From contig JBIOWF010000229.1 in the NCBI GenBank assembly GCA_044868295.1, positions 12,651 through 76,650 of the forward strand: a DNA stretch of 64,000 nt. The letters are read 5' to 3'. A program made the translations under genes and the position numbers. Positions 1-64,000 of this stretch are shown here, piece after piece. Source of the stretch: Microtetraspora sp. Its GTDB lineage: Bacteria > Actinomycetota > Actinomycetes > Streptosporangiales > Streptosporangiaceae. Every line of letters starts with the position of its first letter. Position 1 is the first letter of the stretch. The notes under the pieces were generated by a model, which worked only from the letters and a program-made list of their open reading frames with translations, was not told where the DNA came from and ran no database searches.

Positions 1-110
1 CCCTTCGGGACGCTGACCTGGAAGCCGTCGATGGTGAGGGTCACCATGTCCACGGGCTGTACCGCGTCCACAGGCTCCGGCGGCCCCGCGGAAGTCGTCT
101 GTACCGTCAT
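1..110 (-). CDS. nuoG: NADH-quinone oxidoreductase subunit G, N-terminal fragment (runs off the window)
   Basis: The reverse strand from the ATG at 110-108 reads MTVQTTSAGPPEPVDAVQPVDMVTLTIDGFQVSVPKG, a typical NuoG start. The ATG overlaps the nuoF stop (ATGA). Position follows nuoF in nuoA-N order. Confidence 0.75.
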   Translation of the reverse strand, partial: MTVQTTSAGPPEPVDAVQPVDMVTLTIDGFQVSVPK

Positions 111-1396
111 TGATTACCCCACACCGTGGAAGCAGCGGGATCGAACGGGCAGCCGCCGATCTCGAAGTGCTTGAGATATTCGTCGCGGAAGTGCTTCACC
201 GACGAGTGGATCGGGCTCGTCGCGCCGTCGCCGAGCGCGCAGAACGACCGGCCCAGGATGTTGTCCGCGATGTCGGTGATCGTGGCCAGGTCCTCCTCGG
301 AGCCCTGGCCCTTCTCCAGCCGTTTGAGCACCTGCTTGAGCCAGTAGGTGCCCTCCCGGCAGGGGGTGCACTTGCCGCAGGACTCGTGGGCGTAGAACTC
401 GGTCCAGCGCAGTACGGCCCGCACCACGCAGGTCGTCTCGTCGAAGATCTGCAGGGCCCGGGTGCCGAGCATCGAGCCCTTCGCGCCGACCGACTCGAAG
501 TCGAGCGGGACGTCCAGGTGCTCGGCCGTGAAGATCGGCGTCGAGGACCCTCCCGGGGTCCAGAACTTGAGCTCGTGGCCCGCCCTGATCCCGCCCGCCA
601 TGTCGAGGAGCTCGCGCAGGGTGATGCCCAGCGGGGCCTCGTACTGGCCGGGCCGGGTCACGTGGCCGCTCAGCGAGAAGATGCCGAAGCCCTTGGACTT
701 CTCGGTGCCCATGCCGGCGAACCAGTCGGCGCCGTTGGCCACGATGCTCGGCACGCTCGCCACGGACTCGACGTTGTTGATGACCGTCGGGCACGCGTAC
801 AGGCCGGCGACCGCGGGGAACGGCGGCTTGAGCCGCGGCTGGCCGCGGTGGCCCTCCAGCGAGTCCAGCAGCGCCGTCTCCTCGCCGCAGATGTACGCCC
901 CGGCGCCGCTGTGCACGACCAGTTCGAGGTCGTAGCCGGAACCGAGGACGTCGGCGCCGAGATAGCCCTTCTCGTAGGCCTCCCGGACCGCGGCCTGCAG
1001 TCGGCGGATGACGTGGAGGACCTCGCCACGGACGTAGATGAACGCGTGGTTGGCACGGATGGCGTAGGCGGTGATGATGACGCCCTCGACCAGCGCGTGC
1101 GGGTTGGCCATCATCAGGGGGATGTCCTTGCAGGTTCCCGGCTCGGACTCGTCCGCGTTTACTACGAGGTAGTGCGCTTTGCCATCATTTTGCGGGATAA
1201 ATCCCCACTTCATGCCGGTGGGGAAGCCCGCGCCACCACGACCGCGCAGACCGGAGTCCTTCACCATCTGGATGATGGCGTCCGGGTCCATGCCCAGGGC
1301 CGTCCTGGCGGCCGAGTAGTCGCCGTACCCCTCAAGCGTGAACGAGTTCGGCAGATCCCAGTTCTTCGTCAGAACCGGCGTCAGTTGTGTCGTCAC
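107..1396 (-). CDS. nuoF: NADH-quinone oxidoreductase subunit F
   Basis: 429 aa ORF with NuoF hallmarks (GLRGRGGAGFPTG, ESCGKCTPCREG). GTG start overlaps the nuoE stop. Confidence 0.95.
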   Translation of the reverse strand: MTTQLTPVLTKNWDLPNSFTLEGYGDYSAARTALGMDPDAIIQMVKDSGLRGRGGAGFPTGMKWGFIPQNDGKAHYLVVNADESEPGTCKDIPLMMANPHALVEGVIITAYAIRANHAFIYVRGEVLHVIRRLQAAVREAYEKGYLGADVLGSGYDLELVVHSGAGAYICGEETALLDSLEGHRGQPRLKPPFPAVAGLYACPTVINNVESVASVPSIVANGADWFAGMGTEKSKGFGIFSLSGHVTRPGQYEAPLGITLRELLDMAGGIRAGHELKFWTPGGSSTPIFTAEHLDVPLDFESVGAKGSMLGTRALQIFDETTCVVRAVLRWTEFYAHESCGKCTPCREGTYWLKQVLKRLEKGQGSEEDLATITDIADNILGRSFCALGDGATSPIHSSVKHFRDEYLKHFEIGGCPFDPAASTVWGNQ

Positions 1397-2045
1397 CGGG
1401 GTGCCTCCCAGCCGTTGGCCTTGGCGACCTTCAGACCCTCCAGCGAGGGGCCGGCGGCCGAGGGGCCGTCACCGGCCAGGCCGTCCGGGAGCCCGGCGAG
1501 GACCCGCGACGCTTCCTTGAACGTGCACAGCTTCTTCGGCCCGCGGGTCGGCGAGATCTCCTTGCCGTCGCGCAGGTCGTCGACGAGCTGTTTGGCCGAG
1601 GTGGGGGTCTGGTTGTCGAAGAACTCCCAGTTGACATCATCACCGGAGCGAAGTCGCAGGCGGCGTTGCACTCCAGCCGCTCCAGCGAGATCTTCCCGTC
1701 GGCGGTCGCCTCCTCGTGGCCGACGCCGACGTGCTCGGAGAGCTCATCCCAGATCTGGTCGCCGCCCATGATCGCGCACAGGCTGTTGATGCAGACGCCG
1801 ACGTGGTAGTCGCCGGCCGGCCTGCGCTTGTACATCGTGTAGAAGGTCGAGACGCCGACGACCTCCGCCTTGCTCAGGCCGAGCATCTCCGCGCAGAACT
1901 CGTGCCCGTCGTCGGAGACGTAGCCGTCCTCCGACTGCACCAGGTGCAGCAGCGGAAGCAGCGCCGAGCGCGCCTTCGGGTAACGGCCGATGATCTCCTT
2001 GGCGTCCGTTTCGAGACGCTCGCGGACCTCAGGTGAGTACGTCAC
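1393..2045 (-). pseudogene. nuoE: NADH-quinone oxidoreductase subunit E with an apparent 1-nt deletion frameshift
   Basis: The N-terminal part (MTYSPEVRERL...LECNAACDFAPVMM) is in the frame of ORF 1431-2045. The C-terminal part (VNWEFFDNQTPTSAKQLVDDLRDGK...) continues in the frame of ORF 1393-1671. The coding strand reads GTGATGATGTCAACTGGGAG near 1636; one extra G (ATGGTCAAC) restores VMMVNWEFF. Confidence 0.85.
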
Positions 2046-2125
2046 TGCGCCCTCCTCGCCTTCGGCTCGTCGGCGCGTGCCGTGAACGTGCTGTGCTTAT
2101 CGGCTCGCTCGCTTCGCTCACTCAC
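2042..2125 (-). repeat. MIRU-like intercistronic element with a 27-aa mini-ORF ([27 protein letters not shown]) linking nuoD to nuoE
   Basis: The GTG at 2125-2123 overlaps the nuoD TGA (GTGA). The TGA at 2044-2042 overlaps the nuoE GTG (GTGA). About three quarters nucleotide identity by eye to the hemA|hemC copies over the first ~46 nt. The 3-prime end carries GGCGAGGAGG as a Shine-Dalgarno sequence for nuoE. Confidence 0.8.
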
Positions 2126-3438
2126 CTGTCCACACCCCCCATGACCGGGTCGATCGAGGCGACCGCCGCGATGACGTCGGCGATCATGCCGCCCTCGCAC
2201 GTCGCGGGCACCGCCTGCAGGTTCGTGAAGGACGGGTCGCGGAAGTGTACGCGGTAGGGCCGCGTGCCGCCGTCGCTGACCACGTGCGCGCCGAGCTCGC
2301 CGCGCGGCGACTCCACCGCGGAGTACGCCTGGCCGGCCGGCACCCGGAAGCCCTCGGTCACCAGCTTGAAGTGGTGGATCAGCGCTTCCATCGAGCTGCT
2401 CATGATGTGCGCGATGTGGTCGGGCGAGTTGCCGAGGCCGTCGGGGCCGAGCGCCAGCTGCGAGGGCCAGCCGATCTTCTTGTCCTCGATCATCACCGGC
2501 CCGCCCTTGAGCGGCCCGGACAGCCGGTCGAGGGCCTGCTCGACGATCTTGAGCGACTCCTCCATCTCGGCCATGCGGACGAGGTAGCGGCCGTACACGT
2601 CACAGGTGTTCTCGGTCGGGACGTCGAACTCGTACGTCTCGTAGCCCGAGTACGGCTGGGACTTGCGCAGGTCCCACGGCAGGCCCGCGGCCCGCAGCAT
2701 GGGCCCGGTGATCCCGAGCGCCATGCAACCGGTCAGGTCCAGGTAGGCGACGTCCTTGGTCCTGCGGGTGTAGACCGGGTTGGCGTCGAGGAGCTTGCGC
2801 ATATCCTTGATCCGCGCCGGCATCACCTTGAGGAACTCGCCGATCTTGTCCACCGCGCCCGCGGGGAGGTCGACGCTCACACCGCCCGGCCGCACATAGG
2901 CCATGTTCATCCGGAGGCCGGTGATGTACTCGAACAGGTCGAGCACCATCTCCCGCTCGCGGAAGCCGAACAGCATCGGCGTGGTCGCACCCAGCTCGAT
3001 GCCGAACGTCGCGATGGCGACGAGGTGCGAGGAGATCCGGTTGAGCTCCATCATCATGACCCGGATGGCCTGCGCCCGGTCCGGGACCCTGTCGGTGATG
3101 CCGAGCAGCTTCTCCACGGCCATGCAGTACGCCGTCTCGTTGAAGATCGGCGACAGGTAGTCCATGCGGGTGACGAACGTGACCCCCTGGGTCCACGTCC
3201 GGAACTCCATGTTCTTCTCGATGCCGGTGTGCAGGTAACCGATCACCGTGCGGGCCTCGGTCACCGTCTCGCCGTCGAGCGTCAGCACCAGCCGCAGCAC
3301 GCCGTGCGTCGAAGGGTGCTGCGGGCCCATGTTGATGACCAGGCGCTCCTCGGACGAGTCCGAGACGGTCTCGACCAGCTCGTCCCAGTCCTGCCCGGCG
3401 ACGTCGTAGACCCGGCCTTCGGTCTCCGTGGCGGTCAT
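2122..3438 (-). CDS. nuoD: NADH-quinone oxidoreductase subunit D
   Basis: 438 aa ORF with a typical NuoD sequence ([15 protein letters not shown]...DPVMGGVDR). Confidence 0.95.
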
Positions 3439-3503
3439 GCGTTCACCTCGCCGCTGTGCCTGTGGATTCGCTCGCTGCTGTGCCTGTGGATTCGCTCGCT
3501 CAC
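3435..3503 (-). repeat. MIRU-like intercistronic element with a 22-aa mini-ORF ([22 protein letters not shown]) linking nuoC to nuoD; contains a perfect 24-bp tandem duplication
   Basis: The GTG at 3503-3501 overlaps the nuoC TGA. The TGA at 3437-3435 overlaps the nuoD ATG. Plus-strand units 3453-3476 and 3477-3500 are identical (gctgtgcctgtggattcgctcgct) and encode SERIHRHS twice in frame. Confidence 0.8.
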
Positions 3504-4165
3504 GAGTACGACCTCCTCTGGTCCGGCGCGGGGATCTCGCCGCCGCGATACTCGACGGGGATTCCGCCCAGCGGATAGTCCTTGCGCTGGGGGTGCCCCT
3601 CCCAGTCGTCGGGCATCTGGATGCGGGTCAGTGCGGGGTGACCGTCGAAGACGATCCCGAAGAAGTCGTAGGTCTCCCGCTCGTGCCAGTCATGGGTCGG
3701 GTAGACCGAAACCGTCGAGGGGATGTGCCGGTCCGAGTCGGGGCAGCCGACCTCGACCCTGACCCGCCGGTTGTGCGTGATCGAGCAGAGGTGGTAGACG
3801 GCGCGCAGCTCGCTGCCCGTCTCCTCCGGATAGTGCACGCCGGAGAGGCCGAGCGAGAGCTCGAACCGCAGCGCGGCGTCGTCACGCAGGTGCCGCAGCA
3901 CCTCTACGAGGTGCTCGCGCGCGACGTGGAAGGTGACCTCACCGCGATCGACCACCACGCGCTCGACAGCGTCGCCCGCGACCGCCTCCAGCGCGTCCGC
4001 CACCTCGTCGAAATAGGACCCGTACGGCCTGGCGCTGGAGAGCGTGGGCGCACGCCGCACGACCAGCTGGCCGTAACCGGACGTGTCACCACTGCCGGTG
4101 ACCCCGAACATGCCCGTCCGAGCGATCGGCTCCTCCGGCACCCCGGGGAGATTGTCGGTGCTCAC
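3500..4165 (-). CDS. nuoC: NADH-quinone oxidoreductase subunit C
   Basis: 221 aa ORF, NuoC-like (HYPEE...[21 protein letters not shown]). GTG start overlaps the nuoB stop. Confidence 0.93.
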
Positions 4166-4710
4166 CGCGCCCCCTGGTCGATCAGCGGCAGCGTGCGCAG
4201 CGCCTGGAGCTCAAGCTCGTCGATCTGCTTGGCACGATGCGCGCCGAACTTCATATTCTGGATCTTGTCGTGCAGCTTCACGATCGCGTCGATCAGCATC
4301 TCCGGGCGTGGCGGGCAGCCCGGCAGGTAGATGTCCACGGGCACGACGTGGTCCACCCCCTGCACGATGGCGTAGTTGTTGAACATCCCGCCACTGGACG
4401 CGCAGACGCCCATCGCGATGACCCACTTCGGCTCGGCCATCTGGTCATAGATCTGGCGGAGCACCGGCGCCATCTTCTGCGACAGCCGGCCGGCCACGAT
4501 CATCAGGTCGGCCTGCCGCGGTGACGCCGACGCCCGTTCCATGCCGAAGCGGGCCAGGTCGTGCTTGGGCCCGCCGGTCGCCATCAGCTCGATGGCGCAG
4601 CAGGCCAGGCCGAACGTCGCCGGCCATACGGAGTTCTTCCGTGCCCAGCCTGCCACCTGTTCGACAGTGGTCAGGACGAACCCGCTGGGGAGTTTCTCTT
4701 CAAGACCCAT
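4162..4710 (-). CDS. nuoB: NADH-quinone oxidoreductase subunit B
   Basis: Has [16 protein letters not shown] and LPGCPPRPE motifs. ATG at 4710 is preferred over the TTG at 4722, which overlaps nuoA. Confidence 0.93.
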
Positions 4711-4712
4711 GG

Positions 4713-5072
4713 CTAATCCCAATCAAGGCCGCGACGGCGCCACACGTAGGCGTACGCCACGAGGACGGTGACGATGAACAGCACCATCTCGACCAGCCCG
4801 AACACGCCGAGCTTGTCGAAGGCCACCGCCCACGGATAGAGAAAGATGATTTCGATGTCAAACACGATGAACAGCATCGCGGTGATCATGTACTTCAGCG
4901 GGAAGCGCCCACCGCCGACCGGCTGCGGCGTCGGCTCGATGCCGCACTCGTAGGCGTCCAGCTTGGCGCGGTTCCAGCGCTTCGGCCCGGTGAAGGGGGC
5001 GATGCCGGCGGAGAACACGGCGAACCCCGCCGCTAGGACCGCGAGCACCAGGATGGGTACATACAGCTCCAT
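4713..5072 (-). CDS. nuoA: NADH-quinone oxidoreductase subunit A
   Basis: 119 aa membrane protein ([23 protein letters not shown]). First gene of the nuo block. Confidence 0.9.
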
Positions 5073-5176
5073 GGCTACATGTCCTCGCTTGGTCGGTGGA
5101 AAAGGGCGATCGCCGGCACGAGACCGCCAGAGAAGGCAGCCATCTCAGAAGTCGGCATGAGGCGCCGGCCGTCCGT

Positions 5177-5199
5177 CCGGGGCTGTGGGACAGCCCCGG
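5177..5199. other. Perfect 10-bp stem-loop between the MenJ-like gene and nuoA
   Basis: ccggggctgt-ggg-acagccccgg. No U-tract follows on the minus strand, so function (attenuator or processing site) is unknown. Confidence 0.4.
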
Positions 5200-5232
5200 C
5201 ACGCGGGTGGGCGCGGTTACGGAGATTTTCAG

Positions 5233-6540
5233 TCATGCGGGCGGTGCCACCTTGGACAGGGCGTTGATGATCCGGTCTGCTGCGTCGCCCCGCCGATCCG
5301 TCAGATTAGCGAGAAGCTTCAGGGCGAATCTCATCAGGGTCGGGTGCGGCAGGCCATGCCTGGTGGCGAAATTCATCACTCCGGGCTTGCCGATGGCCTC
5401 GACGAAGAGGCGCCCGAGAGTGAAGTAACCGCCGTAGGCGTCCTTGAGGATACGCGGATAGGCACGTAGCACGCGCTCCCGCTGGGCGGCGGTGGATCGC
5501 GCCAGCGCCTGCACGATGACCTCGGCCGCGATCCGGCCCGTCTCCATGGCGTACGCGATGCCCTCGCCGTTGAACGGGTTGATCATGCCGCCCGCGTCGC
5601 CCACGAGCACCAGGCCCCGGGTGTAGTGCGGCTGCCGGTTGAAGGCCATCGGCAGCGCCGCGCCGCGGACCGGCCCGGTCATGTTCTCGTCGGTGTACCC
5701 CCACTCGGCGGGCATGTTCTTCACCCAGCGCCGGAGCAGGTCCCGGTAGTCGATGTTCTTGAACGCCTCGCTGGTGTTGAGCAGCCCGAGGCCCACGTTG
5801 GACGTGCCGTCACCCACACCGAAGATCCAGCCGTAGCCCGGGAGCAGGCGGTCGCCGTCCCAGAGCTCCAGCCACGATTCGAGGTAGTCGTCGTCGTGGC
5901 GCGGGCTCGTGAAATAGGTCCGTACGGCGACGCCCATCGGGCGGTCGGCCCGCTTGTGCAAGCCCATCGCGAGGGACAGCCGGGTGGAGTTGCCGTCGGC
6001 GGCGACGACCAGCCGGGAGCGATAGGTCACCTCGCCGCCGTCACCCCTGGCCGTCACGCCCACGACGTGACCGCCGCGCTCGTCGAGGACGGGCCCGGTG
6101 ACGTTGACGCCCTGCAGGAGCGTGACTCCCCCGCGGGTCGCGTTCTGCGCGAGGATCTGGTCGAAGTCCATCCGGGTGCGGACCAGGCCGAAGTCCGGAT
6201 AACTGTGCAGCTCGGGCCAGTCCAGCTGCAGCCGCATGCCGCCGCCGACGACCCGCAGGCCCTTGTTCCTGATCCAGCCCGGGGCGTCGATGTCGACACC
6301 CATCGCGATGAGCTCCTTGACCGCGCGGGGCGTCAGCCCGTCGCCGCACACCTTCTCGCGCGGGAACCGGGTCTTCTCCAGGAGCAGCACATTCAGCCCG
6401 GCCTGCGCGAGGTAAAAAGCCGTGGTGGAGCCCGCGGGGCCGGCGCCGACAACGATGACGTCGGCGTCCCGCCCGCTCTCAGTGGTAGTCATGAGAGCGG
6501 GAGTGGCTGCGCTCCGCACTGCGGGGGCTGGCTCGCTCAC
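5233..6540 (-). CDS. FAD-dependent geranylgeranyl reductase family protein (MenJ-like menaquinone reductase)
   Basis: 435 aa with a DADVIVVGAGPAGS dinucleotide fold and a geranylgeranyl reductase-like body. Sits beside menG as in Mycobacterium (Rv0561c/Rv0558). The true start may be the internal ATG at 6492. Confidence 0.85.
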   Translation of the reverse strand: MSEPAPAVRSAATPALMTTTESGRDADVIVVGAGPAGSTTAFYLAQAGLNVLLLEKTRFPREKVCGDGLTPRAVKELIAMGVDIDAPGWIRNKGLRVVGGGMRLQLDWPELHSYPDFGLVRTRMDFDQILAQNATRGGVTLLQGVNVTGPVLDERGGHVVGVTARGDGGEVTYRSRLVVAADGNSTRLSLAMGLHKRADRPMGVAVRTYFTSPRHDDDYLESWLELWDGDRLLPGYGWIFGVGDGTSNVGLGLLNTSEAFKNIDYRDLLRRWVKNMPAEWGYTDENMTGPVRGAALPMAFNRQPHYTRGLVLVGDAGGMINPFNGEGIAYAMETGRIAAEVIVQALARSTAAQRERVLRAYPRILKDAYGGYFTLGRLFVEAIGKPGVMNFATRHGLPHPTLMRFALKLLANLTDRRGDAADRIINALSKVAPPA

Positions 6541-6597
6541 GGGGGACCTGTCCTGTCCTAGGGCGAAGGCCTCGGGGGGTATGGGACCTTCGTGCCT

Positions 6598-6615
6598 TTG
6601 TGAACCACTTCACAA
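6598..6615. promoter_or_regulatory. Rex operator (ROP), perfect palindrome TTGTGAA-CCAC-TTCACAA
   Basis: Exact match to the Streptomyces ROP consensus TTGTGAA-N4-TTCACAA. Lies 58 nt upstream of the MenJ-like ORF start. rex is encoded in this window. Confidence 0.65.
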
Positions 6616-7047
6616 ACTTGTCGCGCCGCAGTCTAACCCTTCCTGCGTGCCGAATGTCAGAGGGGTGACCCCTACTCGCCGGTAACATTGCTCTGTGTCG
6701 ACCCAGGACATGCGAACACCCCGCCCAAGGGGAGGAACTCCCCGGAAGGACCCCGTCCGCGTGACGGTGAAACACCGCACAAATGTGTGGATCACCGGCG
6801 TGAAGGTATAGTCGCGCATCGTCGAAGACGCAGTACGTCAAACCAGGCAACGGCCAGGCTTCGTTTACGTCATGTGTTCATCAACGTGCGGACGCGACAA
6901 TGAGGATCTGTCGAATTGACCAGGGGCACGCGAGGGAAAGGCGCCCTTGCGGAATTCAGGTAGACGAAGTCATCGTGCGGCTTTCCCGGATCTCCGCCTC
7001 GCAAAACCGAACTTGACAAAGTCGCCGCTCTTGGCCGATTTCCCGGG

Positions 7048-7776
7048 TCAGCTGTGCGGTTTGACGGCCCGGTGGAGCGCGACGATGCCCATGGAGAGGT
7101 TGCGCCAGGCGACCCTGCCCCAGCCGGCGTCCTGGATGACGCGCGACAGGGCAGCCTGGTCGGGCCAGGCCCGGATCGACTCCGCGAGGTACTCGTAGGA
7201 CTCCGGGTTCGAGCTGACCGCGCGGGCGACCTGCGGCAGCAGCTTCATCAGATACTGCGTGTAGACGAGGTCGAACGACTTGATCGGTGGCCGTGAGAAC
7301 TCGCAGATGACCAGCCGGCCACCCGGCTTGGCGACCCGGCGCAGCTCCTGCAGGGCCTGACCTGTGTCGACGATGTTGCGCAGCCCGAAGGAGATCGTCA
7401 CCGCGTCGAACACCTCGTCGGCGAAGGGCAGGCGCAGCGCGTCGCCCGCGACGAAGCTGACCCCCCGCACACCCCCGCCGTACAGCCCGGAACCGCCTCG
7501 CTTCGCCACGCCGGTGCGCAGCATGCCGAGCGAGAAGTCGCACGCGATCGCGCGCGCGCCGAGCATGGTGAACGCGTCGGTCGAGGTGCCGGTGCCGGCG
7601 GCCAGGTCGAGCACGAGCTCACCCGGCCCGGCGTCTATGGCGGCGGCCGTGGCCTTACGCCAGAGCCGGTCCTGCCCGAGCGAGAGGACGTCGTTGACGA
7701 GGTCGTAGCGCCGGGCCGTGCGATCGAACATCGCGGCGACCTCGTGCGGCTGCTTGTCCAGCGATGCGCGCGTCAT
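7048..7776 (-). CDS. menG: Demethylmenaquinone methyltransferase (UbiE/MenG family)
   Basis: SAM methyltransferase motifs ([16 protein letters not shown]). The N-terminus [18 protein letters not shown] is typical of this family. The ORF extends to 7848 but the ATG at 7776 fits homologs. Confidence 0.88.
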
Positions 7777-7889
7777 GAGGGACAAGCCTAGGCGGCGTGG
7801 CCGCGCGCGCCTCATCGAGCACCCCTGTGCCATACGAGATATGCGCAACGTAGCGTGAAGATTACGCAGAGTCTGCTAAGACTTTAGGA

Positions 7890-9125
7890 ATGCTTGTCAG
7901 AACTATGGTGCTCACGGCGGCAACTCTTGCCGTCCTGCCTTTCAGCATGGCCTCGGCCGGGATCAGGCAACCCAGCGTCGTGTCGGACGATCCCGTCGAC
8001 ACGACTCCGCACGTGCTCGACGGCATCGTCAACGCCTTAGCGCTCGTGGGCGACACGGTGATCGTGGGCGGCGACTTCGGCACCGTGCGCGACGCCGGGA
8101 GCCGGACCCAGCTGTCACGTGCCAATATCTTCGCCTTCGACCTGCGCACCGGCAAGATCGACCGCGAATTCGCCCCGGACCTCGACGGCCCCGTCAGCGC
8201 GCTGGCGCCGGGCCGGAGCGGCACCGTCTACGTCGGCGGATCCTTCAACGGCCCCGGCCGGGGGCTTGCCCGGCTGAGCGTCGCCGACGGGTCACCCGTG
8301 GACTCGTTCTCCGCCCCCGTCTACGGCGGTGACGTGTCCAGCCTGGTGCGACAGGACAACCGGTTATACGTCGGGGGCGACTTCATCGGGATCGGCCGCA
8401 CCGCCCGTACGGCTCTCGCCCGGGTCGACGCGACGACGGGCGCCGTGGATCCGGACTTCCGGGTCACGCCGGGGGGCGGCCGAGGCGGTGACACCAAGGT
8501 GTACGCGATGGCCGCCACGCGGGACCGGCTCGCCATCGACGGTTCGTTCACGACGCTCGACGGCCTCCCCCGGCCTCAGCTCGGCCTGATCGACCTCACC
8601 ACCTCCAGGGTGGCCGACTGGCGCACGGACGTGTACGCACCGGAGTGCATGCCGGTGTTCCCGTCATATGTGCGAGGGCTCGACTTCGCGCCGGACGGGA
8701 AGTACTTCGTGGTGGTCACGACCGGTGGCCCGGCGCCGCACACCAGGAAGCTGTGTGATTCCGCCGCCCGTTTCGAGACTTACTCCCGTGGTGACCGGAT
8801 CCACCCGACCTGGGTGAACCGCACCGGCGGCGACTCCCTCTACGCGGTCACCGTGACGGGGTCGGCGGTCTACGTGGGAGGGCACCAGCGCTGGCTGAAC
8901 AACCCCCTGGGCTCCGACTTCGCCGGGCGTGGAGCGGTCCCGCGGCCGGGCATCGGGGCGATCGATCCCGTCACCGGTAAGGCCCAAAGCTGGAACCCCA
9001 CGAGGGAAAGAGGAATCGGAGTAAAGGCGTTCCTCGCGGTAAAGGAGGGGATCTTGGTGGGAAGCGACACCACCCGGCTCGGCCATGAGTACCATGCCCG
9101 GGTCGGTATGTTCCCGACGTCCTAG
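7890..9125 (+). CDS. Secreted hypothetical protein with repeated beta-propeller-like GGxF/VYVGG segments
   Basis: 411 aa with an N-terminal signal peptide (LPFSMASA) and recurring VxVGGxF / YVGG motifs. Confidence 0.6.
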   Translation: MLVRTMVLTAATLAVLPFSMASAGIRQPSVVSDDPVDTTPHVLDGIVNALALVGDTVIVGGDFGTVRDAGSRTQLSRANIFAFDLRTGKIDREFAPDLDGPVSALAPGRSGTVYVGGSFNGPGRGLARLSVADGSPVDSFSAPVYGGDVSSLVRQDNRLYVGGDFIGIGRTARTALARVDATTGAVDPDFRVTPGGGRGGDTKVYAMAATRDRLAIDGSFTTLDGLPRPQLGLIDLTTSRVADWRTDVYAPECMPVFPSYVRGLDFAPDGKYFVVVTTGGPAPHTRKLCDSAARFETYSRGDRIHPTWVNRTGGDSLYAVTVTGSAVYVGGHQRWLNNPLGSDFAGRGAVPRPGIGAIDPVTGKAQSWNPTRERGIGVKAFLAVKEGILVGSDTTRLGHEYHARVGMFPTS

Positions 9126-9328
9126 ACTTCCTTGGCTCGCCGATTCTTGGTCATCCGCTCGCTGACCGCGTCGCGCTGCTTCGACAGCAGCACGTAGCTG
9201 GCGAGCCCACTGATCACGAATGCCCCGGCGAGCAGCAGATACGTGCGCGCGCCGAGGAGATAGAGGACGGCGAGCGCGACGGCGAACAAGCCAAGTCGCA
9301 AGACTGTGTAAACGAGTAACGGACGCAC
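9122..9328 (-). CDS. DUF4229-like small two-helix membrane protein
   Basis: 68 aa with two hydrophobic helices and a basic tail. Conserved neighbourhood near menaquinone genes in actinobacteria. Confidence 0.65.
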   Translation of the reverse strand: MRPLLVYTVLRLGLFAVALAVLYLLGARTYLLLAGAFVISGLASYVLLSKQRDAVSERMTKNRRAKEV

Positions 9329-9567
9329 AGCGTCGAGGTTACGTGACTATCCCCCTGATGACGTCTCTTCGCATCGGGCGCGGGCGCTGCTAGTGTTCCC
9401 AAGAGGGCGCTTTTGTAAAGAAACACCCATGAGCACCCCAAAGAGGCTCTATCATATAACAATCGGGCACTGAGCTGATAACAACCCGTGATCTTCTACG
9501 AAAACCGCGGATAAATCAGGCTTCGCTCGGCACACTGGTTACCTGTCCGCCCGCTGCAGGACGCGGG

Positions 9568-9807
9568 ATGCGAGGGGGAGAGATTGTGGAGAGTAGCAGC
9601 GAGCGACTGCTGACCCCGGGAGAGGTTGCCGCCCTTTTCCGGGTCGACCCGAAAACCGTGACACGCTGGGCCGCGGCGGGGCGTATCAGTAGTATCCGTA
9701 CCCCCGGAGGGCACCGGCGTTTCCGCGAGTCGGAAGTGCACGCCCTTCTTCGTGGAGAGGACGTCCTCACGGCCGACCGGCCTAACGGCGACTCACCGCG
9801 AGTTTGA
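9568..9807 (+). CDS. bldC: BldC-type MerR/excisionase-like DNA-binding developmental regulator
   Basis: LLTPGEVAALFRVDPKTVTRWAAAGRISSIRTPGGHRRFRESEV closely matches the Streptomyces BldC core. The start may be an internal GTG. An AT-rich promoter region lies upstream. Confidence 0.8.
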   Translation: MRGGEIVESSSERLLTPGEVAALFRVDPKTVTRWAAAGRISSIRTPGGHRRFRESEVHALLRGEDVLTADRPNGDSPRV

Positions 9808-9990
9808 TGCACTGACCAGCACCAAGGTGATCCTGCGCGCTCCCGGACGCCGCAGGGTCACCCTAGTCAGTCCTGGCCGACCCCGGCCACCAGTTTTTCG
9901 ATCTGCTCCTGCTCGGCTCGGTCCTGCTCAACTCAATAGCTGTATGGCCCGTTTCGCCGCGAACGCACAGCGAGCACGTCATCCGCGTCA

Positions 9991-10257
9991 TCAGCCGGCG
10001 TCTTCGTCCACAGCCCGGCCCGGCTCGCGAGCGGCCTTGAAGGCGAGGAACTCCCGCTCCAGGTCGTCGTTCTCCTCCCGCCACCGGCGCCGCCGCTCGG
10101 CCTCCTCCTCCTCGGTGATCGATTCAGCCAGCCAGCGATCGTAGTCCGGCTCCCCCGGAGCGATCTCCACGTACGCGTTGCCGATCAGGCGCCCATCATC
10201 GCTGGTCAGTGATTGCGGCACGCGCAGGGTCCCGTCAGCGAGCCGGATCACGTACAT
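9991..10257 (-). CDS. Hypothetical small acidic protein
   Basis: 88 aa ORF, 10 nt downstream of the HExxH gene. Coiled, Glu-rich C-terminal half. No family recognised. Confidence 0.45.
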   Translation of the reverse strand: MYVIRLADGTLRVPQSLTSDDGRLIGNAYVEIAPGEPDYDRWLAESITEEEEAERRRRWREENDDLEREFLAFKAAREPGRAVDEDAG

Positions 10258-10267
10258 CCACGATCAC

Positions 10268-11008
10268 CTAGATTCCATAGCGCCTGTTGAAGAACAGCAT
10301 GACGTTGAGCGCCGTCCGCGTGTCACCGCCGAGCATGTCCACCAGGGCCGGACGCTGCCGCGACGCGATCGCCGCGAAGGCGTCGGCGAAGAACTCCTTG
10401 CGCCCGAGGCCGCCGGACTGCCGATGGAACGCCGAGGCGAGCAGCGGCACGCACTCTTCGTAGAGCGCGACGAACTCGGGAGAGTCCGACACCCACTCTC
10501 CCGGACCGGCGTCCACGTCGTCCAGAGCATGACCGACTTCGTGCATCATCACATCGGGTGTGGGCGACGGCCGGTCCCCTACGACGATCTTGCGGTCGCC
10601 GTACGCGCCCGCGCAGATGTCCCAGGTGGCGCGGCCGGAAGGGAGCGGGGCACCGCGCAGATAGCCCATGTCGTCGAGATCGGGGACGCCGCCCCGGCCG
10701 ACGTAGATGCCGTCCAGGCCGACGGCCAGCTTGGCCTTCAGCCGCTCGGGCAGGCGCGCCAGGCTGTCCACGGCCCGTACGGCGTCCGCCGAGGGCGGCC
10801 CCTCGGCCGCGTCCCACTGCCGGCAGAGAACCTGCTCCAGCGCCCCGCAGTGCCGGCGACCGTCCCTGTGGTCCGGCTCGTCGGGCCGGTGCGGCTCGGC
10901 GTACACGGGCTGGTCGTCGAGCTCGAAGTCCCGCCACGTGTACTGCGGCCGGTCCACCACTGGCGCGGTGACGGCGTGCATCCGCTCGACCGTCCGCTCC
11001 GGCGACAT
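10268..11008 (-). CDS. Putative zinc metallopeptidase (HExxH, lethal-factor-like fold suspected)
   Basis: MMHEVGHALDD motif preceded by GAYGDRKIVVG. ATG at 11008 has AGGAGA 9 nt upstream. The ORF track extends to 11218 without support. Confidence 0.55.
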   Translation of the reverse strand: MSPERTVERMHAVTAPVVDRPQYTWRDFELDDQPVYAEPHRPDEPDHRDGRRHCGALEQVLCRQWDAAEGPPSADAVRAVDSLARLPERLKAKLAVGLDGIYVGRGGVPDLDDMGYLRGAPLPSGRATWDICAGAYGDRKIVVGDRPSPTPDVMMHEVGHALDDVDAGPGEWVSDSPEFVALYEECVPLLASAFHRQSGGLGRKEFFADAFAAIASRQRPALVDMLGGDTRTALNVMLFFNRRYGI

Positions 11009-11277
11009 CTCGGACGTCTCCTGCGGACGGTGAAGCGACGAGTCCGGCCCCCGCTGCCACCACCGCGACCCTCGCCGGTGACGGCCTCTATCGCCCGGCT
11101 GTGCCATCGCACCTACCACTGCCTCGCATCGCCACCCACGGTGCCCATCGCCCTCGCCGCCCCTCACGACTCCGAAGCGGTACCGGTCCACCGTACGTTG
11201 CCGCTCCCGCCCCGTCATCCCGAATGATGTACGGCTCTCGCCCCAGGAACACGATTACGCGCCGTATGGCTTAACGT

Positions 11278-11595
11278 GTGGGCATGCCTAACGTGATTGT
11301 CGGTCTGGCGTTGCTGGGCTTCTGGCTCTACTGCCTGTTCGATGTGATCACGACGCCGGAGGCTTCGGTCCGCAACATGCCCAAGCTGATTTGGGTCCTC
11401 ATCGTGGTGCTCCTTGCCGACTTGGGCGGCGTGTTCTGGCTGTTCCTCGGCCGTCCCAAAGCCATGGCGACGCCAATGCCGCCCGCCGAGCCCGGGACGC
11501 GGCAGTGGCCCCCGCAGAGCCGGGCACCGCGCGGGCCGGACGACGACCCGGAGTTCCTGCGCAAGCTGGAGCGCCGCCTGCGGGACGAGGACTGA
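11278..11595 (+). CDS. PLD-nuclease N-terminal domain (PLDc_N) small membrane protein
   Basis: 105 aa with two TM helices (LWVLIVVLLADLGGVFWLFLG) and a basic/acidic tail. Confidence 0.65.
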   Translation: MGMPNVIVGLALLGFWLYCLFDVITTPEASVRNMPKLIWVLIVVLLADLGGVFWLFLGRPKAMATPMPPAEPGTRQWPPQSRAPRGPDDDPEFLRKLERRLRDED

Positions 11596-11620
11596 CCTCA
11601 GGACCGGCCGTGCGGACTGA

Positions 11621-12577
11621 TCACTTCGGGACGTCGGCGTAGGAGTGCAGGCCGCTGAAGAAGATGTTCACGCCGATCAGGTTGAACAGCAGGCAGCCGA
11701 ACGCGACCAGCGAGACGATCATGACTGCCTTGCCGCGCCAGCCGGCGGTCGCCCGTGCGTGCAGGTAGGCGGCGTACGCGACCCACGTGATGAACGCCCA
11801 GACCTCCTTGGGGTCCCAGCCCCAGTAACGGCCCCACGCCCGGTCCGCCCACAGGGCGCCGGCGATGACGGCGAAGGTCCAGATCGGGAACGAGATCACG
11901 ATCGCGCGGTGGGCGACGCGCTCCAGGTCGCTCTTCGAGGGCAGGACGGACAGCCGCCCGTCGTCGCGGATCAGGTACAGGATCGCGCAGACCCCGGCGA
12001 CGATGAAGAGGCCGCTGGCGACCACCGCCGCGGTGACGTGGATGGCGATCCAGTAGGAGTTCAGCGCGGGCATCACCGGGCCGGCCTGAACGTGCAGGAA
12101 GAGCACCGCGAAGCCGAGCCCGAGCGCGGCCGTCACGGTCACGAACGCGCCGAGGAAGCGGATGGGCTGGCGGACCAGCAGCACCAGGAACGCGGTCACG
12201 GCGGCGAAAGAGATGGCCACCACGAACTCGTACATGTTGCCCCACGGCCACCGGTCCACCGCGAGGCCACGGGTGAGGATCCCGGCGAGGTTGGCGGCCC
12301 AGCCGATCCAGGTGATCACGACCCCCGCCGCACCGGCCTTGACCGCCCACGCCGCGGGCTCCGGTCCCGTACGGCTCTCGCCCGCCGACGGCACGTCCAC
12401 GGCGGTACCGCCGTCGGGGCCGACCGAGACCCGCTCGCGGGTGGCGGCAGCCGTACGGGCACGCCCGAACGCGAGCTCCAGCGCATAGGCGATCATGGCG
12501 GCCAGATACAGCAGCACGGTCGCCAGGATGAGCTGGTCGCTCAGCGTGGCGAGTCCTTCGTTGACCTGGGTGGGCAT
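11621..12577 (-). CDS. ccsB: c-type cytochrome biogenesis protein CcsB (ResC)
   Basis: 318 aa polytopic protein with a WGxYWGWDPKE haem-handling motif. Confidence 0.9.
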   Translation of the reverse strand: MPTQVNEGLATLSDQLILATVLLYLAAMIAYALELAFGRARTAAATRERVSVGPDGGTAVDVPSAGESRTGPEPAAWAVKAGAAGVVITWIGWAANLAGILTRGLAVDRWPWGNMYEFVVAISFAAVTAFLVLLVRQPIRFLGAFVTVTAALGLGFAVLFLHVQAGPVMPALNSYWIAIHVTAAVVASGLFIVAGVCAILYLIRDDGRLSVLPSKSDLERVAHRAIVISFPIWTFAVIAGALWADRAWGRYWGWDPKEVWAFITWVAYAAYLHARATAGWRGKAVMIVSLVAFGCLLFNLIGVNIFFSGLHSYADVPK

Positions 12578-12580
12578 CTC

Positions 12581-14149
12581 TTACTCCTCCGGCACTGGCA
12601 CGCCGCGGAGCATCGCGACGATCTCGGCGAACTCCTGCGCGATGGCCGCGCCTCCGCCTTCGGTGCGGGCCAATCCTCCCACTGTGACCGCCCGGCCCGT
12701 TATCCGCACCCAGATGCGACGGCGCCGGATCGTCAGGGAGAGCACCAGCCCGATCACGGCGGCGGCCGCCGCCAGGAGGGCGGGCATCCGGCCCGGGTCA
12801 TAGGTCGTCTGGAGGCTGATCCACTCCTTGACCCCGGTGAACTGGATCTTCCCGGCGCCGTCCGCGAGGTCCAGGGTGTCGCCGACATTGAGCGGCTTCG
12901 GCTGGTGGGACATCTTGCCCAGCGGCTTCAGCTTGTCGGTGTCGAGCTGGTAGACCGACTGCGGCTGCCCCGACTTCATGCCGAGATCGCCGGCGAATGG
13001 GAAGACCTGGACCGTCGGGTTGGCCGCGCCGGGGAACACCGACACCCAGCTCCCGCCGTTCGGGACCGTGGTGGGCAGGAAGCGAACGAGGAAGCCGAGC
13101 TGGTCGGGCTGGGCGTCGGGCGCCTTGATGACGCATTCGGACGTGTAGGTCGCCTGGTCGTTCGCCAGGCACGGAACCGGCCCTTCGAACGCCGTCTGTC
13201 CTTTGCCGTCGATCACCTTGAACGTCGGGGCGTACCCGTGGCCGATCAGGTAGGTGAGGGTGCCGTTGACGTCGAGCGGGTCATTGACCTTGAGGACGAC
13301 GTCTCTGGCGGGCGAGGAGGGCGAGTCCTGGACCGACAGCGTCGCCGAGTAGTCGAGCGGCTGGCCCTGCTTCTCACCCGCGGCGACGTAGGTGGCCTGG
13401 AAGTCCTTCAGCGTGAACGAGTACGGCTCCAGGGACTCGGCCGACACCCGCTGGCCGGGCATGTACCTGTCGTAGGCGGCCACCGTGTTGGCGAAGCCCT
13501 CGCCCTCCACGACGAGGACGTTTCCGCGGTAGCCGTACAGGCCGCCCGCGCCGACGGCGAAGAGCAGCACGAGCAGCGCGAGGTGGAACACCAGGTTGCC
13601 GGTTTCGCGCAGGTGGCCCTTCTCGGCCGCGACCCAGCCATCTCCGGTGACGACCCGGAACCGCCTCCTCCGGAGTCGCTCCGCCACGTCGTCGACGGTC
13701 AGGTCGGCGTCGAACTCGTCGCTGTGCGGCAGCCGGCGCAGGTTGCGCGGCGCCGCGGGCGGGCGGCGGCGGATCTCCTTGAGGTGGACGAGCGCCCGTG
13801 GGAACACGCACCCCGCGAGCGAGATGAACAGCAGCAGGTAGATGGCCGCGAACCAGGGTGACGTGAAGACGTCGAACAGCCAGAACCGGTCCAGCCACTC
13901 GGCCTCGGCCGGGTTGTTCGCGAAATATTGGGCGACCTTGCCCGGGTCGACGCCGCGCTGCGGGTAGATCGAGCCGGGCACCGAGCCCAGCGCGAACAGG
14001 AACAACAGGATCAGCGCCGTGCGCATCGACGTGAGCGTCCGCCAGCCCCACCGCAGCCAGCCGACGGGGCCGAGCCCGACCGGCCGGACGGCCTCCGCTG
14101 GGACCTCCTCGATGGCCCGTGGTGTCTCGGTCTCGTTTGGCACAGTCAT
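12581..14149 (-). CDS. resB: Cytochrome c biogenesis protein ResB
   Basis: Start MTVPNETE at 14149 overlaps the ccdA stop (TGATG). Body is ResB-like (LTSMRTALILLFLFALGSVPGSIYPQRG). The 735-aa ORF-track extension is not credible. Confidence 0.88.
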   Translation of the reverse strand: MTVPNETETPRAIEEVPAEAVRPVGLGPVGWLRWGWRTLTSMRTALILLFLFALGSVPGSIYPQRGVDPGKVAQYFANNPAEAEWLDRFWLFDVFTSPWFAAIYLLLFISLAGCVFPRALVHLKEIRRRPPAAPRNLRRLPHSDEFDADLTVDDVAERLRRRRFRVVTGDGWVAAEKGHLRETGNLVFHLALLVLLFAVGAGGLYGYRGNVLVVEGEGFANTVAAYDRYMPGQRVSAESLEPYSFTLKDFQATYVAAGEKQGQPLDYSATLSVQDSPSSPARDVVLKVNDPLDVNGTLTYLIGHGYAPTFKVIDGKGQTAFEGPVPCLANDQATYTSECVIKAPDAQPDQLGFLVRFLPTTVPNGGSWVSVFPGAANPTVQVFPFAGDLGMKSGQPQSVYQLDTDKLKPLGKMSHQPKPLNVGDTLDLADGAGKIQFTGVKEWISLQTTYDPGRMPALLAAAAAVIGLVLSLTIRRRRIWVRITGRAVTVGGLARTEGGGAAIAQEFAEIVAMLRGVPVPEE

Positions 14150-14889
14150 CAGATCACCGGTTCGAATCCGCCCACCCAGCCCTGCAGCCCCGCGACGAGG
14201 TCCCCCCAGAGGCCGGTGACGAGCAGCAGGCCGACGGCGACCAGCATGGCACCACCGACGCGCGTGATGAGCGGGGAGTGGCGGCGGACCGTCTTGAACG
14301 CGGCCAGCGCCTTGCGATAGGCCAGCCCGGCCAGCACGAAGGGAAGCCCGAGACCCAGCGCGTACGCGAAGGCGAGCGTGGCGCCACGGGCGGCGCTGCC
14401 CTGGTCGACGGAGAGCGTGAGGACCACGGCGAGCGTCGGCCCGATGCACGGCGTCCAGCCGAGCCCGAAGACGACACCGAGCAGCGGCGCGCCCGCCAGC
14501 CCGGCCGCCGGGAGCCGGTGGATGCGCATGTCGCGCTGGAGGCCGGGAATCAGGCCGAGGAAGGCCAGGCCGAGAACGATCGTCAGACCGCCGAGCACGC
14601 GGGTGATGACGTCGGCGCTGCCGAGCAGAACGCCTCCGAGCCCGCCGAACAACGCGCCGCCCAGCACGAACACGGCCGCGAAGCCGAGGACGAAGAGGGC
14701 ACTGCCGAGGACCATCCGGCTCCGCTTCGGGTCGCCGCTCATGCCCGTGACGTACGACAGGTAGCCGGGGACCAGCGGCAGCACGCACGGCGAGAGGAAC
14801 GACACCAGGCCGGCCGCCACCGCGATGGGCACGGCGACCAGGAGCGAGCCGGAGGCGACGGTGCCGGCGAGGTCGGTGGCCATGGTCAT
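14149..14889 (-). CDS. ccdA: Cytochrome c biogenesis protein CcdA
   Basis: 246 aa membrane protein with SPCVLPLVPGYL and TPCIGP motifs. Confidence 0.9.
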   Translation of the reverse strand: MTMATDLAGTVASGSLLVAVPIAVAAGLVSFLSPCVLPLVPGYLSYVTGMSGDPKRSRMVLGSALFVLGFAAVFVLGGALFGGLGGVLLGSADVITRVLGGLTIVLGLAFLGLIPGLQRDMRIHRLPAAGLAGAPLLGVVFGLGWTPCIGPTLAVVLTLSVDQGSAARGATLAFAYALGLGLPFVLAGLAYRKALAAFKTVRRHSPLITRVGGAMLVAVGLLLVTGLWGDLVAGLQGWVGGFEPVI

Positions 14890-14898
14890 GCCGTCACG

Positions 14899-15471
14899 TC
14901 ACTTGCTCTCATCGCTGACCTGGGTGACCGCCGTCAGGAGCTCGTTGTACTTGACGGCGCCGAGGGCGCGGGCGGCGATGCGGCCCTGCCTGTCGATGAT
15001 CAGAGTCGAGGGGATGGCCGCCGGAGGGACGGTGCCCTGGAAGGCGAGCAGGACCTTGCCGGTCTTGTCGAAGATGCTCGGATAGCCCGGCTGGAGGGCG
15101 CGGTCGTAGGCCTGGGCCGATGCCTGGAGGTCCTTGAAGTTGACGCCGACGAACTCGACGCCGTCGCCCTTCGTCCTGGCCGCGATGTCCTTCAGCACCG
15201 GCGCCTCAGCCCGGCAGGGGGCGCACCAGGAGGCCCAGAAGTTCAGGACGTAGACCTTGCCCGAGCCGAGCCCGGCCGTACCGCCGTCAAGGGTCGCACC
15301 CTCGACCACCGGGGCTTTCGCGCGGTCCGCGGCGTCGAACACCTGAACCTTGCCGTCGCCCGCGATGAAGCGCGTGTCGCCGGACTGCGGCTGCGCCGCC
15401 TGACCGCCCGCGCACCCGGCGACGGCCGTCACGGCCAGCGCGGCGATCACATACAGGCTCTTGGCGGACAC
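14899..15471 (-). CDS. TlpA/ResA-family thiol-disulfide oxidoreductase (lipoprotein)
   Basis: GTG at 15471 with AGGAG upstream. Lipobox AVAGC and a thioredoxin WCAPC motif. Upstream of ccdA-resB-ccsB. Confidence 0.85.
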   Translation of the reverse strand: MSAKSLYVIAALAVTAVAGCAGGQAAQPQSGDTRFIAGDGKVQVFDAADRAKAPVVEGATLDGGTAGLGSGKVYVLNFWASWCAPCRAEAPVLKDIAARTKGDGVEFVGVNFKDLQASAQAYDRALQPGYPSIFDKTGKVLLAFQGTVPPAAIPSTLIIDRQGRIAARALGAVKYNELLTAVTQVSDESK

Positions 15472-15547
15472 GGGAGGAGGATCTCCTAGCACTACAACCG
15501 GTAGAGCTGTCACTCTACCCAGCGTGCACGGCACTCTCGCCAGCGGG

Positions 15548-16186
15548 TCAGGCGCCCGGGACGGCGTCGCCCCGCAGGAGCGAGCCCGCGGGCTCGCTGT
15601 AGCCGACGCTGACGAGCCGGTCGCCTTCGAAAGTGAGGCTGGTGAGGCTGGCCAGCGAGCACTGGCGACGGCGGGGATCGTGCCACAGCCGACGGCCCTC
15701 CGCGGCCAGACGCATGATCCAGATCGGCAACTGGTGGCTGACGAGAACCGCCTCATGGCCCCGGGCCAGGTCACGGACCTCGTCGATGGCGGACTTCATG
15801 CGGGAGACCACGACCATGTACGGCTCGCCCCACGACGGCGCGAACGGGTTCCTGAAGTGACGGTAGTTGCGAGGGTCGCGGAACACGCCGACGCCGCCCG
15901 TCAGCCGCATCCCCTCGAAGACGTTGGCCGCCTCGATCAGCCGGTCATCGAGCCTGACCTCCAGACCCAGCGCCTCGGCGGAGGGCGCCGCGGTCTCCTG
16001 CGCGCGCTCCATCGGCGAGCTCCACAGCTCGACGACGTCACGGCCCGAGATCGCCTTGGCGACCGTCTCGGCCATCTGGCGGCCGTTCTCGGAGAGGTGG
16101 TAGCCGGGGAGCCTGCCGTACAGGACGCCGCTGGGGTTGTGGACCTCGCCGTGGCGGAGCAGGTGGACGACCGTGGTCTCAGTCAT
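15548..16186 (-). CDS. Histidine phosphatase (phosphoglycerate mutase) family protein
   Basis: Has the LLRHGE catalytic motif. Position between hemL and the ccs genes matches Mycobacterium Rv0525. Confidence 0.85.
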   Translation of the reverse strand: MTETTVVHLLRHGEVHNPSGVLYGRLPGYHLSENGRQMAETVAKAISGRDVVELWSSPMERAQETAAPSAEALGLEVRLDDRLIEAANVFEGMRLTGGVGVFRDPRNYRHFRNPFAPSWGEPYMVVVSRMKSAIDEVRDLARGHEAVLVSHQLPIWIMRLAAEGRRLWHDPRRRQCSLASLTSLTFEGDRLVSVGYSEPAGSLLRGDAVPGA

Positions 16187-16213
16187 GGTGCCGACAAGCC
16201 TACCGGTCCTCGT

Positions 16214-17119
16214 TCACGCTTCCAGGTCGGCGCAGGCGGCGCGCAGGGCCTCGACGGCCGCACGGATGGCGGGCCGGCGGGCGGCGTCGGTCCGCCACAG
16301 CGCGTAGATGCGCCGGATGGGCCTCGGCCGGATCGGAACCATCCGGACGCCCTCGGGCACGGCTCCCCGGCCGAGCCGGGGGATCACCGCGTAGCCGTGC
16401 CCGGCCGCGACCAGGGCGAGCTGGGTCGGATACTCGTCCGCCGTGCACACGACCTGCGGTTCCTTCCCGGACGAGCGGATCAGGAACATCAGGAAGTCGT
16501 TGCAGACGGTGCCGCACGAGGAGGAGATCCAGCTGTCGTCGGGAAGCTCGGCGATCTCGATCTCGGATCTGTCCGCAAGCGGATGGTCGGCGGGGAGGGC
16601 GATGTCCGCGATGTCGTCCAGGAGCATGGCCCGGGACAGCCCCTCCGGGACCGCCATCGGCCGGTTGAGCCAGTCCTGCGACACCGCGAGGTCGATCTCC
16701 CCCCGGGTCACCTCGCGGACCTGCCGCTCGGGCTCACGCTCGTAGACGCGCAGGCCGAGATCCGGATGACGCTCCTTCAGCAGCGACAGCGCGCGCGGTA
16801 TGACGCCCCTGACCACCGTCGGGAAGGCCGCGATGGAGAGCTTGCCGACGACGGCGCCGCGCAGCGCCTCGAAGTCCGCCTCGGCCGTCTCCACGAGGGC
16901 CAGGATCCGCTCGGCATGCTCGGCGAGCAGCCCGGCGGCGTCGGTGAGCTTCACCCCGCGCCCGTTGCGCTCGACCAGCACGGCTCCGGTCTCGCGTTCG
17001 AGCTTCGCGAGCTGCTGGGAGATGGCCGAGGGCGTCACCATCAGCGCGTCGGCCGCGGCGCCGACCGACCCGTAGACGGCCACCGCCCGCAAGGCCTTCA
17101 ACCTGTTCAGATCCAACAC
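16214..17119 (-). CDS. LysR-family transcriptional regulator
   Basis: N-terminal HTH (SVGAAADALMVTPSAISQQLAKLE) plus a LysR substrate-binding domain. Confidence 0.9.
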   Translation of the reverse strand: MLDLNRLKALRAVAVYGSVGAAADALMVTPSAISQQLAKLERETGAVLVERNGRGVKLTDAAGLLAEHAERILALVETAEADFEALRGAVVGKLSIAAFPTVVRGVIPRALSLLKERHPDLGLRVYEREPERQVREVTRGEIDLAVSQDWLNRPMAVPEGLSRAMLLDDIADIALPADHPLADRSEIEIAELPDDSWISSSCGTVCNDFLMFLIRSSGKEPQVVCTADEYPTQLALVAAGHGYAVIPRLGRGAVPEGVRMVPIRPRPIRRIYALWRTDAARRPAIRAAVEALRAACADLEA

Positions 17120-17192
17120 GTAAGTCAGTCTAAACCGTGCGGCTTAGAAAATCTCGCTTGTGCTCAATTATTTAGCGATGCAGGCTAGAGGC

Positions 17193-17321
17193 ATGAGAAT
17201 TCTGAACAACCTCTTCACAAAGCAGTCCCGCCCGAGCGAGATCTCCTACCTGGAGACCCTGGCCGCACAGGCTCGCAAGAGCCGTAGCCGTGGCGCCAAG
17301 CGGGCCCACCAAGCCCACTGA
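17193..17321 (+). CDS. Candidate small ORF (42 aa), divergent from the LysR gene
   Basis: Reads MRILNNLFTKQSRPSEISYLETLAAQARKSRSRGAKRAHQAH. Shares a YLxxLAxQAR motif with ORF 17506-17730. Weak RBS. Confidence 0.25.
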   Translation: MRILNNLFTKQSRPSEISYLETLAAQARKSRSRGAKRAHQAH

Positions 17322-17505
17322 CACTTGACCGGACCAGGAAAGATCACGCCCATGAACCGCCACCGCCACCACCGAGTGGGGCCGGGCGGTGCCGCCGCGC
17401 GCGAGGCCACCCCGCGCGGGCGGCGATGGGCACGGTCGACCGGGAGAGCACTGGTAAATTCTAAAAACAACAGAAGTTTATATAGAAACCACCGCAAGGA
17501 ACGGC

Positions 17506-17730
17506 ATGCTTCTCCCCTCACTTGACGTCGCGCATCTCACCGACGCCCACGGCCTCGTCCTGGCCGGTCTCCTCTCCCTCAGGTCGCGATCTCGGAAGAC
17601 CCCCGCGCCCGCGCCTACGAGCGGATACCTGCGCAACCTCGCCATCCAGGCCCGAGCCCGCCGCGCGACCCCCACGTTCCAACTCCCGCCCGAGATCTTC
17701 ACCAGCGAGGCGCAACACCAAGGGCAGTGA
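17506..17730 (+). CDS. Candidate small ORF (74 aa), paralogous motif to 17193-17321
   Basis: AAGGA lies 5 nt upstream of the ATG and an AT-rich stretch precedes it. Contains GYLRNLAIQARARR. Confidence 0.3.
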   Translation: MLLPSLDVAHLTDAHGLVLAGLLSLRSRSRKTPAPAPTSGYLRNLAIQARARRATPTFQLPPEIFTSEAQHQGQ

Positions 17731-17767
17731 GCGGTACGGCAAGCCGGAGAGATCGACCTTCCGCAGA

Positions 17768-19072
17768 TCAGGTCGCCGGTACGGCCTGCGCCGCGGCCTT
17801 CGCGGCGATGGGGAGGGCCTCGGCCACACGGGTGAGCGCCTCGTCGTCGTGGGCGGCCGAGAGGAACCACGCCTCATAGGCCGACGGGGGCAGGTACACG
17901 CCCTGATCGAGCATGCTGTGGAAGAACGCGCGGTACGCGTCGGTGTTCTGGGTCTTGGCCGAGTCGAAGTCGGTCACCGGCCGATCGGTGAAGAAGATCG
18001 AGAACAGGTTTCCGGCCCGCTGGAGACGGTGCGGCACACCCGCCGCCGCCAGGGCGTCGGACGCGGCCCGGCCGATCACCAGCGCGGCGGCGTCCACACG
18101 GTCGTAGACGTCGTCGTCGCACGCCTGGAGCGTGGCCAGCCCGGCGGCACAGGCGAGCGGGTTACCGGACAGCGTGCCGGCCTGGTAGACCGGGCCCTCC
18201 GGGGCCAGGAAGGCCATCACGTCGGCCCGGCCGCCGAACGCCGCCGCGGGCAGACCACCCCCCATGACCTTGCCGAACGTCATCAGGTCCGCCTCGACGG
18301 GGTCGAGACCGTACCACCCGGCCGCGGAGACGCGGAAGCCGGTGAGCACCTCGTCGAGGATCAGCAGCGCGCCGTGCTCCGTGCAGAGCTCACGCAGCCG
18401 CCGGTTGAAGCCCGCCGACGGCGGGACCACTCCCATGTTCGCCGGGCACGCCTCAGTGATCACGCAGGCGATCTCGAACGCCTGGAACGCCTCCTCGACG
18501 GCCTCGATCGAGTTGTACGGCAGCACGATCGTGTCGGCGGCGGACGCCCCCGTCACGCCAGGAGTGTCCGGCAGGCCGAACGTGACGACGCCGGACCCGG
18601 CGGCGGCGAGCAGGGCGTCGACGTGCCCGTGGTAGCAGCCCGCGAACTTCACCACCTTCGACCGCCCGGTGAAACCACGCGCGAGCCGTACGGCCGACAT
18701 CGTGGCCTCGGTGCCGGAGCTGACCAGGCGGACCTTCTCCACCGGCTCGACGCGGGAGACGATCTCCTCCGCGAGCAGGACCTCTCCCTCGGTCGCGGTG
18801 CCGAACGAGAATCCCCGCGAGAGCGCCTCACCGAGCGCCTCGACGACCGCCGGATGCCGATGGCCGAGGATCATCGGACCCCATGAGCAGACGAGGTCGA
18901 CATAGGTGTTGCCGTCGACGTCCGTGACGTACGGGCCCTGGCCGGAAGCCATGAACCGGGGGGTGCCGCCGACCGCGCCGAATGCGCGCACCGGCGAATT
19001 GACGCCGCCGGGCACGATCTGCCGGGCACGGTCGAACAGGTCCTCAGAGGTCTGCGTACGAGTCACGCACAC
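17768..19072 (-). CDS. hemL: Glutamate-1-semialdehyde 2,1-aminomutase
   Basis: 434 aa with a typical HemL sequence ([13 protein letters not shown]-lysine region [10 protein letters not shown]). Confidence 0.95.
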
Positions 19073-19268
19073 AGATTACGGGCCTCACCGGCCGGTCTCA
19101 GCTCTGGCACCGGCACTCGGCGGTCCGGGTGAGATCGCTGCCGGAGCCGGAGTGGCGATCGCTCTCGCCGCCGCCGTCATCGCCTATCTGGCGTCCGGGC
19201 ACCGGAACGACGATCCTGCCGATCCCGGCCCGGCGGACCTGTCACCGGGGTGTTGAGGTGCGGTCGGG

Positions 19269-21619
19269 TCAGCGGCCGAGGAGCCCCAAGGCGGCGTCGA
19301 CGATGCCGCCGACATCGATGCCGTGCAGTTTGTACGCGTCGTCGAGGCTGGAGGACTGGCCGAACCGGGTCACGCCCAGGCAGCGGATCCGGTCACCGCG
19401 AGCCCCGGCCAGGAACGACAGCGTGTGCGGGTGTCCGTCGAGGATCGTCACCAGCGGGGTCGGGTGTGCTGAGGGGAACAGCACTTCGATGATGTCGGTG
19501 CCGTCCTCGGCATCGACGCTGCCGCGTCGTTGGAAGGAGCGGAAGACAAGGTCCGGGCTGGTGAGGCAAACGACTCCTGCCGTGACATCGAGCTCTCGAA
19601 GTGCGGCGGCGGCGGACAGCACCTCGGGCATGATCGCCCCGACGCCCACCAGCGTGACCTGTTCGACGGCCGACTCGTGGTCGGTCAGCCGGTATCCCCC
19701 GGCGACGGACTGACGGCGTCGGCGCTCGAGCATGATCGGGTCGTCGGGCACGGCGGCGAGCGCGGGATCGATGGGCCGCGTCGACAGGCGGAAGTAGGCC
19801 GAGGTGCCTCCGGGGATTCCCACCTGACTCATCGCGTGCAGGAAGCACCATTCGAGGTCGTGCGCGAAAGCCGGCTCCCAGGCGACGCACCCCGGCTGTT
19901 CCAGGCCGATCGAGGGTGTCGTGATGGACTGGTGCGCTCCTCCCTCGGGCGCGAGGGTGATGCCCGACGGCGTGCCGACCAGGATGGACTGACCTCCGGC
20001 GTAGATGCCGTACGACCACGGTTCCAGCGCGCGCGACACGAACGGGTCATACAGCGTGGCGATGGGGATGAGGCGCTCTCCCCAGCGGCTCCATGTCGCG
20101 CCCAGCTCGGCGGCCAGCCCCACGAGGTTGACCTCCGCGATGCCGAGTTCGACATGCTGACCGCTCCTGCCCTCCGCCCAGCGCAGCACCCGCTGGCGAT
20201 CGTCGGCGAACCAGTCACGCCGGTCCTGGACCGACCACACACCGGCTTTGTTGATCCAGCCGCCCAGGTTGGTGGAGGAGGCGACGTCCGGGCTGCACGT
20301 CACCACGCGACGTGCCACCTCTGGGGCGTCGCGGTGGATGTCCGCGAGCAGCCGGCCCAGGGCCGCCTGGGTCGACGTGGCCTTGCGATGGGGATGCCCC
20401 AATGACGAGGGAACCCTGATCGGGGGCGCGGCGGCGACGGTGTCGCGCCGGAGCTGGTCGCCGCGCCGGCGGCACAGCCTTCCCTCGGCGCTCTCCGGGT
20501 CGAAAGGTCGCCAGGGGTCCTCGGCCGACATGCCGCAGGCCTGGGCGAGCATCTCCATCTGCGCACCGGTGAGCAGCGCCGAGTGATTGTTCGGATGCCC
20601 CTCGGTCGGAAGGCGGCACCCCTTGATCGTGTACGCGAAGACGACGGTGGGACGGGCCGCGTCGATGGCGCCGAACGTGTCGAGCAGCAGACCGAGATCG
20701 TGTCCACCCAGGTCACGCACAAGCGACGCCACCTGGTCCGCCCGCATGGCGGCCAGGAGGCCGCGGAGCGCGAGGTCGTCGTGCCCGGCGACGATCCGTT
20801 CGACCAGTTCGTCGCTCTCGGTGCGGAGCAGGCGCTGATACTCCTCGTTGGGCATCTCCTCCAGTCGCCGGCGAAGCGCCTGTCCCCCCGGACGCGCAAA
20901 GACCTCGGAGATCTCACGACCCCATTTGAGGGTGACGACCTCCCACCCGGCGGCCGAGAACATGCCCTGGAGTCTGCCGATCTGGATGTCCGGCACCACT
21001 CGGTCCAGTGACTGCCGGTTGAGGTCGACGACCCACAGCAGCTCGCCGAGCTTCGCGACGGCCGGGTCGGCGACCGCCTCCCAGATGGCGCCCTCATCGA
21101 GCTCCGCGTCACCCAGCAGGCTGATGAACCGGCCCGCGGGGGGACTCGAGGGGAAATGTGAGGAGACATAGCGGTGCGACATGGCCGCCCAGAGAGCCGC
21201 GGTCGCGCCGATCCCCACAGAGCCCGTGGAGAAGTCAACGGTGTCCGGGTCCTTCAGACGGCTGGGATAGCTCTGCAGTCCCCCTTGGCCCGCAGGGTGG
21301 TCAGGAACTCCGGCTTCAGGTCACCCAGCAGGTAGTTGATCGCGTGCAGCACAGGTGAGGCGTGGGGCTTGACCGACACCCGGTCGTACGCGGTGAGCTC
21401 ATGCAACCAGAGGGCCACCATGATGTCGACCATCGACGCCGAGGAGGCCTGGTGCCCGCCCACCTTCACGCCGGAGGTGTTCGGCCGCCTCCGGTTGGCC
21501 GCGTCCACGATGGCGGTGGCGAGCCACAGGACCCGCTGGGAGATCGCGCGCAGAGTGGCGGTGTCCGGCCGCGAAACGATCGAGCCGATGGCCGGGTCGA
21601 GCTGGGACAGTAAAGCCAT
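19269..21619 (-). pseudogene. Pyruvate-dehydrogenase-E1-type (homodimeric, transketolase-like) enzyme with an apparent 1-nt frameshift
   Basis: The N-terminus (MALLSQLDPAIG...KVGGHQASSASMVDIM...TLRAKG) is in the frame of ORF 21254-21727. The continuation GLQSYPSRLKDPDTVDFSTGSVGIGATAALW... is in the 19269-21218 frame. The shift is at the C5 run 21280-21284 (coding strand AAGGGGGAC); six G would give KGGLQSYP. Confidence 0.8.
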
Positions 21620-21858
21620 GGTGTCCTCGAAGTCGCGAAGCCGGAGAAGAGGCGTCAAGCACGACTCTGTCTGTGGGGTCGTGGCGCTGTGGGTCCTGGA
21701 TCTGGGGCGCTGGAGAGCGTCCCGCACTGGAATGGTCCGACGCCTCGGCTACCGCGACAACACCTGCTGCGCCGGTGTTGCGCAGAACGCAGCTCTCATC
21801 GCCTGCCAAGGCCAGATGTGAGCATGATGTGTGAAGGTGTCCGCACGAAAGGCAGCCC

Positions 21859-22317
21859 ATGCCCCGCCACAACCTCGATCAGGTCGATCACCAGATCCTC
21901 GACATCCTCCGGCGCGACGCGCGGGCGCCCATCAGCGATATAGCGCGGGCGGTCAGCCTGTCCTCGGCTCCCGTGACGCGGCGGATCCAGCGACTCGAAC
22001 GACTGGGGGTCATCAGGGGGTACGTCGCCCTCATCGACGATCAGTTGTCGGGCAACTTGGAGGCGTTCACCGAGATCCGGCTCAACGGGGCCACCGAGAC
22101 CGGCGAACTCGCCCAGATCTTGAAGGAAATCCCCGAGGTTCAGGATTTCTTCACCATCGCGGGTGATCCCGACGCGTTGGTGCGCATACGGGTGGACGAC
22201 GTCGATCACCTGCAACGGGTCGTGAACGCGATGCGCCGTACCGGCAAATTGACCGGGACCAAGACGCTTATCGTCATGTACCAGTGGAGCCGCCTGGACA
22301 GCACCCTCGAAGAGTAG
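21859..22317 (+). CDS. Lrp/AsnC-family transcriptional regulator
   Basis: 152 aa with an HTH (ISDIARAVSLSSAPVTRRIQRLE) and a RAM domain. Divergent from the E1-like gene. Confidence 0.9.
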   Translation: MPRHNLDQVDHQILDILRRDARAPISDIARAVSLSSAPVTRRIQRLERLGVIRGYVALIDDQLSGNLEAFTEIRLNGATETGELAQILKEIPEVQDFFTIAGDPDALVRIRVDDVDHLQRVVNAMRRTGKLTGTKTLIVMYQWSRLDSTLEE

Positions 22318-22346
22318 GTGCCGATCGCGCCCCAGTGGCCACGGCC

Positions 22347-23009
22347 CTACTCGCAGGCGTCGGCGAGCCAGTCGAGGACGCGGAGCGGATCCGGGAGGGG
22401 GCGGCCGTCGGGCGGCCGGATCCAGGTCACCACGGAGCCGGTGGCCAGGGCCGACGGCGGCGCCAGGACGTAGCTGTCGCGGCAGTGCCAACGCAGGCCG
22501 GGCGTGGTCTCGATGGTCTCGGGCGCGTAGTCGAGGTGGCAGGACCACCACTCGTCCTCGTCCTCGGGCGCGCCCCGGGTGGCGACGTAAAAAAGGACCC
22601 GTTCGCCGTCGGCGGCGACCGGGCCCGTTGCGAAGCGAGCGGCGTCCATGGCGGCCAGCGCGGCCGTCCCGGCCGCCGCCGGCACGTCGAATACGTCGAA
22701 CACTCTGCCTGTCGGGAGGATCACATTGGCATCGGGATTCTGCTCCCACCAGCGGGTCAGCAGCGCCGAGTCGACCGTGGCCTGCATCTTCCAGGCCGGG
22801 GAGAGCGGATGCGCGCCCGGCTCGGGACAGCCGAGCCGGTCACAGGAGCAGGCCCGGCCGCCCTCGCCCAGCGGATGGGCCCCCATACAGCTCGCCCAGC
22901 CGAGCTGGGCGTATTCGAGCACCGAGGTGACCTTCCGCGGCGCTCGATGCGCACGCCGTTTCGTGCGGCGAGCCAGCGGTACCCCCACCATGGCGCTCCT
23001 CCCCCACAA
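22347..23009 (-). CDS. Bifunctional DNA primase/polymerase (Prim-Pol) N-terminal domain protein
   Basis: YAQLGW...CSCDRLGCPEPGAHP...ANVILPTGRVFDVFDVP pattern typical of the actinobacterial Prim-Pol domain family. Start uncertain. Confidence 0.65.
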   Translation of the reverse strand: MWGRSAMVGVPLARRTKRRAHRAPRKVTSVLEYAQLGWASCMGAHPLGEGGRACSCDRLGCPEPGAHPLSPAWKMQATVDSALLTRWWEQNPDANVILPTGRVFDVFDVPAAAGTAALAAMDAARFATGPVAADGERVLFYVATRGAPEDEDEWWSCHLDYAPETIETTPGLRWHCRDSYVLAPPSALATGSVVTWIRPPDGRPLPDPLRVLDWLADACE

Positions 23010-23080
23010 GATGACCCTGTTGCACCTGATAATGCCCTTTGGGTAAGCCGACGCACAGCGCGACCCCCGGATATGACCCG

Positions 23081-24067
23081 TCAGGATAGTCTTCGCGCCA
23101 CCTCCGTGGCCCAGTAAGTCAAAATGAGATCCGCTCCGGCCCGGCGAATGGCGATGAGCGACTCCATGATGACGCGTTCCCGATCGATCCAGCCGTTGGC
23201 CGCCGCCGCCTCGACCATCGCGTACTCACCGCTGACCTGATAGGCCGCGACCGGCACCTCGACCAGGTCACGCACCTGGCGCAGGATGTCCAGGTAGGCG
23301 AGAGCCGGCTTGACCATGACCGCGTCCGCGCCCTCCGCGAGGTCGAGCCGCACCTCGCGCAGCGCCTCGCCGATCGGGCCCGCCGGATCCTGCTGGTACG
23401 CGTTGCGGTCGCCGAACCGGGGCGCGCACTCGGCCGCGTCCCGGAAGGGGCCGTAGAAGGCCGAGGCGTACTTCGCCGAGTAGGCGAGGATCGGGATCTC
23501 GGCGAAGCCGTTCGCGTCGAGCGCTTCCCGGATGGCCCTGACCTGCCCGTCCATCATGCCGCTCGGCGCGATCATCTGGGATCCGGCGGCCGCCTGCGCG
23601 ACCGCGGCGGAGCCGTACCGCTCCAGGGTCGCGTCGTTGTCCACCTCGCCGGTCTCGGTCAGCAGGCCGCAGTGACCGTGGTCGGTGTACTCGTCCAGGC
23701 ACGTGTCCGTCATCACCACGAGCGCGTCGCCCACCTCTGCGGCGACGTCCGCGAGCGCGAGCTGCACGATCCCCTCGGGATCGTCGGCGGCCGAGCCCCG
23801 CGCGTCCTTGTGCAGCGGCACCCCGAACAGCATCACGCCGCCCACCCCGGCCTCGGCCGCCTCGTGGGCGGCCTTGCGCAGCGAGTCACGTGTGTGCTGG
23901 AAGACCCCGGGCATGGATCCGACCGGCTGCGGCTCGTCGATGCCCTCCTTGACGAACATCGGCAGGATCAGCTCGGCGGGGTGCAGCCGCGTCCCGGCCA
24001 CCATCCGGCGTAACGGCGGGGTACGGCGCAGCCGCCGCGGCCGCGCCACCGGGAATTCTGCGTTCAA
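23081..24067 (-). CDS. hemB: Porphobilinogen synthase (delta-aminolevulinic acid dehydratase)
   Basis: 328 aa with a typical HemB sequence ([16 protein letters not shown]). TTG start. Confidence 0.95.
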
Positions 24068-24157
24068 TGTGGTTTCTCCGCTCGGGCCTCGGATGACCTC
24101 GTGACATGTCCAACGCGCCGGACCGCGCAGGTCATCCCGGCGGCTACCGGCGCGACA

Positions 24158-25747
24158 TCATTTGGTGCGGCGCCGCGCGCCCCGGCGAGTCTGGGACGGC
24201 CGGCGAGGAACCTCACCGGCTGAGACGGCCGCGTGCCGCTGCTTGGCACCATACTGCGCGAGGGCCGCCGCCAGGGCGGAAGCTGACGGCTTGTCAGCCA
24301 TCACGTCGACCCGGAGGCCGAACTCCTCGGCCGTCTTGGCGGTCTGCGGGCCGATGACCGCGATGACCGTGACGTTGTGCGGCTTGCCGGCGATGCCGAC
24401 GAGATTGCGCACGGTCGAGGACGACGTGAAGAGCACGGCGTCGAAACCGCCGCCCTTGATCGCCTCACGGATCGGCGCGGGCGGCGGCGCCGCGCGCACC
24501 GTCCGGTACGCCGTCACGTCGTCGCACTCCCAGCCCAGCTCGGTCAGCCCGGCGACCAACGCCTCGGTGGCGATGTCCGCGCGGGGCAGCAGGACGCGGT
24601 TGATCGGGTCCAGCATCGAGTCGTACGGAGGCCACTCGGCCAGCAGGCCTTCCGACGACTGGTCGCCGGTCGGCGTCAGGTCGGGCTTCACTCCGAACTC
24701 GACGAGCGCCTTCGAGGTGGCGTCGCCGACGGCCGCCACCTTCAGCCCGGCGAACGCCCGCGCGTCCAGGCCGTACTCCTCGAACTTCTCGCGGACGGCC
24801 TTGACGGCGTTGGCGCTGGTGAAGGCGACCCACTCGTAGCGCCCGGTGACCAGGCCCTTGATGGCCCGGTCCATCTGCTGCGGGGTGCGCGGCGGCTCCA
24901 CGGAGATCGTCGGCACCTCCTCGGGCACCGCGCCGTAGGACCGCAGCTGCTCCGACAGCCCGGCCGCCTGTTCCTTCGTACGCGGCACGAGGACCCGCCA
25001 GCCGAACAGCGACTTGGTCTCGAACCACGACAGCCGGTCGCGCATGCCGACGGCCTCACCGACGACGATGATCGCCGGCTCGGTCATGCCCGCGTGCTTG
25101 AGGTCGGGGCCGATCCGGCCGAGCGAGGACACCACGGTGTACTGCTCGGTCGTGGTGCCGTCGCTCGTCACCGCGACCGGGGTCGAGTCGGGCTTGCCGC
25201 CCGCGATCAGCGCCTTGGCGATCGGAACCGCGTCCGCGACGCCGTTGTAGATGACCAGGGTGCCCTCGCACGTGGCGTGCCGTGCCCAATCGTTCACCTG
25301 CGCGGCGTCCACGATCCGGAACTCCGGGACGGCCACCGCCGGCGGGATCCCCGCATAGGTCAGTACGGCTGTCGCGGGCGGGACGCCTGGCACGATCTCG
25401 AAGTCGACGTCGGCCTTGGCGCAGGCCGCGACCTCGTCGGTGACCGAGGAGAAGAACGACGGATCGCCGGGGCACACCCGCACGACGATCCGGCCGGCCT
25501 TCGCCTCCTGAACCGTCTTCAGCGACACCGACCCCTCGACGGCGTCGGCCGCGATGTCCACGACCTCCACGCCCTCACGGCAGTGGCGGAGCAGCGGCGC
25601 GTGCACGTCGTGGTCGATGAGCACGACGTCGGCCTTGGCCAGCAGTTCGGCGCCACGAAGGGTGAGCAGGTTCTCATCGCCGGGGCCCGCGCCGACGAAG
25701 GCGACGAACCCGGGCCGGGGCTCTGGACTGTGATTCGCGGGGCTCAA
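24158..25747 (-). CDS. Bifunctional uroporphyrinogen-III C-methyltransferase / uroporphyrinogen-III synthase
   Basis: N-terminal SAM methylase (FVGAGPGDENLLTLRG) fused to a HemD-like C-terminal half. This is the usual actinobacterial fusion. Overlaps the hemC stop. Confidence 0.9.
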   Translation of the reverse strand: MSPANHSPEPRPGFVAFVGAGPGDENLLTLRGAELLAKADVVLIDHDVHAPLLRHCREGVEVVDIAADAVEGSVSLKTVQEAKAGRIVVRVCPGDPSFFSSVTDEVAACAKADVDFEIVPGVPPATAVLTYAGIPPAVAVPEFRIVDAAQVNDWARHATCEGTLVIYNGVADAVPIAKALIAGGKPDSTPVAVTSDGTTTEQYTVVSSLGRIGPDLKHAGMTEPAIIVVGEAVGMRDRLSWFETKSLFGWRVLVPRTKEQAAGLSEQLRSYGAVPEEVPTISVEPPRTPQQMDRAIKGLVTGRYEWVAFTSANAVKAVREKFEEYGLDARAFAGLKVAAVGDATSKALVEFGVKPDLTPTGDQSSEGLLAEWPPYDSMLDPINRVLLPRADIATEALVAGLTELGWECDDVTAYRTVRAAPPPAPIREAIKGGGFDAVLFTSSSTVRNLVGIAGKPHNVTVIAVIGPQTAKTAEEFGLRVDVMADKPSASALAAALAQYGAKQRHAAVSAGEVPRRPSQTRRGARRRTK

Positions 25748-26676
25748 AGTGCCTGTTCCCCCATCAACGTGCCGGCCCCTTCGGCGATCATGGCGGCCGC
25801 GAGCTCGCGACCCAGGCCCATGGCCGCCGGAGAAGGTCCGGAGGTGGACTTGCGCACTGATCGGACACCGTCGATGGCCACGACGGCGGCGGTCAGGTTG
25901 AGAATGTGCCCGTCAACGGAGGCGAACGCACCTACCGGCGCCGCGCAGCCCGCCTCAAGGGCCGAGAGCACCGCCCGCTCCGCGGTGACCGCGGCGCGGG
26001 TGTGCGAATCGTCCATGACGCCCAGCAGCTCGATCAGATCGGCGCGGGTGGCCAGGCACTCGACGGCGAGCGCGCCCTGACCCGGCGCGGGCAGCATCTC
26101 GTCGACCTCGAAGATCTGGGAGATCTCGCTGTCCCGGCCGATCCTGGCGAGCCCGGCCGCGGCCAGCACAACCCCGTCCAGCTCGCCCGAGGTGACCTTG
26201 CCGATGCGGGTGTCCGCGTTGCCCCTGATCGGGACGTAGTGCAGGTCCGGCCGCAGCGCGCGCAGTTGCGCGATGCGGCGCGGAGAGCCGGTGCCGACCT
26301 TCGCGCCCGGCGGCAGATCCGAGAGCGGGGCCGGGCCGACCAACGCGTCACGCGGGTCGTCACGCGGCGATATGGCGGCGATCACGATCCGCTCGTCCAC
26401 CGCCGTCGGCAGGTCCTTGAGCGAGTGGACCGCGAAGTCGATCTCACCGTCGATGAGCTTGGCACGCAGCTCGCTGACGAACACCCCGGTGCCGCCGAGC
26501 TGCGTGAGCTGGGCCTTCGTGACGTCGCCGAACGTCGTGACGCCCACGAGCTCGACGCTCCGGCCGGTCAGCGCCGTCAACCGGTCGGCCACGAGCTGGG
26601 ACTGCGTGGTCGCCATCAGGCTCTTGCGGGTGCCGAGCCGCAACGGGCCGTCGTGGCCGTGCATTCGCTCGCTCAT
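25744..26676 (-). CDS. hemC: Hydroxymethylbilane synthase (porphobilinogen deaminase)
   Basis: The ATG at 26676 is preceded by GGCGAGGGGG. The protein reads MSERMHGHDGPLRLGTRKSLMATTQSQ... The TTG at 26727 from the ORF track is rejected. Confidence 0.9.
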   Translation of the reverse strand: MSERMHGHDGPLRLGTRKSLMATTQSQLVADRLTALTGRSVELVGVTTFGDVTKAQLTQLGGTGVFVSELRAKLIDGEIDFAVHSLKDLPTAVDERIVIAAISPRDDPRDALVGPAPLSDLPPGAKVGTGSPRRIAQLRALRPDLHYVPIRGNADTRIGKVTSGELDGVVLAAAGLARIGRDSEISQIFEVDEMLPAPGQGALAVECLATRADLIELLGVMDDSHTRAAVTAERAVLSALEAGCAAPVGAFASVDGHILNLTAAVVAIDGVRSVRKSTSGPSPAAMGLGRELAAAMIAEGAGTLMGEQAL

Positions 26677-26783
26677 GACACCCCCTCGCCTAGCGGCTCG
26701 GGGTCTGGTCGTGCCGAAGGCGCGCAATTCGACACTTCGCGAAACGCACTGTGCTTATCGATTCGCTCGCTACGCTCGCTCAT
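26673..26783 (-). repeat. MIRU-like intercistronic element, proximal copy, 36-aa mini-ORF (MSERSERIDKHSAFREVSNCAPSARPDPEPLGEGVS) ending on the hemC ATG
   Basis: The ATG at 26783-26781 overlaps the TGA of the distal copy. The TGA at 26675-26673 overlaps the hemC ATG. Nearly identical to the distal copy apart from an in-frame 27-nt length difference (a ~30-nt block replaces one TGC codon). Confidence 0.85.
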
Positions 26784-26863
26784 GACACCCCCTCGCCTAG
26801 CGGCTCGGGGTCGCATTCGCGAAACGCACTGCGCTTATTGATTCGCTCGCTACGCTCGCTCAT
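26780..26863 (-). repeat. MIRU-like intercistronic element, distal copy, 27-aa mini-ORF (MSERSERINKRSAFRECDPEPLGEGVS) starting on the hemA stop
   Basis: The ATG at 26863-26861 overlaps the hemA TGA (ATGA). The TGA at 26782-26780 overlaps the ATG of the next copy. Confidence 0.85.
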
Positions 26864-28170
26864 GAGTCGGCCTCCATCCGGGAAACGGCGTCGGGCGCCT
26901 TGGGATCGAGGTTGAACAGCTCGCGCAACGCCTCCGCATAATGATCGCCCGCCGGGGACGCGGCCAGCTGCTTGACACGCACGGTCGGCTCGTGAAGCAG
27001 TTTGTCCACCACCCGCCGCACGGTCTGGGCGACCTCGTCGCGCACCCGACCGTCCAGCTCCGGCACGCGCGAGACCAGCCGGCCGATCTCGGCCTCGACG
27101 ACGTCGGCGGCCTTGCTGCGCAGCGCGATCACCGTCGGTGTCACCCTCGCCGACCGCTCCGCTTCGAGATAGGCGGTGACCTCCTCGGTGACGATCTCCT
27201 TCACCGCGAGGATCGCCTCGCCCCGGCCGCCGTCGTCGGCGCCGAGCCCGGCCTGCTGCATCGACTCCAGGTCGACGAGTGTCACGCCCGGCAGGGCGCG
27301 CACGCCCGGATCCACGTCGTGCGGCAGAGCGAGGTCAAGCAGGAAGAGCTGCGTCGAGGGGTCGCGGCCGGCGATCGCGGCGGAGACCATGTCGACGGTG
27401 ACGGCGCGGGAGCCGGCACCGACGCACGAGACCACCAGGTCGGCCCCGGCCAGCTCGGCGGGGATGTCCGCCAGCTCGACGGCCCGGCCGCCGATGGCCT
27501 CCGCCAGCCGTACGCCACGCTCGAAGGTGCGGTTCGCGATGACGATGTCGGTCACGCCCGCGCGGGCGAGAGACGCCGCGGACAGCGCGCTCATCGATCC
27601 CGCGCCGACGACCAGGGCCCGCTTGCCGGCGATCGGGCCGAGCACCCGCTCGGCGAGCGACAGGCCGACCCCGATCAGGGAGGCTCCCGCCCGGTCGATG
27701 CCGGTGTCGGTGTGCGCCCGCTTACCGACCCGCAGAGCCTGCTGGGTGAGCTCGTTGAGCGAGGTCCCGGCGGTGCCCTCGTTCTGCGCCAACCTGAGCG
27801 CCGTGCGGATCTGGCCGAGGATCTGGCCCTCACCGATCACCATGGAGTCGAGGCCGCAGGCCACCGAGAACAGGTGCTGGACGGCGCGGTCCTCGTAATG
27901 CACGTACAGGTGCTTGGTGAGCTGCTCCTGGGGGATGCCCGAATGCACGCTGAGCAGGTCCGTCACCGCGGCCAGCCCGCCGTGGAAGCGGTCCACGTCC
28001 GCGTAGACCTCGACGCGGTTGCACGTGGACACGACGAGGACCTCGGACACGTGCTGGTCCCGCTGCACGTCGTGCAGCAGTTTCACGAGCGCGTCACCGC
28101 TCACCGTCACGCGTTCGAGTAATGCGACCGGGGCGGTGTGGTGGCTGACGCCGACGGCGAGGATGCTCAT
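26860..28170 (-). CDS. hemA: Glutamyl-tRNA reductase
   Basis: 436 aa with a typical HemA sequence (MSILAVGVSHHTAPV, STCNRVEVY). Confidence 0.95.
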   Translation of the reverse strand: MSILAVGVSHHTAPVALLERVTVSGDALVKLLHDVQRDQHVSEVLVVSTCNRVEVYADVDRFHGGLAAVTDLLSVHSGIPQEQLTKHLYVHYEDRAVQHLFSVACGLDSMVIGEGQILGQIRTALRLAQNEGTAGTSLNELTQQALRVGKRAHTDTGIDRAGASLIGVGLSLAERVLGPIAGKRALVVGAGSMSALSAASLARAGVTDIVIANRTFERGVRLAEAIGGRAVELADIPAELAGADLVVSCVGAGSRAVTVDMVSAAIAGRDPSTQLFLLDLALPHDVDPGVRALPGVTLVDLESMQQAGLGADDGGRGEAILAVKEIVTEEVTAYLEAERSARVTPTVIALRSKAADVVEAEIGRLVSRVPELDGRVRDEVAQTVRRVVDKLLHEPTVRVKQLAASPAGDHYAEALRELFNLDPKAPDAVSRMEADS

Positions 28171-28220
28171 GCTGTCGCCTCACCATGCGACTCGACCCAA
28201 TGGGGGCGCTCGCCACTCAT
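28167..28220 (-). repeat. Divergent linker mini-ORF (MSGERPHWVESHGEATA, 17 aa) bridging rex and hemA
   Basis: The ATG at 28220-28218 overlaps the rex TGA. The TGA at 28169-28167 overlaps the hemA ATG. Begins ATGAGTGGCGAGCG, resembling the 5-prime module of the MSER elements. Confidence 0.6.
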
Positions 28221-28915
28221 ACGATCGCCCCGTCGGGCCACTCGTCGCCAATCATCGGGCCCTCACTTGCTTTGCGCTGCTCATGAAACGCAAGGATCTG
28301 CAGTTCAATGGACAAATCGACCTTACGGACATCGACGCCGTCCGGCACCGTCAAGACGACAGGAGCGAAATTCAAGATACTGGTGACCCCGGTGGCGGTG
28401 ACGCGGTCGCACACCTCCTGCGCTGCCGTCGCCGGCGTCGCTATCACCACTATCGACACTCCACGCCTCTTGATCACGGTTTCGAGCTCGTCGGTGTGCT
28501 CCACGACGAGACCGGCGATCCGGTCGCCCACCACGCCCGGGTCGGCGTCGAGCAGGCCCGCCACGCGGAACCCTCTCGAAACGAACCCGCCATAGTTGGC
28601 GAGGGCTCGCCCGAGATTACCCACACCCACGATGGCGACTGCCCAATCCTGGGTGAGACCGAGCTCACGTGAGATCTGGTAGATCAGGTACTGCACGTCG
28701 TAACCGACCCCGCGCGTGCCGTACGACCCGAGATGGGACAGGTCCTTGCGGAGCTTCGCGGAGTTTACCCCCGCTGCCAGGGCGAGGTCTTCCGAGCTCA
28801 CCGTCGCCGTGCCCCGCTCGGCCAACCCGTTCAGCGCGCGCAAGTAGAGCGGCAGTCTCGCGACCGTCGCGTCAGGAATGCCACGCTCACGCGCTTGCGA
28901 GATACGGCGGATCAC
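28217..28915 (-). CDS. rex: Redox-sensing transcriptional repressor Rex
   Basis: 232 aa with a winged helix (ATVARLPLYLRAL) and a Rossmann GVGNLGRAL motif. Heads a rex-hemA-hemC-hemD block as in Streptomyces. Confidence 0.92.
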   Translation of the reverse strand: MIRRISQARERGIPDATVARLPLYLRALNGLAERGTATVSSEDLALAAGVNSAKLRKDLSHLGSYGTRGVGYDVQYLIYQISRELGLTQDWAVAIVGVGNLGRALANYGGFVSRGFRVAGLLDADPGVVGDRIAGLVVEHTDELETVIKRRGVSIVVIATPATAAQEVCDRVTATGVTSILNFAPVVLTVPDGVDVRKVDLSIELQILAFHEQRKASEGPMIGDEWPDGAIV

Positions 28916-29008
28916 TTGGCCGGTGCTCCAGGGGGACGAGACGGCCGGTGCGCCCCCGGCCGCACGAGCGGATGCGTCTGAATGTCGTAGAACTTCAGGT
29001 TAGTGCCT

Positions 29009-29026
29009 TTGTGAACCTATGCACAA
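29009..29026. promoter_or_regulatory. Rex operator (ROP) upstream of rex
   Basis: TTGTGAA-CCTA-TGCACAA, one mismatch to TTGTGAA-N4-TTCACAA. About 95 nt upstream of the rex start. Confidence 0.6.
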
Positions 29027-29104
29027 AGTCAGAACACATTTACTGTCCCAGGACGCCGGTCCGGTCCCGCATCCGGCCCATGTTTTGGCCAATAAGGTGG
29101 AGCC

Positions 29105-29350
29105 ATGGCGCCTAGTGACCATCGCATCACCCTCCTCGGCAAACCCGGCTGTCACCTCTGTGACGACGCCCGCTCGGTGATCGAGCGCGTGGCCGGAGAG
29201 CTCGGCGTGCCGTGGGAGGAGCGGGACATCACGGCCTCCGCCGACGACCTGGACAAATACTGGGAGATGATCCCGGTCACCCTGATCGACGGCGTCCAAC
29301 ATGACTTCTGGCGCGTTGACGAGACCCGCCTCCGCGCAGCCCTCTCCTAA
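29105..29350 (+). CDS. Glutaredoxin-like small thioredoxin-fold protein
   Basis: 81 aa with a GKPGCHLCDDA CxxC motif. Conserved partner upstream of hemA in actinobacteria. Confidence 0.8.
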   Translation: MAPSDHRITLLGKPGCHLCDDARSVIERVAGELGVPWEERDITASADDLDKYWEMIPVTLIDGVQHDFWRVDETRLRAALS

Positions 29351-29353
29351 GGG

Positions 29354-31006
29354 TTATCTGAAGGTTGTGGGGAGAGGCACGACCTTGGCGGCGTTCACGG
29401 TCAGCTCGATGACATTGGTGGCCAGGACCAGCGCCTGCCGCTCGGTCGCGAAACGCTCCATGTGGGGCTGGCGCTGGTGCTCGGTGAAGCCCACCTCGTC
29501 CCGGTAGAGCTCGTACACGATGCGCTGCAGCGGCGCCGACTTGACGCCGTGGCACACGAAGATCAGCGTGTCGGGTTCGCTGCGCTGCACGGCCTCCACG
29601 GTCTCCTCGGCCAGCCTGTCGAAGGCATCGCCTGAGCCGTCCATCAGCGTGAACACGGTGAGCAGACCATAGATGCTGGGTGACGGCTTGACCGTGCCGC
29701 CCTGCATCGGGCTGCTCTGCATGGGACCGGACTGCAGGGGACCGGGCGACGGAGGACCGGGCGGCATCGGGCCCATCGGACCTGACTGCATCGGACCTGC
29801 GGGACCAGGAGGCATCGGGCCCATCGGGCCGGGCGGCACGGGGCCCATGGGCCCCGGGGGCACCGAGCCGGGCGGCATGGAACCGGGCGGCATGGAACCT
29901 GGGGGCATCGGGCCGGGGGGCGCGGGCGCCGGGCCTGGTCGGGCCGCAGGGCCGAGCCCACCGCCCGCGCCTGGGCCCATCTCCGCCCCAGGGAACATCG
30001 CTCCTGTGGCGGGCATGCCGTACTCCTGCTTGGACTGAGCCGCCGGCATGCCGTACTCCGGCTTGCCGGGCGCGCCGTACGGGTCGGAGCTCATGATCTG
30101 ACCGGTCGCGGGGCCGCCGAAACCATCGGCCGGCTGCATCCGGGCGGCGTAGTCGACCTCACCCTGCTCGCCCGCGCGGTACTCCGCCACGAGGTCGCCC
30201 AGGCCCGAGCGGCGGGCAGGAGCCTGCGCGGGCGGCTCGACACGATCCTCGGCCGCGCGGTGGTCGCGCCCCTGCCACTCATCCGCACGCGCGTCCACCT
30301 CCTCGTCCTCGTCCTCGTACGGCGCGAGCGGGCGGGCGACCGCGTACCAGATCGCTCCGACGGCGGCCATCATGAGCACGATCACGACGACTCCGGGGAG
30401 CGTGAACTCCAGCGATACCGCGAGCGCGATTCCGGCCGGGGCGAGCGCCACGCTGGCGTTCATGTTGTCGGCGTCGTAGTCGTCCCCGTCCCGCCAGCTC
30501 AGCAGGGCGATGGCGAGAGAGATCACCAGCATCGCCACGACGAGCCCGTGGACGCCCCTCAGCAGCCATTCGGGCCAGATGTCCCAATGCGTCGCACCGT
30601 ACGGGAGCTCCTTGGCGAACGCCCCTGACAGGGGATCGAACAGCAGGATCACCGTGCCGACGACCGTCAGGGCGATGCCCAGCAGCCAGCCCGCGAACCG
30701 CGCCGCCGCCTTCTCGGCCAGCAGTTGGAGCACGCCCACGGCCAGCCAGAGAGGCGCCAGCAGCGAGCCGGTGATCTGGAACGACCGGAAGGTCGTGGAC
30801 CCGAATCCGATCAAATGCCCGGTGGCCGCCACACCCAGCGACAGGCACAGCGCGACGGTGGCGATGGTCCACGCGGTCAGCCAGCCCGAGGGCTCGTCGC
30901 GCAGGCGCCCGATCAGGACGCCTACGGCGATGGCGGCCAGGAGCGCGCCGGCGAACGCGATGACAGCGACAAAGACTTCCATGGTGGCACCCATGCTGCC
31001 GGACAT
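29354..31006 (-). CDS. Membrane protein with a Pro/Gly/Met-rich linker and a C-terminal ABM (antibiotic biosynthesis monooxygenase-like) domain
   Basis: 550 aa with about 6 N-terminal TM helices. A low-complexity PPGSMPPGSMPPGSVPPGPMGP run follows. The C-terminus (YGLLTVFTLMDG...YELYRDEVGFTEHQRQPHMERF) is ABM-like. Confidence 0.6.
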   Translation of the reverse strand: MSGSMGATMEVFVAVIAFAGALLAAIAVGVLIGRLRDEPSGWLTAWTIATVALCLSLGVAATGHLIGFGSTTFRSFQITGSLLAPLWLAVGVLQLLAEKAAARFAGWLLGIALTVVGTVILLFDPLSGAFAKELPYGATHWDIWPEWLLRGVHGLVVAMLVISLAIALLSWRDGDDYDADNMNASVALAPAGIALAVSLEFTLPGVVVIVLMMAAVGAIWYAVARPLAPYEDEDEEVDARADEWQGRDHRAAEDRVEPPAQAPARRSGLGDLVAEYRAGEQGEVDYAARMQPADGFGGPATGQIMSSDPYGAPGKPEYGMPAAQSKQEYGMPATGAMFPGAEMGPGAGGGLGPAARPGPAPAPPGPMPPGSMPPGSMPPGSVPPGPMGPVPPGPMGPMPPGPAGPMQSGPMGPMPPGPPSPGPLQSGPMQSSPMQGGTVKPSPSIYGLLTVFTLMDGSGDAFDRLAEETVEAVQRSEPDTLIFVCHGVKSAPLQRIVYELYRDEVGFTEHQRQPHMERFATERQALVLATNVIELTVNAAKVVPLPTTFR

Positions 31007-31153
31007 TCACCGTCGACCGGTAGCCGACTGCCATGACGTCCGCGATACACCGTTACGGGATGTGATTACTAGATCAGACGGGATTGTGTTATCCCTCGAT
31101 GATTTCTAGAGTGTTCGAGCACGCCGACTCCCCTTCCCCCATGGGATAACCGG

Positions 31154-31801
31154 ATGCCGAACACGTGGCCGTTCGCCGGGCACTCCCCTCCGGCCATCGC
31201 CGGAGTAGTCCAGCCTGCGCGATTCGTCGACCCCGCTGAACGCGAAGCAGAGCACGATGAGATGAGGACGCTGGTCCTGCGCGCCAAGACCGGCGACACC
31301 GAGGCTTTCGGCGCGCTCTACGACCGCTATCTGGAACTTGTCTACCGCTACGTCTACTTCCGGGTGGGTTCACACGCGCTCGCGGAGGACCTGACGAGTG
31401 AGACATTCCTGCGAGCGTTGCGCAGTGTGGCCGATTTCACTTGGCAGGGCCGGGATTTCGGGGCCTGGCTCGTCACCATCGCCAGAAACCTCGTGACCGA
31501 TCACTTCAAGTCGGGGCGCAACCGGTTGGAGGTGTCGACCGCGGAGGTCCTCGACACCCCGCTGGACGGGGCGCACATCCCCGAGAACGCGGTCGTCGCG
31601 AACATGGTCAACGAGCACGTGATGCAGGCCGTCAAGCAGCTCGGCCCCGAGCAGCAGGAGTGTGTCATCCTGCGCTTCCTGCACGGGATGTCGCTCGCCG
31701 AGACGGCCATGATCATGGGCAAGAAGAGCGGGGCGATCAAGGCCCTCCAGTTCCGCGCCATCAAGGCCCTCGCCCGAGCACTCCCCGAGGATCTCGGCTA
31801 G
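31154..31801 (+). CDS. ECF-type RNA polymerase sigma-70 family factor
   Basis: Has region 2 (LYDRYLELVYRYVYFRV, AEDLTSETF) and region 4 (LSLAETAMIMGKKSGAIKALQFRAIKAL). The start may instead be the ATG at 31262. Confidence 0.85.
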   Translation: MPNTWPFAGHSPPAIAGVVQPARFVDPAEREAEHDEMRTLVLRAKTGDTEAFGALYDRYLELVYRYVYFRVGSHALAEDLTSETFLRALRSVADFTWQGRDFGAWLVTIARNLVTDHFKSGRNRLEVSTAEVLDTPLDGAHIPENAVVANMVNEHVMQAVKQLGPEQQECVILRFLHGMSLAETAMIMGKKSGAIKALQFRAIKALARALPEDLG

Positions 31802-31928
31802 ATCGCGACGGGCGGTGTTCACAGAGCACTCCCCGCGCACGACCTGGCTCACGTGCCGTAACCCGGGTGGGCATCGCGTCGTTGGGCATGTCGCAGGCGT
31901 GGACTAGGGGGAAGTGGCAGGAGCGTTC

Positions 31929-32606
31929 ATGTGGAGGCGGCCTTCGCGCGGGAAACGGGTCGTGTGGGCGACGCGTACCACCGAGCGGGTAGCCGCGCAT
32001 CTCACCGAGCTCGGTTCCCTGTTGGGCCGTCCACGGCCGGAGTTTCGCGCCAGGCTCCGTGACGAGTTGCTGCGGACGCAGATCGCGGAGCGGGTGCCCG
32101 CCGCCCGGCCTCCCGCCGAGCGCCCGGAGTTCCGCCCCCGGTCCCTGCTGGTACGGCTGCGCCCTGTCTGCGTGTTCGGCGGGCTGCTGGCCTTCATGTT
32201 CGCGACCGGATCCCATGCCTACCGCTCCGTGCCGGGTGACCTGCTGTACCCGCTCAAGCGGGCGGCGGAGTCGACCCTGCTGACCTTCACGACCGACGAC
32301 GACGATCGGGCGCAGCGCGAGATGGTCGCGGCGCGGCTCCGGGCGACCGAGGCCGCAGCGCTGCTCGGCTTCTCCACCCCGGACCGGCGCCTCGTCGAGC
32401 AGACGCTGGACGACATGGATTCGAAGACGCGGGCCGCCCTCAGCCGGGTCAAGCCCCGCGACAAAACCAACGGCCGGGTGCGTCGCTTCGCCCGGGAACA
32501 GCGCAGCGTGGTGGAGCCGCTGCTGCCGAAGCTGGACGGGGAGAACCGGGACAAGGCCAACCAGTACCTGAGCTACATCGACACGTTCACGAGTGGAAGC
32601 CACTGA
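31929..32606 (+). CDS. DUF5667-like putative anti-sigma / sigma-associated membrane protein
   Basis: The ATG at 31929 has AGGAG 6 nt upstream. One TM helix (VCVFGGLLAFMFATG), then a helical domain. Immediately downstream of the ECF sigma gene. Confidence 0.6.
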   Translation: MWRRPSRGKRVVWATRTTERVAAHLTELGSLLGRPRPEFRARLRDELLRTQIAERVPAARPPAERPEFRPRSLLVRLRPVCVFGGLLAFMFATGSHAYRSVPGDLLYPLKRAAESTLLTFTTDDDDRAQREMVAARLRATEAAALLGFSTPDRRLVEQTLDDMDSKTRAALSRVKPRDKTNGRVRRFAREQRSVVEPLLPKLDGENRDKANQYLSYIDTFTSGSH

Positions 32607-32700
32607 CCGGAGCCGCGCGACCCGCCGGTATCCCCGTCGTCTCCGTGGCGACATCCGGGATACCGTTTTCGGAAACATGCGGCCGTTAAGCTGATGGGCT

Positions 32701-33567
32701 ATGAGGCGGCTAATACGACGGCGGGACGCGGCGGAGGTCGCGGGTGAGGTGGCGGCCGCGGCGGCGATCCCGACACCGAGTGCCATGCCCGACCCCACGG
32801 CCGCGGCGTTCTTCGACGTCGACAACACGATGATGCGGGGCGCCTCGATCTACCACTTCGCCCGCGGACTGGCCTCCCGGGGCCTGTTCACCACGAACGA
32901 CCTGGTGAGATTCGCCATAGGGCAGGCCTGGTTCCGGGTCAGGGGCAACGAGAACCCGGAGCACATCGCCAAGGCCAAGGAGATGGCGCTGGCCTTCGTC
33001 GCGGGTCTCAAGGTCGACGAGGTGGTGCATCTCGGCGAGGAGATCTACGACGAGGTCATGGCCGACCGCATCTGGACGGGCACGCGCGCGCTGGCCCAGG
33101 CCCACCTGGACGCCGGCCGGCGCGTCTGGCTGGTGACCGCCACTCCCGTGGAACTCGCCCGGGTGATCGCCCAGCGGCTCGGCCTCACCGGCGCTCTCGG
33201 GACGGTCGCGGAAACCGCGCAGGGCGCGTACACCGGTCGGCTCGTCGGAGACCTGCTCCACGGCCCGGCGAAGGCGGAGGCCATCCGGGCGCTCGCCCGC
33301 AAGGAGGGGCTCGACCTGGCCCGATGCTCGGCCTACAGCGACTCGGCCAATGATCTGCCGATGCTGTCGCTGGTCGGGAACGCGTACGCGATCAACCCGG
33401 ACAGCGAGCTGCGCGACCACGCCAAGGACCAGGGCTGGCAGGTCCGCGACTTCCGGACCGGCCGGAAGGCCACCATGATCGGCCTGCCCATCGCGGCGAC
33501 CGCGGGCGCGATCGCGGGCGGCGTGGCCGCGGGGATCGCGCTTCGCAGGCACTACCGCTCGACTTGA
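32701..33567 (+). CDS. HAD-IB family hydrolase (SerB-like phosphatase)
   Basis: Has FFDVDNTMM, a VTATP-type motif and [14 protein letters not shown] motifs, plus a C-terminal TM segment. The start may be the ATG at 32785. Confidence 0.8.
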
Positions 33568-33646
33568 CGCCCGTCGCGCCGCGGGCCGGTCGAGCCGGTG
33601 CCACGACGTCCGGACAGCTCCTTGGACGATCGGGCGGCTCTTGGCG

Positions 33647-33760
33647 GAACGGCTCTCAGCGCGCGAACGGCTCCCAGCGGGAACGGCTCCCAGCCGAACG
33701 ATTCACAGTAGACCGAACCGTTCTCAGCCGAACGGTTCTCAGGAGAACGGCGCGAAAGCG
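33647..33760. repeat. Imperfect tandem array of about 7 units of 15-19 bp (GAACGGYTCYCAG...)
   Basis: Units start at 33647, 33665, 33681, 33696, 33715, 33730 and 33745. Units 5 and 6 (GAACCGTTC / GAACGGTTC) are reverse complements and can form a 9-bp hairpin at the stop codon of the acyltransferase gene. Confidence 0.7.
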
Positions 33761-34680
33761 TGGCCGCGGCGCAGACGCAAGGCGTTGAGCTGCTGCTGGA
33801 TGGTCTCGCGAACCTGGTCGGTGAGGTTGAACACGAGCATCGGGTCGTCGGCGTCCGCGGGGTCGAACTCGTCGGTGCGGATCGGCTCGCCGAACTCGAT
33901 CAGCCACTTGGACGGCAGCGGGATCAGCCCGAAGAGGCCGAACCAGGGGAAGAACGGCGTGATCGGCAGGTACGGCACACCGAGCAGCCTGGCCAGCGCG
34001 GGGAAGTCGCCGATCTTGGGGTAGATCTCCTCGGCGCCGACGATGGCGCACGGCAGGATCGGCACGCCCGCCCGGATGGCCGAGGCCACGAATCCCCCGC
34101 GGCCGAACCGCTGGAGCTTGTAGCGCTGGGAGAACGGCTTGCCGACGCCCTTGAAGCCCTCGGGGAACACCCCGACGAGCTCGCCCTTGCGCAGCAGCCG
34201 GTCGGCGTCCTCGGGACAGGCCAGGGTGTGGCCGGTCTTGCGGGACAGATGACCCATGACGGGAAGCTGGTAGACCAGGTCGGCCCCCAGCAGGCGGACC
34301 GCACGGTGAGCCTCGTCGTGCAACGCCACCTGCATCATCAGCGCGTCGACGGGGAGGGTCCCTGAGTGGTTGCCCACGACCAGCGCGCCGGACTCCACGG
34401 GGACGTTGTCGAGGCCGAGCGTCTCGACGCGGAACCAGTGGCGGTAGAGCGGCCGGATCAACTCCAGCAGGACCTTGTCGTTGAGCTCGGCGTCGAAACC
34501 GAACTCGTCGACCTCGTAGTCGCCCGAGATCCGCCGCCGGATGAAGCCGAACAGCTCCGCGAGCCGGTCCGCGTACGGCTCAGAGTCCGGCTCAGAGTCC
34601 GGCTCCGGCTCGGGCGCGCCGCGCACGGAGGTGATGGGGATCACCTGGGCGCGTTCTTCGGGAACCTCCACGTGACTCAC
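33739..34680 (-). CDS. Lysophospholipid (1-acyl-sn-glycerol-3-phosphate) acyltransferase family protein
   Basis: Has VVGNHSG (HX4D-type region) and FPEG motifs. Overlaps the stop of the upstream epimerase gene. Confidence 0.85.
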   Translation of the reverse strand: MSHVEVPEERAQVIPITSVRGAPEPEPDSEPDSEPYADRLAELFGFIRRRISGDYEVDEFGFDAELNDKVLLELIRPLYRHWFRVETLGLDNVPVESGALVVGNHSGTLPVDALMMQVALHDEAHRAVRLLGADLVYQLPVMGHLSRKTGHTLACPEDADRLLRKGELVGVFPEGFKGVGKPFSQRYKLQRFGRGGFVASAIRAGVPILPCAIVGAEEIYPKIGDFPALARLLGVPYLPITPFFPWFGLFGLIPLPSKWLIEFGEPIRTDEFDPADADDPMLVFNLTDQVRETIQQQLNALRLRRGHAFAPFS

Positions 34681-35699
34681 CGCCTCGCCACCAGACCGGA
34701 CAGCCAGTCGACCATGCTAAGCGGCAGACTTCCCGAAAGGTTACGAGAGCGAAGAAAGTCGTCGAATGCGGCAGCCGTGCTGAACTTGGGCTTCCAGCCC
34801 AGCTCGACGGCAAGCCGGGAGGCGTCGACGGCGCGGCCGTGGCTCATCAGGGCCAGTTGCTCGGGCGAGAAGTCCACCCGGCCGACACCCCGCGCCATCT
34901 CCCCGAGCAGCCGGAATGCCGGCGAAGGCACCGGGAGCGTCGGCCGGCCCGCACGCCGCAGGCACTGGGACAGCAATAGGACCCCGTCGCCGGTCACGTT
35001 GAACGTGCCGGGATGGTCCTCGACCGCCATCCGGCGCAGCACCTCGACCGCGTCGTCCTCGTGAACGAACTGCAACCTCGGGTCGAAGCCGAACACGGTC
35101 GGGAGCATCGGCTGGGAGAAGTAGCGCGACAGCGGCGAGTCGACGCCCGGCCCCATGAAGTTGGCGAACCGGAGAGTCGACGTGACGATGTCGGGACGCC
35201 GCCGGGCGAAGCCCCGGACGTAGCCCTCGACCTCCAGGGCGTCCTTGGCGTACCCGGAATGCGGGACCTCGACGGGCTCGCTCTCCTCGGTGAAGACGGC
35301 CGGGTCGTGCGGCGACGAGCCGTACACGGCCGTCGTGGAACGCACGACCACTCTGCGCACCGTCGCGGACCGCTGGCAGGCGCCCAGCAGTTGCATGGTG
35401 CCGATGACGTTGTGCTCCTTCATGGCCGACCGGCTCTTCGCAGGGCCGCTGACCAGGCTCATGTGCACAACGGTGTCGATGTCCGCCGCCGCGATGACCT
35501 GCGCGATGTCGGGGCTACGCAGATCGACGCGGACGAATTCGGTGCGCCCGAGTCGCGTGCCGCCGTCCCTTGTCAACGACGGTGGGGGCACCGTGTCGAC
35601 TCCGATGACCCGGTCGATGTCCGGATCGGCGGCGAGAATGCTCGCTACTCGAGCACCGATGTGACGAGAGACCCCAGTGACGAGCACGGTGTGGGTCAT
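34677..35699 (-). CDS. NAD-dependent epimerase/dehydratase family protein
   Basis: Has VLVTGVSRHIG Rossmann and YAKDAL (YxxxK) motifs. Synteny with Mycobacterium galE2-like Rv0501. Confidence 0.85.
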   Translation of the reverse strand: MTHTVLVTGVSRHIGARVASILAADPDIDRVIGVDTVPPPSLTRDGGTRLGRTEFVRVDLRSPDIAQVIAAADIDTVVHMSLVSGPAKSRSAMKEHNVIGTMQLLGACQRSATVRRVVVRSTTAVYGSSPHDPAVFTEESEPVEVPHSGYAKDALEVEGYVRGFARRRPDIVTSTLRFANFMGPGVDSPLSRYFSQPMLPTVFGFDPRLQFVHEDDAVEVLRRMAVEDHPGTFNVTGDGVLLLSQCLRRAGRPTLPVPSPAFRLLGEMARGVGRVDFSPEQLALMSHGRAVDASRLAVELGWKPKFSTAAAFDDFLRSRNLSGSLPLSMVDWLSGLVARR

Positions 35700-35769
35700 C
35701 GTCGCCTCACAGGGATATGCGTGTTCACGGTCGCCCGGCCCCTCGGGACCGGTGCGCGCTCCGTCTCGA

Positions 35770-35868
35770 CTACTTCTTGTTACGCCGCTGGATGCGGGTC
35801 TTCTTGAGCAGCTTGCGGTGCTTCTTCTTCGCCATGCGCTTACGGCGCTTCTTGATCACAGAGCCCAC
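35770..35868 (-). CDS. 30S ribosomal protein bS22 (actinobacterial small basic protein)
   Basis: Not in the ORF track (32 aa). The reverse strand reads (V)[31 protein letters not shown], essentially the mycobacterial bS22 (Rv0500B) sequence. Confidence 0.85.
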
Positions 35869-35900
35869 GGGACCCCCAGGTGAAGGTGGTGAATGCCAAA

Positions 35901-35922
35901 CCGGTGTGCGAGCGCACACCGG
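35901..35922. other. Perfect palindrome ccggtgtgcg-ag-cgcacaccgg between the HTH gene and bS22
   Basis: Seen directly. Could be a hairpin terminator or processing site on the minus-strand transcript. No U-tract. Confidence 0.3.
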
Positions 35923-36031
35923 CTCAACAGACTACCGGCGATCCACTGTCGATCGCTCCCCCGGGGGGACCCCATGTAGCCGCTAGTGAACCGTGCGCTT
36001 GTTAACCGCTGGTTTCAGCTGCCTCGTCTCT

Positions 36032-36235
36032 TCATCCAGCCTCGATGAACGCATCCCTGAGGTAGTCGTGTACCGCCTGCTCGGGCACTCTGAAGGACCG
36101 GCCGACCCTGATGGCCGGCAACTCACCCGAGTGCACGAGCCGGTACACCGTCATCTTGGACACCCGCATGACGGTAGCCACTTCAGCCACCGTCAGGAAC
36201 TTCACCTCGCTGAGAGGTCTTTCGCCTGCAGCCAT
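36032..36235 (-). CDS. Excisionase-family helix-turn-helix DNA-binding protein (Rv0500A-like)
   Basis: FLTVAEVATVMRVSKMTVYRLVHSGELPAIRVGRSFRV. Conserved next to bS22 and proC in actinobacteria. Confidence 0.8.
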   Translation of the reverse strand: MAAGERPLSEVKFLTVAEVATVMRVSKMTVYRLVHSGELPAIRVGRSFRVPEQAVHDYLRDAFIEAG

Positions 36236-36547
36236 CGGACGCCTCTTCCGCACGTGTTTCCGGGTTATCCCCACTGGTGCCATCGCTCACGCACGTGTAC
36301 TGCTGTCAGCGTAAGTCCGGACTCCGCGTAGGCAAACCCCCCATTTCATCAGTCACCGGAGCCGTGTGCCGTCAAAATCGAGAAAATCGCTGGCAGCAGC
36401 AGGGCCGTGCCCCTCGCCTCAATCTTGGAACGGACCAACTTCTCTCACATTAGAGTCGTCTGGGATCACCAAAAAGTTGGCAAACGGTGGACACACCAGT
36501 AGAAAGGCGTGCGCGAAAAGCCCGTTTCGGGAGGCCCGAATTCGGAC

Positions 36548-37327
36548 TTAGAGGCCGTTAGTGATCCTATTCAGGAGATAAGCCGTCAACGGGGCGTAAT
36601 ATCTTGGCAACACATTGTCATCAAGGGGCACCGCCACGGCGATTTTCCCCTCCGCCTCGCCTACGAAGAGTGCCGGGTCGTTGCTGTCCGCGAACCCCAC
36701 CGCGTCGATTCCGGCCTCTCCCGCCGCCCCGGCCCAGCCGTGATCGGCGATCACGAAGTCGGGGCGCTCCTCGGCCAGGATGGCGCGCATCGGCTCCGGA
36801 TCGTGGGTGTGCACCAGCGCCCCGCCGTCGCTGAGCATGGCCACGTCGTCCAGGTAACGGATCTTCCTCCGCCGCCCGAATCCGCCGCTCACATAGCTCC
36901 AGCCCTCGGCGGGGGCGACCGGCGTGGCGCCGTGCGCCGCGACGAACCGGGCCAGCGCCAGGTGGATGGTCAGCAGGCCGGTCGGGTGGCCGGTGGCGAT
37001 CAGGATGCGAGGACTGTCCTGGCGCAGCGCCTCGGCGATGCGATCTCCCATCGCCTCCACCGCGTCGACCGTACGCTCCGGATCGATGGTGTCCTGACCC
37101 TCCCTGTGGGAGGGATCGGCGACGACGCCCACGCGCTTGGCCATCAGCTCCAGAACGTCGGGGAATCCCCACTCGCCGTCGAAACTGAGGCCGAACATGT
37201 AGTGGGGGTCGCCGATGGCCAGCGACCGGTAGTGGTCGAGGTTGTTCTCGCGCGGGGTCGCGACGTCGCCGGCGATTCTCGTTCTGATCAGGTGTTCGAC
37301 GAGTTCGGCGCGGTTGGGGGCGGTCAC
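36548..37327 (-). CDS. Conserved actinobacterial hypothetical protein (often annotated as phosphatase)
   Basis: The GTG at 37327 has GAGGAG 13 nt upstream. A 259-aa soluble protein downstream of acuC. Function not verifiable from sequence. Confidence 0.55.
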   Translation of the reverse strand: MTAPNRAELVEHLIRTRIAGDVATPRENNLDHYRSLAIGDPHYMFGLSFDGEWGFPDVLELMAKRVGVVADPSHREGQDTIDPERTVDAVEAMGDRIAEALRQDSPRILIATGHPTGLLTIHLALARFVAAHGATPVAPAEGWSYVSGGFGRRRKIRYLDDVAMLSDGGALVHTHDPEPMRAILAEERPDFVIADHGWAGAAGEAGIDAVGFADSNDPALFVGEAEGKIAVAVPLDDNVLPRYYAPLTAYLLNRITNGL

Positions 37328-37364
37328 AGGAGTTACAGCGCTCCTCGGCTCGTCATGATTCCGT

Positions 37365-38528
37365 TCACGGCATCGGATCCAGCCCGTGGTAGGGGAAGAC
37401 CGCGTTCCGGGTGGCCATGATCGCTTGATCGATCGGGTCTCCCGGATCGTAGCCTGCCGAGATGTCGCGGAAGTCCGGGGTGCGCCCATCTGACATCGTC
37501 AGCGGCGGCGTCTCTCCGGTCCGGTCCCGCACCAGGGTCCGCCAGCTCTGCGGCGTCGTGGTCGCCGGATCGATGGGACTGCCCGCCGCCTCGGCGATCA
37601 GATGGGTCCACGCCCGCGGCACGACCTGGACGAGCTCGTAGCCCCCGCCTCCCGTGGCGACCCATCGCCCGCCGGCGGTCTCGTGGGCCAGCCGGTGCAG
37701 CGCGGCGTAGGCCGTACGCTGACCGTCGACACTGAGCATCAGATGGGCCAGCGGGTCGAGGGCGTGGCTGTCGCACCCGTGCTGCGTCACGAGCACCTGC
37801 GGCCCGAACTCGCGCAGCAGTGGCGGCACGACGGCGTGGAAGGCGCGCAGCCAGTCGCCGTCGCCGCAGCCCGCCGCAAGCGCGACGTTGACCGCGGTGC
37901 CCTGGGCGCCGGTCTCGCCGGGGAATCCGGTGCCCGGAAACAGGGTGCGCGGGCTCTCGTGCAGGCTGATCGTGAGCACCCGCGGATCGTCGTGGAACAG
38001 GGCCTGGACCCCGTCGCCGTGATGCACGTCCACGTCCACGTAGGCGACCTTCGACGCGCCCTGTGAGAGCAGCCACGCGATCGCGACCGCCGGGTCGTTG
38101 TAGACGCAGAAGCCACTTGCCGTGTCCGCCATGGCGTGGTGCAGCCCGCCCGCCACGTTCACCGCGTGTTCGGCCCGGCCGGTCCACACCGCCCTGGCCG
38201 CCTCCAGAGTCGCTCCCGCGATCAGCGCCGAGGCCTCGTGCACTCCCGCGAAGGCGGGGTTGTCGGCGGTGCCCAGCCCGCAACTCAGATCGGGCCTGCC
38301 CGTCGCGGAGACGCCCTTGACCGCATCGATGTAGTCCCGTTTGTGCACCAGCGCGAGCTCGTCATCACTGGCCGGCTCGCAGCCGGACAGCTCGACCCCG
38401 TCGAGCACGCCCAGATCACGGGCGAGCTCCATGGTCAGCTCGACGCGCACGGGTGCGAGCGGATGCCCGGGGCCGAAGTTGTACGACGTCAGCGCGTCGT
38501 CCCAGACCACCCGGACCGCGTCGCTCAT
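37365..38528 (-). CDS. acuC: Acetoin utilization protein AcuC (histone deacetylase family)
   Basis: 387 aa with HDAC motifs (GGLHHA, VDVDVHHGDGVQ). Confidence 0.9.
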   Translation of the reverse strand: MSDAVRVVWDDALTSYNFGPGHPLAPVRVELTMELARDLGVLDGVELSGCEPASDDELALVHKRDYIDAVKGVSATGRPDLSCGLGTADNPAFAGVHEASALIAGATLEAARAVWTGRAEHAVNVAGGLHHAMADTASGFCVYNDPAVAIAWLLSQGASKVAYVDVDVHHGDGVQALFHDDPRVLTISLHESPRTLFPGTGFPGETGAQGTAVNVALAAGCGDGDWLRAFHAVVPPLLREFGPQVLVTQHGCDSHALDPLAHLMLSVDGQRTAYAALHRLAHETAGGRWVATGGGGYELVQVVPRAWTHLIAEAAGSPIDPATTTPQSWRTLVRDRTGETPPLTMSDGRTPDFRDISAGYDPGDPIDQAIMATRNAVFPYHGLDPMP

Positions 38529-38584
38529 CTCGCCCCCTCGCCTGCCGGCTCGGAGCCGGGGCCGCGATCGCTTCGCTCCGTCAT
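38525..38584 (-). repeat. MSER-family element acting as a leader mini-ORF (MTERSDRGPGSEPAGEGAR, 19 aa) coupled to the acuC start
   Basis: ATG at 38584. The TGA at 38527-38525 overlaps the acuC ATG (ATGA). The sequence ATGACGGAGCGAAGCGATCG...CCGAGCCGGCAGGCGAGGGGGCG matches the 5-prime and 3-prime modules of the hemA|hemC copies. Confidence 0.7.
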
Positions 38585-38813
38585 GCCCTCGAAATTACCT
38601 GAAGCCGCAGAAGGCCCCGGCTTCAGGGCGGGGATGAACGCGGTCCCCGTCGGGGGACGGCCCGCCTTCAGGCGGGACAACCGGAGCGCGCAGCGCGGAC
38701 CAGGGGTTCTTGTAGGCGATGTTCGGGTCGCGGACCGACCGCCGGAGCACCACCGCCGGCACCTCGCCCGGCCACGCCCGCCCGACATCGGTTCCCGGCA
38801 TCCGGCACCAAGG

Positions 38814-39998
38814 TCACTCCGTCCGCAGAGCGATCACCGGGTCCAGTTTCCCGGCGCGCCGGGCCGGGGCGACACCGAAGAACACGCCGACCGCCGCCGA
38901 AACACCGAATGCCAGCGCGATGGACCACGAGGTGATCGCGGCCGGGACCGGAGACACGGCCTGGATCAGCAGCGCGCCGCCCACCCCGATCAGGATGCCG
39001 ATCAGCCCGCCGATCGTCGTCAGGAGCACCGCCTCGATGAGGAACTGGCCCAGGATGTCCCGCTGACGGGCGCCGAGCGCCTTGCGCAGACCGATCTCCT
39101 TGGTCCGCTCCCGGACGCTGACCAGCATGATGTTGGACACGCCCACCCCGCCGACCAGCAGCGAGATGCCGGCGATCGCGGCCAGCACACCGGTGAGCAT
39201 GCTGAGGACCGTGCCGATCGTGCCGAGCAGTTGAGTCTGGGTCACCGCGGAGAACTTCTCGTCCGGATAGCGGGTGTTCAGCGCGTCGACCACCCGGCGC
39301 TGCAGCGGCTCGATCTCGTCCGGGCCGGAGGCGCCCACCGCGATGCCGTTGATCCTCGACAGGCCGATGAGCCGCTGTGCGGTGGTGACCGGGATGTGCA
39401 CCTCCTGGTCGCGCGCCACGCCGAAGGTGGAACCCACCGTCTCGTACACGCCGATCACCCGGAACCGCACGCCCGCGATGGTGACCTGCCGTCCGAGCGG
39501 ATCGACATCGCCGAACAGCTTGCCCGCCACCTCAGCGCCGAGGATGGCCACCCTCCGGCGCGTGTCGACGTCGGTCTCGCTCAGGTGCCTCCCCCGGCGC
39601 AGCGGCCGGTCGAAGATGTTGGGCAGGTTCTCGTCGGTCCCGGTCAGCGTGGCGAACACCTCGGTCCGGCCCACCCGCACGGACTCGCCCGAGTTGACGG
39701 CCACCGTCACCTTCGACGGATCCCCGACGACCCGCCGCACGTAGGCGACGTCCGACAGGTCGAGCCGGCTCTGCGTGGGCGCCGCACCGAGACCGACCTG
39801 GCCGGGAACGACCAGGATGATGTTGCTGCCCAGCCCGGCGATCTCCTTCTCGACCGCGTTCTTGGCACCCGTGCCGATCGCGACCAGGATCACCACCGCC
39901 GAAACACCGATGATCACACCGAGCATGGTGAGCGTGCTGCGCAGCCGGTTGACCCGCAGCGCCTCCAGGGCCATCCGCAGCGCCTCGGCCGTCCTCAC
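38814..39998 (-). CDS. ABC transporter permease (MacB/FtsX family)
   Basis: 394 aa with an N-terminal TM helix, a large periplasmic domain and a C-terminal FtsX 3-TM module. Confidence 0.9.
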   Translation of the reverse strand: MRTAEALRMALEALRVNRLRSTLTMLGVIIGVSAVVILVAIGTGAKNAVEKEIAGLGSNIILVVPGQVGLGAAPTQSRLDLSDVAYVRRVVGDPSKVTVAVNSGESVRVGRTEVFATLTGTDENLPNIFDRPLRRGRHLSETDVDTRRRVAILGAEVAGKLFGDVDPLGRQVTIAGVRFRVIGVYETVGSTFGVARDQEVHIPVTTAQRLIGLSRINGIAVGASGPDEIEPLQRRVVDALNTRYPDEKFSAVTQTQLLGTIGTVLSMLTGVLAAIAGISLLVGGVGVSNIMLVSVRERTKEIGLRKALGARQRDILGQFLIEAVLLTTIGGLIGILIGVGGALLIQAVSPVPAAITSWSIALAFGVSAAVGVFFGVAPARRAGKLDPVIALRTE

Positions 39999-41023
39999 GC
40001 GTCCTCCCGCGATCCGGTACGGCTGCCGCCTGCGGCCTCGCCGGGTCCAGTACGGCCGGCACCACCCGCCTCACCCGGTCCAGTACGGCCGGCACCACCC
40101 GCCTCGCCGAGCCTGGCATGGCGGCCGCCGCCCGCCTCTCCCGATGCGGTATGGCCGCCGCCGGCCCCTCCATATCCGGCATGCCGGCCGCCACCGGGCT
40201 CTCCCGGCCCTGTACGGCCGGCCGCGGCGGGGACCGTACCCGAACCGGAGTCGAGCTCGATGAGCCCGTCGCGGACGTGGATCTGGCGGCGGGCGCGTTC
40301 CGCCACCTCGGGCTCGTGTGTGACGAGGACGACCGCGACCCCGCCCTCCTCGTTGAGGCGCTGAAGGAGGTTCATCACCTCCGTGCCGTTTCGCGTGTCG
40401 AGGTTTCCGGTCGGCTCGTCCGCCAGGACGACCTTCGGATCACCGACCAACGCGCGGGCGATGGCCACCCGCTGCTGCTCGCCGCCGGACATCTGCGAGG
40501 GCCGGTGGTCCAGCCGGTGGCCGAGCCCGACGGCCTCCAGCGCCTCCTTCGCCGCGCGGCGGCGCTCGCTCCGCGCCACCCCGCGATAGACCAGCGGCAG
40601 CGCGACGTTGTCGAGCGCCGACGTGCGGGCCAGCAGGTGGAAGGACTGGAAGACGAAGCCGATGGTCTCGTTGCGCAGCTCGGCGAGCTGTGTGTCGTCG
40701 AGCGTCGAGACGTCGACGCCGCCCACCTTGAGGGTGCCGGTGGTCGGCCGGTCGAGGCACCCGAGCAGATGCATCAGCGTCGACTTGCCCGACCCGGACG
40801 GCCCGAGGATCGCCGCGAACTCCCCCTGGTCGATGCGCAGGTTCACCCCGCGCAACGCGTCGACGGACACGCCTTCGAGCTGGTAGGACCGGGTGAGATC
40901 GACCGCGTCGAAAGCGCTCGCCGAAGTCTCGGCGGCTCCCACGATCATGAGAGGGGTTCCCGCCGGCCGCGCGGGATCATCGCGCCTGTCTGCATGCTCG
41001 CGTACGGAGTCAATGCAGGTCAC
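39995..41023 (-). CDS. ABC transporter ATP-binding protein (MacB-type ATPase) with a Gly/Ala/Pro-rich C-terminal tail
   Basis: Has Walker [10 protein letters not shown], signature LSGGEQQR and Walker B VVLADEP. The tail of about 85 aa includes a 33-bp tandem duplication (40041-40106, [11 protein letters not shown] x2). The start may be the ATG at 40948. Confidence 0.9.
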
Positions 41024-41050
41024 CGGCCTTTCTGGGAAGGATCTGCCTGG

Positions 41051-42430
41051 TCACGAGAGGGGTTGGGCGGGACGCACGGTGTCGGCGCCCTTCACGACGA
41101 CGCGGTCGCCGACCGCGAGGCCCGACAGGATCTCGACCTCCGCGTCACCCTGGGCGCCGAGCTTGACCACCCGGCGTTCCGCCTTGCCGTTCCGGGCCAC
41201 CCAGACCACGCTCTCCCTGCCGCTGCTGACGATCGCCGAGGCCGGCACCGCCACCGCGTCCGGCGACTCCCGCACGGTCAGCCGGACGACCGCGCTCATC
41301 CCCGGTTTGGGCTTGGGCGCGGGGCTGCCGTCGTCGAAGCCGCCCTTGCCGAGCGTGAGCCGTACGGGATAGCTGACGCCTCCGGTGGCGCCCTCCTTGG
41401 GAGTGACCCCCACACCGGTCACCTCCGCCGTGTAGGTGGCACCGGTCACCGCGTCGAACTCGACCTCGGCCCGCGTCCCCTTGCGGACCAGGAGGACATC
41501 GGTCTCGTCCACGTCGGCGGAGAGGGTGAGCTTGGAGACATCCGTCACGGTCACGATCGTGTCCCCGGCGGAGACCGGAACGCCGGTCGCGATCGCGCCT
41601 CCCGACCGGCCGCCGGACGCGCCGCCCGCCTGGCCGACGAGACTCGCCGGCAGCTGGCTGGCGAGTGCTCCGAGGCCCGCCGTACCGCCGCCTCCCGAGG
41701 GGCCGCCCAGCGTGATGACCCCGCCGAACGGTGCTTTTATGACCAGCCCCTTCACCGTCGTCTTCGCGACCTTCACCGCGGACCTGGCCTGGGATCTGGA
41801 TGCCGCCTGGAGCGAGGACATCGAGGCGCTGAGACCGCCGAGACCCGCGCCGAGCTGGCCGGTCACCTGCGAGAGCACTCGGTTGACCGACCTGTTGAGC
41901 CCGTTGACGACCTCGCTGAGCGCGCGCTGCTGCGCCTTCTGCTGGGCCTCGGCCGCGTCGACGGCGGAGAGCAGCTGCGCTCTGATCGCCGGATCCTCGA
42001 TCTTCGCGGCGGCCTTCCTCGCCCTGGCCAGGTAGCGCCGGACCTCGCTGTCCAGCGAGCCGGAGATCTTCAGCGGGGGCAGCCTAACCGACGGCGTGCC
42101 GCCTCCCATGGAGACCGGCCGGGAGGCCTGCTTCTCGGCCTTACGCGCCTGGTCGAGCTGATCCTCGGCCTGCGGCGAGCTGATTTTGGCGAGGATCTGC
42201 CCCTTGTCCACGGTGTCGCCGTCCTGCACGTACAGCTTGGCGACCGTGCCGGACGCGGGAGTGGTCAGGGTCGCCGTGGCCCGCGCGCCGACTGTGGCGG
42301 GGGCTTCGACGACCTCTCTCACCGCCTGCCGGGTGACGGCGGCGAGTTGCGCCTTCGACGGCTCAGCGTTTGAGCAGCCGGCCAGGAGAAACGCGATGAG
42401 GAGCGGGGGGATTCCGCGACGAATCGTCAC
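41051..42430 (-). CDS. Efflux transporter periplasmic adaptor (HlyD/MacA-like) lipoprotein
   Basis: Has lipobox LLAGCS, a long coiled-coil middle and a beta-barrel C-terminus (VWVARNGKAERRVVKLG). Confidence 0.8.
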   Translation of the reverse strand: MTIRRGIPPLLIAFLLAGCSNAEPSKAQLAAVTRQAVREVVEAPATVGARATATLTTPASGTVAKLYVQDGDTVDKGQILAKISSPQAEDQLDQARKAEKQASRPVSMGGGTPSVRLPPLKISGSLDSEVRRYLARARKAAAKIEDPAIRAQLLSAVDAAEAQQKAQQRALSEVVNGLNRSVNRVLSQVTGQLGAGLGGLSASMSSLQAASRSQARSAVKVAKTTVKGLVIKAPFGGVITLGGPSGGGGTAGLGALASQLPASLVGQAGGASGGRSGGAIATGVPVSAGDTIVTVTDVSKLTLSADVDETDVLLVRKGTRAEVEFDAVTGATYTAEVTGVGVTPKEGATGGVSYPVRLTLGKGGFDDGSPAPKPKPGMSAVVRLTVRESPDAVAVPASAIVSSGRESVVWVARNGKAERRVVKLGAQGDAEVEILSGLAVGDRVVVKGADTVRPAQPLS

Positions 42431-42484
42431 CCGGCCAATCGTAAAGGGATGGTTGATCGCCCCCGCATCCCGCTCAGCGAATTC

Positions 42485-43723
42485 TCAGGCGCGCCGGAGA
42501 TTCCTGATGGCGGGCACGCTGAGCAGGCAGGCGATGCCCGCCAACCCGGCCGCGAAGCCGAACAGCAGGACATGGTCGGCGCCCACGCGGGCGGCGACGG
42601 GTCCGGACAGGGCCTGGCCGATGGGGATGCTCAGCACCGAGCCGGCGACCTCGTAGGCGGTGACCCGGTTCAGCACGTCCTGGGTGACCTGGGTCTGCAC
42701 GCTGGTGGCCCACATGACCGACCAGAAGGCCCAGGCAGCGCCGCTGGCGACGAACCCGGCCGCGACCACGCCGGCCGGCATGCGGGTGGCGATGACGAGC
42801 GGCTCCATAAAGAACACGATCATCGCGACGGCGCCCGCGGCCAGCGGGCGCGACGGCTTGAACCACATCGCGACCAGGCCACCGATGATCGTGCCCGCCC
42901 CGGCGGCCGACATGATCCACCCGTAGGCGGCCTTGCCGAGATTCTCCGTGATCAGCGCGGCGCCGAGCGGCATGAGCGGGCCGAAGACCAGAACGCCGTA
43001 CCCCGCCCAGACGATGATGACGGCCCACATCCAGGTGCGGGAGCGGAACTCGTGCCAGCCTTCACGAAGGTCGCGAAGCATCGACGAGCCCGCCACCGCC
43101 GTCGCCACCGGGCGAACGCGCAACGCGAGCAGGCAGACCGCACTCACAGCGAAGGTCCCCGCGTTCACCCCGTACACCACGCCCGCGCCACCGAGCAGGA
43201 CCAGCGCCCCGGACAGCGCGGGGCCGAGCAGTTGCGCCATCGCGTCGGCGACGCGGAGGGTGGCGTTCGCCCGCTGCACGTCCCGGGCGATCTGCGGCAC
43301 CATGCTGCTCACACCCGGCTGGAACATCGCCGCCGCCGCCCCGCTGAACGAGGACAGGACGATGAGCAGCCAGAGCTCGGGTTTTCCGGCCAGGAAGGCG
43401 ATCGCCACGATCGACTGGGTGACGACACGCACGAGATCCGCGCCGATCATCATGCGGCGGGCCGTGAACCGGTCGGCGAAGACGCCGCCGAAAAGGATCA
43501 GGCCGCCGAAGGGCGCCATCCACGCCGCCAGCACGAAGCCCACTCCGGACGGTCCGTACCCGGCGCCGAGCACGCCCAGCGACACGGCCACCGGCAACAT
43601 CGCGTCGCCGAGAATGGAGATCGCGCGCCCGGCGAAGTAGAGCGCGAAGTCTCTCGACCAGAGCGTCTGCCGCTCGACCCTCCGCGCGGTCTGTACGGCT
43701 TCCGCCATGACGCCCCCACTCAC
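42485..43723 (-). CDS. MFS transporter
   Basis: 412 aa with about 12 TM helices and a typical MFS loop (GVFADRFTARR). Confidence 0.85.
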   Translation of the reverse strand: MSGGVMAEAVQTARRVERQTLWSRDFALYFAGRAISILGDAMLPVAVSLGVLGAGYGPSGVGFVLAAWMAPFGGLILFGGVFADRFTARRMMIGADLVRVVTQSIVAIAFLAGKPELWLLIVLSSFSGAAAAMFQPGVSSMVPQIARDVQRANATLRVADAMAQLLGPALSGALVLLGGAGVVYGVNAGTFAVSAVCLLALRVRPVATAVAGSSMLRDLREGWHEFRSRTWMWAVIIVWAGYGVLVFGPLMPLGAALITENLGKAAYGWIMSAAGAGTIIGGLVAMWFKPSRPLAAGAVAMIVFFMEPLVIATRMPAGVVAAGFVASGAAWAFWSVMWATSVQTQVTQDVLNRVTAYEVAGSVLSIPIGQALSGPVAARVGADHVLLFGFAAGLAGIACLLSVPAIRNLRRA

Positions 43724-43770
43724 CTGCCCGAAGCTTGCGACAGAAATGATGCCGCCAAATCGGAAAGTTT

Positions 43771-43784
43771 CCTAATTAATTAGG
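43771..43784. promoter_or_regulatory. Perfect 14-bp AT-rich palindrome CCTAATTAATTAGG upstream of the MFS gene (candidate operator)
   Basis: Seen directly, about 50 nt upstream of the MFS start, in otherwise GC-rich DNA. Confidence 0.35.
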
Positions 43785-43970
43785 TGGAAGGCGTAATGGA
43801 TCGATCGGCCTGGTGGACCTGCGGGCGCCATGCGGGCGCGGCGACCCGGTCGATCCGCGATTCCGGATCGACCAGGCCTTACGGATCAGTCGGCTTACCA
43901 GATGGCCCGGCGGGGCGAACAGGGCCTACCTGGATTGGCGCGTCGCACTGGGCCGACAGGGGATACCGGG

Positions 43971-44765
43971 TCAGCCGGCGGCGAGCTGGCGGCTCCGGTC
44001 GCGAGCGGCCTCGATCGCGTCCAGGAACGCGGCCCGCACCTTGTGGCGCTCCAGCTCGGCGATGGCCGAGATCGTGGTGCCGCCGGGCGAGGTGACGGCT
44101 TCGCGCAGGATGACCGGATGCTCGCCGGAGTCCCGCAGCATGATCGCGGCGCCGACGATCGACTGGGTGACCATGTCGAGCGCCGCCGCCCGGGGCATGC
44201 CCAGCAGGATGCCCGCGTCGACCATGGCCTCGACCAGGTAGAAGAAGTAAGCGGGACCGCTGCCGGACAGCGCCGTGGCGGCGTCCTGCTGGGACTCGGG
44301 GATGCGCAGCACCTTGCCGACGGGCCGGAGCAGGGCCTCGGTGTGCTTCAGGTGGGCCTCGGAGGCGTGCGCGCCGGCCGAGATGACGCTCATGGCCTCG
44401 TCCACGAGCACGGGCGTGTTGGACATGACGCGGACCACCGGCACCTCATCGCCGAGCCGGGACTCCACGAACGCCGTGGTGATGCCCGCGGCCACGGAGA
44501 TCACGAGCTTCCCGGCCGGGACATAGGGGGCGATCTCGGTGAGCAGTGCGCCCATGTCCTGCGGCTTGACGGCCAGGATGAGGGTGTCCGCGCTCTTGGC
44601 GGCCTCCGCGTTGGACACGATCTGCACGCCGTACCGCTCACGCAGGGCGTCGGCACGCTCCGGGCGCCGCGCGGTCGCCATGATCTCGGCCGGCTTGAGC
44701 CCGGCCCGCACCAGCCCGGAGAGCAGAGCCTCGCCCATCTTGCCTGTTCCGAGAATCGCGATCAT
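43971..44765 (-). CDS. proC: Pyrroline-5-carboxylate reductase
   Basis: 264 aa with a typical ProC sequence (IAILGTGKMGEAL, SPGGTT). Confidence 0.92.
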   Translation of the reverse strand: MIAILGTGKMGEALLSGLVRAGLKPAEIMATARRPERADALRERYGVQIVSNAEAAKSADTLILAVKPQDMGALLTEIAPYVPAGKLVISVAAGITTAFVESRLGDEVPVVRVMSNTPVLVDEAMSVISAGAHASEAHLKHTEALLRPVGKVLRIPESQQDAATALSGSGPAYFFYLVEAMVDAGILLGMPRAAALDMVTQSIVGAAIMLRDSGEHPVILREAVTSPGGTTISAIAELERHKVRAAFLDAIEAARDRSRQLAAG

Positions 44766-44780
44766 GCCAACACCTCGCTG

Positions 44781-45478
44781 TCAGGGATTTGCCCGCAGCC
44801 TACCGGCCTCGTCGCCGGTGGACGTCAGGACCGGCTCAGCAGCGATCGAACGAAGAACGCGAGATCGGCGTCGCGTCCCACGACGACGTCGGCAGATCCC
44901 GACTCTCCTCCCGGCCTGTCCCCCGACGCACCGGGCCAGCAGCACCAGCGCCCTCACCATCTGCTCGGCGTGCGGCAGGGTCGCCTCCATTGAGGGGGCG
45001 CCCTCGCGACGCATGACGAACGAGACATGGCGGCCGTCACCGACGAGATGAACCCCGGACCGTGTGAAAACCGAGTATTCCGGAAGCACTTCCCCAGAAC
45101 CCACGCCATTGCGGGCTCCTGCGTCGCGACGTGGTACGAGGCGTCGACGTCGGGGCGACCGGTCGCCGTCGCGGGCAGCGGCTGGGTCAGCGGGACAGCC
45201 TCATACCCGCTGACGGCACTGTCCCGCTTGGCTGCCCGGGCGGCCCTCAGTCCGTACACGCCGAACAGCCCGCCCATGACCAGGGCGGGGACGATGTGCT
45301 GGGTGATGGTCATCGCGGATCAGTTCCTCGGGGGCTGCGGAGGCGTCCAGCCACCCGGCCCTGACGGATGGCCGGCCCCCGCCGGATACCCGGACGACCC
45401 CGAGGGATAGCCCGACGGCCCCGAGGGATGGCCGGCCGCCCCTGACGGATACGCGGACGGCCCTGACGGATAGCCGGT
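44781..45478 (-). pseudogene. Apparently disrupted gene for a PGY-rich / single-TM membrane protein
   Basis: Six 7-aa [YH]PSGxxG repeats (45323-45478) are in the same frame as the TM-containing ORF MTITQHIVPALVMGGLFGVYGL. An in-frame TGA at 45320-45322 separates them, and no in-frame start exists upstream. Downstream, two overlapping frames (44954-45313 and 44781-45104) each look partly coding. Confidence 0.35.
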
Positions 45479-45684
45479 CGTGGCCCCGTGCGCCTGAGAT
45501 GCTGCCGGCCTGGGCGAGGAGGCGATGAATCAACTTGCGGTGAAATATTACTATTCGTCTACGAGGTAGATCGGGACGTCGGCCTTCTCCAGCCACGCTT
45601 CAGGGACTACTGGACTCAGGCAAAGTCACCACGTGTTGATTTAGCTCTCGGCCATACGTCCTCAACAGGTCCGAACCCCACGGA

Positions 45685-46152
45685 ATGCGGGCTCGTCAAA
45701 GAGGTATGCGAAGACTCTGGCTCACCCCGGTCCTGTTCCTTGCGGTCGCCTGCGGCGGCACCCCCGGCACGCCGGCGGCGGGTCCCGATCAGGTGGTGAG
45801 CACCACGGCGAGCTCAGGAACGCCTGCCGTCGCACCCTCCGCCGTCGAACCGTCCGCGGTCTCACCGGTCGGCGGCACGCTCCAGCCGCACAAGATCGCG
45901 TGGACCCGCGCCACGCCCTCGGCGGACGGAACCTCGCTGAACATCGTGTGGTGGTCGGGTGTGGCGCCGTGCGCCGTGCTCGACCGGGTCGAGGTACGGG
46001 AGGGGACGGGCGAGGTGACGGTCACGCTCTACGAAGGTTACGACCGTCACTCCCCCGACGCCGTGTGCATCGAGATCGCCCTGGAGAAGAAGACCACCGT
46101 CAAGCTCTCCGCCCCTCTCGGCGGCCGCAAGATCGTCGACGGCGCGAAGTGA
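45685..46152 (+). CDS. Small lipoprotein of unknown function (paralog 1)
   Basis: Has lipobox FLAVACGG and a conserved core PHKIAWT...WWSGVAPCAVLDRV...VTVTLYEG...GGRKIVDGAK. Confidence 0.6.
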   Translation: MRARQRGMRRLWLTPVLFLAVACGGTPGTPAAGPDQVVSTTASSGTPAVAPSAVEPSAVSPVGGTLQPHKIAWTRATPSADGTSLNIVWWSGVAPCAVLDRVEVREGTGEVTVTLYEGYDRHSPDAVCIEIALEKKTTVKLSAPLGGRKIVDGAK

Positions 46153-46206
46153 TGCGATCCCCGACATTTCCGTGAACCGCCTCGGACACGCTTCCGTCAA
46201 ACGGTT

Positions 46207-46608
46207 ATGCGGACGATGCGACGTATGGCGGCGGTTGCCGCGACTGTTCTGATGGTCACGCTCGGCGGGATGAGCGCGACCGCTCATGCGGCGGCCGGTA
46301 CGGCGGAGCCCACCCCGGTGAAGCCGCAGGGCGGCACATTCAACCCCCACAAGGTCCGGTGGACTTCGGCGAAGCCGATCAAGAAGGGCAGGTACCTCAA
46401 GATCACCTGGTGGTCGGGCGTCGCGCCGTGCTGGGTGCTGGACCGGGTGAAGGTGAAGGAGACCGCCAAGAAGGTCACCGTGACCCTGTACGAAGGGAGC
46501 GACAAGGATGGCGGCATGTGCATCCTGATCGCCACCAAGAAGACGACGATCGTGAAGCTCAAGACCCCCCTCGGCGACCGCAAGATCGTCGACGGTGCCA
46601 AGAAGTGA
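46207..46608 (+). CDS. Small secreted protein of unknown function (paralog 2)
   Basis: Has a signal peptide (SATAHAAAG). Roughly half its residues are identical to 45685-46152 by eye, including both conserved Cys and the RKIVDGAK C-terminus. Confidence 0.6.
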   Translation: MRTMRRMAAVAATVLMVTLGGMSATAHAAAGTAEPTPVKPQGGTFNPHKVRWTSAKPIKKGRYLKITWWSGVAPCWVLDRVKVKETAKKVTVTLYEGSDKDGGMCILIATKKTTIVKLKTPLGDRKIVDGAKK

Positions 46609-46804
46609 CCATACGGCTCACGCCTCCCCGGCGTGGGCCGTACACACCGCATGTAGCCCCGCCACGTGGAGAAAGCCGTCGCAGACGACGGCGCGCGGCT
46701 GTGACCACGCGGGCACGGCGGGCCCCATCACCCGCGCCGCGGTGCGCGTGACGCTGCCGGAAATCTGTCGCCCGACGGCCGGGAATGAGTGCGCGCACTC
46801 ATGG

Positions 46805-46825
46805 GTTGAGCGCCCTAGACTCAAG
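46805..46825. promoter_or_regulatory. HspR operator (HAIR) 1 upstream of dnaK
   Basis: gTTGAGc-gccctag-ACTCAAG compared with the consensus CTTGAGT-N7-ACTCAAG. Lies just upstream of a TTGACA -35-like hexamer at 46830-46835. Confidence 0.6.
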
Positions 46826-46856
46826 ACGTTTGACAAACGCTGGGGGCCGACCCAAT

Positions 46857-46877
46857 ATTGAGTCGGACCGACTCAAC
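46857..46877. promoter_or_regulatory. HspR operator (HAIR) 2 overlapping the dnaK promoter/leader
   Basis: aTTGAGT-cggaccg-ACTCAAc. The 6+6 inverted repeat is perfect with a 7-nt spacer, 22 nt upstream of the dnaK ATG. Confidence 0.75.
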
Positions 46878-46898
46878 TTTCACTACAAGGACGTACTC

Positions 46899-48766
<1,868 letters not shown>

Positions 48767-48770
<4 letters not shown>

Positions 48771-49402
48771 GCCCGCGCGAGAACGGTTCCGACCAGGAGC
48801 CGGTGATCCGCGACAACCGCAAGATCGACCCGGAGACCGGGAAGGCCCGCAAGAGCGCCGGGGAACCGGCCGGCGGTGCCGCTCCCGGCTCGCCGGAGGG
48901 ATCCGCCACAGCCGAGGCCGTGACCGACCCGCCGGGGGCGGGCCTGCTCGCGGAGCGCACGGCCGACCTGCAGCGTCTGCAGGCGGAGTACGCGAACTAC
49001 CGCAAGCGCGTGGAGCGGGACCGGATCACCGTCAAGGAACATGCCGTTGCCAACGTGCTGTCCGAGCTGCTGCCGGTGCTCGACGACATCGGGCGGGCCC
49101 GTGACCACGGCGAGCTCACCGGCGGTTTCGCCAAGGTGAGCGAGTCGCTGGAATCGGCGGTCGGCAAGCTCGGCCTGTCCGCCTACGGCGCCAAGGGCGA
49201 TCCGTTCGACCCGACCGTGCACGAGGCGCTCCTGCACAGCTATTCGCCGGACGTGTCCGAGCCGACGTGCGTAGAGATCCTGCAGCCGGGTTACCGGATC
49301 GGCGACCGGATTCTTCGTCCGGCTCGCGTCGCGGTGGCCGAGCCGAGCGAGGACGAGACGCCCGAGGAGTCCGACGAGTCCGCGGACGCCGAGGAGAACT
49401 GA
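48767..49402 (+). CDS. grpE: Nucleotide exchange factor GrpE
   Basis: Has an [16 protein letters not shown] motif. GTG start overlaps the dnaK stop. Confidence 0.9.
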
Positions 49403-49413
49403 ATCCCACGGTT

Positions 49414-49443
49414 TCTCTCCCGATCCGCGAAGATCGGGAGAGA
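49414..49443 (+). promoter_or_regulatory. Perfect 12-bp stem-loop in the grpE-dnaJ intercistronic gap
   Basis: tctctcccgatc-cgcgaa-gatcgggagaga. No U-tract follows, so it is a candidate mRNA processing, stability or attenuation element. Confidence 0.5.
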
Positions 49444-49481
49444 CGCCTGCACACCCCCGTTGCGCGAAGGAAGCGAAATAG

Positions 49482-50660
49482 ATGAGCACCAAGGACTACC
49501 TGGAGAAGGACTATTACGCCGTCCTTGGTGTGCCCAAGACCGCGACCGCCGAGGACATCAAGAAGGCCTACCGGAAACTGGCCAGGCAGTACCATCCGGA
49601 CGCCAACAGGGGGAACACGCAGACCGAGGAGAAGTTCAAGGAGGTCTCAGAGGCCTACGACGTGCTCTCCGACGTCAAGCGCCGCAAAGAGTACGACGAC
49701 GCCCGAGCTCTCTTCGGGTCGGGACTCGGCGGTTACGCCGGAGCGGGCGGCCCGCGCGGCGGCTTCAACTTCGACTTCGGCGATCTCTTCTCCGGCAGCG
49801 GCACCGGCCAGCACGGCACGGGTGAGCGGATCGGCGACCTGTTCGGCGGCCTGTTCAACCGCGGCGGCGGCCGGACGACCACCACCACGAGCAGGCCGCG
49901 CCGGGGGCAGGACGTCGAGTCCGAGGTCAGCCTGTCATTCGGCGAGGCGGTCGACGGCGCCACGGTCTCCCTGCGACTGACCAGCTCGTCGGCCTGTGCG
50001 GTGTGCAGCGGCACCGGCGCCAGGGCCGGCACGACGCCCAGGGTCTGCCCGACCTGTGAGGGCACCGGCGCCGCCAGCCGCAACCTGGGCAACTTCGCCT
50101 TCTCCGAGCCCTGCCGCGACTGCCGTGGCCGGGGCCTCCTCGTCGACGACCCATGCCCGGTGTGCGAGGGCAGCGGGCGTGGTAAGAGCTCCCGGAACAT
50201 CCAGGCCCGAATCCCGGCGGGAGTCGGCGACGGCCAGCGCATCCGGCTCAAGGGCAAGGGGGCGCCGGGTGAGAACGGCGGCCCGGCGGGCGACCTGTAC
50301 GTCCAGGTCCACGTGAAGCCGCACCCCGTGTTCGGCCGCACGGGCGAGAACCTGACCGTCACCGTGCCTGTGACGTTTCCCGAGGCCGCGCTCGGCGCCG
50401 AGATCAAGGTGCCGACGCTCCGGGGCATGCCGGTCACGCTGCGCATCCCCGAGGGCACGCCCAACGGTCGCACGTTCCGGGTGCGCGGTCGCGGAGCCGC
50501 CCGCAAGGACGGCACGAAGGCCGACCTGCTCGTCACGGTGCAGGTGACGGTGCCACAACACCTCGACGACAAGGCGCGTGCCGCCCTCGAGGAGTTCCGC
50601 GACGCCACCGAGGGCACCGACCTGCGCGAAGAGCTGATCAAGCAGGCCAGAAGCGAGTGA
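49482..50660 (+). CDS. dnaJ: Molecular chaperone DnaJ
   Basis: Has a J domain (YHPD), a G/F region and four CxxCxG zinc-finger repeats. Confidence 0.95.
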
Positions 50661-50664
50661 GCCG

Positions 50665-51012
50665 ATGGATGCCAACTTCTTCGATCTGTCCGATGACACC
50701 CCGGTCTACGTCATCTCGGTGGCGGCCCAGCTGTCCGGGCTGCACCCGCAGACCCTCCGCCAGTACGACCGGCTCGGCCTGGTCAGCCCAGGGCGTACCG
50801 CAGGCCGCGGGCGGCTCTACTCGACCCGGGACATCGTCCTGCTGCGCGAGGTGCAGCGACTCTCTCAGGAAGACGGCATCAACCTCGCCGGCATCAAGCG
50901 CATCCTCGAACTGGAGACCGAGAATTTGCGCCTGCGGGACGAGGTCGTGCGCCTCCGGGGTGAGCTGACCATGATCCGCGCACTGATCAGATACGAACTC
51001 CCTCCGGCATGA
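50665..51012 (+). CDS. hspR: Heat-shock transcriptional repressor HspR (MerR family)
   Basis: [33 protein letters not shown]. Position after dnaJ. Confidence 0.9.
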
Positions 51013-51026
51013 GTGCGAGGCAATGA
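51009..51026 (+). other. Minimal 5-codon linker ORF (MSARQ) bridging hspR and clpB
   Basis: In ATGAGTGCGAGGCAATGA, the ATG overlaps the hspR TGA and the TGA overlaps the clpB ATG. It may be a minimal relative of the MSER elements or a coincidence. Confidence 0.35.
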
Positions 51027-53614
51027 GCATGGACTACAAGCTGACGCAGAAGAGCCAGGAGGCCCTGTCCGGCGCGGTGCGGCGTGCCGCCGCCGAGGGG
51101 AATCCCGAGGTCGCGCCCGCTCATCTGTTCACGACGATGCTCGCCCAGACGGGCGGGACGGCCGTGCCGCTCCTGGAGGCCGTCGGCGCCGACTGGAAGC
51201 AATTGCGCACCAGATCCGAGGAGCTGCTGGCCGGGCTGCCCAAGGCGCAGGGCGCCACGGTGAGCGCGCCGTCGAGCTCACGGCAGCTCTTGACCGTGCT
51301 GAACACCGCCGCCCAGCGGGCCAAGCAGTTGGAGGACGAGTACGTCTCGACGGAGCACCTGCTTGTCGGCCTGGCCGCGGACGGCGGCCAGATCGCCGAC
51401 CTGCTCAAGGCGCAGGGCGCCACGGCCAACGCGCTGCTGGACGCCTTCGAGAAGGTCAGAGGGCACGCCCGCGTCACCAGCGAAACCCCCGAGGACACGT
51501 ACCAGGCGCTGGAGAAGTACGGCATCGACCTGACCGAGCGGGCGAGAGCGGGCAAGCTCGACCCTGTCATCGGCCGGGACGCCGAGATCCGCCGGGTCGT
51601 CCAGGTCCTCTCCCGGCGTACGAAGAACAATCCGGTGCTGATCGGCGAACCCGGCGTGGGCAAGACGGCCGTGGTCGAGGGCCTGGCGCAACGGATGATC
51701 GCCGGGGACGTGCCCGAAAGCCTCAGGAACAAGCGGCTGGTCGCGCTCGATCTCGGCGCGATGGTCGCGGGCGCGAAATACCGCGGCGAGTTCGAGGAGC
51801 GCCTCAAGGCCGTGCTCAACGAGATCAAGGGGAGCAACGGCCAGATCGTTACATTCATCGACGAGCTCCACACCATGGTCGGCGCGGGCGCCGCCGAGGG
51901 CGCGATGGACGCGGGCAACATGCTCAAGCCCATGCTGGCCCGCGGCGAGCTGCGGATGATCGGCGCGACCACTCTCGACGAATACCGGGAGCGCATCGAG
52001 AAGGACCCCGCGCTGGAGCGCCGGTTCCAGCAGGTCTACGTCGGAGAGCCGACCGTCGAGGACACGATCGCGATCCTGCGCGGCCTGAAGGGCAGGTACG
52101 AGGCCCACCACCAGGTGCAGATCTCCGACGGCGCGCTGGTCGCGGCGGCGACGCTCTCCGACCGGTACATCACCGCCCGGTTCCTCCCGGACAAGGCCAT
52201 CGACCTGGTCGACGAGTCCATGTCCCGGCTGCGCATGGAGATCGACTCCAGGCCGGTGGAGATCGACGAGCTGCAGCGCGGCGTGGACCGGATGAAGATG
52301 GAGGAGCTCGCGCTCGCCAAGGAGACCGACCAGGCCAGCAGGCAGCGCCTGGAGAAGCTCCGGGAAGAGCTGGCCAACCGCCAGGAGGATCTCAACGCCC
52401 TCGTCGCCCGGTGGGAGCGCGAGAAGGCCGGGCTCAACAAGGTGGGCGAGCTGAAGAAGCAGCTCGACGAGGCGAAGAGCCAGGCCGAGCGGGCCCAGCG
52501 GGACGGCAACTTCGAGGCCGCGTCGCGGCTGATGTACGGCGACGTGCCCCGGCTGGAGAAGGAGCTGGCGGAGGCCACCAAGGCCGCCGAGGAGGCCGAG
52601 TCACAGCCGATGGTCAAGGAGGAGGTCGGCCCCGATGACATCGCCGAGGTGATCTCGTCCTGGACCGGCATCCCGGCCGGGCGGCTGCTTGAGGGCGAGA
52701 CCGCGAAGCTGCTCCGCATGGAGGACGAGCTCGGCAGGCGCCTGATCGGCCAGCGCGCGGCCGTACAGGCCGTCTCCGACGCGGTACGGCGGGCCCGCGC
52801 GGGCATCTCGGACCCGGACCGGCCGACGGGTTCGTTCCTTTTCCTCGGCCCGACCGGGGTCGGGAAGACCGAGCTCGCCAAGGCGCTCGCGGAATTCCTG
52901 TTCGACGACGAGCGGGCGATGACCCGCATCGACATGAGCGAGTACGGCGAGAAGCACAGCGTGGCCCGGCTGGTCGGTGCTCCGCCCGGCTACGTCGGCT
53001 ACGAGGAGGGCGGCCAGCTCACCGAGGCGGTCCGGCGCCGGCCGTACACCGTGGTGCTGCTCGACGAGGTCGAGAAGGCGCATCCCGAGGTCTTCGACAT
53101 CCTGCTCCAGGTCCTGGACGACGGACGGCTGACGGACGGCCAGGGCCGCACGGTCGACTTCCGCAACACGATCCTCATCCTGACGTCCAACATCGGCTCA
53201 CAGTTCCTCGTCGACCCGAAGCTCGAAAACGGAGCCAAGCGGGAGGCCGTGCTGACCGCGGTCCGCGGCGCGTTCAAACCGGAGTTCCTCAACCGGCTCG
53301 ACGACGTCATCGTGTTCGACGCGCTGGGCACCGAGGAGCTGTCGCAGATCGTGGATCTGCAGGTGTCACGGCTGGCCAGGCGACTGGCCGACCGGCGGCT
53401 GACGCTGACGGTCACAGCGGCCGCCCGCGAATGGCTGGCGCTGACCGGCTACGACCCGGCCTACGGCGCGCGTCCCCTGCGGCGCCTGGTCCAGTCGGCC
53501 ATCGGCGACACGCTGGCCAAGGAACTGTTGTCCGGCGACGTCCATGACGGCGACGAGGTCATGGTCGACCTGGACGAGACCGGCGACACGCTGATCGTGC
53601 GTCCGGCTCGGTAA
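51023..53614 (+). CDS. clpB: ATP-dependent chaperone ClpB
   Basis: 863 aa with two AAA+ modules ([16 protein letters not shown]) and a middle coiled-coil. Confidence 0.97.
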
Positions 53615-53710
53615 GGTCTTCGCCACCATTGAGGCAAGCAGACCCCTCGCTCTACCCCCGCTGATACGTTCGGCGCTCGTCGGACTAGGAAAGCAATCAG
53701 GGGGACGTCG

Positions 53711-54358
53711 ATGTCCAAGACATCACGAAGCATTCGGGGGCGGAGCGTCGCGCTGGCGGCACTCACCGTCGGGGTCAGCTGGCTGGCGACCGGTCAGGCG
53801 ATGGCGGCGGACGGGGCGCTCGACCACACCGGCCCGTTCTCTGCCGTTCTCGACGCGGCTCGGCAGGCCGACCACCTCGGCCTGCCAGGTCTCGCCTCGG
53901 CGTCAGGGGTGGTAGGCCTCGCCGACGCCGCGGGCGCCGCCGCCGGGCAGGGGCTGCCGTCCCTGCCGGGCCTGCCCGAGACCTCCACACTCGCCAAGCC
54001 GGCGCCGGCCGTTCCCGGCCTTCCGGACGCGACCAAGCTGGCCAGCGTGCCGGACGTGCCGCGCGTCCCGGCGGTGCCCGCGGTCCCCGGGCGGCCGGAC
54101 GTTCCCGGCGTCACCTCGGTGGTGCCGGAGGTCGGTGAGGTGTCAGGCAAGGTCAGCGATCTCACGTCGAACCTTCCCAAGGTGCCGGACCTGCCCCAGG
54201 TCCCATCGCTGGACGGGAAGCCGTCGCTGCCGAAGACGCCGGACCAGGTCCCGGCGCTTCCGGATGTTCCCAGCACGGACAGGCTTCCGGATGTTCCCAG
54301 CACGGACAAGGTGACGGACCTCGCCAAGGACGTGCTCCAGAGCACGCTCCCGAAGTAA
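53711..54358 (+). CDS. Secreted Pro-rich repetitive hypothetical protein
   Basis: Has a signal peptide (ATGQAMAADG) and many short (L/V)PD(V/L)P-type repeats. Confidence 0.5.
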   Translation: MSKTSRSIRGRSVALAALTVGVSWLATGQAMAADGALDHTGPFSAVLDAARQADHLGLPGLASASGVVGLADAAGAAAGQGLPSLPGLPETSTLAKPAPAVPGLPDATKLASVPDVPRVPAVPAVPGRPDVPGVTSVVPEVGEVSGKVSDLTSNLPKVPDLPQVPSLDGKPSLPKTPDQVPALPDVPSTDRLPDVPSTDKVTDLAKDVLQSTLPK

Positions 54359-54366
54359 GACGCACA

Positions 54367-54402
54367 GGGAGAGGGGGCCGCGGCGACGCGGCCCCCTCTT
54401 TC
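54367..54402. terminator. Strong GC hairpin between convergent genes (bidirectional terminator candidate)
   Basis: agagggggccgcg-gcga-cgcggccccctct, a 13 bp perfect stem extendable with G-U pairs, followed by tt. Confidence 0.55.
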
Positions 54403-54583
54403 GCGCCACCGGCACAGACCCCGCTGACACGGGCGTCGCCGGCACGTGCCACCGCACACATATCACCGGCACTCGCACGACAGGCGTACACGCCTCGCCG
54501 GTGAAAGTCGCCGGGTCCGCCTCCCACGGCGCACATGCCTCGCCAGAGGGCATCCCAGGGCATGCCCCCAGCGGGAGGCGTCT

Positions 54584-55183
54584 TCAGTGGTAGACGTCCA
54601 GCAGGGCGTCCAGATCGTCTTCGGGCAGGCCGAGGTCGACCCGGATGCGGTAGCGGACACGCAGCAGAGCGTCGCGCATCGTGGTGCCGGGCGAGCAGGC
54701 GCGGACACCTTCCGTGGCCCACTCGTGAGCGCCGGCCAGGTCTCCGTAGGCGGCCAGCGTCTCGGCGATGGTCAGCGCGGTGCCGGGCGTCCAGGAATCG
54801 GCCCGGACCGCCTCGATCACGTCGCGTGCCTCGTCCGGCCGTTCCAGCTCGAAAAGCGTGTCGGCGATGCCCGACCGCGGGTCCACCGGCACCTCCCCGC
54901 CATCGTCGGCCGCCTGCTGGAAGCGATCGAGGGCCGTCGCGGGCTGGCTGGCCTGCCGCCACTCCTCGGCCGCGAGCACCAGGATCGCCGCCCTCGACAC
55001 CTCTCCGGACCGGTAGACCTCGGCCAGCGCGTCAAGTTGACGGGCCAGGGCACCATGGTCATCGAGCAGCAACGTCTGTTCGAGCAGTCGATCAAGCTGC
55101 TCCCGGGTCACATGAGCCACACAGGTGAGGCTACCGAGCATGGCCGCACTTTGCCTGGACAACCGCATGCCTGGCCTAGGCAA
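54584..55183 (-). CDS. Hypothetical helical-repeat (TPR-like) protein
   Basis: 199 aa Ala/Leu/Asp-rich helical ORF with good codon bias. Start uncertain (ATG at 55141 is possible). Confidence 0.45.
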   Translation of the reverse strand: MPRPGMRLSRQSAAMLGSLTCVAHVTREQLDRLLEQTLLLDDHGALARQLDALAEVYRSGEVSRAAILVLAAEEWRQASQPATALDRFQQAADDGGEVPVDPRSGIADTLFELERPDEARDVIEAVRADSWTPGTALTIAETLAAYGDLAGAHEWATEGVRACSPGTTMRDALLRVRYRIRVDLGLPEDDLDALLDVYH

Positions 55184-55280
55184 CGATTAGTACACGATCG
55201 ACCACGAAACGCGTGTCTTTCCTGCTAGCCGGGCATATGGCTCTCGCCTGTGCTGAAACGAACCCGGCGAGGGGGCAGCG

Positions 55281-55601
55281 ATGAGCATGTCGAAGCAGGT
55301 GACACTGACTCTCGCCGGCGCGATCTCGCTCTCCGCCGTCATCCCCGGTCTGGCCGGATACGCCACGGCGCAGTCCGAGTCTCTGGAGCGGACCCGTGCG
55401 GAGCTGCAGCGCCTGCAGGCCCGAATCCATCGCGCGGAACTCCAGATCAAGCCGGTCGCGGCAGTGCCCTGCATCGTGATGCCGCTCCCGCTGACCGGGG
55501 ACTCCGCGCGGGAGCGGGCACTTGAACGGCTGATCCGCGACCTGTCGGCCGAGCGGTCACGGGGCGACGCCGGAGGCCGGCGTCAGCTGGATCGCAGCTG
55601 A
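55281..55601 (+). CDS. Hypothetical small secreted coiled-coil protein
   Basis: Has a signal peptide (AGYATAQSE) and then a helical segment. Its 3-prime end overlaps the TetR gene end by 19 nt. Confidence 0.4.
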   Translation: MSMSKQVTLTLAGAISLSAVIPGLAGYATAQSESLERTRAELQRLQARIHRAELQIKPVAAVPCIVMPLPLTGDSARERALERLIRDLSAERSRGDAGGRRQLDRS

Positions 55602-56269
55602 CGGGAGAGGTATCCCCGCACCAGTTGCTTCGCGGCGGACACGATTTCCGGCGCGCCGTTCGGGTCGCGCCGGAAGGCGAGCTTGAGCACGGCGTCACCC
55701 GCCTCGACGGCGACCAGGATGGCCAGGTCCAGCTCCTCGCTGTCGGCGAGCCCGAACTCGGCGAGCAGCAGTCCGCGCAGGCGTCCCGCGATCACGGTGT
55801 TGTTGTCCGCGACCGAGTCGAGGAGGTGGAGGTCGACGACGTCACCGAAGTGCAGTGAGCGAAAGCCGGGCACTGTGCGATGCATCTCGACGTATTCGTC
55901 GGTGATCGCGTCGACTGCCTCCCACCAGCCGTCGTAGTCCTCGGAGATGAAGCGGTGGCCCACCCTGGCGACGAACAGCTCCACGTTGCGCCTGGTCAGC
56001 GCTTGGCTGATGGCTCGCTTGTCGGGGAAGAACTGGTAGACCGAGCCGATGGCGACACCGGCGCGCTCGGCGATCCGGGTGGTGGAGAGCGCCTCGTAGC
56101 CCACCTCGTCCAGCAGCTCGGCGCAGGCGTCGAGCATCCGCTCGACCCGGCGGGCACTGCGTCGCTGCGAGGGGCGGCGGCGCAGCGGATCGTCGGGATG
56201 GGGAGGATACAGCTGGACCTGCTCAACGTCGACGGGACCATCAAGGTCCTCTATGGGCTGGCTGGACAC
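55583..56269 (-). CDS. TetR/AcrR-family transcriptional regulator
   Basis: HTH region LSTTRIAERAGVAIGSVYQFFPDK. Confidence 0.9.
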   Translation of the reverse strand: MSSQPIEDLDGPVDVEQVQLYPPHPDDPLRRRPSQRRSARRVERMLDACAELLDEVGYEALSTTRIAERAGVAIGSVYQFFPDKRAISQALTRRNVELFVARVGHRFISEDYDGWWEAVDAITDEYVEMHRTVPGFRSLHFGDVVDLHLLDSVADNNTVIAGRLRGLLLAEFGLADSEELDLAILVAVEAGDAVLKLAFRRDPNGAPEIVSAAKQLVRGYLSRQLRSS

Positions 56270-56443
56270 CCCTCCATCTTGCCCGCTGAAAGCTTCCAGG
56301 TCAGTCCCTACCGGCCAGTCATCCGATTTGCCCCTATAGCTGACAGGCGGGCCACGCCGCGCATCAAAGAAGGAGAGATCCGCGACAGCGCGTAACCCAC
56401 CTTGCCTTCCGCGTTGACCGGCACCACCGCCCGGTTTCCGGCC

Positions 56444-57508
56444 TCACGGTGTGGCGGACAGTCCCGTGCAGCCGCGCAGGGACTTGTGCCCGGCGATGGC
56501 CTGCTGTCTGGCCGGGCCGGTCACCGGAATGGGCACCCCGCCGTTGATGCGAGCCGGGGTCCACCGGTCCTTCAGCACCTTATGGCCGTTGATCTTCAGC
56601 GTGAGGACCCCCGTGGTGCCGGTGTCCGGGCCCCAGTTATAGAAGGCGAAATTGCCCAGGCCGTAATGCACATAGCTGGTGCCGGAATAGCCGCCGCCAA
56701 GCAGGATGTGCGCGTGACTGCCCACCACCACGTCGGCACCCGCCCGGGTGAGCGTGGCCGCCAGATCACGTTGTATCTGGGTGGGGCATTTGACCAGTTC
56801 GGCACCCCAGTGCAGGAACACGATCACGGTGTCGGCGGCCCTACGGGCCTGCCGTACCGCCTGGACGAGGCGCGGTTCGTTCTTGGCCGAGGCGAGGCCG
56901 CCCTTGTCGGCCGTCGCCGTCCAGGCCTGGATGAACTCCGCGTCCAGCACCTGCGTCGCACCGATGATCGCCACGCGGTTGCCGTTGACCGTCGTCCGAT
57001 AGGGCCGGTAGGCCTCGGCCGCGTTCTTCCCGATGCCGATCACCGGGAACCTGCTCTGCTTGATCGCGGCGAGCGAGTCCCGCAGGCCGCTCTCCATGTA
57101 GTCCATGCCGTGGTTGTTGGCCATGCTCGCGACATCGACCCCGGCCGCCTTCAGCGCGGTGAACGCCGTCGCGGGGGCGCGGAACGTGAACTGTTTGCCG
57201 GGCGCCGGCGTGCCGCCGGTGGTGATGGCCGTCTCCAGGTTGACGACCGCGAGGTCGGCCTTGCGCAACACGGTCGCGATCGGGCCGAGAGCCGTTCGCG
57301 GATTGTTGTTGAGGCGCGTACGCAACACGCCCTCGAAGTGCACGTCTCCGGCGAATGAGATGGTGTACGGCTGCCGCTGGGGCTTCGTGGGCATGGCCGT
57401 GGTTCCGGGTGTCGTGGTCGTCGCACCGGGGGCGGGCTCCCCCTCGGCAGCCGAACAACCGATGACGAGAACGGCGAGAGCGGCGAGGGCGGCGGCGTTA
57501 CGTCTCAC
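56444..57508 (-). CDS. CapA-family (PGA_cap metallophosphatase-like) lipoprotein
   Basis: GTG at 57508, lipobox VIGCSA. CapA-like body (SFAGDVHFEG, ANNHGMDY, VFLHWGAE, GSHAHIL). Confidence 0.8.
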   Translation of the reverse strand: MRRNAAALAALAVLVIGCSAAEGEPAPGATTTTPGTTAMPTKPQRQPYTISFAGDVHFEGVLRTRLNNNPRTALGPIATVLRKADLAVVNLETAITTGGTPAPGKQFTFRAPATAFTALKAAGVDVASMANNHGMDYMESGLRDSLAAIKQSRFPVIGIGKNAAEAYRPYRTTVNGNRVAIIGATQVLDAEFIQAWTATADKGGLASAKNEPRLVQAVRQARRAADTVIVFLHWGAELVKCPTQIQRDLAATLTRAGADVVVGSHAHILLGGGYSGTSYVHYGLGNFAFYNWGPDTGTTGVLTLKINGHKVLKDRWTPARINGGVPIPVTGPARQQAIAGHKSLRGCTGLSATP

Positions 57509-57639
57509 GGCACATGAGCATGACAGCTCCGAAGCGCCTGTGGTGGAACGTGCGGCTCGCGCCCTGACAAAGAGTCGCGGGGCGCAAGCCGTACGGAAAT
57601 GAATAAGGGGCCCTTTCGCATGGGCGAGCGGGTCTCTAT

Positions 57640-57846
57640 CTACAGATCGAACTCCCCGTCTTTCACGCCGCCGACGAAGGCGTCCCATTCGCCGGGTGTG
57701 AAGACGAGGACGGGGCCCTGCTGGTTCTTGCTGTCGCGGACGCCGACGTGTCCGCCCGCCAAAGGCGCGATCTCGACGCAGTTGCCGTTGCCGGCACTTC
57801 GCAGGCTCTTCCGCCAGGCCGCGCCGGAGAGATCGATCGAGTGCAT
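57640..57846 (-). CDS. DUF397 domain-containing protein
   Basis: WRKSLRSAGNGNCVEIA...VGVRDSK is the DUF397 signature. Confidence 0.88.
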   Translation of the reverse strand: MHSIDLSGAAWRKSLRSAGNGNCVEIAPLAGGHVGVRDSKNQQGPVLVFTPGEWDAFVGGVKDGEFDL

Positions 57847-57877
57847 GATGGTCCTGATGTGCTGAGGGAAGCAGCGA

Positions 57878-58738
57878 CTACTTCCAGCGTTGAATGGTCT
57901 TGTGGATCAGGTCGCGAGTGGCGTCGACGTCAAGGGCCTCGTGCTGTAAGTGACCGAAAGCGATCTCGTAGCCGTACGCCATCTCCTCGTCCTCCACGAA
58001 GCGTGCACTGAAAAGCGACTCCAGGTACACGACGTCGTGGAACTCCGGAAATTTCAGGTGGAGAAAGGAGCCGGTGTTTACCGGATGCGCGGCATCCACC
58101 GGCAGCACCTGGATCCGGATATTGGGCCGCCGGGAAAGCTCGATCAAGTGTTCCAGTTGTCCGCGCATCGCCGTCGCGTCACCGATGCGGCGAAGCAGGA
58201 CGGACTCGTCGAGGACCACCCACAGTGTGAGAGGTTCCTCGTCACGGAGGATTATCTGCTGCCGGGCCATTCGTGCCTCGATCCGGCTGCGGAGTCCTCC
58301 CTGTGCGAACCGGGTGATCGGCTGCGCGGCCCGAGTCACTTCGAGAGCGTATTCCTCGATTTGCAGGAGGCCGGGCACGACCTGAGGTTCCCAGTTGCGT
58401 GCTTCTGATGCCTCTGCCTCCAGCCCCAGCAGTGTCGTGTACTCATGGGGCAGGGAGTCCTGGTAATCCTCCCACCAGCCTCTGCGACCCGCGTCCTGGT
58501 GGAGGCCCAGCAGCTCCCGCCGCTGGTCCGCGCCCACCTGGTACACATCCAGGAGCGCCTCGACGTCGGTCTTGCGAGGTGACGTCTTCGCGGTCTCGAT
58601 CCGGCTGACCTTCGCGGCCGACCAGCCGAGACGGCCGGCGACCTGGTCTCCGGTGAGGGCGGCGCGTTCGCGGAGCCGGCGTAGCTCTTGGCCGAGCCGA
58701 CGCCGACGGACGGTGGGACTGCTGCCACGTTCCGGCAA
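57878..58738 (-). CDS. XRE-family helix-turn-helix regulator with a DUF5753 C-terminal domain (WhiJ/Scr1-like)
   Basis: Has an N-terminal HTH (LGQELRRLRERAALTGDQVAGRLGWSAAKVSRIE). Paired with a downstream DUF397 gene, as in WhiJ-type loci. Confidence 0.85.
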   Translation of the reverse strand: MPERGSSPTVRRRRLGQELRRLRERAALTGDQVAGRLGWSAAKVSRIETAKTSPRKTDVEALLDVYQVGADQRRELLGLHQDAGRRGWWEDYQDSLPHEYTTLLGLEAEASEARNWEPQVVPGLLQIEEYALEVTRAAQPITRFAQGGLRSRIEARMARQQIILRDEEPLTLWVVLDESVLLRRIGDATAMRGQLEHLIELSRRPNIRIQVLPVDAAHPVNTGSFLHLKFPEFHDVVYLESLFSARFVEDEEMAYGYEIAFGHLQHEALDVDATRDLIHKTIQRWK

Positions 58739-59215
58739 CCCCTCCGACCCCCTCAGCGAGACATGCGTATGCGCAGGACTCTACGCCCCTTGACGAGGAG
58801 CTACGCGCATCGTAATGCAAGTTGCACCGAGAGATGCAGTGCATCCTCAGAAGATTCTTTCAATTTCTGATGCACCGACTATTGCAGTGAAATCTCTTCT
58901 GGGACACGATCGAGGCCGGAAGGTTCCCAGAAGATCAGGGAGAACGCCGATGATCGTACGGCGGCACGCCTCACTGGACTCCTTCTTCACTCTGCTCGGC
59001 GACGGCGCCGTTCCCTACCTTGATCGCCTGGGTGGGCAGCCGACCACGGGAATCATCATTCGGTTCGGAGCGGCCAGGAGTCGCAAATGACACACCACGA
59101 CGACGACTCGCATTGGACGATTCACCGCATAACAAAGCCGGGCCGAGAGGCTGCCACCTGTCGACCCGGCGAACAAACGAGAGCTCCAGCTCGAAGCGCC
59201 GAAAAGGAGTCTCCT

Positions 59216-59422
59216 ATGCACTTCCACGTTACCCACGGGCTGTTACGAATCAAGGGCCTGGTCTACACCGCCGACTATGCGCTGTGCGCCGACCAGGACG
59301 GGTGGGCCCGCCGGCTCCACTGGACGGTCACCCACACCGGGTTCGGCGCCCGGCACTACCGCGATCCCCGGTTCGACCTGGTCCGGGAGTTGGAGGAAGT
59401 GGGACGGCACGTCACCATCTAG
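59216..59422 (+). CDS. Hypothetical small protein (68 aa)
   Basis: The ATG at 59216 is preceded by AAAGGAG. Reads MHFHVTHGLLRIKGLVYTADYALCADQDGWARRLHWTVTH... No family recognised. The longer ORF from 59087 is not supported. Confidence 0.4.
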   Translation: MHFHVTHGLLRIKGLVYTADYALCADQDGWARRLHWTVTHTGFGARHYRDPRFDLVRELEEVGRHVTI

Positions 59423-59590
59423 CGCCCCCCACAAAGGTCCTAGAATCGCGTTCTAGCAGGGAGCCGTGTTGGCCGGCCGAGGCACGAGGCCGTTTTCAAA
59501 GCCAACAAAGGCGACCCATGAGCAGGACCTTTCGCCTTTCCGGCTTTGCGGCAAGGATGAGTCCACCCAGGGAACTCAGGAGGCGGCGAG

Positions 59591-61765
59591 ATGGAAACGG
59601 TGTACCGGACCTGCCCGCTGTGTGAGGCCGTGTGCGGGCTGAAGATCACCCTCGACGACTCCGGGCACGTCACCGACGTCCGCGGCGACAAAGACGATCC
59701 GTTCAGCAAGGGCTTCATCTGCCCCAAGGGCGCGTCCCTCGGCCGTCTCGACGAGGATCCCGACCGTCTCCGGGCGCCCCTGGTGCGGAAGGGCGAGGAG
59801 TGGTCCGAGGTCACGTGGGAGGAGGCGTTCGCGACGGTCGAGCAGGGACTCTCCCGGATTCCCGGACCCGCCCGAGCGATCTATCTCGGCAACCCGAACG
59901 CCCACACCATGGCCGGCGCCCTGTACGGCCCACCGCTCGCCCGCAGCCTGGGCAGCCGCAACATCTTCTCCGCCAGCACCGCCGACCAGATGCCCAAGCA
60001 CGTGTCGTGCGGCCTGATGTTCGGCCATCCCCTGACGATCCCCGTGCCCGACCTGGACCGCACGGACTACCTGCTCATGCTCGGGGCGAATCCACTGGAG
60101 TCCAACGGGTCGCTGTGCACGGCACCCGACTTCCCCGGCCGCCTGAAGGCACTGCGCAGGCGGGGCGGCAGGTTCGTCGTGGTCGACCCCCGCCGCACCC
60201 GGACCGCCGATCTGGCCGACGAGCACGTCTTCGTGCGGCCCGGCACCGACGCGTACCTGCTGGCCGGCATCGTCCACACGCTCGTCGCCGAAGGCCTCGT
60301 CACCGTCCACGTGCCGGTGAACGGCCTCGCCGACGTGGCCGCGGCCATCGCCGACTTCCCCGTCGAGGTCTGCGCGTCGGCCTGCGGCGTTCCCTCCGAC
60401 GTGATCGTACGGCTGGCGCGCGAGCTGGCCGCGGCTCCCACCGCGGCGGTATACGGCCGGATCGGCACCTGCACGGCCGAGTTCGGCACTCTGGCCCAAT
60501 GGCTCGTGGACGTGATCAACGTGCTCACCGGCAATCTCGACCGGCCCGGGGGCGCCATGTTCCCCCGCCCGGCGACCGAGGCCCCGGGGAGGCGCAAGCC
60601 GTACACGACCGGGCGTTGGCGCAGTCGCGTCCGCGGGCTGCCGGAGGCGAACGGCGAGTTTCCGGTGGCCACGCTCGCCGACGAGATCGAGACCCCGGGA
60701 GAGGGGCAGGTCAGGGCGCTGATCACGGTCGCCGGAAACCCGGTCCTGTCGGCTCCGAACGGCGTCCGCCTGGACCGCGCATTCCGCGGACTCGAGTTCA
60801 TGGTGAGCGTGGATCCCTACCTCAACGAGACGACCCGGCACGCGAACGTGATCCTGCCGCCCCCTCGGGTTCTGAATTCGGGGCACTACGACTTCATTCT
60901 GCTGGCGCTCGCCGTCCGCGACTACGCCCGGTACTCGCCGCCAGCGCTGCCGCTGGACGGTGGGAGTCGTCCGTCGGAGGCGGAGATCCTCGCCCGGCTC
61001 GCCATGATCGCGTCCGGCCAGGGCGCCGGGGCGGACCCGACTCTGCTGGACGAGCTCATCCTCGACCAGATGCTCGGCAAGGCCGTGGCGGCGGAGGGCG
61101 GCCCGATCCAGGGGCGCGACCCCGCGCGGTTGCGCGCGTCGTTGCTCGGGTCGTCCGGCGCCGAGCTGCGCCTGGACGCCATGCTGCGGCTCGGCCCCTA
61201 CGGTGAGTGGAACGGCGGCGATCTGTCGCTGCGCACGCTGCTCGACAGCCCGCACGGGCTCGACCTCGGCCCGCTGCGACCGCGCCTTCCCGGCAACCTG
61301 AGCACCGCCTCCGGGGTCGTCGAGCTGGCCCCCGCGCCGCTGCTCGCCGATCTCGTACGGCTCCGCGCAAGGCCGGCCGATGACGCGCCGGAGTTCGTGC
61401 TGATCGGCAGACGCCATCTCCGCTCCAACAACAGCTGGTTGCACAACGTCGGCCCGCTCGTCGGCGGCAGCAACCGGTGCACGCTGCAGATCAACCCGGC
61501 CGATGTCGCCCGGCTGGGGCTGGGCGGCGAGGCTGTGGTCCGCTCGGCCACCGGCGAGCTGACCGTCCCGCTCGAATCCACCGACACGATCATGCCCGGC
61601 GTCGTCAGCCTGCCGCACGGCTGGGGCCACGAGGGAACCCGCCAGGCGGTGGCCGGCAAGAACGCCGGAGTGAACGCCAACACCCTGACCGACGAAACGG
61701 TCATAGACCCGCTCTCCGGCAACGCGGTTTTCAACGGCGTGCCGGTGATGATTGCCTCAGCTTGA
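59591..61765 (+). CDS. Molybdopterin-dependent oxidoreductase (formate/nitrate reductase superfamily, soluble catalytic subunit)
   Basis: 724 aa with an N-terminal 4Fe-4S motif (CPLCEAVCGL...CPKG), MopB-like domains and a C-terminal molybdopterin-binding barrel. Confidence 0.9.
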   Translation: METVYRTCPLCEAVCGLKITLDDSGHVTDVRGDKDDPFSKGFICPKGASLGRLDEDPDRLRAPLVRKGEEWSEVTWEEAFATVEQGLSRIPGPARAIYLGNPNAHTMAGALYGPPLARSLGSRNIFSASTADQMPKHVSCGLMFGHPLTIPVPDLDRTDYLLMLGANPLESNGSLCTAPDFPGRLKALRRRGGRFVVVDPRRTRTADLADEHVFVRPGTDAYLLAGIVHTLVAEGLVTVHVPVNGLADVAAAIADFPVEVCASACGVPSDVIVRLARELAAAPTAAVYGRIGTCTAEFGTLAQWLVDVINVLTGNLDRPGGAMFPRPATEAPGRRKPYTTGRWRSRVRGLPEANGEFPVATLADEIETPGEGQVRALITVAGNPVLSAPNGVRLDRAFRGLEFMVSVDPYLNETTRHANVILPPPRVLNSGHYDFILLALAVRDYARYSPPALPLDGGSRPSEAEILARLAMIASGQGAGADPTLLDELILDQMLGKAVAAEGGPIQGRDPARLRASLLGSSGAELRLDAMLRLGPYGEWNGGDLSLRTLLDSPHGLDLGPLRPRLPGNLSTASGVVELAPAPLLADLVRLRARPADDAPEFVLIGRRHLRSNNSWLHNVGPLVGGSNRCTLQINPADVARLGLGGEAVVRSATGELTVPLESTDTIMPGVVSLPHGWGHEGTRQAVAGKNAGVNANTLTDETVIDPLSGNAVFNGVPVMIASA

Positions 61766-61831
61766 CAACACTGGGTGAACAAGCGCTTGAGAACAGGGCG
61801 AGGAGTGATCACGGGACAATAGGCTTCCCTG

Positions 61832-62434
61832 GTGACCATCGCGACCCTTGAGGAACGGCTGCAAGCCCAGATCAGCTTCGCACTGGAGATCGACAAGCTC
61901 AAGCGCGTCATCCGCCGCAACACCCTCATCGACGGGTCGCGACGGGAGAACGACGCCGAGCATTCCTGGCATCTGGGCATGCTGGCGATGGTCATGGGCG
62001 AGCACGCGCCGCCCGGCACCGACCTCGACAAGGTCGTCGCCATGCTGCTCGTCCACGACATCGTGGAGATCGACGCCGGGGACGTCTTCGTTTACGACAC
62101 CGACGCCGTCGCGGGACAGTCGGCCCTGGAGCGCGCCGCCGCCGACCGGATCTTCGGGTTGCTCCCCCAAGACCAGACGGTACGGCTGCGCGCCATCTGG
62201 GACGAGTTCGAGGAACGGCGCACCCCGGAGGCCCGTTTCGCCAGGGCCCTCGACCGGCTCGCCCCGATCCTGGCCAACCACCACAACGAGGGCGGCACCT
62301 GGAAGCTTTACAAGGTGACGGCCGATCAGGTGCGGGAGAAGGTTCAGATCATCAGCGAAGGTTCCGTCACCCTCGGCAAGTTCGCCGAGCAGCTCGTCGA
62401 GACCTCCGTCGCCCGGGGCCACCTCGCCCCCTGA
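61832..62434 (+). CDS. HD-domain hydrolase (YfbR-like 5-prime-deoxynucleotidase family)
   Basis: ENDAEHSWHL...LLVHDIVEIDAGD HD motif. Confidence 0.85.
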   Translation: MTIATLEERLQAQISFALEIDKLKRVIRRNTLIDGSRRENDAEHSWHLGMLAMVMGEHAPPGTDLDKVVAMLLVHDIVEIDAGDVFVYDTDAVAGQSALERAAADRIFGLLPQDQTVRLRAIWDEFEERRTPEARFARALDRLAPILANHHNEGGTWKLYKVTADQVREKVQIISEGSVTLGKFAEQLVETSVARGHLAP

Positions 62435-62487
62435 ATGTTCGCTGCACTGGCGCGCGGGTAAGTGCTCAGTGTCAGTTAGGGGGCGAG

Positions 62488-63399
62488 ATGGAGAAAACGG
62501 CCAAGCCGCAACGCTCTATCCGGCGGACACGGAAGGGGTCGTCAGCGGACCTGCTTCACCGGCTCGAACGGTCCACGACCCTTGACCAGCCCATCCGGGT
62601 GATCGCGAAGGCCGTGCGTCGCAGGCTCGGCGTCGGCCGGATCCGCGACCTGCTGCACGGCGTGCCTCTCGGCCATCCCGTCCATCCCCCGCTGGCCACC
62701 TTCAGCCTGGGCTGCTGGCTGGCGACAGCCGTACTGGACCTGACCAGATCGGATCCGCGAGCCGCCCGGGCGCTGCTCGCGACCGGAGTGGGCGCCGCGA
62801 TCCCGACGGCCGCCGCCGGGATCGCGGACTGGTCGACCCTCCATCGGGAGCAGCAGCGCGTGGGGATCGTCCACGCGCTGTCCAACCTGACCGCGGCCGG
62901 GCTCTACACGGCGTCCCTTCTGCTGCGCCTCGACGGGAAGGAGCGGACCGGCCGAGTGCTGGCGTTCGCCGGGCTGAGCGCGGCGAGTCTCGGTGGTTAC
63001 CTGGGAGGCCACCTCGCCTTCCGGCTGGCAGCCGGGGCGAACCATGCCGAGTCGGTCAGCCACCTGGTGCCGCTCGGCTGGCACGACCTGTGCGCGCTGC
63101 GTGACCTGCCCCACGGGCGCCCGGTCGCCCGGCGGCTCGGCTACATCGACCTCTTCGTGCTGCGGTTCGGGGACGGGGTCAGCGTACTCGCCGACCATTG
63201 CTCCCACCTGGCGGGGCCGTTGCACCAGGGCCGCGTCGTCGTCGAGGACGGCGACCCCTGCGTGGTGTGCCCGTGGCACGGGAGCGTCTTCCGCATCTCG
63301 GACGGCGCGGTGGTGCACGGGCCCGCCACCGCACGCCAACCGGCGTTCCAGACCCGGCTGCGGCGCGACGGCATCGTCCAGGTCCGCCCCGCCGACTGA
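62488..63399 (+). CDS. DUF2231 membrane domain fused to a Rieske [2Fe-2S] domain
   Basis: Has the GHPVHPPL motif and 4 TM helices. The C-terminal CSHLAGPL...CPWHGSVF region is a Rieske CxH/CxxH pair. Confidence 0.8.
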   Translation: MEKTAKPQRSIRRTRKGSSADLLHRLERSTTLDQPIRVIAKAVRRRLGVGRIRDLLHGVPLGHPVHPPLATFSLGCWLATAVLDLTRSDPRAARALLATGVGAAIPTAAAGIADWSTLHREQQRVGIVHALSNLTAAGLYTASLLLRLDGKERTGRVLAFAGLSAASLGGYLGGHLAFRLAAGANHAESVSHLVPLGWHDLCALRDLPHGRPVARRLGYIDLFVLRFGDGVSVLADHCSHLAGPLHQGRVVVEDGDPCVVCPWHGSVFRISDGAVVHGPATARQPAFQTRLRRDGIVQVRPAD

Positions 63400-63480
63400 T
63401 CGTCCGGCTTCGGCCTGCCGACTGATCGTCCAGGTCCGGCCTGCCGACTGATCGTCCAGGTCCGGCCGGGCCGCCTAATG
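63373..63480 (+). repeat. Tandem repeat of about 26 bp (4 units) duplicating the 3-prime end and stop codon of the Rieske gene
   Basis: Units at 63373-63398 (atcgtccaggtccgccccgccgactg), 63399-63424, 63425-63450 and a degenerate 63451-63480. The first unit encodes the last residues IVQVRPAD plus TG of the stop. Confidence 0.85.
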
Positions 63481-63484
63481 ATCG

Positions 63485-63718
63485 TCAAGTGCCGTCAGGC
63501 CGTCGATCGTCAGCGGGATGCTCGACGAGGGCGAGGATCCGGTTGGACATGAATCGCGCCGTACGCACCGGGTTGCCGGTCCGGGTCACCTCGGTCACCT
63601 CGACGACCCCCCGGCCCGTGGACACTTCGACGCGCCGTCCCGCCCTGGTCGCGACAACCTCATAGGTGCGCGGCGTGCCGCCCGCGTCGATCACGATTTC
63701 CACCCGATCGCCCTTCAT
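63485..63718 (-). CDS. Hypothetical small protein (77 aa)
   Basis: ORF with good codon bias (MKGDRVEIVIDAGGTPRTYEVVATRAGRRVEV...). No family recognised. Confidence 0.4.
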   Translation of the reverse strand: MKGDRVEIVIDAGGTPRTYEVVATRAGRRVEVSTGRGVVEVTEVTRTGNPVRTARFMSNRILALVEHPADDRRPDGT

Positions 63719-63735
63719 AGGCGAGACATACCCCG

Positions 63736-64000
63736 TCAGGACAGCAGCTTCACAATGGCCACCACCCCAACGCAGACGATCAATCCGCGCAGGACCGGGG
63801 CGGGCAGCCGCCGCCCGACCCGCGCGCCGACGAACCCTCCCAAGGTGGACCCGAGCGCGATGAGCAGCGCCGCGCCCCAGTCGATGTGGGCCAGGATGAT
63901 GAACAGCACCGCCGAGGCGGTGTTGACCAGCAGGGCCAGCATGTTCTTGGCCGCGTTGAGCCGCTGCAGCTCGTCATCGAGGAAGACGCCGAGCAACCCG
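63736..64000 (-). CDS. Sulfite exporter TauE/SafE family membrane protein, C-terminal part (runs off the window)
   Basis: LNAAKNMLALLVNTASAVLFI...GSTLGGFVGARVGRRLP is typical of the TauE C-terminal helices. Confidence 0.75.
   Translation of the reverse strand, partial: GLLGVFLDDELQRLNAAKNMLALLVNTASAVLFIILAHIDWGAALLIALGSTLGGFVGARVGRRLPAPVLRGLIVCVGVVAIVKLLS

Follow-up and report, generated by a model that had tools for sequence, protein, structure and literature searches.

MIRUs are in wide use for tuberculosis typing. They are units of 40–100 bp located at start codons or intercistronic junctions (Supply et al. 1997, summarised in PMC3184786 and PMC12548453). These sources describe them from mycobacteria only and name no mobilising enzyme. 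The ends of an internal ORF overlap the neighbouring stop and start codons with a −4 spacing, and the units are co-oriented with the flanking genes, have short direct repeats and GC-rich internal inverted repeats, occur in tandem arrays, and have empty sites in relatives (PMC3184786, PMC12548453). REP/BIME, ERIC, and MITE-type repeats lie outside reading frames, typically after stops, and carry either a GTAG head or inverted repeats at their termini (PMC3184786). In synthetic bicistronic designs, the Shine-Dalgarno sequence of the expressed gene lies inside a short leader cistron whose stop overlaps the start codon of that gene (ATGA); this brings the ribosome to the gene and melts local structure (PMC12548453).

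We analysed a 64-kb stretch of DNA, hereafter the window, from a member of Streptosporangiaceae close to Microtetraspora, Planotetraspora, and Microbispora, judging from the comparison of NuoD. The nuo operon, on the minus strand, has inserts at two consecutive junctions, and related inserts lie between hemA and hemC. These inserts are probably short, non-autonomous, interspersed repeats of Actinomycetota that reside on start codons, each carrying a putative relay mini-cistron. Because their peptide begins MSERSER..., we call them SERSER elements. The sequence-only reading of this DNA made no mention of two aspects of the family, namely that it is built in the manner already known from MIRUs and that it is spread over many actinomycete orders.

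Inserts at the nuo and hem junctions

The features are listed in Table 1. The 3′ terminus of nuoC reads ...TACTCGTGA, and the GTG at 3503–3501, which overlaps the nuoC TGA, opens the mini-ORF GTGAGCGAGCGAATCCACAGGCACAGC AGCGAGCGAATCCACAGGCACAGC GGCGAGGTGAACGCATGA. The stop codon TGA of this mini-ORF (3437–3435) overlaps the nuoD ATG (3438). Likewise, the 3′ terminus of nuoD reads ...GACAGGTGA, the GTG at 2125 opens a mini-ORF of 27 codons, and its TGA (2044–2042) overlaps the nuoE GTG (2045). The other nuo junctions in the window are without inserts; nuoA/nuoB is a 2-nt gap, and nuoB/nuoC, nuoE/nuoF, and nuoF/nuoG are 4-nt RTGA overlaps. Both the overlapping mini-ORFs of 22 and 27 codons and the insert-free state of the other junctions had been noted from the sequence alone, and both descriptions are correct.

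Table 1 Features of the nuo and hem junctions in the window
Feature	Position	Strand	Basis or remark
nuoC	3500..4165	−	ORF; orthologue has Pfam PF00329
nuoD	2122..3438	−	PF00346; 94–97% identity to Streptosporangiaceae NuoD
nuoC/nuoD insert, 65 nt (3n−1), probable decayed family member with internal duplication	3439..3503	−	sequence reading, profile match, and orthologous junctions
Mini-ORF, 22 codons	3435..3503	−	GTG overlaps nuoC TGA; TGA overlaps nuoD ATG
Perfect 2 × 24-bp tandem AGCGAGCGAATCCACAGGCACAGC (3477–3500 and 3453–3476), element positions 13–36	3453..3500	−	TRF, exact matches, and alignment
3′ box remnant GGCGAGGTGAACGC	3439..3452	−	puts Shine-Dalgarno-like GAGG 7 nt before nuoD ATG; same 3′ end in L167
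nuoD/nuoE element, 80 nt, full-length family member	2046..2125	−	profile matches and orthologous copies
Mini-ORF, 27 codons, GTGA overlap at each end	2042..2125	−	sequence reading
Conserved 5′ box GAGCGAAGCGAGCGA, includes GCGAAGC	2105..2119	−	alignment
3′ imperfect palindrome GCGCC..GAGCCGAAGGCGAGG..GGGCGC, C-GAA-G apex, Shine-Dalgarno-like GAGG in 3′ arm	2047..2076	−	
nuoE	1393..2045	−	interrupted by 1-nt deletion near 1634–1636
hemA (glutamyl-tRNA reductase)	26860..28170	−	ORF; Pfam families of orthologue
hemC	25744..26676	−	starts ATGAGCGAGCGAATG..., resembling element 5′ end
hemA/hemC unit 1, 80 nt	26784..26863	−	ATG overlaps hemA TGA; E = 6e-14 with other-genera model
hemA/hemC unit 2, 107-nt long form	26677..26783	−	E = 1e-10 with other-genera model

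The nuoD/nuoE insert matches the hemA/hemC copies with E = 3e-18. A profile model built solely from copies in other genera, with the window copies left out, was used to score both hem units and the nuoD/nuoE insert, and gave E = 3.9e-10 for the latter. Judging from these matches, the nuoD/nuoE insert is an unambiguous member of the family. The nuoC/nuoD insert alone is a weak profile match (E = 0.02–0.04, 10.4–10.5 bits by nhmmer). It retains the 5′ RTGAGCGAGCGA, the 24-nt segment corresponding to element positions 13–36, and the 3′ GGCGAGG-N7-ATGA end. Its sequence is that of a rearranged or decayed member, an assignment made because the orthologous junction of Microbispora corallina carries an intact 77-nt unit (34.7 bits by nhmmer). 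The proposal that one family occupies both nuo junctions and the hem region therefore stands, with the nuoC/nuoD insert as its decayed member.

The two 24-bp units are identical, as originally described. TRF found a period of 24 with 2.2 copies and a score of 101, and a pattern search gave two exact matches against 0 expected from shuffles. In L167, the contig of the nearest relative (97% identity in NuoD), the nuoC/nuoD unit is 38 nt long and contains one copy of the 24-bp segment, versus two in the window. This copy-number difference between close relatives agrees with the suggestion that the duplication may be VNTR-like, as do the arrays in which complete units are repeated in tandem, both at hem and in other genera. 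A metagenome scan with the 3′ end of the nuoC/nuoD insert plus the start of nuoD gave 16 loci, none of which was a nuo junction; all were chance matches to a Shine-Dalgarno sequence plus a start codon. An exact-protein look-up of NuoD and NuoC of the window found no record.

The second hem unit shares its extra 27 nt (26709–26735) with 104-nt units that Microbispora catharanthi carries at another locus. The sole match in a look-up of HemC was a 1.6-kb Logan contig (L161) that begins inside the hem array, and a blastn comparison of the array with plasmids gave one weak partial match only.

The orthologous junctions of relatives are either filled or plain 4-nt RTGA overlaps, and several empty ones read RTGAGY. 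nuoC/nuoD is filled in Planotetraspora (59 nt) and M. corallina (77 nt) and empty in M. glauca and Microbispora PTA-5024, while nuoD/nuoE is filled in M. glauca and empty in Planotetraspora, M. corallina, and PTA-5024. At hemA/hemC, neither the closest relative nor any of three Microtetraspora genomes has an insert. The alignment of junctions across relatives, which had been proposed as a check, reveals filled and empty sites and not one universal conserved spacer. The RTGA overlaps at the empty sites agree with the earlier idea that the elements entered pre-existing coupled junctions.

The filled/empty pattern at nuoC/nuoD is out of step with the ranking of NuoD identities. Occupancy correlates with the last codon of nuoC (TCG in filled and GCG or GCA in empty junctions), for which a simple insertion model gives no explanation. 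The nuoD/nuoE element is common to the window, L167, and M. glauca. The window copy is identical to that in L167 at 75 of 80 positions by hand count, and to that in M. glauca at 60 of 80 (75%), compared with 83% for the third codon positions of nuoD. The latter values fit an old, weakly constrained orthologous insert. Two assemblies of M. glauca are identical to each other.

Range and design of the family

One genome per species was scanned with the 17-mer GYGAGCGWAGCGAGCGA, giving at least 129 matches. At least 37 were preceded by [AGT]TGA, most of them in Actinomycetota. The taxonomic range and copy numbers given here are samples among the matches listed, and 27 units were extracted and aligned. 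The hosts among the matches listed are Streptosporangiaceae, Nocardia, Kitasatospora, Streptomyces, Micromonospora, Kribbella, and Acidimicrobiia. The genes downstream of the units are unrelated (MerR regulator, hydrolase, Pup ligase, ABC ATPase, MetRS, FGGY kinase, ArgR, PNPOx, OppC, and dihydroorotase). The junctions carrying units in other genera include argF/argR, pyrB/pyrC, and oppB/oppC, where the upstream gene names are our own reading of the translated upstream frames; units are also present at first genes of operons.

Each unit spans from an RTG to the next RTG, exactly on the start codon of the host gene, and is co-oriented with the flanking genes. The modal length is 77 or 80 nt within a range of 38–107 nt (classes of 38, 59, 65, 68, 71, 77, 80, 104, and 107 nt). 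RTGA is found at both ends of all four units in the window and of nearly all full-length copies elsewhere. Tandem arrays consist of two units at hem, two each in L006 and L078, at least three in L026, and at least two in L120. The conserved boxes are GAGCGWAGCGAGCGA / GAGCGWAGCGAG at the 5′ end and GAGCGNAGCGAGG at the apex of a 3′ hairpin. In the 27-unit alignment, the terminal boxes (5′ GAGCGWAGCGAG and 3′ GAGCGNAGCGAGG) are direct, not inverted; the inverted repeat lies within the 3′ half.

The lengths follow a frame rule. Among full-length copies, 25 of 28 are 3n−1 (p = 1e-9 against a chance of 1/3, an optimistic value, as orthologues and tandem duplicates are included), and the nuoC/nuoD versions of 77, 65, 59, and 38 nt are all 3n−1. 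RTGAGY follows 23 of the 26 arrays, against a background of 14% of the RTGA sites in the window (p = 8e-17, optimistic owing to the same inclusion of orthologues and tandem duplicates). The direct repeats RTGAGY flanking the units consist of the start codon and an AGY serine codon. Since ATG-AGY holds a TGA one base out of frame, the frame of the unit ends in a TGA overlapping the host RTG. At nuoC/nuoD, nuoD/nuoE, and hemA/hemC, the RTG of the unit also overlaps the upstream stop, because the host start already overlapped that stop.

A scan of viral contigs with a 20-mer gave 35 loci, all matching the 5′ box only, with no full SERSER element among them. Among the copies compared, no pair from separate loci of the same genome was nearly identical, and the copies thus give no sign of recent transposition. 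Rfam 15 gave no match at the gathering threshold over the whole window and none relevant at E ≤ 1 over the elements. No description of the SERSER family was found in the searchable literature, which omits most subscription journals.

The resemblance to MIRUs may go beyond common design, in which case the elements would be true diverged members of the mycobacterial family with a common ancestor. The senX3-regX3 MIRU locus of M. tuberculosis has two 77-nt units with ATGA/ATGACC junctions and then a third of 78 nt. The ATGA overlaps, the 77-nt tandem units, the 6-nt direct repeat, and the Shine-Dalgarno-like run near the 3′ end are the same architecture. The 11-mer GAGCGTAGCGA is common to both; it encodes an in-frame E-R-S in MIRU, and the SERSER 5′ box GAGCGWAGCGAG encodes E-R-S-E in the same frame. 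Nocardia, a carrier of the SERSER family, belongs to the same order as Mycobacterium. However, the family HMM gave about 2 bits on the senX3-regX3 MIRUs, a Nocardia-only HMM gave no match in the MIRU region (shuffled controls reached up to 6.9 bits), and a MIRU HMM found nothing significant in the window or in any of the actinomycete loci. The 11-mer also corresponds to a generic mini-hairpin motif, GCGNAGC (PMC13037366). Common ancestry is accordingly considered unlikely.

The 3′ hairpin, the mini-cistron, and possible modes of action

The 3′ hairpin covers the Shine-Dalgarno-like GAGG and the start codon, and its apex has the motif GCGNAGC. Support for the structure came only when it was specified by the analyst and set against shuffled and slid controls. 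Pairing was found in 67% of cells, compared with 59% for shuffled sequences and no more than 44% for slid partners. Changes on both sides affected 38 cells where 19 were expected, and none of 500 shuffles reached 38. Covariation with the hairpin partner is seen at the first start-codon base (U-A 12, C-G 5), and the internal RCTCAY pairs with the junction RTGAG and covaries. RNAalifold on the raw MAFFT alignment of the 3′ ends gave no consensus structure, and single-sequence folds did not exceed shuffled controls in stability (z = −0.3 to −1.7). The nuoC/nuoD copy is less structured than its own shuffles, and its hairpin is lost. Wobble pairs were considered as a sign of RNA-level structure and rejected; G-U and A-C pairs are equally frequent (25 cells each), and the hairpin is therefore not assignable to RNA rather than DNA.

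The layout suggests a relay. Ribosomes ending the upstream gene, or loaded at the original Shine-Dalgarno site, would translate the mini-cistron, and this translation would melt the 3′ hairpin. They would then halt at the UGA and immediately begin again from the start codon that overlaps it, possibly aided by the GAGG that the unit carries 7–9 nt upstream of the host start. Insertion would be nearly neutral for operon expression and hence tolerated in essential operons. The proposed relay design would also be the reason why decayed copies keep 3n−1.

The same hairpin could instead be a host-selected cis-regulatory RNA, which would hide the Shine-Dalgarno sequence and the start codon until the upstream frame is translated and thereby tune subunit ratios, and would not be a neutral passenger. 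The compensatory changes in a hairpin that takes in GAGG and the start codon point in this direction, as do the frame kept even in decayed copies and long retention such as that of the nuoD/nuoE element in the three genomes above. Contrarily, close relatives have no element at the same junctions, the hairpin is gone from the nuoC/nuoD copy, the target genes are unrelated in function, and the wobble pairs have no strand asymmetry. Regulation by host selection thus seems rather improbable.

The mini-ORFs might also be real small-protein genes of an MSERSER peptide family, judging from their open frames, start codons, Shine-Dalgarno or coupling context, and conserved first seven residues. However, the peptides are unrelated past residue 7; conservation is limited to MSERSER plus ERSE derived from the 3′ box and tracks the nucleotide boxes and palindrome arms. 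The length classes differ through internal deletions, the CGA codon, which is rare in host genes (2% of Arg codons), is fixed, and a collection of 15 billion proteins contains none of the peptides. This possibility is very remote and close to refuted. Equally hard to sustain is the explanation by ordinary lineage-specific spacers, i.e., GC-rich low-complexity coincidence, with the 24-bp duplication as an assembly artefact. The 5′ box is indeed made of GAGCG-like repeats, and the 17-mer alone matches many unrelated genomes and phages, but the matches with E values of 1e-10 to 1e-14 span about 78 positions including non-repetitive parts, the junctions are precise, and empty sites are present. 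The segment is present once in the sister contig L167, as would be expected if the duplication is real. Short-read assemblers should also resolve the tandem, because a 48-nt array of two 24-nt units has no repeated 31-mer. The small-protein, chance-spacer, and annotation-artefact readings were rejected on the conservation pattern, the full-length matches, the junction precision, and the empty sites.

We return to the interpretation as interspersed repeats with a relay mini-cistron. Such elements may be mobilised in trans by a putative enzyme. Single-strand transposition of the IS200/IS605 type involves subterminal hairpins and short target pairing with an internal guide. A more specific and quite doubtful scenario is that the elements are undescribed mobile "coupling cassettes" distributed across Actinomycetota. 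RCTCAY, at the base of a GCGNAGC-capped DNA hairpin, would serve as the internal guide and pair with the target (the start codon plus AGY). The mechanism would be one of single-strand transfer guided by the hairpin, similar to IS200/IS605 or REP-RAYT, and the mycobacterial MIRUs would be a diverged branch. If true, this would give a first mechanistic handle on the movement of MIRU-type repeats.

Significance and comparison with known systems

A second family with another sequence and the same start-codon-riding design over many actinomycete orders would mark this design as a general strategy, by which a repeat could enter essential operons (e.g., those for respiratory complex I and haem synthesis) and cause little polar damage there. 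Target choice and mobilisation can be studied on the conserved hairpin and on numerous independent sites, both filled and empty. The units cause mis-annotation of start codons and N-termini; NuoD is annotated with 429–451 amino acids and HemC with 303 versus 310, and units are fused in frame in L017, L052, L063, and L068. They may also break short-read assemblies, an example being L161, and could serve as ready-made VNTR markers for rare actinomycetes and as natural counterparts of the bicistronic couplers of synthetic biology.

SERSER elements are similar to these couplers in layout, but are natural, repeated, and apparently mobile, and are known from sequence alone. With REP/BIME, ERIC, and MITE-type repeats they share short length, high GC content, hairpin formation, interspersion in many copies, and co-transcription with operons. 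They differ from these repeats in the direct terminal boxes, the landing on start codons, the 3n−1 rule, and being read through by design. The 27 units lack the terminal inverted repeats of MITEs. REP/RAYT-associated elements are extragenic palindromes with a conserved GTAG head and a cognate RAYT gene in the genome; in SERSER, the palindrome overlaps the start codon and does not follow a stop. The pairing of RCTCAY with the junction RTGAG and the apex, a GCGNAGC DNA mini-hairpin motif, resemble features of IS200/IS605, whereas SERSER elements are far smaller and have no known transposase gene, and the pairing may be that of a mere RNA hairpin.

The closest likeness is to MIRUs, in the position at start codons or junctions, co-orientation, overlapping internal ORF, size, direct repeats, empty sites, tandem arrays, and GC-rich internal inverted repeats. 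The two show no detectable homology in sequence, and they differ in the flanking repeat (RTGAGY in SERSER and ATGACC in MIRU), in the conserved boxes (5′ GAGCGWAGCGAGCGA and GAGCGNAGCGAGG at the hairpin apex in SERSER), and in the hosts; MIRUs belong to Mycobacterium, and SERSER elements to Streptosporangiaceae together with five or more further lineages of actinomycetes. SERSER is a MIRU-type element of a new family.

Junction inserts and the structure of a unit

Short inserts occupy two consecutive junctions of the nuo operon, nuoC/nuoD and nuoD/nuoE. In both, the GTG at the start overlaps the upstream TGA, and the terminal TGA overlaps the downstream start. Judging from the sequence, A/B is a 2-nt gap, and B/C, E/F and F/G are 4-nt RTGA overlaps, in which a start overlaps a stop. 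The sequence-only reading had described these inserts, the RTGA-type overlaps, the 24-bp tandem and the insert-free junctions accurately. A 13-mer from the insert starts occurs three more times at 26664-26863, where units of 80 and 107 nt (hem1 and hem2) lie in tandem between hemA and hemC with ATGA junctions as in the nuo inserts.

Features of the window (own coordinates)
Feature	Position	Strand	Remark
nuoF	107-1396	minus	
nuoE	1393-2045	minus	
nuoD/nuoE insert	2046-2125	minus	80 extra nt
nuoD	2122-3438	minus	
nuoC/nuoD insert	3439-3503	minus	65 extra nt
24-bp tandem	3477-3500, 3453-3476	minus	perfect 2 x 24 bp, TRF score 101
nuoC	3500-4165	minus	
nuoB	4162-4710	minus	
nuoA	4713-5072	minus	
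hemC	25744-26676		
hemA	26860-28170		
TRF repeat	29717-29921		24/15-nt periodic repeats
TRF repeat	40035-40192		33 nt x 2-3
TRF repeat	45353-45477		21 nt x 6
TRF repeat	54256-54318		perfect 27 nt x 2
TRF repeat	63361-63467		26 nt x 3.7 right after an ORF end; not a multiple of 3

A profile HMM of the nuoD/nuoE insert and the two hem units finds exactly these three in the window at E ≤3e-18 and recovers the nuoC/nuoD insert at E=0.04. With a model of foreign copies only, the values are 6e-14 (hem1), 1e-10 (hem2), 3.9e-10 (nuoD/nuoE) and 0.022 (nuoC/nuoD). The first three bear out the earlier claim of one family; the nuoC/nuoD insert is by itself a weak match, and is placed in the family by the intact unit at this junction in Microbispora corallina. 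None of the five other TRF tandem repeats of the window is related to the element.

A unit extends from one RTG to the next, and both junctions read RTGAGY. This hexamer follows 23 of 26 arrays, versus 14% of the RTGA sites in the window (p ~8e-17). The length is 3n-1 in 25 of 28 full-length copies (p ~1e-9), so that the internal frame stops at the TGA embedded in ATG-AGY. The 5' box, GAGCGWAGCGAGCGA, encodes MSERSER. The centre is variable, and the 3' half is an imperfect palindrome with the apex GAGCGNAGCGAGG (GAGCCG-N(1-2)-AGGCGAGG in Streptosporangiaceae). Its 3' arm contains a Shine-Dalgarno-like GAGG, 7-9 nt upstream of the start, and at its foot an internal RCTCAY is paired with the junction RTGAG.

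The hairpin was specified on a MAFFT alignment of 26 distinct 3' ends, with column shuffles and slid partners as controls. Pairing is found in 67% of cells versus 59% in column shuffles (0/500 reach the observed value) and at most 44% with partners slid, and 38 cells are changed on both sides versus 19 expected. Covariation extends to the start codon, whose first base changes together with its partner (U-A 12, C-G 5). RNAalifold alone predicts no structure for the 3' ends, and single-sequence folding energies are no better than those of shuffles. There are as many G-U as A-C cells, and wobble pairs thus do not separate a role in RNA from one in DNA. A GCGNAGC-type motif is termed an "extraordinarily stable mini-hairpin DNA" in a passage of PMC13037366; GCGNAGC or GCGNNAGC is present in both boxes, which may serve as a lead.

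Past MSERSER the peptides are unrelated, except for ERSE, which is the 3' box read in frame. The CGA codon fixed in the mini-ORFs (the units' own reading frames) is used for 2% of the arginines in host genes, and none of the peptides occurs in the protein collection searched. These observations place the constraint on nucleotides and frame rather than on any peptide.

Distribution and target of the family

Genomes, one per species, were scanned with the 17-mer GYGAGCGWAGCGAGCGA, RTGA being kept out of the pattern on purpose. The scan gave at least 120 loci, many of them chance matches in unrelated taxa. Among the matches listed, [AGT]TGA stands directly before 37 of 129, and most of those so preceded are from Actinomycetota. 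Carriers among them are Microbispora, Nonomuraea, Planomonospora, Planobispora, Nocardia (several species), Kitasatospora, Streptomyces, Micromonospora, Planosporangium, Plantactinospora, Kribbella, Nocardioidaceae and Acidimicrobiia MAGs. A second, non-seed copy is found in none of ~30 actinomycete loci of ~8 kb each, suggesting a genomic copy number in the tens, not the hundreds; in the 64 kb of the window, three junctions are occupied.

The genes downstream of units elsewhere are mutually unrelated (MerR regulator, hydrolase, Pup ligase, ABC ATPase, MetRS, FGGY kinase, ArgR, PNPOx, OppC and dihydroorotase). At two loci (L057, L086) the unit lies at an operon's first gene, and the DNA upstream of it is non-coding; at four (L017, L052, L063, L068) it is fused in frame to the host protein. 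The unrelated genes and first-gene sites, together with the RTGAGY junctions, indicate that the target is a start codon with AGY directly after it. Operon junctions would then be struck where the target start already overlapped a stop.

The same 17-mer, GYGAGCGAAGCGAGCGA, is also found mid-way in unrelated repeat types in the Pseudomonas group (L016, L023, L035, L075, L084, L118), Alphaproteobacteria (L022, L032, L044, L059, L077), a Gemmatimonadaceae MAG (L076) and an unclassified bacterial MAG (L112). One type, TTAGCCGGTCCCGA-...-CTTGAACC, gives about seven weak 5'-box matches within 8 kb of L016, where the repeats are possibly integron attC-like sites; another consists of GTCATTCCGGGGC-...-CCCGGAATCC palindromes. 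Several repeat families seem to share a GCGAAGC-containing core at their apex.

Filled and empty junctions in relatives

The source is a member of Streptosporangiaceae, with NuoD 94-97% identical to those of Microtetraspora, Planotetraspora and Microbispora.

State of two nuo junctions in the window and relatives (NuoD identity in parentheses)
Genome	nuoC/nuoD	nuoD/nuoE	Remark
Window	65 nt	80 nt	
L167, metagenome contig (97%)	38 nt	80 nt	
Microtetraspora glauca (96%)	empty (ATGA)	80 nt	
Metagenome contig encoding P0003 (96%)	empty	empty	gene coordinates only
Planotetraspora kaengkrachanensis (95%)	59 nt	empty	
Microbispora sp. PTA-5024 (94%)	empty	empty	
Microbispora corallina (94%)	intact 77-nt unit	empty	

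Comparison of the orthologous junctions gives a mix of filled and empty sites across the seven genomes. Relatives' nuoC/nuoD and nuoD/nuoE are either filled or empty (e.g., plain ATGA), in agreement with the proposal of insertion into pre-existing coupled junctions. All nuoC/nuoD versions (77, 65, 59 and 38 nt) are 3n-1. The nuoD/nuoE units of the window and M. glauca are 75% identical (nuoD third codon positions, 83%), which fits an old, weakly constrained insert of orthologous origin.

The nuoC/nuoD insert of the window keeps the 5' GTGAGCGAGCGA and the 3' GGCGAGGTGAACGC-ATGA, with the central hairpin deleted. Its 24-nt unit, AGCGAGCGAATCCACAGGCACAGC, corresponds in the alignment to positions 13-36 of the element (Microbispora catharanthi counterpart, AGCGAGCGAATCAATAGGCACAGC) and has two exact matches versus none in shuffles. 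L167, the nearest relative, has the segment once with the same 3' end (GTGAGTCGAATTCCCGAGCACAGC-GGCGAGGTGAACGG), so the duplication arose in the window's lineage. It adds eight codons in frame, a change of the VNTR type that had been predicted, which may make the site variable in copy number between strains. A metagenome scan for further nuoC/nuoD alleles gave chance matches only. Two 24-nt units contain no repeated 31-mer, making an assembly artefact unlikely by reasoning.

The nuoC gene ends in TAC-TCG-TGA at filled junctions (L028, L003, L167 and the window) and in TAC-GCG/GCA-TGA at the empty ones of M. glauca (L001) and PTA-5024 (L004), and the filled or empty state is out of step with the NuoD identity ranking (e.g., M. 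corallina and PTA-5024). Repeated insertion carrying extra bases, allele exchange and repeated precise loss are all possible explanations for this pattern. Both precise loss and tandem copy-number change can be accounted for by slippage between the direct RTGAGY repeats.

At hemA/hemC, the closest relative (HemC 88%) and three Microtetraspora genomes have a plain ATGA overlap, and their hemC starts with ATGAGT or ATGAGC, the target sequence. The 5' end of hemC in the window (26650-26676, minus strand), ATGAGCGAGCGAATGCAC, encodes MSERMHGHD, mimicking the element 5' end, and HemC has 310 residues, compared with 303 in most relatives. In the closest relative this start reads MSDRGEQAGGHD. A partial third unit may have fused in frame with hemC in the window; alternatively, a native similarity may have favoured insertion. 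A Logan contig (L161, SRR30692719; HemC 100% identical), which appears to be an independent assembly of the same organism, begins 19 nt upstream of hemC within the last hem unit, suggesting that the array breaks short-read assemblies.

Other differences in the nuo region should be noted. A 1-nt deletion in the window nuoE relative to M. glauca (1627-1643, minus strand; ATGATGGTCAACTGG to ATGATGTCAACTGG) splits the gene into two frames (...CDFAPVMM and VNWEFFDNQ...). The cause is a sequencing error or a genuine frameshift in this complex I subunit. The M. glauca nuoE 3' end (L001 ~5035-5062) has 18 extra in-frame nt at nuoE/nuoF, AGGAGGATCGGTGAGCGACCGATGA, absent from the window; the insert is small and does not clearly belong to the family. 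In PTA-5024 (L004 1325-1426), a called 33-aa ORF with a 5' ATGA overlap occupies the space between nuoA and the geranylgeranyl reductase gene, and has no similarity to the family.

Proposed working and comparison with MIRUs

We propose that the mini-cistron would be translated by ribosomes from the upstream gene or the original Shine-Dalgarno site, that this would open the hairpin holding the downstream Shine-Dalgarno site and start, and that stopping at the UGA inside RTGA would pass the ribosome to the host gene. Through such a relay, insertion would be of little cost, even inside complex I and haem synthesis operons. The element is presumably mobile; single-strand, hairpin-guided movement, suggested by the RCTCAY-junction pairing and mini-hairpin caps, is a minority possibility. 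The terminal boxes are direct, ruling out a MITE.

Mycobacterial interspersed repetitive units (MIRUs) are 40-100-bp repeats, about 40-50 per genome, which are intercistronic, have ORFs overlapping neighbour genes and 4-nt direct repeats, and are absent from the same sites in relatives (PMC3184786; PMC12548453). At senX3-regX3 of M. tuberculosis, the locus that defines MIRUs, two 77-nt units are accompanied by one of 78 nt (ATGACCTGCGCC...GAGCGTAGCGATGAGG...GGCGCTG, junctions ATGA/ATGACC). In CP012506.2 (L125 1856-2090) the third, 78-nt unit shares its frame with regX3. N-terminal extensions are present in several RegX3 entries of the database (245-347 aa versus 227 aa), probably from MIRU frames merged into the gene.

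The present family shares the junction siting, ORF overlaps, unit size, direct repeats and empty sites of MIRUs but not their sequence. The family HMM gives about 2 bits on the M. tuberculosis MIRU region, a Nocardia-only HMM has no match there (shuffles reach 6.9 bits), and a MIRU HMM has no significant match in the window or any actinomycete locus. The only shared sequence is the 11-mer GAGCGTAGCGA. The element is therefore assigned to a family of its own, similar in kind to MIRUs, and not filed as a true MIRU. Rfam has no entry for it, and no description was found in the searchable literature. It is a MIRU-type, start-codon-riding mini-cistron repeat, forming a previously unnamed, widely distributed actinomycete family. 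The coupling logic proposed here has also been proposed for MIRUs (PMC12548453), and synthetic bicistronic designs use it as well. The family generalises a design so far known from one genus, and provides material for solving the mechanism of start-codon-riding repeats.

Follow-up and report, generated by a model that had tools for sequence, protein, structure and literature searches.

Two tandem units between hemA and hemC

In the window (the whole 64,000-nt stretch of Microtetraspora sp. DNA analyzed here), the gap of about 190 nt between hemA and hemC (26673-26863, minus strand) is made up of two units in tandem, A1 of 84 nt and A2 of 111 nt (Table 1). Stop/start overlaps chain the order hemA, A1, A2, hemC: the hemA stop TGA (26862-26860) is overlapped by an ATG at 26863 that starts a 27-codon ORF, MSERSERINKRSAFRECDPEPLGEGVS; the TGA of this ORF is overlapped by an ATG at 26783 that starts a 36-codon ORF, MSERSERIDKHSAFREVSNCAPSARPDPEPLGEGVS; and the TGA of the second ORF is overlapped by the hemC ATG at 26676. 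An earlier sequence-only reading had described the gap as two chained mini-ORFs and not as spacer, and all three overlaps were verified. It had also called the two copies near-identical, apart from an in-frame 27-nt difference and a few substitutions; the count is a 27-nt in-frame insert in A2 and three substitutions.

The insert in A2 folds into an additional hairpin, and Microbispora catharanthi (L024) likewise has this long form, there as two units in tandem. Two exact copies each of the 24-nt 5' end and of the 30-nt 3' end common to A1 and A2 exist within the window, compared with none in shuffled sequence. A profile built solely from units of other genomes recovers A1 with an E-value of 2e-14 and A2 with an E-value of 2e-9. 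The nearest HemC relatives belong to Planotetraspora (85-88% identity), in the family Streptosporangiaceae.

The 5' hairpin of A1 has G-C pairs broken by tandem G.A mismatches and a GUA triloop, with the mini-hairpin motif GCGTAGC inside, while in its 3' hairpin both a Shine-Dalgarno (SD)-like GAGGGGG (26788-26794) and the following ATG lie on the 3' arm. Compared with shuffled sequences, the units of the window itself show only a modest gain in folding (z of -1.4 for A1 and of -0.1 to -0.5 for A2).

Table 1. Features of the hemA-hemC junction and related elements in the window
Feature	Position	Strand	Description	Evidence
hemA	26860..28170	-	Glutamyl-tRNA reductase, upstream cistron	PF05201, PF01488, PF00745
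Unit A1	26780..26863	-	84 nt, 27-codon mini-ORF; ATG on hemA TGA, TGA on A2 ATG	
5' hairpin module of A1	26841..26863	-	AUGAGCGAGCGUAGCGAGCGAAU	RNAalifold and pair counts
3' hairpin of A1	26775..26823	-		Per-unit folds; stem covariation across genera
Unit A2	26673..26783	-	111 nt, 36-codon mini-ORF, long form; TGA on hemC ATG	
hemC	25744..26676	-	Hydroxymethylbilane synthase, 310 aa, downstream cistron	100% identical to P0121; PF01379, PF03900
hemC codons 1-5	26662..26676	-	ATGAGCGAGCGAATG	Likeness to unit 5' end
Unit B	2042..2125	-	84 nt, nuoD/nuoE gap, GTGA overlap at both ends	Independent profile, E 2e-8
Unit C	3435..3503	-	Degenerate, 69 nt, nuoC/nuoD gap (GTGA ... ATGA)	Independent profile, E 0.02 (weak)
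Unit D	38525..38584	-	Short, 60 nt, leader of histone-deacetylase-family gene	
Probable old remnant	28167..28220	-	17-codon mini-ORF, rex/hemA gap, ATGA overlap at both ends	
Possible minimal remnant	51009..51026	+	ATGAGTGCGAGGCAATGA, 5-codon mini-ORF, double overlap before ClpB-like gene	

Other copies in the window

The flanking genes of the window copies were identified by Pfam. Three further copies, B, C and D, had been credited with the same double-overlap architecture, which holds for B and C but not for D: the 3' ATGA of D overlaps the start of the deacetylase-family gene, while its 5' ATGA overlaps no upstream gene. Unit C contains a 24-nt internal duplication and is without a stable hairpin (z of +2.6). 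Unit D is not detected by the profile from other genomes' units; it has a 40-nt 3' module in common at 75% identity, plus the GAGCGAAGCGA core, and its sole SD-like motif lies too near its ATG.

Two more divergent copies had also been proposed. Both have the double-overlap layout, and both are too short or too diverged for family membership to be proved statistically; the element in the rex/hemA gap is probably an old remnant of the repeat, and the one before the ClpB-like gene possibly a minimal remnant. The rex/hemA mini-ORF is kept in the nearest relative (L124), and the Planotetraspora rex/hemA junction carries a truncated unit, GTGAGTGAGCGAGCGA..., that corresponds to the 5' module (a weak profile match, E-value of 0.08).

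Filled and empty orthologous sites

At the orthologous hemA/hemC junction, all eight relatives compared (two Logan assemblies with 89% HemC identity, two Planotetraspora, two Microbispora, one Sphaerisporangium and one Streptosporangium) lack any unit and show just the RTGA overlap, so that in this between-species comparison the copy number is two here and zero in the eight relatives. The nuoD/nuoE junction, filled by unit B in the window, is likewise empty in L130 and L008, where a bare GTGA, GACCGGTGACGTACGC, is present: the junction reads GACCGGTGA followed directly by CGTAC, whereas the window reads GACAGGTGA, then 80 nt, then CGTAC. None of 80 metagenomic nuoD loci contains a copy. In Microbispora corallina (L008) a different unit, of 81 nt, occupies the nuoC/nuoD junction, which carries no unit in L132 and L134. 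Because they are missing at the orthologous hemA/hemC and nuoD/nuoE junctions, the units are insertions, and the possibility that they form a conserved part of the hemA or hemC coding sequence is ruled out.

A widespread family of mini-ORF repeats

A scan of species-representative genomes with a 20-nt motif gave at least 120 matches. Among the matches listed, at least 98 begin with RTG; at least 73 of these open a mini-ORF of 23-35 codons that closes with RTGA, and in at least 67 cases an ORF of 80 codons or more comes next. The hosts among these matches span many actinobacterial genera and orders, plus Acidimicrobiia; no Mycobacterium is present among the 120 matches listed, in which Nocardia is frequent. 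Tandem arrays of two to three units occur at nine or more loci in other genomes among the matches listed, and units there precede unrelated genes. The same matches also include about six units that have both modules and lack the terminal overlap, and about 20 5' modules fused in-frame with long ORFs. These data support a genuine dispersed family placed exactly at gene junctions, and the earlier reading of a dispersed repeat family is borne out, with about 73 intact units in many actinobacterial orders among the matches listed.

All observed units are oriented like the flanking genes, and their reading frame is conserved. In a test made without assuming an ORF, the distance to the downstream SD plus RTGA equals 2 modulo 3 in 54 of 59 units (92%; distances of 68, 71, 74, 77, 80, 92, 95 and 104), and unit length changes only by multiples of three. 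GGAG, GAGG or AGGA precedes the 3' RTG in 52 of 57 units and the 5' RTG in 31 of 57, against a background of 8%; the 3' end of each of the two hemA-hemC copies had earlier been proposed as a possible SD sequence for the next cistron. The first and last RTG of a unit are ATG and ATG in about 35 cases, GTG and GTG in about 10, and mixed in about 10.

Searches of other collections returned little. A pattern scan of viral contigs found the 5' hairpin module in isolation and never a whole unit, and the module also occurs alone in other phyla. BLAST of the 191-nt spacer gave no match in phages and, in plasmids, one unannotated partial match on a 2.8-Mb Streptomyces replicon. Rfam gave no match across the window at the gathering threshold, the one sub-threshold match being ASpks with 15.9 bits (gathering score 52), and nothing relevant in a permissive scan of 26500-27000. 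The peptides of five mini-ORFs had no match in Pfam or NCBIfam at E-values up to 10. A literature search, with coverage that leaves out most subscription journals, found no such repeats described outside Mycobacterium.

Two covarying hairpins

The intact units listed, about 73 in number, contain a 5' hairpin with G.A mismatches (GCGWAGC) and a 3' hairpin that encloses the SD-like motif and the downstream start. In the 5' hairpin the helix is 96.8% paired, and the pair R1-Y23 is AU in 25 sequences and GC in 15; G9-C15 is replaced by A9-T15 in L030 and L093, a compensatory change. RNAalifold on the MAFFT alignment recovered the 5' hairpin alone and not the 3' hairpin, which was taken from one member and then assessed by pair counts and per-unit folds. 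With the structure supplied in this way, 73.5% of the alignment cells are paired, compared with 69.2 +/- 0.7 in shuffles (none of 500 as high) and 26-41% for slid partners, and the covariation score is 0.218 versus 0.153. Of 62 minimum-energy folds (mean z of -2.3), 43 have all of the downstream start codon in base pairs and 17 have part of it so; its first base forms an A-U pair in 39 units and a G-C pair in 12. G.U pairs are frequent, and the structure is therefore assigned to the sense strand.

Both hairpin apices are GCGNAGC, a sequence that forms an extraordinarily stable DNA mini-hairpin with a Tm of 70-76 C (PMC13037366). The stem runs on into gene-specific bases in a quarter of the units, which hints that the hairpin is partly made from the target, or adapts to it. 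The far wider family and the two covarying hairpins are additions to the sequence-only reading.

A probable mobile translational coupler

We consider it probable that the hemA-hemC gap represents two tandem copies of a mobile or insertion-prone repeat that targets RTGA overlaps or start codons, rebuilds the overlap at both of its ends and keeps the downstream gene coupled. The anatomy suggests how such coupling could work. A unit supplies a start codon that replaces the original one, an ORF about 27 codons long, the 5' GCGWAGC hairpin and the 3' hairpin, whose distal arm contains both the SD-like GAGG and the start of the cistron that follows. A ribosome that ends hemA, or that is loaded at the gene's original SD, would reinitiate on the unit, read through the 3' hairpin and thereby melt it, stop at the UGA overlapping the next AUG and reinitiate there. 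By this chain of reinitiation the downstream gene would remain translationally coupled despite an insert of 80-190 nt, and the mini-ORF peptide itself is probably irrelevant. Leaders that act by termination-reinitiation coupling, including those of the "bicistronic design" type, similarly have a short uORF whose UGA overlaps the AUG (-4 spacing), and the upstream ORF brings in ribosomes and clears inhibitory structure at the downstream start (PMC12548453). Those leaders are fixed in particular operons or engineered, whereas the coupler proposed here is a dispersed repeat.

No mobility signature, such as a transposase or terminal inverted repeats, was found. RTGAGYGA microhomology may allow the units to spread, through template switching or recombination; empty hemA/hemC sites in the relatives also start with RTGAGYGA.

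Alternative explanations

It is possible, though it falls well short of being probable, that the units are best understood at the level of DNA, spreading as single-stranded hairpins of the REP-like or IS200/IS605 type through an HUH enzyme, or by hairpin-induced template switching, with the open frame acting as a selection filter in operons. The hyperstable motif at both apices would suit such a route (PMC13037366), as would the RTGA tetranucleotide duplicated or recreated at both unit ends, the identity of the first and last RTG in most units, the lone 5' hairpin modules in phage contigs and other phyla, and the resemblance of targets to the unit 5' end before insertion (ATGAGTGA and GTGAGCGA at empty hemC sites). 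The uniform orientation of the units with their flanking genes and the frame kept in 92% speak against it, and the presence of the SD and start codon in a stem where G.U pairs are common fits a role in mRNA. This reading is about mobility, and it is compatible with the explanation of function preferred above.

REPs are extragenic and non-coding, occur in both orientations and usually lie downstream of genes. The present units resemble REP/BIME (RAYT) and IS200/IS605-derived elements in being short, abundant hairpin repeats with a conserved tetranucleotide beside the hairpin and a plausible single-stranded DNA intermediate; they differ in being strictly co-oriented, in having an open frame and in lying on start codons or stop/start overlaps. 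MITEs such as Correia, ERIC, RUP and BOX (PMC3184786) are also comparable, as small non-autonomous repeats that are co-transcribed with their neighbors, form RNA hairpins, show insertion polymorphism and generate short target duplications. When the units were tested for the hallmarks of MITEs, the 4-nt RTGA repeat was present at their ends and terminal inverted repeats were absent: RTGAGYGAGCG at the 5' end has no more than RTGA/TCAY in common with TCAYGnC..., the 3' end read as its reverse complement. Unlike in MITEs, the target is a translation signal (RTGA) and the unit has the makeup of a cistron that can be translated.

That the units are true mycobacterial interspersed repetitive units (MIRUs), of the same sequence family and merely outside Mycobacterium, is unlikely, although the organization is shared. 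As described in two later papers (PMC12548453 and PMC3184786), MIRUs (Supply et al. 1997) are elements of 40-100 nt between operon genes and oriented as the operon, both of which apply to A1, A2, B and C. In these accounts the MIRU mini-ORF overlaps the flanking genes by 4 nt at its start and stop, as A1, A2, B and C do at both ends and D at its 3' end only; an SD for the next gene lies within the unit; tandem arrays, long and short size classes and copy-number differences occur; and filled and empty orthologous sites are known, with a tetranucleotide repeat at both ends. The earlier claim of MIRU-type organization is thus sustained by the overlaps, the orientation and the tandem arrays, and the layout is identical in its terminal RTGAs, its in-frame mini-ORF and the existence of a long and a short form. 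Furthermore, the authentic 77-nt senX3-regX3 MIRU contains GAGCGTAGCGA followed by GAGG, which is the core of both hairpin apices here.

The sequences themselves argue otherwise. In an nhmmer search, the family profile matched three M. tuberculosis senX3-regX3 MIRUs (L122) with E-values of only 1.0-1.2 (3 bits over 22 nt), the match being confined to the 11-nt GAGCGTAGCGA core plus GAGG. There is thus no significant overall similarity, in agreement with the earlier view that the sequence family is distinct. The fixed 5' module RTGAGYGAGCGWAGCGAGCGA belongs to the present family and is missing from the M. tuberculosis MIRU, which has no favored fold (z of +0.2 and -0.2) and a start codon outside any stem, in contrast to the two covarying hairpins and stem-enclosed downstream start described here. 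The hosts differ as well: many actinobacterial orders and Acidimicrobiia, and not Mycobacterium despite the many Nocardia, among the 120 matches listed. More tentatively, both groups might belong to an ancient, phylum-wide Actinomycetota class of mobile "translational coupler" mini-cistrons, of which MIRUs would be a diverged mycobacterial branch. Such elements would be copied via hyperstable GCGNAGC single-strand hairpins, by a host enzyme or by template switching at RTGAGYGA, would target start codons and stop/start overlaps, and would through the 3' hairpin tie the downstream gene strictly to translation of the sequence before it.

Two other functional readings were rejected. That the units are a conserved leader or attenuator regulating haem and respiratory operons in cis, as opposed to an insertion, might be suspected from the location of units in hem and nuo operons, from the attenuator-like arrangement of a uORF and a hairpin and from the retention of the rex/hemA mini-ORF in the nearest relative; it is very improbable, given that the units have no counterpart at these junctions in any close relative, have unrelated genes downstream in other genomes, lack a terminator-like T run and match no Rfam family. 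Equally hard to credit is that the mini-ORFs encode functional small proteins (MSERSERI... peptides). In favor are the conserved frame, a near-invariant MSERSER at the N-terminus and a 27-aa product that a gene caller predicted on a Logan contig. Against this, what is conserved is the nucleotide sequence, in the place of the hairpin, and the changes observed are compensatory pairs; residues in the middle and at the C-terminus differ freely from one unit to another, and no Pfam or NCBIfam family matches. Finally, an assembly artefact at the tandem pair is highly implausible: the Logan contigs built from short reads of the same run do break off exactly at the units (L001 stops within A1, and L123 picks up where A2 ends), so that the A1-A2 link is without independent confirmation, but both outer junctions, hemA-unit and unit-hemC, were independently assembled, A1 and A2 differ by the insert and substitutions, the long form is present in Microbispora, and tandem pairs are common in other genomes.

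Implications

MIRUs are used worldwide in tuberculosis typing. To our knowledge, how they move and how they affect gene expression have been open questions since 1997, partly because MIRUs have been known from a single genus. The present family follows the logic of MIRUs with a much clearer anatomy and in hundreds of independent lineages, and it offers sites with and without a unit in actinomycetes that are easy to culture, among them Streptomyces, Micromonospora and Nocardia. Both questions therefore become testable by comparative genomics and reporters. There are practical consequences as well, as the units break short-read assemblies and cause spurious N-terminal extensions and mini-genes in annotation. 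Placed in essential operons (nuo, hem) of antibiotic-producing genera, the units are a natural counterpart of the "bicistronic design" of synthetic biology.

Tandem units between hemA and hemC

The spacer between hemA and hemC contains two tandem repeat units, A1 and A2 (Table), and direct reading confirms the chain of overlapping ATG and TGA codons from hemA through both units to hemC that a sequence-only reading had proposed. The 3' end of hemA reads GAC TCA TGA on the minus strand. The two units agree exactly in their first 23 nt and last 33 nt; A2 carries an extra 27 nt in frame, as had been claimed, and three substitutions further separate the copies. The window has just two occurrences of the units' 24-nt 5' end and two of their 30-nt 3' end, and shuffled sequence has none. 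The long A2-type unit, with its 27-nt insert, is also present as a tandem pair in Microbispora catharanthi (L024). The sample is also available as a Logan short-read assembly (SRR30692719), which breaks exactly inside A1 (end of contig L001) and at the end of A2 (start of contig L123). The tandem link of A1 and A2 therefore lacks an independent assembly, and such repeats evidently fragment assemblies.

Repeat units, flanking genes and other repeats in the window
Feature	Position	Strand	Description
hemA	26860-28170	minus	Pfam GlutR_N, Shikimate_DH, GlutR_dimer
Unit A1	26863-26780	minus	27-codon frame; ATG begins one base ahead of hemA TGA
Unit A2	26783-26673	minus	36-codon frame; ATG overlapped by A1 TGA
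hemC	start ATG at 26676	minus	310 aa; ATG overlapped by A2 TGA; identical to database protein P0121
Unit B	2125-2042	minus	between nuoD and nuoE; GTGA overlap at each end
Unit C	3503-3435	minus	between nuoC and nuoD, GTGA ... ATGA; degenerate, internal duplication
Unit D	38584-38525	minus	short; terminal ATGA is start of histone-deacetylase-family gene
Possible remnant	28220-28167	minus	17-codon frame between rex and hemA, double overlap
Possible remnant	51009-51026		5-codon frame ahead of ClpB-like gene, double overlap
33-nt tandem repeat	39992-40222		six copies; Gly/Pro/Ala-rich repetitive C-terminal tail of ABC-transporter ATPase-like ORF (39995-41023, minus)
24-nt periodic repeat	29712-29914		GGACCGGGCGGCATCGGGCCCATC and variants; probably encodes Pro/Gly-rich repeat
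26-nt tandem repeat	63373-63467		three to four copies of ATCGTCCAGGTCCGGCCTGCCGACTG
Adjacent similar segments	45937-46149, 46396-46602		76-78% identical, spacing about 455 nt; suggests tandem paralogous genes

A profile built from the copies listed finds five members in the window, each on the minus strand and reading in the direction of the genes, and the units here are of a Streptosporangiaceae type. When the profile is built from units of other genomes only, A1 (E 2e-14), A2 (2e-9), B (2e-8) and C (0.02) are recovered and D is undetected in the window. The double overlap proposed for all three further copies holds for B and C; D overlaps a gene only at its 3' end, with no upstream gene terminating on its 5' ATGA. 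A double-overlap layout is indeed present at both of the more divergent sites, which are possible remnants of the family rather than proven members. The rex/hemA mini-ORF site is kept in the nearest relative, and the Planotetraspora junction reads GTGAGTGAGCGAGCGATCGGAGTGTGCTCATGA, a truncated unit by a weak profile match.

Insertion at stop/start overlaps

The source genome belongs to the Streptosporangiaceae, and its best named HemC relatives are from Planotetraspora (85-88% identity). In 8/8 relatives the hemA/hemC junction is a direct 4-nt overlap without a unit: two assemblies with 89% HemC identity (...GACTCATGAGTGACCGAGG), two Planotetraspora (...GACCAGTGAGCGATCC), Microbispora corallina, M. 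rosea and a Sphaerisporangium (ATGACC or GTGACC), and Streptosporangium sandarakinum (GTGAGCGAC start). The units are thus no conserved part of hemA or hemC coding sequence. The empty nuoD/nuoE site joins GACCGGTGA directly to CGTACGCACC in both L130 (89% NuoD identity) and M. corallina (L008), and the filled site in the window is GACAGGTGA + 80 nt + CGTACTCACC; the unit has therefore been placed exactly on the stop/start tetranucleotide, remaking it at the far end. Units of any kind are absent from 80/80 metagenomic nuoD loci. At nuoC/nuoD the window has a unit, M. corallina has a different one of 81 nt, and the fetched sequences L132 and L134 have an empty site. Judged from these junctions, the hemA/hemC and nuo units are insertions. 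In Sphaerisporangium sp. NPDC049002 (L211 1633-1684), hemC and hemD lie about 50 nt apart instead of overlapping, with no family match there.

A dispersed family in Actinomycetota

A scan of one genome per species in the GTDB collection, seeded on the 5' module (TGAGYGAGCGWAGCGAGCGA), returned at least 120 matches. Among the matches listed, most are in Actinomycetota of many orders, including Microbispora, Nonomuraea, Planobispora, Planomonospora, Streptosporangium, Micromonospora, Plantactinospora, Phytohabitans, Asanoa, Nocardia, Kribbella, Nocardioidaceae, Nakamurella, Flexivirga, Kitasatospora, Streptomyces and several Acidimicrobiia MAGs. Of the matches listed, 98 start with ATG or GTG, and 73 of these are mini-ORFs, 23-35 codons long (mode 27), that end in a TGA overlapping an RTG; in 67 of the 73 a frame of 80 codons or more begins at this RTG. 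The suggestion of a dispersed, junction-sited repeat family is substantiated. Tandem pairs or triplets occur at nine or more loci. Among the matches listed, about six have both modules and a broken end, and in about 20 the 5' module is fused in frame to a long ORF. Such fusions of the MSERSER module (L015, L022, L098, L112, L117, L119, L120 and others) imply that repeat DNA can become, or be annotated as, N-terminal extensions. Sub-families track taxonomy, apex and stem sequences differing by bacterial family, a pattern that points to long residence and to turnover within each lineage. A literature search that reached few subscription journals found no description of such repeats outside Mycobacterium.

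The 20-mer used for the scan is also present in genomes of Acidobacteriota, Thermoanaerobaculia, Gemmatimonadota, Bacteroides, Patescibacteria and archaea (L007, L027-L029, L043, L048, L059, L062, L064, L076, L084, L102, L106, L121 and others). These copies begin CTGAG or TTGAG, have their own short flanking inverted repeats (gtcATTCTgagcgagcgtagcgagcgAAGAATc) and are without a mini-ORF; they look like a separate REP-like repeat reusing the same GA-mismatch hairpin. The 5' hairpin module alone is present in 35 IMG/VR viral contigs (L213-L247, 29-71% GC), often isolated, as a GC-rich hairpin within AT-rich surroundings, or with runs of A and T after it; in contig L242 a minimal unit of 27 nt, ATGAGCGAGCGAAGCGAGCGATCATGA (8 codons), lies ahead of an ORF.

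Predicted hairpins, Shine-Dalgarno motifs and reading frame

The 5' module has the consensus RUGAGYGAGCGWAGCGAGCGARY, for which RNAalifold predicts G-C pairs broken by tandem G.A mismatches and a GWA triloop. Its apex, GCGWAGC, is the 'mini-hairpin' motif, whose DNA form has a melting temperature of 70-76 C (PMC13037366). Position 23 covaries with the start codon's first base, the pair being A-U in 25 sequences, G-C in 15 and broken in 7, and G9-C15 is replaced by A9-T15 in two diverged Nocardia copies. A longer hairpin makes up the 3' module. Its apex is GAGCGnAGCGA, or GAGCCGCnAGGCGA in Streptosporangiaceae; its 3' arm includes GAGG and the RTG of the next cistron, often with bases beyond, and its 5' arm has the complementary ...CUCAY. 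In minimum-energy folds (mean z -2.3), pairing of the downstream start codon is full in 43/62 units and partial in 17/62. Its first base forms an A-U pair in 39 units and G-C in 12, and positions -7 to -2 before it show four or five pair types each. In an imperfect alignment of 47 sequences, 73.5% of cells in the two helices are paired, versus 69.2 +/- 0.7 when shuffled (0/500 reach this) and 26-41% with partners slid; the covariation score is 0.218 versus 0.153 shuffled and at most 0.106 slid. The many G.U pairs place the structure on the sense strand, as mRNA or the same DNA strand.

Shine-Dalgarno-like motifs precede the 3' RTG in 52/57 units and the 5' RTG in 31/57, against a background of 8%. 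In a test that did not assume an ORF, the Shine-Dalgarno motif with RTGA lies at 2 mod 3 from the first RTG in 54/59 units (68, 71, 74, 77, 80, 92, 95 or 104 nt), so unit length varies by whole codons. The peptide shows no conservation past MSERSER, and the mini-ORF peptides match no protein family in Pfam or NCBIfam. On this pattern, selection appears to act on translation itself, not on the peptide product.

Comparison with MIRUs

The authentic senX3-regX3 spacer of Mycobacterium tuberculosis (L122), retrieved through RegX3, consists of three 77-nt units, ATGACCTGCGCCGACGACGATGCAGAGCGTAGCGATGAGGTGGGGGCACCACCCGCTTGCGGGGGAGAGTGGCGCTG followed by ATGA. The architecture is identical to that of the family units, in line with the MIRU organisation recognised earlier, and the core GAGCGTAGCGA-GAGG is common to both. 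However, the family profile scores the M. tuberculosis MIRUs at only E about 1, which argues against membership of the MIRU sequence family and upholds the earlier view of a distinct family; the M. tuberculosis MIRU also has no favoured fold (z about 0), and no Mycobacterium is among the matches listed from the 20-mer scan of one genome per species. We therefore file the window repeats as MIRU-like in mechanism and outside the MIRU sequence family; the two may share a distant origin. Deposited M. tuberculosis RegX3 proteins (P0001-P0010) are 227, 245, 248, 256, 262 and 277 aa long. Gene callers evidently start them within the upstream MIRUs, and the called regX3 gene in L122 starts at 2501, within the repeat array.

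Proposed working and spread

The junction comparisons and folds show units that are placed on RTGA, remake the overlap, and bring a Shine-Dalgarno motif and a predicted hairpin that masks the next start. Target sites are often already RTGAGYGA, RTGAGY begins 72% of downstream genes among the matches listed, and the first and last RTG of a unit usually match. These features would fit either an enzyme recognising RTGA beside a hairpin or hairpin-promoted template switching at microhomology. In about a quarter of units (L017, L018, L032, L055, L108 and others) the stem of the 3' hairpin runs 2-5 bp into gene-specific bases past RTGAGY. Own flanks are favoured over swapped ones (mean difference -1.35 kcal/mol; Wilcoxon p 0.03), with 28% of units ranking in the top 10%. 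The arm would either adapt once the unit is in place or be partly made from the target.

Ribosomes leaving hemA, nuoC or nuoD would reinitiate on the unit, unwind its 3' hairpin as they read, stop at the UGA overlapping the next AUG, and reinitiate there. This logic of termination-reinitiation and RNA unfolding has been reviewed, and was already suggested for MIRUs (PMC12548453). If the coupling holds, the repeat could persist in essential operons at little cost, and the downstream gene would be strictly dependent on upstream translation.

Follow-up and report, generated by a model that had tools for sequence, protein, structure and literature searches.

A shortened copy of a MIRU-like repeat family probably inserted on the ancestrally leaderless start of an acuC-like gene in a non-mycobacterial actinomycete

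The window, that is, the whole stretch of 64,000 nucleotides of DNA that was analysed, contains an acuC-like gene of the histone deacetylase family (PF00850, 280 bits) that encodes a protein of 387 amino acids. The start codon of this gene was verified by comparison: the orthologous proteins align from residue 1 and have the common N-terminus MS.SVRVVWDDA. Neither this gene nor the phosphatase gene has a curated name in NCBIfam. Upstream of acuC, the nearest cistron encodes an ABC permease of the MacB/FtsX type, and the space between the two genes contains a short open reading frame (hereafter mini-ORF) that is the subject of this analysis. The features of the locus are the following:

37365-38528, minus strand: acuC-like gene, start codon conserved across orthologs
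38525-38528, minus strand: downstream ATGA, in which the TGA stop codon of the mini-ORF overlaps the ATG of acuC (-4 overlap); second arm of a direct repeat
38525-38584, minus strand: putative shortened copy of a MIRU-like element, consisting of a 19-codon mini-ORF (MTERSDRGPGSEPAGEGAR) with ATGA at each end; an insertion of 56 nt when compared with the sister lineages
38533-38553, minus strand: 3' module of the element, CCGAGCCGGCAGGCGAGGGGG, including the Shine-Dalgarno-like sequence GAGGGGG; 24.1 bits, within the family range
38568-38584, minus strand: 5' module of the element, ATGACGGAGCGAAGCGA (family consensus NTGAGYGAGCGAAGCGAG); a weak match, 16.1 bits
38581-38584, minus strand: upstream ATGA, start codon of the mini-ORF and position of the predicted ancestral leaderless start of acuC; first arm of the direct repeat
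38592-38597, minus strand: conserved -10-like hexamer TAATTT (TANNNT), part of the box GGTAATTTC and 7 nt ahead of the start codon of the mini-ORF
38598-38627, minus strand: strong GC hairpin hp3 (-20.7 kcal/mol), adjoining the -10 box
38814-39998, minus strand: MacB/FtsX-type ABC permease, the nearest upstream cistron, with syntenic orthologs in the sister lineages L034 (91%) and L005 (87%)

An earlier, sequence-only reading of this DNA had described a 60-nt sequence immediately upstream of acuC, the ORF that it contains and the overlap of its TGA with the acuC ATG, and all three are exactly as described when positions 38584 to 38525 of the minus strand are re-read (ATGACGGAGCGAAGCGATCGCGGCCCCGGCTCCGAGCCGGCAGGCGAGGGGGCGAGATGA) and translated (MTERSDRGPGSEPAGEGAR, followed by the stop codon). 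The unit, which measures 60 nt when both ATGAs are counted, is encoded on the same strand as acuC and contains no TA dinucleotide. The sequence GAGGGGG in its 3' module sits 4 nt before the acuC ATG. The mini-ORF ATG at 38584 has no properly spaced Shine-Dalgarno sequence; a GAGGG ends 1 nt before it. The absence of an abutting upstream cistron, with the permease ending about 230 nt away, had also been asserted and likewise holds: the stop of the permease at 38814 leaves a gap of 229 nt to the element, and this gap is non-coding as judged by the base composition of the three codon positions. Over all three frames of the gap, GC3 is 0.63-0.82, compared with 0.89-0.93 in the flanking genes, and GC2 is 0.63-0.82, compared with 0.47-0.52. 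The ORF that ends in the TGA of the 5' ATGA comprises merely 13 codons. A hidden small gene in the gap was considered and rejected, given that the ORFs of 68 and 87 amino acids found there have no Pfam match and that GC1, GC2 and GC3 have non-coding values in all frames.

The gap contains three consecutive GC hairpins, originally placed at 38608-38686 and located here at about 38598-38675 (-9.1, -6.5 and -20.7 kcal/mol), the strongest of which, hp3, may terminate transcription of the upstream ABC operon. The region 38500-38830 folds no better than its shuffled versions (z=-0.16) and the fold of the 66-nt leader is unremarkable (z=+0.40); these values provide no evidence for a selected structure or for a hairpin that sequesters the Shine-Dalgarno sequence. 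The possibility that the hairpin cluster is a dispersed REP-like repeat was dismissed as well, the only matches being of 15-19 nt, at the chance level. An Rfam search with the leader returned nothing above threshold. In view of the ordinary fold of the leader and the lack of an Rfam match, no structural switch is proposed, and any translational coupling would not be enforced by structure. A scan for E. coli-type promoters found nothing, under a model that is not informative for actinobacterial promoters.

The upstream regions of acuC were compared across 40 related genomes and metagenome contigs (AcuC identity of about 82-84% for the comparison genomes, 83% for the best metagenome match); the collections contain no further genome of the genus of G000, the genome under study. 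Overall, these regions are not alignable among the relatives. Of the 18 relatives with AcuC identity of at least 76%, 17 have a box of the form GGTAnnnTC ahead of acuC, and the remaining one, L004, has the variant TGTAACGTC. In G000, the box contains TAATTT, located 63 nt before the acuC ATG, which is the only TANNNT hexamer in the 285-nt intergenic region, both strands considered; the 3 nt ahead of it are AGG, compared with CGG in most relatives. Eight of the relatives with the box lack a Shine-Dalgarno sequence, and 6-7 nt separate the end of their hexamer from the acuC ATG; in the remaining ones the box is followed by a leader of 30-84 nt with a Shine-Dalgarno sequence. This relationship extends to the broader set of 91 non-redundant acuC orthologs, 24 of which have a TANNNT hexamer 5-8 nt before the start codon, compared with 5 of 728 control positions; a Shine-Dalgarno sequence is absent in 23 of these 24 orthologs, compared with 14 of the other 67 (53 of the 67 have one). 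The published signature of leaderless transcription in actinobacteria consists of TANNNT 7-12 bp upstream of the transcription start, which is a purine (+1), usually preceded by C (-1) and followed by T (+2) (PMC3898074), and TAATTTcgagggCATG matches this geometry. In the sister lineages, 7 nt separate the box from the start codon of acuC and no Shine-Dalgarno sequence is present, which amounts to the leaderless geometry. Hence acuC appears to be ancestrally leaderless, and its close relatives appear to be expressed without a leader.

The tree of AcuC proteins places G000 as the sister to L034, a metagenome contig, and L005, from genome G013 (support 96/92), both of which encode the permease ortholog upstream of acuC. 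The corresponding sites are:

L034 (empty): GGTAGCGTCGCGGGC-ATGA-GTCAGG
L005 (empty): GGTACGGTCGTGGAC-ATGA-GTCAGG
G000 (filled): GGTAATTTCGAGGGC-ATGA-[52 nt]-ATGA-GCGACG

Compared with the two sisters, G000 contains a 56-nt insertion flanked by a direct repeat of ATGA, with the 7-nt spacing from the box to the ATG unchanged. The element starts with an ATG of its own, so that the TAATTT box is now located 7 nt upstream of the start of the mini-ORF, which has the features of a leaderless start, namely TAATTT, 7 nt and ATG (38584) with no spaced Shine-Dalgarno sequence. What is new here is the comparative demonstration that the mini-ORF ATG occupies what appears to be the ancestrally leaderless start of acuC behind a conserved -10 box; the copy would be able to stand alone because its ATG takes this start position 7 nt past the TANNNT box. 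Within the three-taxon clade, a gain in G000 and a loss in the common ancestor of L034 and L005 are equally parsimonious, and the 6-7-nt geometry in other branches and in distant outgroups favours an insertion in the G000 lineage. One relative, L036, has an identical box and an 84-nt leader, the 3' part of which is weakly similar to the G000 leader (nominal p=0.018 in 9 comparisons), so that the insertion might be older, recurrent or parallel. The view that the G000 leader is itself ancestral was rejected because its local alignments with the leaders of 9 relatives are not significant, apart from this nominal value for L036.

The element resembles a family of MIRU-like repeats in the same genome (the MSER family), clear copies of which are located in the window at the hemA|hemC junction (26673-26863) and at a nuo junction (about 2040-2128). 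A census of the copies reveals that several of those that seem to be orphans belong to tandem arrays as their second units, and that three copies precede first genes. One of these is located upstream of murA. All relatives have TANNNT followed by 6-7 nt and GTG at this site (e.g., TTACTCTggcggtGTGAATGAAGAGG), and G000 (contig C235) has TTACTCTtagccgGTGA, then an element of 31 codons (nhmmer E=5e-9), then GTGAGCGAAGAGG, so that the geometry is TACTCT, 6 nt and GTGA[element]GTGA. At the gene for an ArsA-like ATPase, the relatives have TAGCCTtcgaaatGTGAGCGCTCGC-GACACC, and G000 (contig C328) contains a 33-nt in-frame insertion, consisting of the 5' half of the element, after the leaderless GTGAG, with the result that the N-terminus of the protein is extended. 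In G013, the 5' half of an element is fused in frame to murA. Thus, at no fewer than three loci of G000 (acuC, murA and the ArsA-like gene), the MSER family is located on the NTGA of a start codon that is predicted to be leaderless in relatives, murA and the ArsA-like gene being two independent replications of the acuC case. The proposal that the element is not confined to gene-gene junctions and also occurs in front of first genes is borne out, both by acuC, which has no abutting upstream cistron, and by the like copies at murA and the ArsA-like gene.

These observations are best compatible with a scenario, to which we assign a probability of about 0.7, in which a shortened MSER copy was inserted, with duplication of an ATGA target, on the ancestrally leaderless start of acuC, and the mini-ORF relays ribosomes. 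With the box 7 nt from the mini-ORF ATG, the transcription start is predicted at or next to this ATG. Transcription would begin at or beside the A of the ATG at 38584, and ribosomes would initiate on the mini-ORF in the leaderless mode and translate its 19 codons; they would then stop at the UGA, which shares bases with the start codon of acuC (AUGA), and re-initiate on acuC, aided by the Shine-Dalgarno-like GAGGGGG of the element. In this manner, the mini-ORF probably hands ribosomes on to acuC. Under this scenario, the insertion would be tolerated because the element brings what translation of the host gene needs, and it would be neutral, a selfish or relic sequence rather than a conserved regulator. 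The earlier suggestion that a stand-alone copy supplies acuC with a mini-ORF and a Shine-Dalgarno sequence is supported by the modules, by the lack of an abutting cistron, by the empty sites of L034 and L005, and by the further first-gene copies (murA, ArsA-like gene); that the mini-ORF is translated, and with coupling to acuC, is what we infer from them.

The alternative that withstands this evidence best, and that we nevertheless regard as unlikely, is that transcription of acuC starts at a different promoter or continues into it from the ABC operon by read-through, in which case the mini-ORF would be translated little or not at all, the Shine-Dalgarno-like GAGGGGG alone would initiate translation, and the insert would be a passive leader. 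On such a longer transcript, the mini-ORF ATG, with GAGGG only 1 nt before it, would be expected to initiate poorly, and the element does provide acuC with a Shine-Dalgarno sequence at normal spacing; moreover, hp3 lacks a clear U-tract, so that read-through is conceivable. However, the intergenic region has no TANNNT hexamer other than that of the conserved box, which precedes the mini-ORF ATG by 7 nt, the very spacing that separates the box from acuC in the sister lineages. The same geometry is repeated at murA and at the ArsA-like gene, and in the MIRU precedent the transcription start is the first base of the MIRU (PMC4128351), all of which argues against this alternative.

An iterated nhmmer profile of the MSER family recovers 16 copies in the 5.09-Mb draft genome, and the acuC copy is absent from them; a relaxed search aligns only profile positions 53-76 with the acuC copy, at 7 bits and E=20 genome-wide. 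The whole-length profile misses this copy because its central domain is missing, and for this reason each of the two end modules was scored on a matrix of its own, derived from the other copies, and their pairing was evaluated against the co-occurrence expected by chance. The 5' module of the family (NTGAGYGAGCGAAGCGAG) begins with the start codon of the mini-ORF, and the 3' module (GAGCCG-NN-AGGCGAGGRGG) is located a few nucleotides before the terminal NTGA. The 3' module of the acuC copy, with 24.1 bits, is within the range of the seed copies (20.9-28.1 bits), and this score is reached at 9 sites in the genome, namely the six seeds, the acuC copy, C109 and C315, the latter two in element-like contexts. 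The 5' module, with 16.1 bits, scores below every seed copy (18.5-27.8 bits), and 58 sites in the genome, many of them inside genes, reach this value. About 0.008 pairs of a 5' module followed by a 3' module within 150 nt are expected by chance. In 151 genomes (about 1 Gb), the strict two-module pattern matches the acuC site and one full-length copy in G141 only, compared with 0 matches for the reversed control; a search at zero mismatches in 150 genomes of the taxonomic family gave no other short two-module form. The sequence-only reading took the unit to combine the 5' and 3' modules of the hemA|hemC copies without the middle part. The formal alignment that it had named as a test is not significant with the whole-length profile (E=20, 24 positions); family membership is supported at the level of the paired modules, mainly by the 3' module, the 5' module being a weak match.

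These scores bear directly on the possibility that the element resembles the repeat family only by chance or convergence and does not belong to it, the 56 nt then being an ordinary 5' UTR of this lineage that has a purine-rich Shine-Dalgarno sequence. The unconvincing whole-length alignment and the low score of the 5' module are compatible with this explanation, as is the abundance in this genome of low-complexity, GC-rich and GCGA-rich motifs, of which GCGATCGCGG, common to the leaders of G000 and L006, alone occurs 198 times; in addition, unrelated leaders of 30-84 nt are found at the same place in other relatives. We nonetheless consider it improbable given the few sites, all in element-like contexts, that reach the score of the 3' module, the rarity of chance module pairs together with the empty reversed control, the location of both modules of the mini-ORF (38525-38584) in the reading frame of the MSER family and flush with the ATGA boundaries, and the agreement of the ATGA...ATGA direct repeat with the empty site. 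The encoded peptides correspond as well, the acuC copy having MTERSDR..SEPAGEGAR where the family has MSERSER..(P/S)EPLGEG(VS/DV). The acuC copy thus has in common with the hemA|hemC copies the 5' and 3' modules, the reading frame, the peptide ends (M[ST]ERS[ED]R ... EP[LA]GEG) and the NTGA overlaps, and differs from them in that a central domain of roughly 35-40 nt is missing, with 14 nt in its place, and in that it is single rather than tandem, has no upstream cistron and falls below detection by the whole-length profile. We conclude that the 60-mer is best read as a shortened, in-frame member of the MIRU-like MSER family of this genome, with the 3' half carrying most of the evidence.

Selection of the mini-ORF as a regulatory leader peptide that controls acuC by attenuation or ribosome stalling is very improbable: although it is a short uORF that overlaps the start of the gene it would regulate, and leaderless regulatory uORFs are known in actinobacteria (e.g., the whiB7 uORF; PMC4128351), the uORF is missing from every ortholog examined, which speaks against such selection, the leader has neither a terminator/antiterminator alternative nor unusual stability (z=+0.40) nor an Rfam match, and the peptide is the generic one of the family, with no particular amino acid enriched.

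A further degenerate remnant of the element had been suspected at 37330-37355, and this suggestion is not sustained: the two modules score -2.7 and -0.8 bits there and the spacer is orthologous in L034 (the common sequence is GGAATCATGACGA..AGGAG.GCTGTA), so that this is not a recognisable copy of the MSER family. In L034, a short ORF that starts at ATGACGA in the equivalent of this spacer extends over 10 codons and overlaps the start of the phosphatase gene in a GTGA. An older, unrelated relay element may be present there.

At the sequence level, the reason why the acuC insertion would be tolerated is that the element carries a start codon, a stop-start overlap and a ribosome-binding site. 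For genome annotation, copies of this kind lead to short leaders that are spurious, to apparent uORFs and to N-termini that derive from the element (e.g., the ArsA-like gene and murA in G013). The three pairs of filled and empty sites provide a ready-made comparison of leaderless and uORF-coupled initiation in actinobacteria. A more general proposition, for and against which we see the odds as even, is that the MSER family targets NTGA at start codons regardless of the presence of an upstream cistron, and that its own 5' NTG permits it to land on leaderless genes without moving the spacing between start and promoter. If this is the case, each landing makes a formerly leaderless gene dependent on a leaderless uORF and a Shine-Dalgarno sequence; acuC, murA and the ArsA-like gene are then natural before-and-after experiments on the switching of translation initiation, and MSER copies are a source of new N-terminal extensions once the stop codon of the element is lost.

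The MIRUs of classes I-III are length classes that differ through internal deletions. The MSER repeats are like them in this respect and in being found at junctions within operons, as tandem arrays and in 5' UTRs. A MIRU has been described as a unit of 40-100 bp in the orientation of the host gene, with an ORF whose stop codon overlaps the host start (-4) (Supply et al. 1997, as reported in PMC12548453 and PMC3184786); MIRUs insert at start codons, with the ORF coupled at -4 and minimal effect on the host gene (PMC12548453), and have tetranucleotide direct repeats and empty and filled sites (PMC3184786). By these published descriptions, the acuC copy has the architecture of a MIRU, being a co-oriented unit of 60 nt with its own ORF, a -4 stop/start overlap, tetranucleotide direct repeats and empty sites in relatives. 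The likeness drawn here between the MSER repeats (consensus NTGAGYGAGCGAAGCGAG ... GAGCCGNNAGGCGAGGRGG) and the MIRUs is one of architecture, and the two may be unrelated in sequence; the host belongs to a different, non-mycobacterial actinomycete lineage.

Leaderless short uORFs coupled to downstream genes have been described in mycobacteria (Shell et al. 2015, cited in PMC12548453). The acuC mini-ORF is like these in its predicted position at the extreme 5' end, in the absence of a Shine-Dalgarno sequence and in an apparent role limited to the delivery of ribosomes downstream; it is unlike them in being derived from a repeat, in being taken as recent and in being known here from sequence alone.

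With regard to 5' UTRs, 17 of the 24 VNTR MIRU loci are located in them (PMC4128351). The closest parallel is Mb3239c (parA) of M. bovis, whose whole 77-nt 5' UTR is a class I MIRU, the parA gene of M. marinum being leaderless (Dinan et al. 2014, PMC4128351). In both cases, the element lies between a conserved promoter and an ancestrally leaderless start, with the difference that the transcription start is predicted at the acuC copy and measured at the parA MIRU. The acuC copy does not amount to a new kind of system; rather, a non-mycobacterial MIRU-like repeat located at first genes would act as MIRUs do, between the promoter and an ancestrally leaderless start. By this analogy, the acuC arrangement is the same phenomenon as that of the MIRUs, in another actinomycete, with parA of M. 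bovis as the published precedent.

The leader of acuC in the relative L036, a metagenome contig, is similar in its 3' part to the shortened copy of the MSER mini-ORF repeat at the acuC start of the Microtetraspora sp. genome (G000). The features relevant to the acuC locus are:

Metagenome contig ERZ777003 NODE-23068 (L036): 84-nt leader upstream of acuC
Window 38598-38627, minus strand: 10-bp GC hairpin, -20.7 kcal/mol
Window 37328-37364, minus strand: spacer from acuC to the phosphatase gene, with a short ORF; also in L034

The GGTAATTTC box is identical in L036 and G000 and is followed, in L036, by the 84-nt leader and then acuC. Of 32 positions compared in the 3' part of this leader, 26 agree with the G000 element (nominal p=0.018), and an open frame runs from a GTC, which occupies the leaderless position, through to the ATGA overlap. 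The L036 leader may be an older copy of the element with a decayed start codon.

The intergenic region between the permease and acuC is 44 nt long in the sister lineage L034 versus 285 nt in G000. In another sister lineage, G013 (locus L005), the orthologous region, from the permease stop to acuC, is packed with about 7 tandem 21-nt units that are CCGAGTGAGTCGCACTCCGCT-like, so the repeats that lengthen this spacer differ between lineages. In G000, the conserved -10 box of acuC is directly adjoined by the GC hairpin, which has no clear U-tract. This hairpin could be an I-shaped terminator of the ABC operon, overlapping the acuC promoter in its -35 region.

Downstream of acuC, the spacer that precedes the phosphatase gene is common to G000 and L034 and absent from other relatives. 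Its short ORF opens with ATGACGA and consists of 7 codons with a TAA stop in G000, and of 10 codons in L034, where the GTGA at its end overlaps the start of the phosphatase gene. No match to the MSER modules was detected in this spacer.

Elsewhere in G000, outside the window, the element is found at the following sites:

Contig C109, offsets about 14705-14945 and 19514, minus strand: element copies
Contig C235:3861-3953: full-length copy, 31-codon mini-ORF
Contig C328:28823-28870: ArsA-like ATPase gene with the 5' half of the element

On C109, one junction holds three tandem copies; directly before a tpiA-like gene starting MSRKPLMAGNWK there is a degenerate copy, in which the 3' module is good and the 5' module has decayed. 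The full-length copy on C235 separates a conserved TACTCT box (+6 nt) from murA, and in all relatives examined (loci L116-L127) only the leaderless distance lies between this box and the gene. In G013 (L117), murA is fused in frame with the 5' half of the element, behind a short leader bearing an SD. In the gene for the ArsA-like ATPase of G000, a leaderless GTGAG start (box TAGCCT + 6 nt) is followed by an N-terminal in-frame insertion of 33 nt that corresponds to the element's 5' half. The N-termini read VSAR-DTDW in the relatives versus VSVRNERTTGHSRAR-DTDW in G000 (loci L129-L145); the N-terminus of the G000 protein is element-derived.
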